From Bdellovibrionales bacterium (lineage in GTDB: Bacteria > Bdellovibrionota > Bdellovibrionia > Bdellovibrionales > UBA1609): DNA of 32,000 nt. The stretch is taken from contig OY843585.1 in the NCBI GenBank assembly GCA_963692945.1, positions 240,001 through 272,000 on the forward strand. The letters are read 5' to 3'. Shown piece by piece: positions 1 to 32,000 of the stretch. Numbering within the stretch: the stretch's first letter is position 1; each line of letters begins with the position of its first letter. Under the pieces are notes generated by a model, which had not been told where the DNA came from, did not search any database, and worked only from the letters and a program-made list of their open reading frames with translations. Made by a program: the position numbers and the translations under genes.

Positions 1-1598
1 AAAATACAAAAGAAGCTCTTATGGTTTTAGAGTTTCTTATACAAAATCCTAAGGAATCCCTATCCACTAAAAAAAGAGCCTCTCTCATGCAATGGAATGC
101 TGTAAAAAAGAGAAAAGACTTTAAGAACTGGAGATTAAGATCTCTGTCTTCTTTAATAAAACTTTATCCCAATCACTCCAAACAGGTGTCATGGAAAAAG
201 AAGGGAGTAAGTCTTATTGATAATCTCAATGAAAAAGATCTTCTAGGTTTTGCAGAAACAACTGAAAACTACAGTTCTTTTAAAGGCTATCTTCTTTACA
301 AAGCAGGACTCTTCTTTTGGAATAAAAAATCTATTAAAAGATCTAAATACTATTTTACAAGATCTCTTTCTGCACCCTTAGATCTTACTTTACAAAAAGA
401 AGTAAAATATTACTTACATATATTAATGGCCATCCAAAAAACCAACCCTTATTCTATAGGAGTCATCTTACCTTTAAGTGGACCACGAAAAGTTCTAGGA
501 CAAAAAATCTTAAGAGGTCTCAACATTGGATTTGGTCTAGAAGAAACGTCTCCATGGCAATTGATTATTATGGATAGCAAGGGACACCCTGATGTCACAA
601 AAGAATCTGTAGAAAAACTTTTATATGAACATCATGTGATAGGACTGATTGGTGGAGTTGGAAATGAAACGGCAGAGGTTATTGCAGAGATATCTTCTAA
701 ACTTGGAATCCCGTCTATTTTATTTTCTCAACAAGCCCATCTCACAACAAATAAAAATTTTGTGTTCCAAAATGCCCTCACAAGTCAAAGCCTTATGGAG
801 CCACTTACAAAAACGATCAGTAAGTCTCCTCTCCGAATAAAAAAAGTTGCTATTCTTGCTCCCAATGATTCTTATGGAAAAGAATACACTGAAGTTTTTA
901 GTCAAAAATTTAAAGAAAATGGTGGCACCATAACAGATGTTCAAACCTACAAACCAGGAGAGGTTGATTTTAAAACTCCTATAAAAAAACTTGTCCAGCT
1001 CTATGATCTTAAAAAAAGAAAAGAAGAATATAATAAACTCAAAGAAGATTATTTAAAAAAACATCCTTCTTTATCTAAACGATCAAAAAAATTAGACCCT
1101 GAAAAACTTCTAAAACCAAAAATAGATTTTGACGCTCTTTTTATCCCTGATTCTTTAACAACTTTAAAAAAAATAGAAGATCACCTTAAATATTATAGAA
1201 TAAAAAAGATTCACTTATTAGGAACAAATCTTTGGTCAAAAAAACAAATTCCTAAATGGTCAAAAAACAGACCTTTGATTTTTATAAACACCCCTCCTCT
1301 CTCAAATGAAGCCATAAAATCTTCTTCTTTTTTCAAAACCTATAGAAAGATTTTTTCTTCTTATCCTAAGTTTTTTGAACAACAAGCCTACAATACAGCT
1401 ATCACCTTTAAAAAAGCTCTTCAAAATAATGTAAGAACCCGCCTAGACCTTCAAAAAAATCTAGAAGACTTAAATTTGATTCAAGGAGCTCTCTACTCTT
1501 TTAAAATATCCAAGAATCGCTCGTTTATACATCCTCTCGTTATTTTTCGGACAGAAAATGACGAGGTCTTATCTCTGGACTCTATACCAGTTAAATAA
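1..1598 (+). CDS. Type-1 periplasmic-binding-fold protein (Leu/Ile/Val-binding / LpoA-like), probably 5'-truncated by the window edge
   Basis: ORF 21..1598. The frame stays open back to nt 3, so the true start may lie upstream of the window. The central region (GVILPLSGP..LGQKILRGLNIGF, HHVIGLIGGVGNETAEV, VAILAPNDSYGKEY, IHLLGTNLWS) resembles the PBP1/LivK fold. The N-terminal part looks helical-repeat-like, as in LpoA-type activators. The specific function is inferred only. Confidence 0.55.
   Translation, partial: NTKEALMVLEFLIQNPKESLSTKKRASLMQWNAVKKRKDFKNWRLRSLSSLIKLYPNHSKQVSWKKKGVSLIDNLNEKDLLGFAETTENYSSFKGYLLYKAGLFFWNKKSIKRSKYYFTRSLSAPLDLTLQKEVKYYLHILMAIQKTNPYSIGVILPLSGPRKVLGQKILRGLNIGFGLEETSPWQLIIMDSKGHPDVTKESVEKLLYEHHVIGLIGGVGNETAEVIAEISSKLGIPSILFSQQAHLTTNKNFVFQNALTSQSLMEPLTKTISKSPLRIKKVAILAPNDSYGKEYTEVFSQKFKENGGTITDVQTYKPGEVDFKTPIKKLVQLYDLKKRKEEYNKLKEDYLKKHPSLSKRSKKLDPEKLLKPKIDFDALFIPDSLTTLKKIEDHLKYYRIKKIHLLGTNLWSKKQIPKWSKNRPLIFINTPPLSNEAIKSSSFFKTYRKIFSSYPKFFEQQAYNTAITFKKALQNNVRTRLDLQKNLEDLNLIQGALYSFKISKNRSFIHPLVIFRTENDEVLSLDSIPVK
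1101..1250 (+). repeat. Inverted-repeat copy A (source copy inside the PBP-fold gene)
   Basis: The reverse complement of 1101-1250 matches 6106-6254 with 3 internal mismatches, by my own alignment. Here it encodes EKLLKPKIDFDALFIPDSLTTLKKIEDHLKYYRIKKIHLLGTNLWSKKQI in a sensible domain context. Confidence 0.95.
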
Positions 1599-1663
1599 AA
1601 TTTTTATTTTATTCATTCAATAACTTTTCTAAACATCCGAAAAGATTCTTAGAGGATGAACTT

Positions 1664-4030
1664 ATGAAATTAAATAAACGGTTTCCAAAAAAAATGTCTT
1701 TAATTCCTTTAAAAGACACTATTGTATTACCTCAATCTATACTGTCTGTTTATATCTCTCAAGAAAAATCAAAAGAACTTATCACTTCTGCTTTCAATAA
1801 TAATAAATTTATTTTTACTTCTGCCTATGAATCTTCTGAAGAAAATATAAACAATGTCTATAAAGTGGGTTGTATTTCTTTAATTATGAGAATAAAACCT
1901 ATGGAAGATGGTCGCCTTAAAATAATGATACAAGGCCTTTGCCGTGCAACTATAAAAAATTTCTTAAAGACCTCCTCGCAAGTTGAACTAGATTGTTTCT
2001 TAGAAGAACAAGAAGATTTACCAAATAAAAAAACCGAAATCAATGAACTCAAAAAGGACTTAAAAGAACTTTCTCAATTTAAAGAATCCATTTCACCAGA
2101 ATTTTTAATTGTTATCAATTCTATTGAAACCCCTGGCCATCTCTGTGATTTTATTTTAAATAACTTAGATTTGAAAACCCATGAAGTTCAAAAGGCTTTA
2201 GAAACTTTTGATATATCAGAAAGATTGAAGTTAACAAAAAAAACTCTTTCTACTGAGTTAGAAATTTCTAAACTTCAAGATCGTATTCAAAGCCTTCTTA
2301 AAAAAGGATTGCCTAAACCTCTCTTCAACCCTTATGACAGCCAAAAATATCAAGGAGGAGGAGGAGTAAATTCTTCTAAAAAAGAAGAGGTTAATGAATT
2401 TTTATCACGTATTGAAAAAAAGAATCTGCCAGAAGAAGTCTTAACAGAGGCTCGTAAACAACTGAGTCGTCTTGAAAAAATGCATGCGGAAAGTAGTGAA
2501 TCTTCTATGCTTAGAAATTATTTGGACTGGATATTAGAAATCCCTTGGTTTGATTACAGCGAAGATAATTTAGACTTAAAAAATGCTCAAACCATTTTAG
2601 ACAAAGATCATTTTGAATTAAAAAAGTCTAAAGAAAGAATTTTAGAATTTTTAGCTGTTAGAACATTAAAGCCAAAAAACTTAAAAGGACCAATCATTTG
2701 TTTTGTAGGGCCTCCGGGTGTAGGAAAAACCTCTCTTGGAAAAAGCATTGCAACGGCTATGGGACGATCTTACCAACGTATTTCCTTAGGTGGAATAAAA
2801 GATGAAGCAGAAATTAGAGGTCATAGAAGAACTTATGTAGGATCTATGCCAGGGAAAATCATTCAAGCTATAAAGTCTGCTCAAACTAACAATCCTGTTA
2901 TTGTTTTAGATGAGATTGATAAACTAGGGAATGACTTTCGCGGAGACCCGAGCTCTGCTCTTTTAGAGGTTTTAGACCCTGAACAAAATCACGCTTTTAA
3001 AGATCATTATTTAAATTTAAATTTTGATCTCTCTAAGGTTCTCTTTATTGCCACAGCAAATCTTATAGATAATATTCCTCCCGCTTTAAGGGATCGGTTA
3101 GAAATTATTCCTATCTCTGGTTACACTCAAACTGAAAAAATAGAGATTGCAAAAAAATATCTTATTGAAAAAGAATTGGAAAGCAATGGACTCCCTAAAG
3201 ATCATATTCAATTTACACAAGAAAGTTTAAAACATTTGGTGTCTGGCTACACTCAAGAAGCAGGATTAAGAAATTTAAAAAGAGAAATTTCTTCTATTTG
3301 TAGAAAGATAGCAAAAGATTATGTCTTAGGAGACAAAGAAAAACAAACTATAGATAAAAACCTTATTGTAAAGTTGCTAGGTAGTCCTTATTTTTATCCA
3401 GAAGAACTTTTAAAAGAATCAAAAGTAGGGATTGCTACAGGTTTAGCTTGGACTTCTGTCGGAGGACAAATCCTACATGTAGAAGCTATTAAAGTTAAGA
3501 ATAAAAAAGGGGGGCTTATCCTTACAGGTAAATTAGGAGAAGTTATGAAAGAATCAGCTCAAGCGGCTTTATCTTATGTAAAATCTTATACTGAATTGAA
3601 TCTGTCTTCTGAATGGTTTGAAACTAATGAAATTCATGTTCATTTACCAGGAGGAGCCATACCAAAAGATGGTCCTTCAGCTGGTGTAACTTTAGCTTCT
3701 TCTTTAATCTCTCTTATTACAAATATTCCTATACGAAAGGACTTAGCAATGACAGGAGAAATCACTTTGTCTGGAAGAGTGTTACCTGTAGGAGGAGTTA
3801 AAGAAAAAGTATTAGCTGCTTTTAATCATGGCATAAAAAACATCATTTTACCGAAACAAAATGAAAAAGATTTAAAAGATATTAAGAAAGAAGTTAAAGA
3901 TACATTAAATTTTATTCTTGTTTCTAATTTAGATGAAGTCTTTAAAGCCACTCTCTTGATTTCTAAACCAGTTGAAAAACAATCCATTAAAGATTTACTA
4001 GAAAATAAAAACTTTAATGATGTGGCTTAA
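1664..4030 (+). CDS. lon: ATP-dependent Lon protease
   Basis: 788 aa. It has a Lon N-terminal substrate domain, Walker A GPPGVGKTS, Walker B VIVLDEIDK, the catalytic Ser context PKDGPSAGVT and the downstream GGVKEKVLAA Lys. An AGAGGA SD-like sequence lies upstream of the ATG. Confidence 0.96.
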   Translation: MKLNKRFPKKMSLIPLKDTIVLPQSILSVYISQEKSKELITSAFNNNKFIFTSAYESSEENINNVYKVGCISLIMRIKPMEDGRLKIMIQGLCRATIKNFLKTSSQVELDCFLEEQEDLPNKKTEINELKKDLKELSQFKESISPEFLIVINSIETPGHLCDFILNNLDLKTHEVQKALETFDISERLKLTKKTLSTELEISKLQDRIQSLLKKGLPKPLFNPYDSQKYQGGGGVNSSKKEEVNEFLSRIEKKNLPEEVLTEARKQLSRLEKMHAESSESSMLRNYLDWILEIPWFDYSEDNLDLKNAQTILDKDHFELKKSKERILEFLAVRTLKPKNLKGPIICFVGPPGVGKTSLGKSIATAMGRSYQRISLGGIKDEAEIRGHRRTYVGSMPGKIIQAIKSAQTNNPVIVLDEIDKLGNDFRGDPSSALLEVLDPEQNHAFKDHYLNLNFDLSKVLFIATANLIDNIPPALRDRLEIIPISGYTQTEKIEIAKKYLIEKELESNGLPKDHIQFTQESLKHLVSGYTQEAGLRNLKREISSICRKIAKDYVLGDKEKQTIDKNLIVKLLGSPYFYPEELLKESKVGIATGLAWTSVGGQILHVEAIKVKNKKGGLILTGKLGEVMKESAQAALSYVKSYTELNLSSEWFETNEIHVHLPGGAIPKDGPSAGVTLASSLISLITNIPIRKDLAMTGEITLSGRVLPVGGVKEKVLAAFNHGIKNIILPKQNEKDLKDIKKEVKDTLNFILVSNLDEVFKATLLISKPVEKQSIKDLLENKNFNDVA

Positions 4031-4099
4031 TTCATAAACCCTTTCCCCTTGAATAAGTAACAACTTTCTTTTTACAAATTGAGTTATACTAACAACCTG

Positions 4100-4423
4100 T
4101 TATAGATTGATTTCTTCTAATCGGTCTTTTTCTTGCTCTAAAAATTGCACCAGTTGATTTAAATCTTCTATCTCTGTTTTCAAATGATTTATCTCTCTAT
4201 CCTTATCATCAAGAAGAGCTTGGTAGAGATTTTTTAATTCTTTAAAAGAAGTATTGTCTGATTTCTCTTGAAAAGAATTTTCAAAAGAGGCACGGATAAG
4301 ATAACGACCATTGTTGAATGTGTATTCAATTTCTCTCGCCTTTATCCGTCGCCGAAGAGTTGAAATACTCACTTTATATTTATTTGAGTACTCTTGTAGT
4401 GTCAGCCATTCCTGTGTTGCCAT
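4100..4423 (-). CDS. Small DNA-binding protein: excisionase/MerR-type helix-turn-helix with a C-terminal coiled coil
   Basis: 107 aa. The N-terminus WLTLQEYSNKYKVSISTLRRRIKAREIEY..GRYLI matches the HTH_17/excisionase-like pattern. The C-terminal 45 aa are heptad-like and charged (LKTEIEDLNQLVQFLEQEKDRLEEI). Confidence 0.6.
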   Translation of the reverse strand: MATQEWLTLQEYSNKYKVSISTLRRRIKAREIEYTFNNGRYLIRASFENSFQEKSDNTSFKELKNLYQALLDDKDREINHLKTEIEDLNQLVQFLEQEKDRLEEINL

Positions 4424-4620
4424 AAAACATTCTCTCTGCTTCTATGATTTTTTATTTGAATACTCAAGTCAAGTAAGCACTAGTCAAAAATTCCTATGAC
4501 TAATCAAATTTACGATACCTAATCAAAACTCCTCATTTTGACAAAAGATGTCTTACAAAACGGACTATCCTCTTCTTTAAAGAACTTTCTATTTCTTTTG
4601 ACTATCTATCTGACTAATCA

Positions 4621-6048
4621 TTAGAGAAAAAAGCCAAAAATAAAAGATCCTAAAAGAGTCCCAAGACTTGTAAAAAGAATTAGAATTTTTGATACAAGGT
4701 GCCACTCAAGAATCTGCCCCTCTTCTTTTTTAAAGTCCATCATAATAGTTATAGGTTTTATATAATAATAAAGACCTATCGCAGAACCAATAAAAGCCCA
4801 GAAAAGAACCCACCAATGAGCACTTAATACAAGAGGTTGAAAAAGAGCCACTTTTGCAAAAAATCCAAAAGTAGGAGGAAGACCTGCTAAACCTATTAAA
4901 AATAACGAAATGGCTAAGGCAAAGAGAGGATAGGTTTTAAACAAAGCTCTTAAATCTTTTAACTCAGGTTGAGAAGATGTTTTTGTTTCCAAACACTGAA
5001 TGGCTGTTAAAAGCCCTCCTGTCATAAAAATATAAGAAATAAGATAATAAACAACCACTGAAAAATCTTTTGAATCACTAGTCAAACTTAAAATTCCAAC
5101 CAAAGCCATCATTAAGTAACCGGAGTGAGCTACACTTGAAAAAGCCACCAAACGTTTTAATTTTGTTTGTTTTAAAGCCATGATGTTCCCAAACAAAAGA
5201 GTTAAAACACTTGCTACAGCAAGGCCTGAAATAAAAATAAATCCATGTTCTCCTTTTTCAAAAAAAGGTAAAGTGAAAAGCCTTCCAATAAAAAGAACAA
5301 CCGAAGACTTAAGAGCTGTTGCCATAAAGGAAGTCATAGGTGTAAGAGCTCCTTGATAAACATCGGCCAACCAAAATTGAAAAGGAAAAAGAGCCACTTT
5401 AAAAAACAGTCCACAAAAAACAAGAGTGAATCCCAAAAAGATAAATCTATTGTAAGAATCCATCTGACTTAAGAAAAAATCTTTAATTTCTAAAGACCCT
5501 GTTGCTCCAAATAGAAAAGAAAGCCCGTAAAGAAACACAACACCAGACAAAGCACTCAATACAAAATACTTCATAGAAGATTCTAAACAAAAAAGATCTT
5601 TTCGACTCATTGCTAAAGTGATGTAAATAATCAAAGAAGCCGTCTCCAACCCTATAAAAGAAGTTAATAAATCTTGAGACAAACAAAAAATATAAAGAGC
5701 AGCCACTCCATGAGAAAAGAAAAATAAAGTTTCTGTAAGTTGTTTTTTATCAATCCAAGAGTTAAACCGAAAAAGAAACAAGCTTTGCAGGCTAGCTAAA
5801 GCCACTAAGACACAAGCTATGGTTTCATAAGAAGCAAATTTTAAAGATAAAACCTCTTGCCCTTCAAACCCTACAATAAAAAATAAAAGGAGAGAGCTTA
5901 CAATTCCAAGAGCATGAAAAGAAATCAATACAGAAGAGTTTATCTCTTTATTCCCATTCAATACTTTTAAAGTTAAAGGAATAAAAGCCATTAAGCTTAC
6001 AATCCAACAAGGTGAAAGTTGAAAAAAAGATTCTAGAGAAAGTTCCAT
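4621..6048 (-). CDS. nuoN: NADH-quinone oxidoreductase subunit N
   Basis: 475 aa polytopic membrane protein of the antiporter-like family. It is the last gene of the nuo cluster, and its ATG overlaps the nuoM stop (TAATG at 6046-6050). Confidence 0.85.
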   Translation of the reverse strand: MELSLESFFQLSPCWIVSLMAFIPLTLKVLNGNKEINSSVLISFHALGIVSSLLLFFIVGFEGQEVLSLKFASYETIACVLVALASLQSLFLFRFNSWIDKKQLTETLFFFSHGVAALYIFCLSQDLLTSFIGLETASLIIYITLAMSRKDLFCLESSMKYFVLSALSGVVFLYGLSFLFGATGSLEIKDFFLSQMDSYNRFIFLGFTLVFCGLFFKVALFPFQFWLADVYQGALTPMTSFMATALKSSVVLFIGRLFTLPFFEKGEHGFIFISGLAVASVLTLLFGNIMALKQTKLKRLVAFSSVAHSGYLMMALVGILSLTSDSKDFSVVVYYLISYIFMTGGLLTAIQCLETKTSSQPELKDLRALFKTYPLFALAISLFLIGLAGLPPTFGFFAKVALFQPLVLSAHWWVLFWAFIGSAIGLYYYIKPITIMMDFKKEEGQILEWHLVSKILILFTSLGTLLGSFIFGFFL

Positions 6049-7787
6049 TAAAAATCCTCTTTAAAAATCATTGTGTTTAAAATATTTTTAGAACCCAGTT
6101 TTGAGATTTGTTTTTTTGACCAAAGATTTGTTCCTAATAAGTGAATCTTTTTTATTCTATAATATTTAAGATGATCTTCTCTTTTTTTTAAAGCTGTTAA
6201 AGAATCAGGGATAAAAAGAGCGTCAAAATCTATTTTTGGTTTTAGAAGTTTTTCTTCCTCTACTATCCTTTTTTTAAAGGAGCTCGCTTTTGAATTTTGA
6301 TGTTTGTGTGTTGGCAAAGTGTAGTTGTAACGATTGTTGTTTAAATGCTCTAAAGAAGAGGAAGAGTAGTTCAAAAAGATATTTGGAAACACTCCCATTA
6401 AAAAAACCAGAATCGTCAAAGGTGTTAAAAAACAAATCTCCCTTAAGTTAAGGTCTTTAAGCCCTTTTGATAAAGAGCTGGCTTCGGATAGGAAGACTTT
6501 CTGAAAAAGCCTCAACATATAAATAGCAGACAAAACGACTCCTAAGACAGCAAACCAAACCCAAATCTCTCCCGATAAATAAGACCCAAGCAAAACCAAA
6601 AATTCAGAAACAAAACCTCCTGTCAAAGGAAGAGCAATAGAAGATAATGTGATTATAAAAAAACTGATTGCAAACCAAGGCATCGTCTTTGCAAGCCCTC
6701 CATAATCAGAAATTTGTCTGCTTTTTGTTCTCTCATAAAGAAGGCCTACCAAAAGAAACAAGCCTGCCGAAGAGATTCCATGAGTGAGAGTTTGATAAAA
6801 AGCCCCTGTAACTCCATAGATATTAAAAGCAAACAACCCTATAAGCACATAAGCCATATGAGCCACAGAAGAATAGGCTATAAGTTTTTTCATATCTTTT
6901 TGAGCAAATGCCACTAAAGAGCTATAGATTAAACTAAAAACCGCCACTAACAAAAACAAAGTCGCATAATGGCTTGAAGCTTCTGGAAAAAGGGGAAGAA
7001 CAAAGCGAAACCAACCATAAGTTCCCATTTTTAACATAACAGCTGCCAAATAAACAGAAGCTCCTGTCGGAGCTTCTACATGAGCTAAGGGCAACCAAGT
7101 GTGAAAAGGAAACAAAGGAGTTTTAACAGCAAAGGCAAAGGCAAAACAAAGAAACAATAAATTTTGAGCACTTAAAAAATCTCCTTCTATAAATACAAGG
7201 TCCAACTTATAAAAATTTAACAGATTTGAAGAGAGCTCTCCAAAAGAAGATTCGGACATTAGCATCAAGGTTATAATTCCTCCTAATAAAAATAAAGAAG
7301 CAAAAAAGGTGTATATTAAAAATTTAAAGGCTGCATAAATGCGTTCCTTTCCTCCCCATAAATAAATAAGGAAAAAAAGTGGCAACAAAGACATTTCAAA
7401 AAAGAGATAAAAAAGAATAGCGTCAAAGCTTAAAAAAGTTCCAACTGAGAAACTAACAAGCAAAAAAAGAAGAAAGAAATAGACAGGACTATTTTGTTTC
7501 CAAGAACAAAGCACTGTTAAAGGAAGAAGAAAAGCACTCAAAAGAATATACCAAAAAGACAAGCCGTCTATAGCTAAAAAATACTCTACACCTAAAAAAG
7601 GAATAAAAGAGGCTTGTTGTGTAAGTTGTAGATGATGAGTGTTGGTATTAAATAAAAAAAAGAGGGAGCATGTTATCAAAAAATAAACCCCTCCTAAAAT
7701 CAAAGATCTCATTTGTAAATGACTCTTGGGGGAAACAAATAAGCTGGCTCCAAAAAAAAGAGGAAGAAAAATAAGAAAACTTAACAT
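6048..7787 (-). CDS. nuoM: NADH-quinone oxidoreductase subunit M with an abnormal, partly duplicated C-terminal extension
   Basis: 579 aa. The antiporter-like core (HVEAPTGASVYLAAVMLKMGTYG, IAYSSVAHMAYV) is typical NuoM. The last ~80 aa are hydrophilic and include 50 aa copied from the ORF at 21..1598 (see repeat 6106-6254). Confidence 0.85.
   Translation of the reverse strand: MLSFLIFLPLFFGASLFVSPKSHLQMRSLILGGVYFLITCSLFFLFNTNTHHLQLTQQASFIPFLGVEYFLAIDGLSFWYILLSAFLLPLTVLCSWKQNSPVYFFLLFLLVSFSVGTFLSFDAILFYLFFEMSLLPLFFLIYLWGGKERIYAAFKFLIYTFFASLFLLGGIITLMLMSESSFGELSSNLLNFYKLDLVFIEGDFLSAQNLLFLCFAFAFAVKTPLFPFHTWLPLAHVEAPTGASVYLAAVMLKMGTYGWFRFVLPLFPEASSHYATLFLLVAVFSLIYSSLVAFAQKDMKKLIAYSSVAHMAYVLIGLFAFNIYGVTGAFYQTLTHGISSAGLFLLVGLLYERTKSRQISDYGGLAKTMPWFAISFFIITLSSIALPLTGGFVSEFLVLLGSYLSGEIWVWFAVLGVVLSAIYMLRLFQKVFLSEASSLSKGLKDLNLREICFLTPLTILVFLMGVFPNIFLNYSSSSLEHLNNNRYNYTLPTHKHQNSKASSFKKRIVEEEKLLKPKIDFDALFIPDSLTALKKREDHLKYYRIKKIHLLGTNLWSKKQISKLGSKNILNTMIFKEDF
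6106..6254 (-). repeat. Inverted-repeat copy B (derived copy, in frame within the 3' end of nuoM)
   Basis: 149 bp, about 98% identical to the reverse complement of 1101-1250. It encodes EKLLKPKIDFDALFIPDSLTALKKREDHLKYYRIKKIHLLGTNLWSKKQI as part of the nuoM ORF. Confidence 0.95.
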
Positions 7788-7794
7788 AACTTTA

Positions 7795-9663
7795 TCACCT
7801 TAAAAAAACCAAAAATACAAAAACACTCAATCCCATCACAAAATACAAAGCATACGACTGAAGATTCCCATTCACCCAACAAGAAATTTCTCTCCTTACA
7901 GCTAACACTTGCTTTGAAAGAAAGATTATTCCCTCTTGAAAAAACCCTTTATCCAAAGATTGAAAACAAGATTCAGATAATTTAGAAAAATAAGGATAGA
8001 CGTATTTTTGCAAACCCTCTTCCGTGTAAAAAGATTTTTCTAAACACCTTTTCCAAAAAACAGGAACACTCTCTTTAGAAGCCTTCAAGTAATAATACGA
8101 AGTCACTCCTATAACAATCAAAGAGCCATAAACAGAAAGTCCCATTAAAAGTCCTTCTGTAAAAACAGAGGATTTAAAATCAGCAACGGAAAAGGCTGCT
8201 AAAAACTGATTTAAAAGATGGGGAGGGTGAAATCCTAGAAATCCTGAAAAAAGATGTGGAATTCCAATAAAACCTCCAAAAATAGCGAAAAAAGAAAGTG
8301 CAAATAAAGGAACTAAAATGGTAGGAGGACTCTCATGGGGTTTGGTTTTAAAGTTTTCTTTTCCAAAAAAAACAAGAACTGTCAATCGTGTCATATAAAA
8401 AGCTGTGCAAAAAGCTGTAACAAGAGCAATGAAATACAAACCATAATTCCCACTTGAAAAAAGAGCATGTAAAATTTCATCCTTACTAAAAAATCCAGAA
8501 AAAGGAGGAAGAGCAACAAGAGCAAGAGCTCCCACCATATAACTTAAAAAAGTTTTAGGAAAATATTTTTTCAACCCTCCCATAAAACGAATATCTTGTT
8601 CTCCTGAAAGCCCATGAATGAGAGAACCTGCACATAAAAAAAGGAGGGCTTTAAAAAACCCATGAGTTAAAAGGTGAAACACTCCTGTGGGAAAAGCCTT
8701 CACCCCTAAAGCCATAAACATATAACCCAGCTGAGAAATAGTAGAGTAAGCTAAAACTTTTTTTAAATCCCATTGCCTTGTTGCCACTAAAGCAGCTCCC
8801 AAGGAAGTGATGGCACCCACCCAACCAATCAAAAGAAGTAAATCTGGAGAAGAAGAGTAAAGACCAAAGAGCCGAACCACCATATAAATCCCCGCCGTAA
8901 CCATAGTGGCTGCATGTATAAGAGCGGAAACTGGTGTTGGACCAGCCATAGCGTCAGCCAACCAAATATGAAGAGGCATTTGGGCTGATTTTCCAGTGGC
9001 ACCTAAAAAGAGCAACAAAGCCCCTAAAGTTCCTGGGTTTAAAAATCCTGAAAAACTTTTTCCTAAAAATAAGTTGTTTAATTCTGAAAAATTTAAACTT
9101 CCAAAATGAGCAAAAATTAAAAACATTCCTATTAAAAAACATGCATCCCCTATTCGATTCACAATAAAGGCTTTCATACCAGCTTGAACTTTTAAAGAAT
9201 CTTTAAACCAAAAACCAATCAAAAGATAAGAACAAAGTCCAACACCTTCCCACCCCACAAACAAAAGAGGAAGGTTGTCTGCTAACACAAGCACTAACAT
9301 CATAAAAACAAAAAGATTCAAATAAGCAAAGTAACGAGTTATTCCTTTATCTTGAGACATATAAGAGATGCTATAAATATGAATCAAAAAACCTACACCT
9401 GTAATTAAAAGAATCATGATGAGACTTAAAGGATCAACAACAAAAGAAAAAGGAATATTTAAGTTTCCTATAGAAATCCAAGACCCTAGATTCAAAGATT
9501 GACTTTCAAAATTGAAAGTCAAAAAACAGTAAGTCGCACTCAAAAAAGAAACCAAACAAGCTCCTGAACCAATCCACCCAGAAATCTTTGTAACGGGACT
9601 TTTAAACCTAAAAGCATTGATTAAAAAACCAACAAAAGGAGCTAGAATTAAACTTAATAACAT
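7795..9663 (-). CDS. nuoL: NADH-quinone oxidoreductase subunit L
   Basis: 622 aa. Motifs are WEGVGLCSYLLIGFW, HAATMVTAGIYMV and LAYSTISQLGYM, with a long C-terminal region typical of NuoL. Confidence 0.92.
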   Translation of the reverse strand: MLLSLILAPFVGFLINAFRFKSPVTKISGWIGSGACLVSFLSATYCFLTFNFESQSLNLGSWISIGNLNIPFSFVVDPLSLIMILLITGVGFLIHIYSISYMSQDKGITRYFAYLNLFVFMMLVLVLADNLPLLFVGWEGVGLCSYLLIGFWFKDSLKVQAGMKAFIVNRIGDACFLIGMFLIFAHFGSLNFSELNNLFLGKSFSGFLNPGTLGALLLFLGATGKSAQMPLHIWLADAMAGPTPVSALIHAATMVTAGIYMVVRLFGLYSSSPDLLLLIGWVGAITSLGAALVATRQWDLKKVLAYSTISQLGYMFMALGVKAFPTGVFHLLTHGFFKALLFLCAGSLIHGLSGEQDIRFMGGLKKYFPKTFLSYMVGALALVALPPFSGFFSKDEILHALFSSGNYGLYFIALVTAFCTAFYMTRLTVLVFFGKENFKTKPHESPPTILVPLFALSFFAIFGGFIGIPHLFSGFLGFHPPHLLNQFLAAFSVADFKSSVFTEGLLMGLSVYGSLIVIGVTSYYYLKASKESVPVFWKRCLEKSFYTEEGLQKYVYPYFSKLSESCFQSLDKGFFQEGIIFLSKQVLAVRREISCWVNGNLQSYALYFVMGLSVFVFLVFLR

Positions 9664-9666
9664 CTT

Positions 9667-9972
9667 TTAATCCTTTAGTTGATTTAAAGAATCCACATTG
9701 ATTCTTTTAAAAATTTTATACACACGAACAGCAAGAGCTAAACCAATACCGGCTTCAGCCGCTGCCACACTCATAATAAAAAAAACAAGAACAGGGCCAT
9801 CTTTTAATCCATAAACACTGGAAAAAGAAAGAATGTTTAAGTTAACAGCATTTAACATTAACTCTAAACTCATTAAGATGACTAAAATATTTCTTCTCAG
9901 TAAAACTCCAACCATTCCAATAAAAAACAGCATGGCGGCCAGAAAGAAAGGAAAAAAAGTGGTTATCTCCAT
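9667..9972 (-). CDS. nuoK: NADH-quinone oxidoreductase subunit K
   Basis: 101 aa with three TM helices. It carries the conserved LMSLELMLNA and AAAEAGIGLA motifs and sits between nuoJ and nuoL. Confidence 0.92.
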   Translation of the reverse strand: MEITTFFPFFLAAMLFFIGMVGVLLRRNILVILMSLELMLNAVNLNILSFSSVYGLKDGPVLVFFIMSVAAAEAGIGLALAVRVYKIFKRINVDSLNQLKD

Positions 9973-9974
9973 AT

Positions 9975-10466
9975 TTAATCTCTGTCCAAACGAATCAAAG
10001 CCACAACACCTATAGCAACAATTAAAAGTAAAAACCCTAACATCTCAAAAATTAAAATGTATTTTGTAAAAATTTGTAGTGCCAATTCTTTTAGTGAAAA
10101 ATCTATAGCACTTTGTTTTTGAGAAGGATTAGAAAAGGCCATTAAAAAAATCACTCCTGAAATCAAACCAAAAAGAAAAAGAGGCAACCCCCATGCCAGT
10201 GAATTTCTTTTTTTCTCTTTAAGGTCTTCTTTTTGAAAGTCAAAAAGCATAAGCACCATAACAAACAAAACGATCACAGCTCCTGCATAAACAATAAGTT
10301 GCAGCCCAGCGATAAAAGGAAACCCTAACAGAAAAAAAATTCCAGCTAAAGAAACCATAGAACAAGCTAAAAACAAAGCTCCATAAGCTACATTTTTAGA
10401 TGTGACTGTTTTTAAAGCCGAACCGATTAAAACAATAGAGAAAAAATAAAGAAGTGCGCTATCCAA
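9975..10466 (-). CDS. nuoJ: NADH-quinone oxidoreductase subunit J
   Basis: 163 aa membrane protein. Motifs are NVAYGALFLA and QLIVYAGAVIVLFVMVLML. It overlaps the nuoH stop by 8 nt. Confidence 0.85.
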   Translation of the reverse strand: MDSALLYFFSIVLIGSALKTVTSKNVAYGALFLACSMVSLAGIFFLLGFPFIAGLQLIVYAGAVIVLFVMVLMLFDFQKEDLKEKKRNSLAWGLPLFLFGLISGVIFLMAFSNPSQKQSAIDFSLKELALQIFTKYILIFEMLGFLLLIVAIGVVALIRLDRD

Positions 10467-11610
10467 AAGCCTCTCCTAGAGAAAATTGACCAAGAAATAT
10501 AAACAAAGCGGTCACCACAGCATTCCCAAAAGCCCACGGAAGTAAAATCTTCCAACCTATATCCATTAAACGATCATAACGAAATCTCGGTAAAGACCAA
10601 CGTATCCACATAAAAATAAATAGGAATGTAAAAAACTTTCCTAAAAACACAGCAAACAAAATCAAAGAAGTGATTAAACTGCTGTCAAATAGAGCTCCTA
10701 AAGATTCTTCCGTAAAGAAAGGATAAAAACTATAACCTCCAAAATAAAAAATAACCATAAGAGCGGAAGCCACCATCATATGAGAATATTCACCTATATA
10801 AAATAAAATAAGTTTTATACCTCCATACTCTGTATGGTAACCCGAAACCAATTCCCCTTCAGCCTCTGGAAGGTCAAAGGGAATCCTATTGCTTTCTGCA
10901 ATTAAAGCAATAAAAAAAATCAAAGCCCCTATAGGTTGATAAAAAATTCCCCAATTGGGCAGAAAAGAAATCTGAAAGTCTTTTTGAAACAAAGAAAACT
11001 GTAAGGCTTGACTTTGAGATCGTATGATTTCTAAAAAATCAAGAGAGTTAAATAAAAGTAAGACACCAACTAAAGAAAGACTCAATGCCAATTCATAACT
11101 GATGGTTTGTGCAGCCGCTCTTAAAGCTCCAAACAAAGGATAACGGCTACCAGAACTCCAACCAGCCATCAAAAGAGCATAAGCAGAAAGAGAAGAAATA
11201 CCGAGAGCAAAAACAACTCCAACATTCAAATGAAAAGCTTGCATATAAAAAGTATATGGGCCTAAATTTTGACCGAATAGCTGAAAGGCTGGAAAAACAA
11301 CAGGAGATGAAAAAGGAAGAGAACCAAAAACAAGTGCTGGAGGAACAACAGCAAAAATAGGTGCTAGATAATACACCCACTTACGATTGCTCTCGACAAC
11401 AAAATCCTCTTTCATCAAAGGCTTTATAAGATCCGCTAAAATTTGCATCAACCCTAAGGGGCCAACACGATTTGGACCTAGCCGATTTTGAATCAAAGCA
11501 GAAACTCTCCTTTCAGCCCAAACTAAAAGAGGCACTAGAGCAATCATAGAAAAAAAAATAAGATTCAATTTAGAAAAGTTGATAAAAATTTCAAAAAAGC
11601 CCTCTCCCAT
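10459..11610 (-). CDS. nuoH: NADH-quinone oxidoreductase subunit H
   Basis: 383 aa. Motifs are AERRVSALIQNRLGPNRVGPLGLMQ.LAD.IK, ESNRIPFDLPEAEGELVSGYHTEYGG and RWSLPRFRYD. It starts immediately after the nuoA stop. Confidence 0.93.
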   Translation of the reverse strand: MGEGFFEIFINFSKLNLIFFSMIALVPLLVWAERRVSALIQNRLGPNRVGPLGLMQILADLIKPLMKEDFVVESNRKWVYYLAPIFAVVPPALVFGSLPFSSPVVFPAFQLFGQNLGPYTFYMQAFHLNVGVVFALGISSLSAYALLMAGWSSGSRYPLFGALRAAAQTISYELALSLSLVGVLLLFNSLDFLEIIRSQSQALQFSLFQKDFQISFLPNWGIFYQPIGALIFFIALIAESNRIPFDLPEAEGELVSGYHTEYGGIKLILFYIGEYSHMMVASALMVIFYFGGYSFYPFFTEESLGALFDSSLITSLILFAVFLGKFFTFLFIFMWIRWSLPRFRYDRLMDIGWKILLPWAFGNAVVTALFIFLGQFSLGEAFG

Positions 11611-11973
11611 TTATTTCCACTCCAAAGCTTTAGTTTTTATCTCCCACCATAATCCAAAAAGAAAAAGAAGAAGAAAAAATCCTACAGAAAACAAAACAGG
11701 CAAAACCACTTCACTGGCTAAAAAATCTCTGTAATAAATCGCAAAAGGATACATAAAAATGATCTCTATATCAAAAACAATAAATAAAATCCCTGTTAAG
11801 AAAAACTTAACGGGAACTCTCGAATCTTTTTTTGGGACAGAAGGCACTCCACACTCATAAGCCGAACCCTTTGTTTTTGTAGGAACATCCTTAGGGCCTA
11901 AAAAATGAGATATCCCAATTAGAAAAGCACAAAAACTAAAAGCCACGAAAAATAAAACAAAAATAGCACCCAT
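11611..11973 (-). CDS. nuoA: NADH-quinone oxidoreductase subunit A
   Basis: 120 aa. It has YECG, VKFFLTGILFIVFDIEIIFMYP and a C-terminal LEW. It is the first gene of the cluster. Confidence 0.9.
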   Translation of the reverse strand: MGAIFVLFFVAFSFCAFLIGISHFLGPKDVPTKTKGSAYECGVPSVPKKDSRVPVKFFLTGILFIVFDIEIIFMYPFAIYYRDFLASEVVLPVLFSVGFFLLLFLFGLWWEIKTKALEWK

Positions 11974-12031
11974 AAGTTTATATCTACTAGAAAAATCTAG
12001 TTTTGGGCAGAATTAAGCCCCCTTTTTAGCA

Positions 12032-15000
12032 TTGCAACAAAACCCTTTACTCTTTATACTACTTTTTTCTTTAGGGAGGCCTTTTTTTGGAAGGAAGTGC
12101 AACCTTATTTTTCGGAGTGACTTTGATTTCAATGCTACTTTTAAAAAAAGAACTCCTTTGATATTTATGGCCTTTACAGATTTCAAAAAAGATTTTACCC
12201 ACTTTCACAAAAGTTCATCTCCTAAAGAGATTAGAGGAGTTGAAGCTTTTTCTAGTCTTGCACTGCTGTTTGAAAAAATCTTCGTCCCGGAACAAAAATC
12301 TCCTCAAATTTTAGTGGCACCTGATAGAGATTTAAAAAAAATAAAAAAATTTCTACTACTTAAAAAACCCAAGTTTTCTTGGTTTGATTTGCCTGCCGCT
12401 CCCCTGACAAACTCCCTTTTTGCAGAAAAAATTTGGAACCAAAGAAGACTTTGGCAGTCTTGGGCAAAACAGGACTCTCCTTCCTTATTTCTAACCACCC
12501 CCTTATCTCTTTTGAAAAAAAGCTCCCTTAAGCCTCCTTTCCTACTTTTAAAAAAAGGAGACACCTTAGAAGATTTTGAAAAACTAGGTTATAAACAAAA
12601 ATCTTTTGTAGAAAAAGTAGGTGATTTTTCTCAAAGGGGTTTTTTATTAGACATTTACTCCCCCTCTTACTCATCCGCCCTTCGCTTAGAGTTAATGGAT
12701 GATAAGATTCTTCATATCAACTTACTTTCCAAGGATTTAAAAAAGAGAGAGGATTCCTTAGAAGAAGCTCTTATCTCCTCTTTAAAAGAATGGCAACTCT
12801 CTGGAGAAGATAAAAAAAATCTTTGTCAGATATTAAAGGATCGCTTCACTAAGGATGAGCTGCCTTTTAGAGAAGATCTCTTAAAAAAAATATCTAGAGG
12901 AGACACCCCCTTTGGTTTTGAATCTATTCTCAACACTTTAGATGAAACTTGTTCCCTAGATTTTTTCTCTCAAAAACCCACTTTGTGGATTTTAGAACCT
13001 GAAAACACAAAAAAAGATTTTGAAGAATCTCTTAAAAAAATAGAAGAGGAGTATCCTCTTTTTAAAAAAGATTTTCTTTATCTACCTTGGAAAAAACTGA
13101 CGCTGGAATCTCAAATTACAATTCATGCTTCCGCCCCTCCTTTTACAAATCCTTCCGAAAAAACAAATCTACAAATAAATCATTTTCACTCTAAGGTTTT
13201 GAAAAAACCCAAAAACTTAAAAACTCTTTTGGAAGATACTCCTGTAGATTATATTATTTTTGTAAGTCAAAACCTCTCCTTAGAAAAACAAATCAAACAA
13301 ATTCTTTTTGAAACCCCCTTAGAAAATCAAGAAAAATCATTAGACACACAAACTTCATTTCAAGGAAAGACCCTTGTTTTCTTGCAAGGAATTTTGGAAG
13401 AAAGTTTTTTCAGTGAGGAAGGCTCTGCTTATCTTCAATCCGAACATGTCCTTCCTCAAGCAAAACAAGCCTCTCAAACTTCTACCTTTGAATTTTTTAG
13501 ACAACAATCTAAATCCTTAGAGTTTTCCCAGATGGAACAAGGAGACCTCGTTGTTCACAGACAACATGGTGTGGCTCAATTTGAAGGTCTAAAAACTTTA
13601 ACAACCCATGGACAAACTCAAGATTTTTTTGTGTTGCTTTATCAAAAAGGAGATAAACTTTTCCTTCCAGCTCATAAGGCCAAAGAAATCAAAAGATATT
13701 CTAGAAAATCCAATGTTAAAATCACTAAGCATTTATTAGACCGACTTGGAGACCCTAGACGCTGGGAAACAAAAAAATCTCAAGCTAAAAAACACATTCA
13801 AAGCATTGCTTTAGACCTTATGAATCTTTACAAAAAAAGAAAGCAAAGTTTCAGAAAACCTTTTCAATCCGTTGCAAAACCTCTTGAAATTTTTGCTCAA
13901 GCATTTCCTTTTGAAGAAACTCTCTCTCAAAAAAAAGTTATAAAAGAAGTTCTTGCTGATATGGATCAATCTCACCCTATGGATCGGTTGCTTTGTGCTG
14001 ATGTCGGTTTTGGAAAAACAGAAGTGGCCTTAAGAGCTTCTTTTAGAGCTCTTGAAAACCAGCTTCAGGTTTGTTTTTTAGCTCCTACAACTCTTTTAAG
14101 CTTGCAACATTATGAGAACTTTAAGTTGCGATTTAAAAATTGGCCTTTTCGTATCTCTTTGTTAAATCGGTTTAACTCTGAAAAACAAAAAAAGGAAATC
14201 TTTAAAAATGTTCAAAATGGAAAAATTGACTTTTTAATAGCCACTCATTCTGTTTTTTCTCCTCATCTTTTCTTTAAAAATTTAGGTCTTTTGATTATTG
14301 ATGAAGAGCATCGGTTTGGAGTTAAACAAAAGGAACGACTCTCCCGATTTAAACACAATTTGGATACACTTTCTCTTTCTGCTACACCAATCCCTAGAAC
14401 ACTTAATATGGCTTTAAGTGGAATCAAAGATATCAGTGTGCTTTCTACAGCCCCTGCAAAACGAAAGCCTATTAAAACTTTTCTAAAAAGCTGGGATGAA
14501 GGGATTGAAGATTTTATTGTTGAATCTTGTAAGTTTGAAAAAAACCGAGGGGGACAAATTCTCTTTGTGCATAATAGAATCAAAAGCATTTATCAAAGAG
14601 CAGAACAACTACAAAAACTTTTACCTAACTTCAAGATAGCTTGTGTCCATGGCAATATGAAATCTTCAGATTTAGAAAAAATCATTCTAGATTTTTTTGA
14701 AAAAAAGTTTGATCTACTACTCGCAACAAATATCATTGAATCGGGAATGGATATTCCTCAAGCCAATACTATTTTTATTGATAGAGTCCATGAAATGGGA
14801 CTCAGTCAAATTTATCAACTGAAGGGTCGTGTTGGACGAGCCGAACAACAAGCCTATTGCTATCTTCTTATTCCTAGAAGAGAAGGGCTTTCTTCTATAG
14901 CCAAGGAAAGACTTTCTCTTTTAGAAAAACACCAAAGCTTAGGTGCTGGTTTTCAATTGGCATTACATGACTTAGAAACCAGAGGAGCTGGGTCTCTTTT

Positions 15001-15511
15001 TGGAGGAGAACAAAGCGGACATCTTCATGCTCTTGGAGAGGATTTATTTTTTGAAATTTTAAATGAAAGTTTAGAAGATCAAAAAGAAGGATTTGTTGAC
15101 CCAGAAATCAACCTCCCCCTGTCCATAGGAATCCCTTCTTCTTATATTCCTGATTCAAGGCTTCGTCTTCTCTATTATAAAAGTTTATCCGAAGCTGAAA
15201 AAACAGATCGCCTTGAGAATTTAAAACAAGACCTTTTAGAAAATTTTGGAGCCTTTCCAGAAGATCTTAAAAACTTATTCTCACTTTTAAAAATAAAATC
15301 TATTTGTAAAAATCTCCTGATTAGAGATTTAAAAGTTTCGGAGACTTGTTTGACTTTGGTTTTTCATGAAAAAGCAAAAGTGCCTTTAGAAAAAGTTCTA
15401 TCCTGTATTGAAACAAAAGGATGGGGAATGCCAACGGAACACTCTTTAAAAATCCCTATAAAAAAAGAAGAGATGTTTCTTCAAATAGAAAATATTCTTA
15501 AAGAATTTTAA
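12032..15511 (+). CDS. mfd: Transcription-repair coupling factor
   Basis: The ORF-track start is TTG at 12032; the first ATG is at 12167, and the true start is uncertain. It has a CarD/TRCF RNAP-interaction region (GDLVVHRQHGVAQFEG), helicase Walker A GFGKTEVA, DEEHRFG, LSATPIPRT, QLKGRVGR and a TRG-type C-terminus. Confidence 0.9.
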   Translation: MQQNPLLFILLFSLGRPFFGRKCNLIFRSDFDFNATFKKRTPLIFMAFTDFKKDFTHFHKSSSPKEIRGVEAFSSLALLFEKIFVPEQKSPQILVAPDRDLKKIKKFLLLKKPKFSWFDLPAAPLTNSLFAEKIWNQRRLWQSWAKQDSPSLFLTTPLSLLKKSSLKPPFLLLKKGDTLEDFEKLGYKQKSFVEKVGDFSQRGFLLDIYSPSYSSALRLELMDDKILHINLLSKDLKKREDSLEEALISSLKEWQLSGEDKKNLCQILKDRFTKDELPFREDLLKKISRGDTPFGFESILNTLDETCSLDFFSQKPTLWILEPENTKKDFEESLKKIEEEYPLFKKDFLYLPWKKLTLESQITIHASAPPFTNPSEKTNLQINHFHSKVLKKPKNLKTLLEDTPVDYIIFVSQNLSLEKQIKQILFETPLENQEKSLDTQTSFQGKTLVFLQGILEESFFSEEGSAYLQSEHVLPQAKQASQTSTFEFFRQQSKSLEFSQMEQGDLVVHRQHGVAQFEGLKTLTTHGQTQDFFVLLYQKGDKLFLPAHKAKEIKRYSRKSNVKITKHLLDRLGDPRRWETKKSQAKKHIQSIALDLMNLYKKRKQSFRKPFQSVAKPLEIFAQAFPFEETLSQKKVIKEVLADMDQSHPMDRLLCADVGFGKTEVALRASFRALENQLQVCFLAPTTLLSLQHYENFKLRFKNWPFRISLLNRFNSEKQKKEIFKNVQNGKIDFLIATHSVFSPHLFFKNLGLLIIDEEHRFGVKQKERLSRFKHNLDTLSLSATPIPRTLNMALSGIKDISVLSTAPAKRKPIKTFLKSWDEGIEDFIVESCKFEKNRGGQILFVHNRIKSIYQRAEQLQKLLPNFKIACVHGNMKSSDLEKIILDFFEKKFDLLLATNIIESGMDIPQANTIFIDRVHEMGLSQIYQLKGRVGRAEQQAYCYLLIPRREGLSSIAKERLSLLEKHQSLGAGFQLALHDLETRGAGSLFGGEQSGHLHALGEDLFFEILNESLEDQKEGFVDPEINLPLSIGIPSSYIPDSRLRLLYYKSLSEAEKTDRLENLKQDLLENFGAFPEDLKNLFSLLKIKSICKNLLIRDLKVSETCLTLVFHEKAKVPLEKVLSCIETKGWGMPTEHSLKIPIKKEEMFLQIENILKEF

Positions 15512-15560
15512 AGAAGAGATGTTTCTTCAAATAGAAAATATTCTTAACGAATTTTAAAGA
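15464..15560. repeat. 46-bp tandem direct repeat, about 2.1 copies, at the mfd/atpC convergent 3' ends
   Basis: Unit 15464-15509 equals 15510-15555 with one mismatch (A at 15502 versus C at 15548). A further 5 nt (15556-15560) repeat the unit start. Copy 1 holds the last 15 mfd codons and its stop. Copy 2 holds the atpC stop (15554-15556). Confidence 0.95.
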
Positions 15561-15946
15561 TCTTTTTCACCTTGAAGTCTTAGTCTTTCTTTTTCTAATT
15601 CTTCTCGCTCACTAGGTTCTATATCCAATCTTTCTAATTTTTCTTCTATCGCTTTTAAGTCTTTTGTGATTTGAACAAGATCAAGAGCTTCTTTGGTTTG
15701 AACAGACTCAGCTAAAACTTTTACTTCCTCTTTAGAAATTTCTAAATATCCCCAACCAATAGCCACCTTTTTCCAAGAAGAAGAATCTTTTGTTTTGTAT
15801 TTTAAAACTCCAGCTTGAAGCAAAGAGATTAAAGAGGCATGACCTGGTAAGATGCCAAGTTCTCCTTTTACGGAAGGAACTAAAACCTCTTGGACAGGCT
15901 TTTGAACAAGGAGAGGATTTTCTGGGGTATAAATGCTAAGTTTCAT
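15554..15946 (-). CDS. atpC: F1 ATP synthase epsilon subunit
   Basis: 130 aa. The N-terminal beta-sandwich pattern is LSIYTPE..VQEVLVPSVKGELGILPGHASLISLL, followed by a helical C-terminus. It lies directly downstream of atpD. Confidence 0.9.
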   Translation of the reverse strand: MKLSIYTPENPLLVQKPVQEVLVPSVKGELGILPGHASLISLLQAGVLKYKTKDSSSWKKVAIGWGYLEISKEEVKVLAESVQTKEALDLVQITKDLKAIEEKLERLDIEPSEREELEKERLRLQGEKDL

Positions 15947-15963
15947 TTTCTACTCTTTTTGTT

Positions 15964-17352
<1,389 letters not shown>

Positions 17353-18234
17353 TTATTTTAAAGCCTCTACTCCAGCTACAATTTCTGTTAGTTCCGTTGT
17401 TATAACGCTTTGTCTTAGTTTGTTAAATTTTAATGTCAAAGAAGAAATCATATCCTTTGCGTTTGTCGTTGCACTTTCCATAGCAGCCATACGAGAGCCA
17501 TGTTCAGCAGCTACGTTTTCACACAGACATCTATAAATTTGAACGCTAAAGTATTTCTCTAAAAGACTCTCCATAACTTTTTCAGGCTTTATTTCAAAAA
17601 TAAGATCTTGCTCAAAAAAATCATTTCCTTTTTTAGAAAGCCTTTCCGAAGATAAATCAAAAGGTAAAAATCTCTCGCACACAATTCTTGGAGTTATAAT
17701 GGTTTTAAATTCATTGTAAATAATAAAAACAGCATCGTAGTTTTTAGACAAAGTTTTTTCCATAAGATTTTTTGAAATTTTAGCAGACAAAGGGTAAGAA
17801 ACCTCTTTCACTAAATTGAGCAAAGGCTCTTCAACTCCCTGAACACCACGAAATTTAAAATAGTCAGACCCTTTTTTACCAATAAAAAAAAGATCTGTTT
17901 CTGGATAAGATTTTTCTCTCAAAAACTGCTCTGTGAACCGACAAATGTTCCCATTAAAGCCTCCACAAAGACCCCGGTCACTTGTCATAACTACAATTAA
18001 AACTTTTTTTATTTCCTCAGGTCGCTTTTGTTGAAAAAAAGAATGAGTCACTCTTTGACTTAAAACCACATCTCTTAAAACCTCCTCTAAAGAGTCAGCA
18101 TAATTTCTTAAGTTTAAAATTCGGTTCTGAGCAAAGCGAAGCCTTGCCGCTGAAATCATTTTCATTGCTTTTGTCATTTTTTGGGTGCTTGTAACGCTCC
18201 CTATACGAGTCTTTATTTCTTTTAATCCTGCCAT
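17353..18234 (-). CDS. atpG: F1 ATP synthase gamma subunit
   Basis: 293 aa. It begins MAGLKEIKTRI.SV.STQK.TKAMKM.SAA and ends LTLKFNKLRQS.IT.EL.EIV.G..AL. Confidence 0.95.
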   Translation of the reverse strand: MAGLKEIKTRIGSVTSTQKMTKAMKMISAARLRFAQNRILNLRNYADSLEEVLRDVVLSQRVTHSFFQQKRPEEIKKVLIVVMTSDRGLCGGFNGNICRFTEQFLREKSYPETDLFFIGKKGSDYFKFRGVQGVEEPLLNLVKEVSYPLSAKISKNLMEKTLSKNYDAVFIIYNEFKTIITPRIVCERFLPFDLSSERLSKKGNDFFEQDLIFEIKPEKVMESLLEKYFSVQIYRCLCENVAAEHGSRMAAMESATTNAKDMISSLTLKFNKLRQSVITTELTEIVAGVEALK

Positions 18235-18246
18235 AATTTTTACTTC

Positions 18247-19767
18247 TTAAGAGTGATTTTGTTTAAACACCGCTTTAAATTCTTCCATAACTTTTTCTAA
18301 CTCTTGTTTTGTTTCTTTTTGAAGACTCCCCTCTTTTTTTATAGAATCTAAAATGTTTGAATATCTATCTTGAATAAATTTTCTAAATTCTTTTTCAAAA
18401 TCCATGATTTTATCAACAGGAATATCGTCCACCAAACCTTCCGTTGCAAAAAAGATTATGAGAATTTGCATTTCTACAGGAACAGGAGATTCTTCTTTTT
18501 GTTTTAAAACTTCCACTAAACGAACTCCTCGCTCCAATTGCTTTTTAGAAACTTCATCTAAATCCGAAGCAAAAGCGGCAAAAGATTCTAAAGAACGAAA
18601 TTGAGCAAGATCTAATTTTAAAGTTCCTGCCACTTGTTTCATTGCTTTTATTTGTGCAGCTCCTCCAACTCTAGAAACAGATTTCCCAACATTAATGGCT
18701 GGACGAATATTTTTATAAAACAAATCGGTCTCTAAAAAAATTTGTCCGTCTGTAATAGAAATCACATTGGTTGGTATATAAGCAGAAATATCACCGGCTT
18801 GAGTTTCTACAATAGGAAGAGCTGTTAAAGAACCCCCACCTAGTTTGTCGTTCATCTTAGCGGCTCTCTCTAAAAGTCTTGAGTGAATATAAAAAATATC
18901 TCCCGGGAAAGCCTCTCGCCCCGGAGGTCTTCTAAGTAACAAAGACAACTGTCTGTAAGATTGAGCTTGTTTTGTTAAGTCATCATAAATGATTAAAGCA
19001 TGCTCCCCCTTATCTCTAAAGTACTCTGCCATTGTAACTCCAGCATAAGGTGCAAGAAATTGTAGAGCCGCAGGTTCAGAGGCCGTTGCAGAAATAACGG
19101 TGGTGTATTCCATTGCACCCACTCTTCGTAATTTTTCAACCACTTGAGTAACAGTAGATCTCTTTTGTCCAATGGCTACATAGAAACATTTCACATTTTG
19201 ATTTTTTTGATTGATGATTGTGTCAATAGCAACAGCTGTTTTTCCAGTTTGCCTGTCTCCAATAATCAGTTCCCTTTGACCTCGGCCAATAGGAATCATA
19301 GAGTCAATGGCTTTCAATCCCGTTTGAAGAGGTTCACTCACAGGTTGTCTTGCAATGATTCCTGGAGCTTTCTTTTCTAAAGGTTCAAATTGATTCGTTT
19401 GAATTTCCCCCAGACCATCCAAAGGTTGTCCCAAAGTGTCCACAACGCGACCAAGAAGGGCCTCCCCAACAGGAACTTTTACGATCTCTCCCGTTCGGCG
19501 AACTTCATCCCCTTCCTTGATATTGTGATCTTCCCCTAATAAAATAAGACTCACACTGTCTTGCTCTAAATTCAGTGCAAGAGCTTTTTCTCCTCCACTA
19601 AAAGAGACCATCTCTCCAAAAAGAACGTTTTTTAAACCAAAAACTCGGCACACTCCATCTCCAACAGAAATAACCTGTCCCCACTCTGAAACATCTAAAG
19701 ATTTTTCATAGTTACTGATTTGCTGTTTTAAAAGACCCCGAATTTCATCGGCTTGAAACGAAGACAT
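18247..19767 (-). CDS. atpA: F1 ATP synthase alpha subunit
   Basis: 506 aa. Motifs are Walker [41 protein letters not shown] and ITDGQIFLE. Confidence 0.98.
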
Positions 19768-20109
19768 GATTTAACCCCCTGAAGATTTGAACTTCTTAAG
19801 ATGACACTCTAAAGTGTCGTTAAATATATAATTCCCTACTTTAACGTAGAGACCACCCATAAGATTTGTATCTTGTCTTGATTCAAGATCAACCTTTTTT
19901 TTAAAAAAAGAACCCACTGATTTTTCTATGGCTTGAAACGAAGACATGATTTAACCCCCTGAAGATTTGAACTTCTTAAGATGACACTCTAAAGTGTCGT
20001 TAAATATATAATTCCCTACTTTAACGTAGAGACCACCCATAAGATTTGTATCTTGTCTTGATTCAAGATCAACCTTTTTTTTAAAAAAAGAACCAAGCGA
20101 CTTTTCTAT
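19750..20109. repeat. 180-bp tandem duplication spanning the atpH 3' end / atpA 5' start junction
   Basis: 19750-19914 is identical to 19930-20094 (165 bp). The remaining 15 bp of each unit (19915-19929 versus 20095-20109) differ at 4 positions. Confidence 0.95.
19771..19947 (-). other. Chimeric 58-codon ORF created by the tandem duplication (atpA codons 1-6 fused to the last 52 codons of atpH)
   Basis: My own translation is MSSFQAIEKSVGSFFKKKVDLESRQDTNLMGGLYVKVGNYIFNDTLECHLKKFKSSGG*. It inherits the same GGGGG SD-like context and ATG as atpA. It falls below the ORF-track length cut-off. Confidence 0.45.
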
Positions 20110-20463
20110 CTCCTGTTTTTTCTTCACAGATATTTCTTCAAGACTACAAACAACACCTCTAAGCTTTGAATTTTTTTCATCTAAAAGATTTTCATAAGTT
20201 TGAACAATTTCTGGAAGAAGGAAAAGGGCTTGCCGATCCAGCAAGAGAAAAAGAAAATTTTGTAAATTGGTCTCACTCTTTTTTATCGCTTTTTTTAGAA
20301 CTTCTTTTTTATCTTTTAAAGGAATAACCAAAGAATCAAAAAACTCAAAGAAAGATTTCTCGTTTAAAACTTCTGACAACACCTTTAAAGACTTTAACAA
20401 GGACTCACTGGCTTCCACATCAAAAAAAGATTTTCCGTAATTTTCAGCTCTCTTAGAAATCAT
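19951..20463 (-). CDS. atpH: F1 ATP synthase delta (OSCP) subunit
   Basis: 170 aa. It lies between the b subunit and alpha genes. The C-terminus (D..L.GG..V.VG....D.SL...L) is OSCP-like. Its start overlaps the atpF stop by 4 nt. Confidence 0.85.
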   Translation of the reverse strand: MISKRAENYGKSFFDVEASESLLKSLKVLSEVLNEKSFFEFFDSLVIPLKDKKEVLKKAIKKSETNLQNFLFLLLDRQALFLLPEIVQTYENLLDEKNSKLRGVVCSLEEISVKKKQEIEKSLGSFFKKKVDLESRQDTNLMGGLYVKVGNYIFNDTLECHLKKFKSSGG

Positions 20464-21011
20464 TGCTGTTCTTCTATCTGTTTAAAAAATTCTTGATAAA
20501 ATTTTTGTTGAACTTCTGGTTTTAGAGATTCCTTTTTAAGAAGAGGGTCGGCTCTCTCTACAATTCTTTTCTGCCACTTCTTAAAAGAATCTCGTTTTAT
20601 TTTTTCTGATTCTAAGTGACCAAAAAACTCTTCTTCTGATTTCAGTCGTTTTTTTAAATCTGTAATTTCTTTTTCTTTTTCTGCAACCCATTTCTTGCCT
20701 TCTTTTTCAGCGTCTTCTTTCACGGTTTGTTCTTTAACATCAAGTTCTTTTATTTTTGTTTGCCACTGCTGAAGTTTTGCTTCTAGATCTTTTCTTTGTT
20801 TTTTGGCTTGCTCTTCAAAAAGAAGGAAGTCTTTTCGTCTCTTTTGATAAAGATTTCGCACCGGCTTTTTTATAATAAAAAGAAAGGCTATAAAAAACAA
20901 GGAGAAGTTAAAAAATTGAAAAAAAATCTCTTTAGATGGGATTCCTTTTCCCGAAGAAGCCTCTGCCCAACAAGAAAAGACCAGAAAAAAAATCCAGAAA
21001 AAACCTTTCAT
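20460..21011 (-). CDS. atpF: Fo ATP synthase b subunit
   Basis: 183 aa. It has an N-terminal hydrophobic segment or segments followed by a long, highly charged Lys/Glu-rich helix. It lies upstream of atpH. Confidence 0.7.
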   Translation of the reverse strand: MKGFFWIFFLVFSCWAEASSGKGIPSKEIFFQFFNFSLFFIAFLFIIKKPVRNLYQKRRKDFLLFEEQAKKQRKDLEAKLQQWQTKIKELDVKEQTVKEDAEKEGKKWVAEKEKEITDLKKRLKSEEEFFGHLESEKIKRDSFKKWQKRIVERADPLLKKESLKPEVQQKFYQEFFKQIEEQQ

Positions 21012-21457
21012 GTTTTTCCTACCATTTTATCAACAAGGGACTGCACAAGATGAGGCATGTCTTTTTCCAACTTTTGTTCTTCTTGATTCTTATCTTTTAA
21101 AATCTGACTTCTTTGACTCTCCAATCTCTTTCTTTGCTCCTCCTCCAAAATCAATTTGTTTTTTTGAAAGGATTTTTCAGATTCTTCTTTAATGCGACCA
21201 AACACATCTTGAAATTTCTGATTCAATGTTTGAGCTTTTTGAGAATACTTTTTTTCAAGATTGACTATCTTTTCTTCTACTTCTTTACTTTTTGAAAAAC
21301 TTCCTTTGGTCCGCTCTCTTCTTTTTTCAACATCTTGGTAATATCTTAATAGAAAAAGTTTTTTTACTACAAAATAAAGGAGTGTAATAATAATAAGCTG
21401 GTAAAAAAAAGTATGATCTAAACCAACTGTTTCTATAAAGTCTTTAAAAAGGGACAT
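21008..21457 (-). CDS. Fo ATP synthase b' (second b-type) subunit
   Basis: 149 aa. It has a single N-terminal TM helix (FFYQLIIITLLYFVV) and a charged coiled coil. It overlaps atpF by 4 nt and is the first gene of this atp cluster. Confidence 0.65.
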   Translation of the reverse strand: MSLFKDFIETVGLDHTFFYQLIIITLLYFVVKKLFLLRYYQDVEKRRERTKGSFSKSKEVEEKIVNLEKKYSQKAQTLNQKFQDVFGRIKEESEKSFQKNKLILEEEQRKRLESQRSQILKDKNQEEQKLEKDMPHLVQSLVDKMVGKT

Positions 21458-21471
21458 AGATACCTGAAAAA

Positions 21472-21500
21472 TCTATAACTTTTAAACCGAAAAGGGTCAA
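21472..21500 (-). promoter_or_regulatory. Candidate sigma70-type promoter for the atp cluster
   Basis: On the minus strand, TTGACC (21500-21495) is separated by a 17-nt spacer from TATAGA (21477-21472). Only 14 nt separate the -10 box from the ATG at 21457, so the leader would be very short. Confidence 0.35.
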
Positions 21501-21625
21501 GACTCCCCTTAGTATTTTTAACCTTATTTAAGCAACCTTATTTTTATAGTTTTGAACCTTTCTTTTTCTGTCATTTTTGGCCTTCCTGTTTCATTTTGAG
21601 AATTTTTTACTTAACTTAGTTTTTT

Positions 21626-21654
21626 TTGCAATACTTGCTTGCTGGGGCTATAAT
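21626..21654 (+). promoter_or_regulatory. Near-consensus sigma70 promoter, TTGCAA-17 nt-TATAAT
   Basis: The -35 box TTGCAA is at 21626-21631 and the perfect -10 box TATAAT is at 21649-21654, with a 17-nt spacer. The A of an ATG (21661) is the 7th nt after the -10 box, the expected transcription start. Confidence 0.55.
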
Positions 21655-21682
21655 ATTTATATGTCATTAAATAAATTTTTCA

Positions 21683-21691
21683 CCCCCCCCC
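21683..21691 (+). repeat. C9 homopolymer (candidate slipped-strand phase-variation tract)
   Basis: Nine consecutive C residues in an AT-rich intergenic region, 22 nt downstream of the ATG at 21661 and 76 nt upstream of the TTG start of the 273-codon ORF. Confidence 0.9.
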
Positions 21692-21766
21692 TCTTACTTC
21701 AATAGATGTAAGTCTTTTCTCGTTTACAAACTCTTCTCCCCTATAAACAATCCTCAAGGTTCAACT

Positions 21767-22588
21767 TTGCTCTCGGTCTTAATAGCCAGTGCAATAGGGG
21801 CAATCCTTATTGCAGGAATGGGAAATGCTTTGGTCTCTCAGTCTCAATCCCAATATAAAATTCAAAAAAAATACAAAAGAGATTGGGCTAAAATGAAAAT
21901 CTATCTAGCCATAAACAATTTGGCCACAAACCCTCCTAATCCAAGACCAAGCTCTGCTTGCAAAAAAGAAATTGAAAGAGTTTTAAAATCACAAGATTTG
22001 ATAAGACCTATTGAAGTTACAGACCCAAGCAAAAGCACAGGGGCTAACTTTGAATTAAGCCTTGATAAAGATGATGCAAAATTTACTTTAGATGAGGGAG
22101 TCACTTTAGAGCAATGTTGTGAACTTTATAAACAACCCGACCCCGAAGATGCTTCAAGAACAATAGACAGATGTGGTAGAGTGGCCTCCTTACCCGCATC
22201 TGTTACACCAGGAATAGATCATTGTCATAAAGCTTTTAGCATAAATTTTCAAAGATATGTTTATGGTTGTCGGAAAGGAAGAGGAACTGGTAGAGGAACA
22301 ATTTCAATAGGAGATGTAACACTCCCTGTTGGAACTCAACACTTACTGGTGAGGTTTCGTGCCTCTGTTAGAAAGCAGGGAGCCTGTGGACCTTTTTATG
22401 CTACTTTGCCACCCCTGACTTGCAATCCAGACGGAACAGTAACGCCAAAAACAATCACATTATCTAGACATTCAAAGAGTTATTATCGTCGCAGTAAGCC
22501 CTCTGGGTACACTGAATTTTTAACAAGCACTTCTGCTAGCGCTCACGGATACCATAGGATACAGTTTTACAAAAAACCTAAGCCCTAG
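21767..22588 (+). CDS. Orphan Cys-rich secreted or membrane-anchored protein with a type IV (pseudo)pilin-like N-terminal helix
   Basis: 273 codons from a TTG start. The N-terminus LLSVLIASAIGAILIAGMGNALVSQ is preceded in frame by ..NNPQGST, resembling a prepilin G|(F/S)TLL.VLIA segment. It has 8 Cys. I recognised no other family motif. The frame is open upstream to 21671. Confidence 0.55.
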   Translation: MLSVLIASAIGAILIAGMGNALVSQSQSQYKIQKKYKRDWAKMKIYLAINNLATNPPNPRPSSACKKEIERVLKSQDLIRPIEVTDPSKSTGANFELSLDKDDAKFTLDEGVTLEQCCELYKQPDPEDASRTIDRCGRVASLPASVTPGIDHCHKAFSINFQRYVYGCRKGRGTGRGTISIGDVTLPVGTQHLLVRFRASVRKQGACGPFYATLPPLTCNPDGTVTPKTITLSRHSKSYYRRSKPSGYTEFLTSTSASAHGYHRIQFYKKPKP

Positions 22589-22920
22589 ATTTTCTTGGAA
22601 GAGCCCTCAAAGAAAACGCCGTCTTTGATAGATAAAGAGGGGCTTGAAACCTCTCCCGAAAACCTTGCTGGTGGCTCCATAAGAACACTTTTCTTCGCTA
22701 AAACTTTCCCTGAAAACTCCCCTAACAAAATAAGATGATCCACCTCAATAGTGGCTTCTATTTTAGCCGTAGACTCTATAAGTAAAGTTCCCTGAGCTTT
22801 TATAAGACCTTTAAAGACCCCACCTATTCGCGTTGAACCTTTAAAGCGAAGCTCGCCCTCAAAAAAAGAATCTTCTCCAAGAAGTGCTTGTATGGAATCT
22901 AAATCAGAAAAGGTTTTTAT
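22585..22920 (-). CDS. Bactofilin (DUF583 / CcmA-like polymer-forming cytoskeletal protein) lacking a canonical start codon
   Basis: Absent from the ORF track. My own translation of the minus strand is (ATA)KTFSDLDSIQALLGEDSFFEGELRFKGSTRIGGVFKGLIKAQGTLLIESTAKIEATIEVDHLILLGEFSGKVLAKKSVLMEPPARFSGEVSSPSLSIKDGVFFEGSSKKI*. It shows the typical bactofilin beta-helix repeat pattern. The frame is closed by TAG at 22926-22924. The only early start candidate is ATA (22920-22918), 8 nt after a GGAG. Confidence 0.75.
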   Translation of the reverse strand: MKTFSDLDSIQALLGEDSFFEGELRFKGSTRIGGVFKGLIKAQGTLLIESTAKIEATIEVDHLILLGEFSGKVLAKKSVLMEPPARFSGEVSSPSLSIKDGVFFEGSSKKI

Positions 22921-23771
22921 TTTCTAATCTCCTGCAACTTACTTAAAAGATCTTTAAGCTCTTCTTCTGAATCAAAAGTAAAAGACAGCTTCCCTTTTTG
23001 TTGAGAGGAAAAATCAAGACGAACTTTTCTAAAAAAGATTTGTTCCAAACGAGACAAACTTTTAGAAACCCAAGGAGGAAGAAGTTTTTGTTTTTTAGAA
23101 GTTTTTGTTTTTTTATAAAGCCCCACTAAAGAGCGAACCGTCAGCCCTCCTTTTATACATTGCCTAGCTAACTCTCTTTGTTTTTTAGGATCTTTAAAAC
23201 TCAAAATCTCTTTAGCTTGACTAAAAGAAATCTGACCTTGCTCTAAAAACTCTTGCACCTTTTGATCCAACTGTAAAAGACGAAGGCTGTTTGTAAGAGA
23301 GCTTCTAGAAAGACCAAGAGTTTTAGCTAGCTCTTCTTGGCTAAGCTTTTGTTCTTGCAAAAGGGTTTTGTAAGCTCTTGCTTCCTCTAAGGGATTGAGG
23401 TCTTTTCTTTGAAGGTTTTCCAGTAAAGCCCAAAGAGGAGCTTCTTTTGGTTTCGGGGTTTTTACAATCGCTGGAATTTTATGTAGTCCAGCTTGTGTGG
23501 CCGCTCTCCATCTTCGCTCTCCAGCAATGATTTCATAAGAACCTCCTTTAGCTTGAACTAAAATAGGTTGTAGCACCCCATGGTTTTTTATAGACTGACA
23601 AAGCCCTTCAAGGTCTGCTTTTTCAAACTTTTTTCTTGGCTGACTTTGGTTTGGAAAAATCTTTTCTATGCCTAAGAGCAACACTTGCAACGATGTTTTA
23701 GAAGAAGGTCCCAGGAGAGAATCTAAGCCCCTGCCGAGTCTATCATTTTTCTTCAAAGATTGAATCTCCAT
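22917..23771 (-). CDS. parB: Chromosome partitioning protein ParB/Spo0J
   Basis: 284 aa. It has the ParB box IIAGERRWRAA, LNPLEEA, and the HTH region SQEELAKTLGLSRSSLTNSLRLL. Confidence 0.95.
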   Translation of the reverse strand: MEIQSLKKNDRLGRGLDSLLGPSSKTSLQVLLLGIEKIFPNQSQPRKKFEKADLEGLCQSIKNHGVLQPILVQAKGGSYEIIAGERRWRAATQAGLHKIPAIVKTPKPKEAPLWALLENLQRKDLNPLEEARAYKTLLQEQKLSQEELAKTLGLSRSSLTNSLRLLQLDQKVQEFLEQGQISFSQAKEILSFKDPKKQRELARQCIKGGLTVRSLVGLYKKTKTSKKQKLLPPWVSKSLSRLEQIFFRKVRLDFSSQQKGKLSFTFDSEEELKDLLSKLQEIRK

Positions 23772-23789
23772 AATAAAAAATCCCTCGTT

Positions 23790-24566
23790 TTAAGCTTGCA
23801 ACGAAGAGCTTGATATCTTTTTATCAAATTCAGCAGAAAGATCAAAGTATCTCCTCGCACCTAGCGACTTAGGATCGTATTGGAAAATAGATTTTCCAAA
23901 ACTAGGAGCTTCACTTAAACGAACGTTGCGGGGGACAATGGTTTGAAAAACTTTATCTTCAAAATGTTTTCTAACTTCTGATTCCACTTGATGAGACAAC
24001 TTGTTACGACCATCAAACATAGTGAGCAAGATTCCTTCTAACTTTAAATCGGGATTGAAATTCTCTCTCACTCGGCGAATGGTTTCTATAAGCTGTCCCA
24101 ACCCCTCTAAAGCATAGTACTCACATTGAAGAGGCACTATAAAGCGATGAGAAGCTGTTAGAACATTAACCGTTAGAAAGCCAAGCGACGGGGGGCAATC
24201 TATAAATATAAAATCAAAAGAATCTTCCACAGGTTTTAAACATTCTTTAAATAAAAACTCCCAAGAATCTTCTTGAAAAAATTCGGCTTCAGCTCCTGCG
24301 AGATGACTATCACTAGATATTAAAAAAAGGTTATCCAAATCCGATTTTTGAATAGTCTTTTCCAAAGATGTTTTTCTGCAAATGGCCTCGTAGATAGAAG
24401 GCTTTTTTGAATCAACATTGAAAGCTCGTGAAGCATTTCCTTGAGGATCCATATCTATAAGAAGTGTTTTATAATTTCTAAGTGCTAAAGCGGTGGAAAG
24501 ATTTACAGATGTTGTGGTTTTCCCAACCCCACCTTTTTGGTTAACCAAGCTGATAATGTGTCCCAT
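23790..24566 (-). CDS. parA: Chromosome partitioning ATPase ParA/Soj
   Basis: 258 aa. It has the deviant Walker A NQKGGVGKTTT, LLIDMDPQGN and FIFIDCPPSLG. Confidence 0.95.
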   Translation of the reverse strand: MGHIISLVNQKGGVGKTTTSVNLSTALALRNYKTLLIDMDPQGNASRAFNVDSKKPSIYEAICRKTSLEKTIQKSDLDNLFLISSDSHLAGAEAEFFQEDSWEFLFKECLKPVEDSFDFIFIDCPPSLGFLTVNVLTASHRFIVPLQCEYYALEGLGQLIETIRRVRENFNPDLKLEGILLTMFDGRNKLSHQVESEVRKHFEDKVFQTIVPRNVRLSEAPSFGKSIFQYDPKSLGARRYFDLSAEFDKKISSSSLQA

Positions 24567-24694
24567 GATGCGTCCCTTTTTGAATAGTCTTACAACAAAA
24601 AAAGAATTTGTCTAATGCTCTTTTTCCTCTTTAGGCTTTGGTCTAGGTTTTGAATACTCTTTGACCATTCAAATCTTTAAAAGCCTTATTTTTA

Positions 24695-24714
24695 AAGGTT
24701 CTGCATGGAACCTT
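24695..24714. promoter_or_regulatory. Inverted repeat AAGGTTC-TGCATG-GAACCTT upstream of parA
   Basis: Perfect 7-bp arms with a 6-nt spacer, 129 nt upstream of the parA ATG. No flanking T-run on either strand, so it is not a typical intrinsic terminator. Confidence 0.3.
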
Positions 24715-24770
24715 ATTGATGAGGAATGTTATTTTTTAGGCCTTTTCTAACAATTTTTGGGGTTTTTTAA

Positions 24771-24786
24771 TGTTCCACACAGAACA
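24771..24786. promoter_or_regulatory. Inverted repeat TGTTC-CACACA-GAACA immediately after the rsmG stop (weakly parS-like)
   Basis: 5-bp arms. It shares the GTTC-N6-GAAC core with the palindrome at 24695. It matches 11 of 16 positions of the parS consensus TGTTTCACGTGAAACA, by my own alignment. Confidence 0.25.
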
Positions 24787-25386
24787 TCAAGGCTTGAAAT
24801 GCCTTACTTTTAAAAGAACTCTTTTTGAGTTTTCTATCTCATAACTCTTAAAAACTTCTGCTGAAAACGCACTGTTTTCAAGCCAATCCTTCTCCCACAA
24901 AGCCGTTTTCCACAAAAAAGCCTCCCCCTTTTCTTTGTCTAAAATTTTCTCTAACACCTTTAAAACCTCTTGCAGTGAGGCTGTAGCCTGAGACAAAACT
25001 TTTTTAAACAAAACCCCTATGTCTTCAGCATTTTTACATAAAATTTCTACATTATTGACCTGTAGGTTAAAAACTGTGCTTTTTAAAAACTCTGCTTTTT
25101 TCCTGTTTCTTTCACATAAGATAAAGCCGGTTTCTGGGTATAAAATACTACAAACAAGGCCTGGAAAACCGTTTCCGCTGCCTAGATCTAAAACTTTTTC
25201 CTTAGAATTTTTTAAAATATCTTCCAACAAAGGCACGGAACAAAGGCTCTCTTTTAGGAGAGTTTCTATTTGTTTTTCAAAGTTTTTTCTAGAAAAAAGG
25301 TTGATCTGGCTATTGCCTTCAATCAAGAACCCTTTAAAAGCTTCTATCTGATTTTTTTGCTTTTGGTTGAAAAAAAGATCTTTCAT
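24787..25386 (-). CDS. rsmG: 16S rRNA (guanine527-N7)-methyltransferase RsmG/GidB
   Basis: 199 aa. It has the SAM-binding motif VLDLGSGNGFPGL, lies downstream of mnmG, and its start overlaps the mnmG stop by 4 nt. Confidence 0.88.
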   Translation of the reverse strand: MKDLFFNQKQKNQIEAFKGFLIEGNSQINLFSRKNFEKQIETLLKESLCSVPLLEDILKNSKEKVLDLGSGNGFPGLVCSILYPETGFILCERNRKKAEFLKSTVFNLQVNNVEILCKNAEDIGVLFKKVLSQATASLQEVLKVLEKILDKEKGEAFLWKTALWEKDWLENSAFSAEVFKSYEIENSKRVLLKVRHFKP

Positions 25387-27275
25387 TTTAATTCAGATAA
25401 AGGCCTGGTTTTTAATCGTTCTTTAGATTTTAAATGCAGAAAAAGTGCTTGGACAGCTGTGGGCTTTACACCACTGATTCGGCTGGCTTGACCAAGAGTT
25501 TTTGGCTGAATATGGGTTAATTTTTCACGATCTTCTATAGAAAGCCCGCGAACTTGTTCAAAGTTAATACCATTTATTTTAGTGTTTTCCATTGTTTCAA
25601 GGCTTTTTAGAAGTTCTTTTTGTTTTGTAATATAACCAGAGTATTTGATTTCAATTTCTACCCCAGACAAAACTTCCCTGTCCATTGTTTCAATACCTTC
25701 CAAAAATTCTTTAAGATCTTTTAAAGCCAACTCAGGTCTTTTTAAAAGTTCAGATAGTTTTTGTGGTTTTAAAAGGGGTTTTGTTCCTAAATTTTGAAGT
25801 TTTCTTTGTGTTTCTTCGTTTGGCACAATTTGATAGCCATAAAGTTTTTTTAAAAGAGTTTCTCTTTTTCTTAGAGTCTCTTCAATCTTCTTTTTTCTTT
25901 TTAAAGATAGAAAATGATGTCTTTGAGCCAGAGGGTAAAGTCTTTCCCAAACATTGTCCTCTCTTAAAATAAGCCTATGCTCTGCTCTAGAGGTGAACAT
26001 TCGGTATGGCTCTTTTGTTCCTTTTGTTACAAGGTCGTCTATCAACACTCCTATATAAGATTCATGTCTTTTTAAAACCACTTCTTGCCTATCTAAAACT
26101 TTGTGACTGGCATTGATCCCTGCAACCAACCCTTGTCCAGCGGCTTCTTCATAACCACTGGTTCCGTTAATTTGACCTGCTAAAAATAAATTTTTTATCT
26201 TTTTAGTTTCCAAGCTGTGGTAGAGATCTAGAGGGTCAACAAAATCATATTCAACAGCGTAGCCTGGTCTTAGTATTTTTAGATTCTCTAATCCCGGAAT
26301 AGTTTTTAAAAATTTTTCTTGAACCTCTTCAGGTAAACTGGTGGAAAGACCTTGAATGTAAATAGAGTTTGTATCTAAACCTTCTGGCTCCAAAAAAGTT
26401 TGGTGACGAGTTTTATCCTTAAAACGAATCACTTTATCTTCAACGCTGGGGCAGTACCTTGGTCCTAATCCTGTAACGGCTCCCGTAAAAAGAGGGGAGT
26501 CTTTAAGGTGCTTCCTTATGATTTCGTGAGTTTTTTCATTTGTGTAAGTTAGGTAGCAAGCTATTTGCGGTAGGGTTGGTTTTGATGAGCTCAATAAACT
26601 AAAAGGACAAAACTCTTTGTCGCCTTCTTGAATTTTAGTTTTTTCCCACTGAATAGAATCTTTGTGAACCCTTGGTGGCGTCCCTGTTTTCAATCGTTGA
26701 ACTTTAAACCCTAATTCTTGAAGTTGATCTGAAAGCCCCGTTGTTGATTTATCTCCTACACGACCTCCCTCTTCTTGTTTTCCACCTATATGCATAACGG
26801 CTTTCATAAAAGTTCCCGTTGTAATGAGAGTGGTCTTTCCTAAAATAGTCACATCTTCTTTGGTAATAACTCCAATACAGATTTTATTTTTTATATAGAG
26901 TTTTTTTATTTCTAAGTTTCTAAGTTCAATATTTTTTTCATTGAGAACAAATTCTTTCATTTTTTTTGTATAAATTCTTTTATCACATTGCATGCGTCTC
27001 CCACGAACAGCAGGCCCTTTCCTTTGATTGAGTCTTTTAAATTGAATGCAAGATTCATCCGCAGCTAAGGCCATCTGACCTCCTAAAGATTCTATCTCAC
27101 GAACAATATGACCCTTAGCTAATCCTCCTATGGCTGGGTTACAGCTCATAAAAGAAATGCGATCTGTATTTGTCGTTGCAAGAAGCACATTCAGTCCAAG
27201 ACGAGCTCCAACAAAAGCTGCCTCCACTCCAGCGTGCCCCGCTCCAACAACGATCATGTCATAAGATTTTTTCAT
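25383..27275 (-). CDS. mnmG: tRNA uridine-5-carboxymethylaminomethyl modification enzyme MnmG/GidA
   Basis: 630 aa. Motifs are the FAD-binding VVGAGHAGVEAA, SCNPAIGG.AKG, GPRYCPSVEDK and FLAGQINGTSGYEEAA. Confidence 0.97.
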   Translation of the reverse strand: MKKSYDMIVVGAGHAGVEAAFVGARLGLNVLLATTNTDRISFMSCNPAIGGLAKGHIVREIESLGGQMALAADESCIQFKRLNQRKGPAVRGRRMQCDKRIYTKKMKEFVLNEKNIELRNLEIKKLYIKNKICIGVITKEDVTILGKTTLITTGTFMKAVMHIGGKQEEGGRVGDKSTTGLSDQLQELGFKVQRLKTGTPPRVHKDSIQWEKTKIQEGDKEFCPFSLLSSSKPTLPQIACYLTYTNEKTHEIIRKHLKDSPLFTGAVTGLGPRYCPSVEDKVIRFKDKTRHQTFLEPEGLDTNSIYIQGLSTSLPEEVQEKFLKTIPGLENLKILRPGYAVEYDFVDPLDLYHSLETKKIKNLFLAGQINGTSGYEEAAGQGLVAGINASHKVLDRQEVVLKRHESYIGVLIDDLVTKGTKEPYRMFTSRAEHRLILREDNVWERLYPLAQRHHFLSLKRKKKIEETLRKRETLLKKLYGYQIVPNEETQRKLQNLGTKPLLKPQKLSELLKRPELALKDLKEFLEGIETMDREVLSGVEIEIKYSGYITKQKELLKSLETMENTKINGINFEQVRGLSIEDREKLTHIQPKTLGQASRISGVKPTAVQALFLHLKSKERLKTRPLSELK

Positions 27276-27278
27276 TCT

Positions 27279-28697
27279 TTATTTCCCTATACAAAATTGC
27301 TTAAAAATAGTGTCTAAAACTTGATCGTCTATTTGTTTTCCTAAAATTTCATACAAAGCAACAAGTCCCCTTCTTAACTCAAGAGCCATAAGGTCTTTTT
27401 CTCCACCCTCGTTTTTTAAAATTTTCATCGCTTGGCTTAAAGAATCTTCCATCGTTTTTAATCCTTTATAGTGACGATAGTTTGTAATGAAGAAATCTTC
27501 TTTTTTAGTTTTTCCAAAAGAACAAATTTTTTCTTTTAATTCTTGCAACCCACTATTTTGTAAAGCACTTACAAAAAAGATATGTTCTTTTGGAAGTTTT
27601 GAAACAAAAGCCGCTTCTTTTTTTTGAAATTTTTTTAAGAGACTTTCTTTTGTCATCTCTTTAGAGCAAAGGTCTTTTTTTGTAAAAACAAGAATTTGAA
27701 TGGGCTCTTGTTCTAAAGAGGTTTTTAAATTTTCCTTCTCAAAACAAGGGCTTAAACTTGTCTTAACTGAATCCACAGATAAAGAATCAACCACTAAAAT
27801 TTGTATATCACTAGAGTTAAACAATTCCTTAGCTCTTTCTTGTCCTTTCTTTTCCCCTTTGCTTTTTGTGGAACGAAATCCCGCTGTATCTTTTAAGTTG
27901 ATATTTAATCCTTCTAGATTTTCTAAAACAGACTCTACAATGTCTCTTGTGGTTCCTTCTTCTTCTGAAACAATGGCTTTGTTTTCTCCTAAAAGAGCAT
28001 TAAACAAAGTGGACTTTCCACTATTAACCAAGCCAAACAAACCACAGACAAGGCCTTTTTGAATTTTTTCAAAAGGCTGATACTTGTTTACTAAAGAGTG
28101 AACCGAGTCCTCCATTTTTTGTAAAAACTTCTCCAAGTTTTCTTCGCTAAGTGTATTTAAATCTTCCGTAGAAAAATCAATATCCGCTTCAACATGACTT
28201 AAAGTTTTTAGCCACTCCTCTCCTAATGTTTCCAATGTTTTTGAAAGAGATCCCTTGAGCTGTTGAAAAGAAATCTGGTGAGAGATTTTGTTTTGACTTT
28301 CTATTAACTGATAAAGCCCTTCCGCTTGTACCAAATCCATTTTTCCATTAGAAAAAGACTGCAGGGAAAACTCTCCTCGTTTTGCAAGACGAGCTCCGTC
28401 ACTTAAAAGGCCTTTTAAAATTTCATTGTATATGATTCCACCATGACAAAAAATCTCTAGAGTTTCTTCTCCCGTAAAAGATTTTCCTTCTGAAAAATAA
28501 GTAAGAACAACTTGATCAATTTCTGCATCGTCTCTTTTTAAAGTTCCCACATAAGCTCGGTGGCTTTCTACCTTTGCAGGCAAAAAAGGAGCTTGTTTTT
28601 TCGTAATCTCTAAGGCTTTTGGACCACTGATGCGAACAACAGATAAAGCCCCTTTACCAGAAGCCGTACAAAGAGCACAAATCGTCTCTTTTATCAT
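27279..28697 (-). CDS. mnmE: tRNA modification GTPase MnmE/TrmE
   Basis: 472 aa. It has the N-terminal ETICALCTA..GALSVVRISG, the G1 motif GLVNSGKSTLFNAL, DTAG, and the C-terminal FCIGK. Confidence 0.95.
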   Translation of the reverse strand: MIKETICALCTASGKGALSVVRISGPKALEITKKQAPFLPAKVESHRAYVGTLKRDDAEIDQVVLTYFSEGKSFTGEETLEIFCHGGIIYNEILKGLLSDGARLAKRGEFSLQSFSNGKMDLVQAEGLYQLIESQNKISHQISFQQLKGSLSKTLETLGEEWLKTLSHVEADIDFSTEDLNTLSEENLEKFLQKMEDSVHSLVNKYQPFEKIQKGLVCGLFGLVNSGKSTLFNALLGENKAIVSEEEGTTRDIVESVLENLEGLNINLKDTAGFRSTKSKGEKKGQERAKELFNSSDIQILVVDSLSVDSVKTSLSPCFEKENLKTSLEQEPIQILVFTKKDLCSKEMTKESLLKKFQKKEAAFVSKLPKEHIFFVSALQNSGLQELKEKICSFGKTKKEDFFITNYRHYKGLKTMEDSLSQAMKILKNEGGEKDLMALELRRGLVALYEILGKQIDDQVLDTIFKQFCIGK

Positions 28698-29206
28698 CCT
28701 TTATCACTTCTAAATGTATCTGGAATCAACTTCATTGTTTTATAAACTCCATCCCCTATAGAAACGCTTGTTACCCCTGTGTTTCCCGAAACCCTTTCAT
28801 GAACCAACCTTCTTTGGTTAGGGGATAAATCTTTTTTAAAAGTAACGGGACGGTTTGTATCTAAAGCTTTAGACACTAGATCATCTGTTAAGTCTAAAAG
28901 ACGTTTTTCATTTTCTTCCCAAAAACCATTGGAATCGATATGAATGCGAATTCTCTCTTCAGGAAGTTGTTGATACAAATATCTTAAAAGATAGGTTTGA
29001 AGAGCCATTAAAAGCCGGCCTCTTTTTGTTTTTAAAAGGCCTTCATCTTCTCCAAAAATATCCACTTTAAAACCACCCTCTTCTTCCTCTACTTTTTCTA
29101 CATGATAAGAAAGAGAAAACCCTCCTTTTTCTAAAATCTCCGAAAGTATTTTTTGAATAAGCTCTTTTGGATCTTTTTTCTTATCTCCAAATAAATTATT
29201 TAACAT
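28694..29206 (-). CDS. jag: Jag/KhpB-type RNA-binding protein (KH + R3H domains)
   Basis: 170 aa. It has the R3H-like segment LSPNQRRLVHERVSG and occupies the conserved position between yidC and mnmE. Confidence 0.8.
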   Translation of the reverse strand: MLNNLFGDKKKDPKELIQKILSEILEKGGFSLSYHVEKVEEEEGGFKVDIFGEDEGLLKTKRGRLLMALQTYLLRYLYQQLPEERIRIHIDSNGFWEENEKRLLDLTDDLVSKALDTNRPVTFKKDLSPNQRRLVHERVSGNTGVTSVSIGDGVYKTMKLIPDTFRSDKG

Positions 29207-29215
29207 ATCTCCTCC

Positions 29216-30769
29216 TTATTGCTGTTGCTTAAATTTTACAAAAAAAGCTTGTTGAACTAAACCAAACACACTACTTATAAAAATATAAAGTGTTAAACCG
29301 CTTGGAAGGTTTAACATAAAAACAGAAAAAACCAGAGGCATAAAAGTTAAAAGACGAGCTTGAGCTGGTGGAACATTCATTGGAGTTATTTTCTGCTGAA
29401 CAAATAAGGTCAAACCTCCTAAAATAGGAAGAACAAAATAAGGATCTTTAGAACTTAAATCTTGTATCCATAAAACGAAAGGGGATTTATAAAGTTCAAT
29501 GCTTTCCCCTAAAACTCTATACAAAGCAAAAAAAACAGGGAACTGAAAAAGTAAGGGCAAGCAACCTCCAAAAGGGCTGGCCTTCTTTTTTTTCATTAAA
29601 GCCATTATTTCTAAATTTAGTTTTTTAGGATCTTCTTTATGCTCTTGTCTTAACTTCTTTATTTCTGGTTGAATGGTCTGCATGATTTTCATAGATTTAT
29701 ACGATTTTATATTTACAGGAAGCAGAAGAAGCCGAATAAAAAAAGTTAGAAGTATAATTGCAAAACCCCAGTTGTGAACAAGGCCATAAAAAGTTTTTAA
29801 AATAATAAGTAATGGGTGTGCCAACCAAGAAAAGAATCCAAAATCAATCCACTTTTTAGCCTCTGGACCTAACCCTTTGAGGCTATCAAGAGACTTAGGC
29901 CCAAAAAAACTTACATAGTTTAAAGTGATAGGCTTCTTGTTTATAAAAGTGTAATCTACCTTAGCCTTAACCCTTCTTTCTTCTTTTTTGACTTTCATTG
30001 TAGGGAGCAAGGAAGACTTATTGATAAAGGCTGTTCCAAAGTATTTTCCACCCAAAGCTCCTATAGAAAAATGAGGATAGACTTGTTCTTCTTCCACGTC
30101 TTCTTTAGTAAAAAGATTCTTTCGCCCTTCAAAAAACACAAACCCTTTAAACATATCTCGTCCATAAGCCGTCAACATTTTTACAAAACCATTCCCTGTG
30201 TCTTCTTTTGGAAGAGATTGACTAAAAACAGTTCTTACACCCTTTAGAGATCCTTTTTTTGGCTTGATATCAAGAGTTGTTTTTAAAAGAAATTTATCCT
30301 CATCAATGGTTATTGTTTTTACTAGGCGAATCTCTTTTGTTACAAAAACACCTTTATATCCCTGCCTGTCTTTTTTGACTTTAAACGGAATCGTCTCCTT
30401 AGATTGTAAAAGTTGAGTTGCAAACAAGGGCTGTTCCGTGCTTTTAAAAAAAATGGGGCTGCCTTTTTTGTCTGAAAATTCCTTCAGTTTAATCTCTTTA
30501 ACTCCAAGCCCTTTTGAAGAAAAAACAATATCCATTTTTTTTCCAGAGTATTTGTAAAGTCTTTCTTTTGATACAGCTGGAGTTATTCTTGTTTTTGTTT
30601 CCTTTAAAACCTCTTCTTTTAGAGTTTCTTTTTCACGAACAATGGGAGGCTTTGAAATGTTGGGATATTTTTTTTTCATATAAGCATCCCAAGCCAACCA
30701 ACAAGCCCCTAAAGCAATGATAGCCAATAAAGAACTTTTATCTAAAAAATTATCTTTTCCTTGTTCCAT
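29216..30769 (-). CDS. yidC: Membrane protein insertase YidC
   Basis: 517 aa. It has an N-terminal TM helix, a large periplasmic domain (diderm type), and the C-terminal core with NWGFAIILLTFFIRLLLLP, M..IQPE.KKL and GGCLP.L.Q.PVFFALY. Confidence 0.95.
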   Translation of the reverse strand: MEQGKDNFLDKSSLLAIIALGACWLAWDAYMKKKYPNISKPPIVREKETLKEEVLKETKTRITPAVSKERLYKYSGKKMDIVFSSKGLGVKEIKLKEFSDKKGSPIFFKSTEQPLFATQLLQSKETIPFKVKKDRQGYKGVFVTKEIRLVKTITIDEDKFLLKTTLDIKPKKGSLKGVRTVFSQSLPKEDTGNGFVKMLTAYGRDMFKGFVFFEGRKNLFTKEDVEEEQVYPHFSIGALGGKYFGTAFINKSSLLPTMKVKKEERRVKAKVDYTFINKKPITLNYVSFFGPKSLDSLKGLGPEAKKWIDFGFFSWLAHPLLIILKTFYGLVHNWGFAIILLTFFIRLLLLPVNIKSYKSMKIMQTIQPEIKKLRQEHKEDPKKLNLEIMALMKKKKASPFGGCLPLLFQFPVFFALYRVLGESIELYKSPFVLWIQDLSSKDPYFVLPILGGLTLFVQQKITPMNVPPAQARLLTFMPLVFSVFMLNLPSGLTLYIFISSVFGLVQQAFFVKFKQQQ

Positions 30770-31057
30770 TTATTTTCCATTAAAATCTATGTCTTCTTTA
30801 TTGTAAGAGGGTCCAAAGGGGTGACATTTTAAAAGTCGCTTGAAAACTATCTTTGTAGCTTCTAAAAAGGAATACTTTTTATAAGCTTCTAATGCATAGT
30901 CACTGCAGCTTGGATAAAAACGACAGGCTGAACCCATCCCTAAAGTTCCAGAAAGAAAACTTTGATAAAAAGCCACAAGAAATAAACTTAAAAACTGTAA
31001 GCTCTTATTTAAACTCTTTGTAAACTTTTTCCATAACCTTTTTAAAAACACTGTCAA
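30770..31057 (-). CDS. yidD: Membrane protein insertion efficiency factor YidD
   Basis: 95 aa. Motifs are FYQSFLS and CRFYPSCSDYALEA. The start is uncertain because the ATG at 31057 overlaps rnpA by 53 nt. Confidence 0.85.
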   Translation of the reverse strand: MTVFLKRLWKKFTKSLNKSLQFLSLFLVAFYQSFLSGTLGMGSACRFYPSCSDYALEAYKKYSFLEATKIVFKRLLKCHPFGPSYNKEDIDFNGK

Positions 31058-31340
31058 AATCCTTCCTTTTAAGGTTTTTATAAAACCCTTTTTCTTTAGG
31101 TAGAAACATCACCAACAAAAACCCTTCGTTTAAAAAACTTCTCTTTAAGTCTTCACATCCCCATCGTTTTAATCTGTTTCTATCAACAGCTCTAGGAATA
31201 TACTTTTTAGGAAGGGACCAAGCTCCAAAAAGATCTTGTTCCTTGTTTTTAAAATAAAGAACTTTCATCCAGCTATAAAAAAAAGAACGTCCTTTATTTT
31301 TTACTAACCCTATATCTTTCTTCTTTTTAAGAGATTTCAA
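31005..31340 (-). CDS. rnpA: RNase P protein component
   Basis: It carries the RNR motif AVDRNRLKRW. The track ORF starts at 31409 but overlaps rpmH out of frame. A TTG at 31340-31338, 5 nt after the rpmH stop, is my preferred start but is uncertain. Confidence 0.75.
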   Translation of the reverse strand: MKSLKKKKDIGLVKNKGRSFFYSWMKVLYFKNKEQDLFGAWSLPKKYIPRAVDRNRLKRWGCEDLKRSFLNEGFLLVMFLPKEKGFYKNLKRKDFDSVFKKVMEKVYKEFK

Positions 31341-31344
31341 GGGG

Positions 31345-31494
31345 TTACTTTTTGCCAATTGTAACAACGAGTTGTTTTCTTCCTTTTCTACGGCGACGAG
31401 ATAAAACATCTCTTCCTGATCGCGTCATTTGACGTTTCCTAAAACCATGACTCCTCTTTCTTTTCACTGAACTTGGCTGATATGTTCGTTTCAT
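31345..31494 (-). CDS. rpmH: 50S ribosomal protein L34
   Basis: Absent from the ORF track because it is under 60 aa. My own translation is [49 protein letters not shown], which matches the L34 consensus MKRT(Y/F)QPS..KR.R.HGFR.RM.T..GR.VL..RR.KGRK.L. Confidence 0.95.
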
Positions 31495-31645
31495 AAAAAC
31501 TCACCTTTCTTTATATTAAGGTTTTGACGCACAATAAAACATTTTTTCTCTTCCCGTCAAGTCCTTAGCTATGTTAATCCTCTTAGATACCCCTTTTGCC
31601 CGAGGTTATTTTTAGTAAGTATTATTTCTTTTTTGGAGGCTTGTC

Positions 31646-32000
31646 TTGAAAACAAAGGTTCATCCTTTTTGGTCTAATTTTAAAACTTCTATTTTGAAAA
31701 AGAAAAATCAAGACAGTTTTTTTAAGACATGGTTAGAATCTGTCATTTCCGTCCAAGCAGAAAAAAAAGGCAATCAACACGTATTCACCATTCAAACTCC
31801 TTCTGAACTCCATAAAAAATGGATGCAAGAAAATCTTTTAGAAGACTTAAGAATCTCTTTAAAAAACTTCTATAAAGCCCCTTTTAATGTGCATTTTGAA
31901 ATCACACCTTGTTTGCCCTTCAAAACAAACCCTATAAACCCAGCAAAAAAGAACCTTCCTCTTGAAAAAACCGCCTCTTTTTTTAATCCCGACTATGTTT
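31646..32000 (+). CDS. dnaA: Chromosomal replication initiator DnaA, 5' part (runs off the window)
   Basis: The TTG start at 31646 lies 6 nt after a GGAGG (31635-31639). The translation is (M)KTKVHPFWSNFKTSILKKKNQDSFFKTWLESV...HVFTIQTPSELHKKWMQENLLEDLRISL...FFNPDYV. This is the DnaA domain I pattern ending in the conserved NP.Y.F motif. It is divergent from rpmH, as in most bacteria. Confidence 0.85.
   Translation, partial: MKTKVHPFWSNFKTSILKKKNQDSFFKTWLESVISVQAEKKGNQHVFTIQTPSELHKKWMQENLLEDLRISLKNFYKAPFNVHFEITPCLPFKTNPINPAKKNLPLEKTASFFNPDYV

Follow-up and report, generated by a model that had tools for sequence, protein, structure and literature searches.

A 32-kb window of DNA was analysed, and on its forward strand it contains a 273-codon open reading frame preceded by a promoter-like element, an ATG codon and a run of nine cytosines (Table 1). 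Direct reading bears out the arrangement described in the initial annotation. The TTGCAA and TATAAT hexamers are separated by a 17-nt spacer, the ATG at 21661-63 lies 7 nt past the -10 hexamer, and the C9 tract at 21683-91 is followed by a TAG codon at 21703-05. The frame of the 273-codon ORF is open back to 21671, and the ATG lies one frame off it at C9. When tract states were generated in silico, the ATG frame gave a 14-aa peptide at C9, as previously proposed, and a 28-aa peptide at C10. Only C8 or C11 joins ATG 21661 to the ORF, so that unit changes in the tract would toggle translation of the ORF. The earlier figure of 308 aa for the fused product holds for C8 and becomes 309 aa for C11.

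The TTGCAA/TATAAT site has the best promoter-like score between 21300 and 23000 (10/12). This region contains 4 promoter-like sites compared with a shuffle expectation of 3.1 ± 1.9, and the promoter is therefore plausible and statistically not established. An alternative TTTACA/AACAAT promoter (21723-51) was rejected, as transcription would begin only about 9 nt before the TTG at 21767. No Shine-Dalgarno sequence is found in the 15 nt upstream of ATG 21661, and the geometry fits a leaderless mRNA. A leaderless start is not a trait of the family because the homolog in locus L006 has a normal mRNA with AAGGAG ahead of its start. Between the C tract and the glycine codon at 21758-60 there is no ATG, GTG or TTG. 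The AAGG upstream of TTG 21767 is present, at a distance of 7 nt rather than the 6 nt first given. ATA 21743 was discarded as a start since it is a non-canonical codon with a CT-rich upstream region and no Shine-Dalgarno sequence.

Table 1. Coordinates of features at the pilin-like locus, numbered from the first nucleotide of the window.
Feature	Position	Strand	Basis or remark
-35-like hexamer TTGCAA	21626..21631	+	promoter scan and direct reading
-10 hexamer TATAAT, consensus	21649..21654	+	promoter scan and direct reading
ATG at predicted +1, proposed start codon, leaderless-type	21661..21663	+	only ATG upstream of the pilin motif
Mini-ORF of 14 codons, MSLNKFFTPPPLLLQ and stop, ATG-frame product in the C9 (putative OFF) state	21661..21705	+	
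C9 homopolymer, proposed slipped-strand switch in leader-peptide coding region	21683..21691	+	
Remaining codons of the putative 33-aa leader (ORF frame), SYFNRCKSFLVYKLFSPINNPQG, with Gly-1 (GGT 21758-60) last	21692..21760	+	
Hydrophobic alpha1-N-like segment STLLSVLIASAIGAILIAGMG, 21 residues, Ser for Phe+1 and Glu+5	21761..21823	+	N_methyl match
TTG, annotated start, rival constitutive start; AAGG at 21756-59	21767..21769	+	
273-codon ORF	21767-22588	+	
N-domain with conserved QCC and CG Cys	21824..22207	+	common to P0002, P0007, P0008, P0009 and the L008 gene
C-terminal all-beta Cys-containing domain (CRKGRGTG...SVRKQGxCGPFY...TCxxDG)	22208..22585	+	common to P0003-6 and P0011/12
Stop codon TAG	22586..22588	+	

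The 273-codon ORF is a real gene, as shown by its native codon usage, its paralog, a few remote homologs and conserved cysteines. Its in-frame codon score is +0.25 per codon, inside the range of housekeeping genes. The 8 cysteines reported for the mature part are present and all 8 are conserved. The gene is also more G+C-rich than its surroundings, as noticed before (39.8% vs about 34%). The excess is located at codon position 2 (0.476 vs 0.328) and GC3 is native (0.271 vs 0.248), indicating that the higher G+C content reflects amino-acid composition. A foreign origin, which the G+C content might have implied, is refuted by the native GC3 and codon usage; atpD is equally G+C-rich at 40.1%. The 32-kb window contains no other pilin-like motifs or pilus genes, in agreement with the initial annotation, and no prepilin peptidase genes, Rfam matches, tRNA or signs of mobile elements.

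This gene belongs to a genuinely tiny family. A paralog in the same genome, P0002, is 76-82% identical over the N-domain, varying with the aligned stretch, and its gene does not lie within the 32-kb window. When the N-domain and C-domain alignments served as profile queries, P0011 and P0012 were the only additions to the remote homologs. Searches of genomes, metagenomes and viral contigs found no orthologous loci, with ParB reaching only about 42-44% in unrelated MAGs, and the window proteins had no tblastn match in the homolog loci at E ≤ 1e-5. One homolog, P0009, carries tail-fibre-like repeats and a Peptidase_S74 domain. Relatives of the gene occur in sponge-associated and similar samples. 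AF2 places a helix at 34-86 with a pLDDT below 50, and the full-length AF2 model is unusable (pLDDT 39.8). Solved pilins gave no sequence or fold match, and the N-domain profile picked up coiled-coil noise only when searched against PDB sequences. The pilin-like signal, the 8 conserved cysteines and the all-beta C-domain suggest export, and we consider this a nearly orphan gene for a predicted exported, disulfide-containing, pilin-like protein.

Sequence comparison identifies the N-terminus encoded in the C8 state as a putative degenerate prepilin (class III) signal. Of the prepilin-like signal originally recognized, the pilin-type N-terminus and Gly-1 stand, and the N_methyl score falls under the Pfam threshold. 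PF07963 (N_methyl) matches residues 30-53 of the C8 product with an E-value of 9.9e-4 and 19.0 bits, compared with a cut-off of 21.2, in an alignment covering NPQG/STLLSVLIASAIGAILIA (the slash marks the predicted cleavage site here and below). Four of the six family N-termini have N_methyl matches at E ≤ 10, and the NCBIfam model 'prepilin peptidase-dependent protein' gives an E-value of 0.073. The GGT codon at 21758-60 encodes a glycine directly before STLLSVLIAS that aligns with Gly-1 of P0004, P0007, P0008, P0009 and the L008 gene. Gly-1 is present in all homologs retaining the N-terminus (5/5), in the contexts KG/SAL.S, KG/FSL and YG/FSI, and phmmer alignments to P0007, P0008 and P0009 begin at residues 27-28 of the 305-aa translation. 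The window protein possesses this glycine only if translation begins upstream of TTG 21767. As Gly-1 and the next two residues precede this TTG, the sole canonical in-frame start, an upstream entry of translation is needed.

The cleavage site is followed by a hydrophobic segment of about 21 residues. Position +5, usually Glu, is Ser in the window gene and Ser or Gly in all family homologs; Glu5 is found only in locus L007, in an adjacent, unrelated pilin. Gly-1 is essential and the leader is needed for processing, whereas Glu5 is dispensable for processing (PMC4471445). The absence of Glu5 places the protein closer to a minor pilin or adhesin than to a major pilin. The C8-state leader comprises 33 aa rich in Phe, Leu and Tyr, in contrast to the hydrophilic textbook leader of 6-26 aa (PMC4471445). 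Remote homologs have clear G/F or G/S prepilin-type signals, some with leaders of 31-42 aa, so the length of 33 aa is normal for the family.

The putative leader does not look like coding sequence. Scoring of the 23 codons that separate the tract from Gly-1 gives -0.21 per codon and favours no frame, and the score of the upstream extension is below that of every in-frame 32-codon window of the window genes (0/281 as low). The coding signal is +0.30 per codon at 21767-21850 compared with -0.26 upstream. Leaders of the homologs score about 0 in frame and -0.5 to -0.75 off frame, and local alignment with shuffles found no significant similarity between them and the window leader (p > 0.1). We estimate the chance of an open 32-codon stretch in DNA of this composition at about 10%.

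The rarity of the C9 tract is borne out by homopolymer statistics. It is the sole G/C homopolymer of at least 8 nt in the 32-kb window, where the iid expectation is 0.009, and CCC accounts for only 11% of Pro codons. Its length equals the lower cut-off applied to G/C tracts in the Neisseria phasome (≥ 9; PMC5953494). Runs of A or T number 31 at 8 nt and 2 at 9 nt, a drop suggesting that selection normally acts against tracts of at least 9 nt. Conserved genes contain 101 runs of at least 7 nt, 29 of them at least 8 nt long, and all of these genes are intact. An assembly error at homopolymers is unlikely because none of the 101 runs is accompanied by a frameshift.

Simple-sequence repeats are also found in equivalent positions at homologous loci, one of which is present in a frameshifted state. 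The L006 homolog breaks off at a G7 tract, and either G6 or G9 reinstates an ORF of at least 258 aa collinear with P0009. Within locus L007, the pilin gene adjoining homolog P0004 has (CT)14+(TC)6 in frame within a 38-aa leader, and no other canonical start is present in this gene. L004 and L005 have in common a 5' cassette of about 350 nt with roughly 97-100% identity. The two loci differ just past an ATG, with (AG)5 in L004 and (AG)4 in L005, so that this ATG is out of frame in one locus but not in the other. This comparison is weak because background sequence often contains (AG)4/5 repeats. For polymorphism of repeat length, the L006 frameshift and the L004/L005 difference, both in remote homologs, are the only evidence and are indirect. 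Across 87.9 kb of loci, two of the three G/C runs of at least 7 nt lie in family genes, which fill 11% of the sequence. L008 has no canonical start, an upstream ATG there is followed by an in-frame TAA, and the L009 copy looks degraded.

Taken together, these features may indicate a phase-variable, pilin-like surface protein switched by slipped-strand mispairing and sequenced in its OFF state, an interpretation to which we assign a roughly even chance of being correct. Transcription would start at or near ATG 21661, where translation would also begin, and the first 33 codons would encode a long class III-type leader that a prepilin peptidase would cut off after Gly-1. The poly-C tract would then sit in a disposable part of the protein. 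Slipped-strand mispairing during replication is predicted to alter the length of the tract. At C8 or C11 the gene would be ON, with the ATG in frame and a prepilin-like precursor of 308 or 309 aa produced; at C9, the sequenced state, or at C10 it would be OFF, with translation stopping after 14 or 28 codons. The outcome would be heritable and reversible on/off switching of a protein presumably located at the cell surface.

The gene could instead be expressed constitutively from the annotated TTG 21767, yielding a protein that begins MLSVLIAS... with an uncleaved signal-anchor N-terminus. The mRNA made from the TTGCAA/TATAAT promoter would then have a 106-nt 5' UTR carrying the ATG mini-ORF and the C9 tract by chance, and the upstream G-S-T codons would be a relic of an ancestral prepilin leader. 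The source-genome annotation (P0001) uses this TTG, which has AAGG upstream and is a start codon type used by other window genes. The coding signal starts at about this position, the leader is without homology, and P0002 and P0003 likewise have annotated starts that fall within or past the helix. Translation from the TTG would drop the invariant Gly-1 together with positions +1 and +2, part of a motif that every homolog with a preserved N-terminus has. We estimate the probability that non-coding DNA would spell G-S-T here at about 1e-3. A TTG start would also produce an N-terminus without a charged n-region, and it leaves unexplained both the repeats of the relatives and the exact placement of a unique C9 tract, which separates a promoter-proximal ATG from an ORF one frame away. 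We consider a constitutive TTG start unlikely. In small AT-rich genomes, assembly errors and inactivating mutations arise most often at homopolymers, and the frame could be a consensus miscount of a true C8 tract in a constitutive gene, or a fixed frameshift in an eroding pseudogene, with no adaptive switching. The non-coding-like leader codons, the missing canonical start in L008 and the degraded-looking L009 copy fit such an account. The assembly is, however, accurate at the 101 homopolymers of conserved genes, and the body of 273 codons is uninterrupted, native in its codon usage and conserved at every cysteine. In addition, a C9 tract would be hard to keep by drift alone in 34% G+C DNA that avoids runs of at least 9 nt. 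We judge a miscount or decay distinctly unlikely.

Recoding at the RNA level would require no change in the DNA. Polymerase slippage on C9/G9 or ribosomal frameshifting on CCC-CCC-CCC could act on an invariant C9 tract, giving a fixed in-frame fraction and thus a low expression level rather than a heritable switch. Transcriptional slippage at homopolymers is documented to rescue frameshifted endosymbiont and secretion-system genes (PMC5009743, PMC4256274), the genome is small (1.56 Mb contig), and the avoidance of runs of at least 9 nt fits slippage becoming appreciable at 9. The documented bacterial cases are, however, mostly A/T runs (PMC6260861, PMC5009743), and the (CT)14 repeat in the relative L007 is of a DNA-level type. 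We regard recoding as very improbable. The Buchnera and Blochmannia poly-A genes and Citrobacter tssM resemble the window gene in being frameshifted and otherwise intact, in small AT-rich genomes and at homopolymers of at least 9 nt (PMC5009743, PMC4256274). They differ in having poly-A/T tracts; the window has a poly-C tract, placed in the 5' leader of a putative surface-protein gene whose relatives carry dinucleotide repeats.

The layout proposed for a slipped-strand switch at this locus is similar to that of contingency loci in Neisseria and Helicobacter pylori. H. pylori outer-membrane protein genes carry a CT repeat in the region encoding the signal peptide. In these genes, as in Neisseria pilC1/pilC2 and opa, a homopolymeric tract or an oligonucleotide repeat is located in the N-terminal signal region that is cleaved from a surface or pilus-associated protein, and changes in its length shift the frame ON or OFF with the mature protein unchanged. 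The homopolymeric G/C tract of pilC has 9-20 units (PMC5953494). In contrast to these systems, the window repeat is located in a putative class III (prepilin-type) leader instead of a Sec class I signal, the genome is 1.56 Mb with 34% G+C, and the window switch is a prediction from tract geometry. As for the protein itself, GspK/PilX-like minor pilins and pseudopilins without Glu5 share Gly-1 and about 21 hydrophobic residues with it. Proteins that lack Glu5 can still be processed and can enter mixed filaments (PMC4471445). A further parallel is offered by modular pilins that have additional C-terminal domains, as C-terminal modules also vary in the window family, with P0009 combining tail-fibre-like repeats and Peptidase_S74. 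Unlike minor pilins, the window protein has Ser at +1, a 33-aa leader rich in aromatic and hydrophobic residues and no assembly genes nearby.

If the tract varies, repeat-driven phase variation, best known in a few human pathogens, would extend to an uncharacterised small-genome bacterium. The switch would lie in a prepilin leader that is cleaved off, and residues encoded by the repeat would thus be of no cost to the mature protein. The annotation would be corrected to a start 106 nt upstream and to a gene that is "OFF" rather than a 273-aa protein, and the nearly orphan family, combining a pilin-like N-terminus with a CRKGR...VRK..CGPFY beta domain, would stand out as new and as a likely factor at the cell surface or in host interaction. 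Should the tract prove invariant, the locus would be no more than a mis-started or decaying orphan gene.

A broader possibility, which we offer tentatively and think doubtful overall, is that long class III leaders serve as disposable carriers of hypermutable repeats. The repeats in family loci include poly-C, poly-G, (CT)n and (AG)n. Under such an arrangement, a Glu5-less pilin-like family would combine a shared recombining 5' cassette with swappable C-terminal modules, either the new Cys-rich beta domain or tail-fibre/S74 modules, and its members would be switched individually. This would amount to contingency and antigenic variation based on pilins, in a system other than Neisseria pilE/pilS. 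The lineage is little-sampled, AT-rich and apparently host-associated, the last judged from matches in a metagenome of sponge origin and in an NCBI assembly that is highly fragmented (>74,000 contigs).

A C9 tract separates the 273-codon ORF from the sole ATG upstream of it. The promoter hexamers, ATG, C9 tract and TAG listed in the initial annotation are all present on inspection of the sequence, as is an ORF frame that stays open back to 21671. The ATG lies one frame off the ORF with the tract in between. Tract lengths simulated in silico give products of 308 aa for C8, 14 aa for C9 (the sequenced state), 28 aa for C10 and 309 aa for C11, so that the previously proposed 308 aa holds for C8 and not for C11. 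In a promoter scan, the promoter-like site scores 10/12, the highest in the region; the AT-rich stretch contains four such sites, not above the 3.1 ± 1.9 in shuffles. The suspected rarity of the C9 tract in this AT-rich DNA was borne out, as it is the only G/C homopolymer of at least 8 nt in 32 kb (iid expectation 0.009). CCC represents only 11% of Pro codons here. The likeliest reading, to which we give about an even chance, is that the poly-C tract lies in a cleaved leader and acts as a slipped-strand ON/OFF switch for a pilin-like surface protein without Glu5, the gene having been sequenced in its OFF state. Within that leader, removed on processing, the tract would encode Pro-Pro, and changes in its length would join the ATG to the ORF frame or separate them, with C9 being the OFF state. 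This mechanism would be of the same kind as that of the Neisseria pilC poly-G/C tracts of 9-20 units (PMC5953494) and also resembles other repeats in signal-peptide regions.

Features at the 5' end of the ORF (window positions)
Feature	Position	Strand	Remark
-35-like hexamer TTGCAA	21626-31	+	read directly
-10 hexamer TATAAT	21649-54	+	consensus; 17-nt spacer after TTGCAA
ATG	21661	+	exactly 7 nt past the -10 hexamer
C9 run	21683-91	+	read directly
TAG ending the ATG frame	21703-05	+	read directly
Gly-1 codon GGT	21758-60	+	last residue of the putative leader
ORF	21767-22588	+	annotated TTG start

The ORF is a real gene and belongs to a new, almost orphan protein family. Its in-frame codon score is +0.25 per codon (0.14-0.49 for housekeeping genes in the window) with negative values for the other frames. 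The higher G+C content noted earlier was confirmed at 39.8%, with the excess located at codon position 2 (0.476 vs 0.328) and a native GC3 (0.271 vs 0.248); it therefore reflects a Pro/Ser/Thr/Gly/Arg/Cys-rich composition, and horizontal origin is ruled out. atpD is equally G+C-rich. Among 5.8 billion proteins, the only close matches both come from one 1.56-Mb contig: P0001, which is the annotated product itself, and P0002, a 201-aa paralog that is 76-82% identical over the N-domain, depending on the stretch aligned, and differs in its repetitive His/Thr/Ala/Pro-rich tail (HTHATPAHTHATTAHTHATPAHDHPHNHP). Searching 1.84 billion representatives exhaustively with HMMER brought in seven remote relatives, with the C-terminal domain common to P0003-6 and the N-terminal region common to P0007-9. 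All 8 Cys of the ORF are conserved in the respective alignments, a pattern that fits export and disulfide bonding of the protein. The C-domain model is all-beta (pLDDT 75.6) and has no fold match in the PDB. The same CRKGR...VRKQxxCG.F...C beta domain is found in P0011 and P0012 (~197 aa), where the N-terminal membrane anchor is of another kind and a CCGGGGGG motif is present. This makes the C-domain a module in its own right, one that corresponds to no Pfam family.

Homologs make the pilin-like reading of the putative N-terminal signal much firmer than the window alone. Pfam N_methyl matches exactly the window stretch tabulated below (E 1e-3, 19.0 bits) and, with E <= 10, the N-termini of four out of six family members. 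The class III signal initially proposed is thus upheld in part: Gly-1 aligns with the homologs and N_methyl matches, but the match falls just below the 21.2-bit cut-off and Glu5 and Phe1 are missing. The putative leader also exceeds the textbook class III definition in both length and hydrophobicity. According to Berry and Pelicic, Gly-1 is absolutely critical and the leader is required for processing, while Glu5 is dispensable for it (PMC4471445).

Candidate N-terminal signals (the arrow marks the predicted cleavage site)
Protein	Signal	Leader length
P0004	MKMKMKKYILNHKG↓FSLMGVLISAG	
P0007	MQINLLNKYG↓FSILGVLIAS	
L008 gene (P0003)	...LLSNKG↓FSLTSVLVSA	
P0008 / P0009	...SFLSNKG↓SAL(I/V)SVIVAS	42 and 31 aa
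Window ORF	NNPQG↓STLLSVLIASAIGAILIAGMG	

The most original aspect of these findings is that repeats recur across the family in long class III leaders. We compared the DNA of seven homologs, all from loci of 31-37% G+C. Directly upstream of the P0004 gene (locus L007) lies a canonical Glu5 type IV pilin gene (1016-1543) with (CT)14 + GG + (TC)6 at 1053-1095, inside its 38-aa leader, where it encodes Leu-Ser repeats. The repeat is in frame with the only ATG, and there is no other canonical start from the repeat to Gly-1. This pilin gene appears to share the architecture of the window locus in an ON state, and its (CT)14 repeat is, as judged from sequence, unambiguously predicted to be hypermutable. 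In the P0007 locus (L006, a 905-bp contig of JGI 3300007049), a G7 run at 659-665 is followed five codons later by the stop of the 183-aa P0007. With G6 or G9 the ORF extends to at least 258 aa and the contig end; it is then collinear with P0009 across the junction (GGVD..CYEV..VGCED..FGFNAG..NTFxG) and, as in P0009, reaches tail-fibre-like NTFxG repeats. The 87.9 kb of loci contain three G/C runs of at least 7 nt, two of them within family genes, although these genes make up 11% of the sequence. Two further loci, L004 (5120-5470) and L005 (7865-8215), have in common a ~350-nt 5' cassette of roughly 97-100% identity that runs from the upstream region through the leader and the hydrophobic helix; identity past it is ~65%. 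The genes differ (853 aa with Peptidase_S74 in L004, 349 aa in L005), as do their neighbourhoods. That they nevertheless share the cassette suggests that paralogs have undergone recombination or gene conversion. Every indel in the cassette falls in a short repeat (A5/A6, T3/T4, (AG)4/5). With (AG)4, as in L005, its ATG is in frame, and the (AG)5 of L004 puts it out of frame. Little weight can be placed on this comparison, since (AG)4 and (CT)4 are common in background sequence and both genes could instead start at a TTG 11 codons downstream.

Decay does occur in this pilin-like family, a point against the switch reading, as the copy in locus L009 looks degraded and the P0003 gene (L008 7845-8000, GCA_029782575.1 contig) lacks a canonical start ahead of its hydrophobic helix. 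P0003 is annotated from an ATG past the helix; the helix and KG↓FSL site lie in frame upstream of that ATG, and an ATG still further upstream meets an in-frame TAA. A candidate ATT start with AAGGA 9 nt upstream would give (M)TINTKLLSNKG↓, like MQINLLNKYG↓ of P0007. The 5' end of P0002 may also be disrupted, since its annotated start falls inside the hydrophobic helix.

A switch competes with constitutive translation from the TTG at 21767, the upstream motif being a relic, which we consider unlikely. This TTG is a credible start because AAGG lies 7 nt upstream, comparable to the Shine-Dalgarno-like motifs of about two-thirds of window genes. It is the sole ATG, GTG or TTG in the ORF frame ahead of the helix. 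Its position is decisive: Gly-1, Ser+1 and Thr+2 are all encoded upstream of it, and this start thus cuts off the one invariant residue of the prepilin motif; either translation would enter further upstream or the motif would be a relic. The lack of coding signal in the putative leader counts against a switch, as do the missing Glu5 and Phe1, the atypical length and hydrophobicity of the leader and the lack of visible pilus machinery. The 23 codons from the tract to Gly-1 score -0.21 per codon without frame preference, and in-frame leaders of the homologs score ~0 vs -0.5 to -0.75 off-frame. The upstream extension as a whole scores lower than every one of 281 in-frame 32-codon windows taken from real genes, and the leader is not significantly similar to that of any homolog.

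A frameshift that has become fixed, or a miscount in the consensus, with no adaptive switching in either case, appears rather improbable. Assembly miscounting at C9 is unlikely because 101 runs of at least 7 nt (29 of them at least 8 nt) inside conserved window genes include no frameshift. A/T runs in the window number 164, 76, 31 and 2 at 6, 7, 8 and 9 nt, respectively, with none longer and a roughly six-fold deficit at 9 nt; this sharp drop past 8 nt suggests that tracts of at least 9 nt are normally counter-selected in the source genome. Both 9-nt A/T runs (11550-58, 30668-76) sit in intact genes. The only other G/C run of at least 7 nt in the window, C7 at 16918-16924 (G7 on the coding strand), is in frame in an intact atpD. 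RNA-level slippage or recoding is a distant alternative.

The locus is core, origin-proximal DNA. Minus-strand rnpA-yidD-yidC-jag-mnmE-mnmG-rsmG-parA-parB is followed by the plus-strand ORF, then by minus-strand atpF'-F-H-A-G-D-C and, further along, the nuo operon. The window has neither tRNA genes nor Rfam matches and shows no sign of mobile elements. A six-frame motif scan found no second pilin-like sequence in the window and no pilus machinery is visible there, in agreement with the earlier remark that other pilus genes are lacking nearby. The ORF and parB converge, and their stops are separated by a 328-bp gene-free spacer (22589-22916) without an Rfam match or convincing terminator; the sole terminator-like site reported falls within the ORF (22375-87). 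Minus-strand atpH/atpA contains a tandem 180-nt direct duplication (19743-20102, 96% identity), either real or an assembly artefact, that spans the atpH 3' end and the atpA 5' end. It yields a 58-aa ORF (19771-19947) consisting of the atpA start codon with 25 nt upstream, followed by a copy of the atpH C-terminus.

Follow-up and report, generated by a model that had tools for sequence, protein, structure and literature searches.

A bactofilin gene at the parB stop in a Bdellovibrionales bacterium, probably translated from a conserved AUA codon behind a strong Shine-Dalgarno sequence

The window analysed here, a 32,000-nucleotide stretch of DNA from a Bdellovibrionales bacterium, carries on its minus strand a string of three genes in the order parA-parB-bactofilin, an order found also in four related assemblies (L038, L039, L042 and L044). 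The string begins with parA (23790..24566), followed by parB (22917..23771), which codes for 284 aa and ends in AGA AAA TAA. The ParB protein is complete, with its C-terminal dimerisation domain present at the normal stop. The third gene (22585..22920) consists of 111 codons, counted from an ATA, and a TAG stop. Its frame is closed upstream by an in-frame TAG (22924..22926), from which it continues as AAA ATA AAA ACC, and is terminated by the TAG at 22587-22585; the open frame is 22585-22923, and 111 residues result if it is read from the ATA at 22920-22918. Residues 13-108 (22597..22884) match the Pfam bactofilin domain PF04519 (DUF583) over profile positions 2-97 of 98 (E=4.4e-23; 81.8 bits, the curated cut-off being 27.9 bits). 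Reading from the ATA leaves 12 residues before the domain and three after it, which makes a single-domain protein with short tails. Since the domain match begins at residue 13, the protein start must precede this residue; the TAG two codons before the ATA, in turn, makes a start further 5′ impossible. Between the upstream in-frame stop and the domain there is no ATG, GTG or TTG in the window, L004, L038, L039 or L044. The first canonical in-frame start in the window is a GTG (22741..22743), which is codon 60 of the open frame and lies deep in the domain; start-based callers report from it an ORF of 52 aa. In L004 and L038, the first canonical codon is a TTG at the first residues of the domain. 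The original prediction had identified this minus-strand frame as a bactofilin gene overlooked by start-based ORF calling, with a TAG closing it upstream, canonical starts only inside the domain, an ATA overlapping the parB TAA and a GGAG 8 nt away, and all of these points are borne out. Bactofilin orthologues of 100-149 aa are present in 40 of the 41 related genomes; among metagenome contigs, a single, distant relative (32%) was found.

At the junction of the two genes, the parB TAA (22919-22917) and the ATA (22918..22920) have two nucleotides in common, forming ATAA, and the ATA begins with the base that ends the parB Lys codon. The ATAA overlap is found in three lineages (the window, L039 and L044); in L004/L038, parB runs on past the ATA to a stop 14 nt downstream. 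A Shine-Dalgarno core, GGAG (22929..22932, minus strand, within CAGGAGAT), is located 8 nt upstream of the ATA, inside the parB tail. The duplex of this Shine-Dalgarno sequence with the 3′ tail of the genome's own 16S rRNA has an energy of -7.4 kcal/mol, a value reached by 6.7% of random 19-mers and by 19% of the regions upstream of first ATGs that served as background. For the five ATA-bearing genes described below the energies are -7.4, -8.4, -8.6, -9.3 and -11.9 kcal/mol; for 10 of the 11 ATG or GTG orthologues of the genus they are -0.3 to -3.5 kcal/mol, one of these ten being weakly positive. In the ATA clade the element takes the form GGAG, GGAGG or GGGAGG, 7-8 nt upstream of the ATA. 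GGAG is retained there while the residues of the parB tail (QEIRK, WRIKK and GETDNKNFF, each directly before the stop) and even the parB frame differ.

The ATA itself is shared, at an identical position, by five independent assemblies: the window, L004/L033 (JBPCUO010000001), L038, L039 and L044 (GCA_029782575.1). These make four lineages, with L004 and L038 counted as one. It is the only near-cognate codon common to all five, and the other candidate codons vary: where L004/L038 have a TTG, the window has CTT, and the window's second ATA is replaced by ACA elsewhere. The codon after next from the conserved ATA is likewise variable (ACC, ACT, GTT or GCA). Alignment of the junction in relatives shows the ATA kept in one clade and an ATG at the homologous position in its sister (P0002/L040); the P0002 orthologue reads ATG AAA GAG TTT TCA GAT (MKEFSDLE), as compared with (M)KTFSDLD in the window. 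The remaining orthologues compared within the genus start at ATG or GTG. In the phylogenetic tree, the five ATA sequences are monophyletic (support 97/91) and sister to the ATG-bearing P0001 and P0002 (95/85). The five assemblies thus represent one mutational origin, and the association of ATA with a strong Shine-Dalgarno sequence is one evolutionary event, not five. A base-call error, in which an ATG was misread as ATA, had also been considered; it is excluded because four further independent assemblies carry the same ATA.

The whole frame, including the part ahead of any canonical start, is under purifying selection. In a comparison of four assemblies (three lineages) of the ATA clade, dN/dS among the bactofilin genes is 0.08-0.11 at dS of 1.1-1.5, and for codons 2-60 alone it is 0.09-0.16. 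No stop or frameshift is found in the frame in any of the five ATA assemblies, though dS exceeds 1. The fragments called by gene finders differ by genome (52 aa in the window, 100 aa in L038, 82 aa in L039 and 58 aa in L044), and the internal canonical codons have no positional conservation among the ATA assemblies. Since dN/dS is about 0.1, codons 2-60 included, the gene is neither decaying nor internally started.

The tRNA set of the genome is normal. The genome is reduced (1.56 Mb) and has a GC content of 32%. Its initiator tRNA, one of 34 tRNAs, is canonical (C1xA72, GGG/CCC anticodon stem, anticodon CAU), and no tRNA with a UAU anticodon is found in the set; a dedicated AUA-reading initiator tRNA can be rejected on these grounds. 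ATA is, moreover, a listed start codon of NCBI table 11. IF3 is present and its gene, infC, starts at ATT. IF3 has a C-terminal repeat extension in this genome, and extended IF3 frames are found across the genus, ATG-bearing species included; no IF3 match was found in G005. Because the extension thus also occurs outside the ATA clade, an altered IF3 was rejected as the cause of the ATA start. When the whole genome was scanned for coding-like leaders in front of the first canonical start, 24 candidates emerged, only a handful of them convincing: the bactofilin gene, three ankyrin paralogues, infC (ATT) and probably hflX (CTG). The three ankyrin-repeat paralogues have ATA where about 20 paralogues have ATG, and in none of the three is there any canonical start. 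Between two of them there are 26 nonsynonymous changes and one synonymous change, and these two are therefore regarded as still under selection. With so few convincing candidates among the 24, genome-wide relaxed start use was rejected as well. Non-canonical starts are rare in this genome, as in other bacteria. In other bacteria, near-cognate initiation is also weak.

The most probable reading (probability about 0.82) is that this is an intact, expressed bactofilin gene, the third cistron of parA-parB-bactofilin, translated from the AUA at 22920-22918. The original prediction of ATA initiation is strongly supported by the conservation of the ATA, the ATG in the sister lineage, the strong Shine-Dalgarno sequence and the purifying selection over the whole frame. 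Judged from the sequences compared, the start almost certainly lies at this conserved ATA behind a strong ribosome-binding site. An ancestral ATG changed to ATA a single time, in the common ancestor of a small group within this Bdellovibrionales genus, and the gene has been held under purifying selection since then. The AUA would be decoded by the standard initiator tRNA-fMet (anticodon CAU), with a mismatch at the third position, and the strong Shine-Dalgarno sequence that lies within the parB tail, 7-8 nt upstream, would position the 30S subunit on it. Reinitiation by ribosomes that have just terminated parB, whose stop overlaps the ATA or is close to it, would probably contribute too. The expected outcome is attenuated, IF3-sensitive synthesis, with less bactofilin than ParB being made. 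The analysis shows the anatomy of the junction, its conservation, the single origin of the ATA, selection, the strength of the Shine-Dalgarno sequence and the normal tRNA set; the actual use of AUA, a contribution of coupling and the attenuating effect are inferred. A further-reaching proposal, which we consider doubtful, is that the AUA start and the ATAA overlap make bactofilin synthesis obligatorily dependent on completion of parB and on the level of IF3, that the weak codon and the strong Shine-Dalgarno sequence together fix a low bactofilin:ParB ratio in the clade, and that this reduced, AT-rich lineage, using an ordinary initiator tRNA, tolerates AUA starts at several selected genes (bactofilin and the secreted ankyrin paralogues).

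Of the other explanations, the one that survives best is pure termination-reinitiation, in which a ribosome coming from parB would begin bactofilin at the nearest near-cognate codon, the Shine-Dalgarno sequence would only hold the ribosome that has finished parB, de novo 30S initiation would be negligible and bactofilin would be strictly slaved to ParB. There are several data consistent with it. First, the ATAA overlap of the three lineages is geometrically equal to the common ATGA coupling overlap. Second, the parB stop is near the bactofilin start throughout the genus orthologues compared, its position ranging between 14 nt past the first base of the start and 13 nt ahead of it, and the majority of the ATG orthologues are virtually without a Shine-Dalgarno sequence; these short distances and near-absent Shine-Dalgarno sequences suggest that coupling is the ancestral mode. 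Translational coupling of this kind is reported to need overlaps or very short distances (PMC10666635). Third, no promoter-like site of the sigma-70 kind was found in 22300-24900, and so none between parA and bactofilin, although this is a weak test. However, the clade gained and keeps a strong Shine-Dalgarno sequence at canonical spacing, as de novo initiation requires, and in L004/L038 the ribosome would need to move backward from a stop that follows the ATA by 14 nt. Strict dependence on reinitiation is therefore improbable; it is in any case a variant of initiation at the AUA and not a contradiction of it.

A programmed -1 frameshift, also put forward in the original prediction, is considerably less probable still. 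Here tRNA-Lys would slip on A-AAA before the parB TAA and produce a ParB-bactofilin fusion, with no free bactofilin. Programmed -1 frameshifting of the dnaX type involves an A AAA AAG slip site, a Shine-Dalgarno-like element upstream of it and a hairpin downstream. The resemblance is real in three of the four ATA lineages: the window, L039 and L044 have the bactofilin in the -1 frame with respect to parB, and their parB ends in AGA or AAA followed by AAA TAA, that is, an A-run forming a P-site slip site beside a stop, with a Shine-Dalgarno-like element upstream. With A-AAA-TAA or AAA-AAA-TAA at hand, a minor slippage product in these three lineages is conceivable. Unlike dnaX, however, the relation of the two frames is not conserved: in L004/L038, members of the same clade, the parB tail differs by 1 nt, so that the bactofilin is in frame +1 and the A-AAA-TAA site is absent. 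In other words, slip site and direction of shift are not conserved in the clade, whereas the ATA and the Shine-Dalgarno sequence are. If frameshifting were at work, the ATA would simply encode Ile and could vary freely; instead it is invariant as a codon, though the codon after next varies. In the remaining orthologues compared, the bactofilin start is separated from parB or offset, with all three frames represented. Also unlike dnaX, the sequence following the slip site is not predicted to form a stimulatory RNA structure, the minimum free energy of the junction being -24.4 against -24.2 for shuffled sequences (z = -0.07). Finally, the normal stop already gives a full-length ParB that includes the C-terminal domain. 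The fusion is therefore not supported.

Least probable of all is a pseudogene in decay, or production of nothing but a truncated protein from an internal GTG or ATG, after an ATG-to-ATA change killed the full-length gene: such a change is the commonest inactivating transition type in an AT-rich, reduced genome, and gene callers yield only bactofilin fragments of 52-100 aa, but the intact frames, the low dN/dS and the shifting internal codons described above all stand against it, no decay of the kind that the original prediction had envisaged was seen in the five ATA assemblies, and a 52-aa fragment would miss half of the beta-helical domain.

Initiation at the AUA has some practical implications. 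It corrects a recurring public annotation error, as in at least four assemblies the gene has been missed or called in fragments of 100, 82, 58 or 52 aa. It also provides a clear-cut natural case in which a non-AUG start has been maintained over long divergence alongside a compensating strong Shine-Dalgarno sequence, and the idea of a ParB-bactofilin fusion is removed as unsupported. For research on segregation and bactofilins in Bdellovibrio-like bacteria, it suggests that this bactofilin is probably a low-level protein coupled to ParB.

Bactofilin genes are found directly downstream of parAB in other bacteria, namely bd3904 of Bdellovibrio bacteriovorus and bacM of Myxococcus xanthus (PMC10547168, PMC5703909). 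The gene in the window shares with them the synteny rsmG-parA-parB-bactofilin and likewise encodes a small single-domain bactofilin with short tails; the comparison with bd3904 and bacM covers synteny only. M. xanthus BacM is reported to act in cell shape and, according to Lin et al. 2017 (PMC5703909), plays no part in organising ParABS; the synteny is therefore no proof of a role in segregation. The analogy drawn earlier with the BacNOP/PadC system of M. xanthus is accordingly weaker than claimed: the syntenic M. xanthus gene is bacM, and no PadC-like adapter is found here, the only ParB_N (PF02195) match in the whole genome being ParB itself.

The closest parallels are genes that start at AUH codons. 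In E. coli, infC and pcnB start at AUU. In Staphylococcus aureus, AUA starts behind strong Shine-Dalgarno sequences work at about 10-30% of AUG for ccpN and citZ, infC also starts at AUA, and cvfC1 starts at AUU (PMC13009471). Like these genes, the bactofilin gene has no canonical start, a conserved AUH codon and a spacing defined by the Shine-Dalgarno sequence, and a strong or extended Shine-Dalgarno sequence beside a weak codon is common to all of them. The expected effect is likewise reduced, IF3-sensitive initiation. Unlike these examples, bactofilin is a cytoskeletal gene with no evident autoregulatory logic, and it overlaps the stop of the preceding parB in ATAA. AUA starts of this type are rare but already known, and the bactofilin gene adds another case.

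The bactofilin frame closes a minus-strand series, mnmG, rsmG, parA (23790-24566), parB (22917-23771) and bactofilin, in a 1.56 Mb, single-contig genome (GC ~32%), of which the window covers bases 240001-272000. Its nearest relatives with names are MAGs assigned to Bdellovibrionales or Oligoflexia. The ParB protein is full-length (N-terminal, HTH and C-terminal domains all present), and its gene ends AGA AAA TAA. The bactofilin frame opens past a TAG (22926-22924), reads AAA ATA AAA ACC TTT TCT GAT and stops at a TAG (22587-22585). The ATA proposed as its start (22920-22918) shares two bases with the parB TAA, lies 8 nt 3' of a GGAG Shine-Dalgarno (SD) motif (22932-22929) and would give a protein of 111 residues, of which residues 13-108 match the Pfam Bactofilin profile (positions 2-97 of 98, E=4.4e-23, 81.8 bits against a cut-off of 27.9). 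Every sequence feature that the original prediction described proved correct. Because the earliest in-frame ATG, GTG or TTG is a GTG 60 codons in, a standard ORF caller yields a 52-aa fragment only; allowing the starts of NCBI table 11 recovers it from the ATA. The stop TAG overlaps, inside CTAG (22585-22588), that of a convergent plus-strand Cys-rich ORF (273 aa, 21767-22588), and there is no terminator-like site between the two. Elsewhere on the source contig, G000:C1, a 217-aa open frame contains another bactofilin-domain match, a weak one (28.7 bits, barely above the cut-off), at 680019-680321 (+) (L002).

A bactofilin orthologue is present in 40 of the 41 related genomes searched, and 8 of the 9 other species of the genus have an ordinary ATG 8-16 residues ahead of the domain (such as MEKESLQVIL... 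or MSKNLALLNDEPIQALLEEG). The closest species (84% identity; G005, JBPCUO010000001, locus L004) carries ATA at the same position, without a canonical start ahead of the domain. Three public protein calls, P0003 (100 aa), P0047 (82 aa) and P0071 (58 aa; NCBI GCA_029782575.1), are N-terminally truncated at differing internal TTG, ATG or GTG codons, and the contigs behind them (L038, L039 and L044, respectively) each have the same ATA. Likewise, automated callers would call the gene of the window as 52 aa or overlook it. With the SD and ATA in capitals, the junctions are ttgcaGGAGattagaaaATAaaaaccttttctgatttagat (window), ttatGGAGGattaaaaaATAaaagtttttccagatttagat (L039), ttaGGGAGGgtcaaaaaATAaaggcattttcagatttagat (L044), ctaGGGGAGacagacaATAaaaactttttctgatttagat (L004) and ctaGGGGAGacgaacaATAaaaactttttctgatttagat (L038); no other near-cognate codon is common to all five. 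The base-call error that the original prediction had allowed for, ATG misread as ATA, is excluded by five independent assemblies. A maximum-likelihood tree covering 73 orthologues, built on only ~115 columns so that deeper forks are unresolved, places the five ATA sequences in one supported clade (97/91), sister to the ATG-bearing P0001 and P0002 (95/85). Since P0002 (locus L040) reads ATG AAA GAG TTT TCA GAT CTT GAA, its Met aligns exactly with the ATA. The simplest history is a single ATG to ATA change in the common ancestor of the clade.

Between ATA lineages, dS is 1.1-1.5 and dN/dS 0.08-0.11 (Nei-Gojobori; three lineages in four assemblies, L044 left out). In the same comparison, codons 2-60, which in the window precede every canonical start, have a dN/dS of 0.09-0.16. 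The frame has no stop or frameshift in any ATA assembly, and internal canonical codons sit at differing positions from lineage to lineage. Together, these observations argue that the full-length frame is translated. Translation most probably starts at the ATA (probability about 0.8), judging from the conserved ATA and SD, the purifying dN/dS and the ATG at the homologous position in the sister clade.

Among the alternatives, a programmed ribosomal frameshift producing a ParB-bactofilin fusion, as also proposed originally, is very improbable. Where the parB TAA overlaps the ATA (window, L039 and L044), the bactofilin frame is +2 (equivalent to -1) relative to parB, as such a slip would need. 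In L004 and L038, however, it is +1: a one-base difference from the window in the last parB codons gives the tail ...GETDNKNFF*, with the stop 5 codons further downstream, a TGA beginning 14 nt past the first base of the ATA, leaving a 17-nt overlap of parB with the bactofilin start. A conserved frameshift would therefore call for opposite shifts (-1 or +1) depending on the lineage, at differing sites, whereas the ATA and SD are invariant. A fusion would also make the ATA an ordinary linker Ile codon, yet it is conserved, unlike the codon two positions on (ACC, ACT, GTT or GCA). The junction RNA is not more structured than shuffles (z = -0.07). Initiation solely at an internal codon is rejected by the constraint on codons 2-60 and the shifting internal canonical codons, and a pseudogene by the low dN/dS and the absence of decay in any assembly.

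SD-antiSD duplex energies were computed between the 19 nt immediately 5' of each start codon and the 16S rRNA 3' tail of the source genome (GAUCACCUCCUUUCU). The five ATA genes give -7.4, -8.4, -8.6, -9.3 and -11.9 kcal/mol, against -0.3 to -3.5 kcal/mol, one weakly positive, in 10 of the 11 ATG/GTG genus orthologues; L007 (-8.8 kcal/mol) is the lone exception. In the source genome, 6.7% of random 19-mers give -7.4 kcal/mol or below, as do 19% of the regions preceding the first ATG in long ORFs. As the ATA clade has a single origin, its association with a strong SD counts as one event. The GGAG is kept although the surrounding parB tail differs in amino acids and, in one lineage, in frame, a pattern that points to selection for the SD as such; evidently the C-terminal tail of ParB can vary, but the SD embedded in it cannot.

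The parA-parB-bactofilin string, with its very short gaps, is probably co-transcribed; no promoter-like site was found between these genes, by a weak test. The strong SD would set the 30S subunit on AUA-AAA, and ribosomes finishing at the overlapping parB stop probably reinitiate at the ATA too. Because most ATG/GTG orthologues (L005-L012, L040-L043) have nearly no SD and start -13 to +5 nt from the parB stop, translational coupling to parB is suggested as the ancestral mode of expression. Bactofilin output would be below that of AUG and IF3-sensitive.

None of the 34 tRNAs of the source genome has the anticodon UAU, and of its three CAU tRNAs, one has the textbook features of an initiator (C1xA72 mismatch, GGG/CCC in the anticodon stem). 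There is no sign of a translation apparatus specialised for starting at AUA. The infC gene (IF3; G000:C1:1308816-1309589, minus) starts with ATT behind GAGGA; infC of E. coli likewise starts with ATT. The IF3 has a C-terminal extension of ~65 aa with seven GVKPSS repeats; because extended IF3 frames of 220-367 aa are found throughout the genus, this extension does not set the ATA clade apart. A genome-wide scan for coding-like sequence 5' of each first canonical start yielded 24 candidates, of which bactofilin, infC and three secreted ankyrin-repeat ORFs are convincing and hflX is probable. HflX (G000:C1:723087-724355, minus) likely starts at a CTG 6 nt past GGAGA; its N-terminal domain begins 5 residues ahead of the first canonical start. 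The ankyrin ORFs (one of 489 codons and two of 159; Pfam Ank E-values as low as 1e-140) lack any canonical start and are intact, at G000:C1 996078-997547, 993420-993899 and 991823-992302, respectively. Secreted ankyrin-repeat genes form two large tandem arrays, 991823-997547 (L045) and 1277543-1298551 (L055), with 169 matches in 1.56 Mb. About 20 paralogues open TAA ATT ATT ATG AAA ATC or TAA ATT ATG AAG TTT; these three have ATA for ATG. Between the two 159-codon copies there are 26 nonsynonymous changes and 1 synonymous (pN/pS 7.4), which is not neutral decay, so both appear to be expressed; diversifying selection and a role in host interaction are suggested. Since ankyrin paralogues also carry ATA for ATG, this genome, on sequence grounds, tolerates ATA initiation beyond a single locus, although such starts are rare in it.

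The bactofilin is clearly syntenic with B. bacteriovorus bd3904 (PMC10547168) and M. xanthus bacM (PMC5703909). The analogy originally drawn with BacNOP/PadC is weaker than proposed. Lin et al. reported that the syntenic BacM takes no part in ParABS positioning, which involves BacNOP and PadC, encoded elsewhere (PMC5703909), and no second ParB_N-domain protein was found in the source genome; position therefore does not imply a role in chromosome segregation, although one is possible. The ATA start adds a further conserved case to a phenomenon already known, the non-AUG start with a strong SD; it is useful in practice for annotation and biologically of modest interest. In S. aureus, ccpN and citZ yield from their AUA starts ~10-30% of the signal obtained with AUG, and infC there also starts with AUA (PMC13009471). 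The pairing of a weak codon with a strong SD in those genes matches that of the bactofilin described here.
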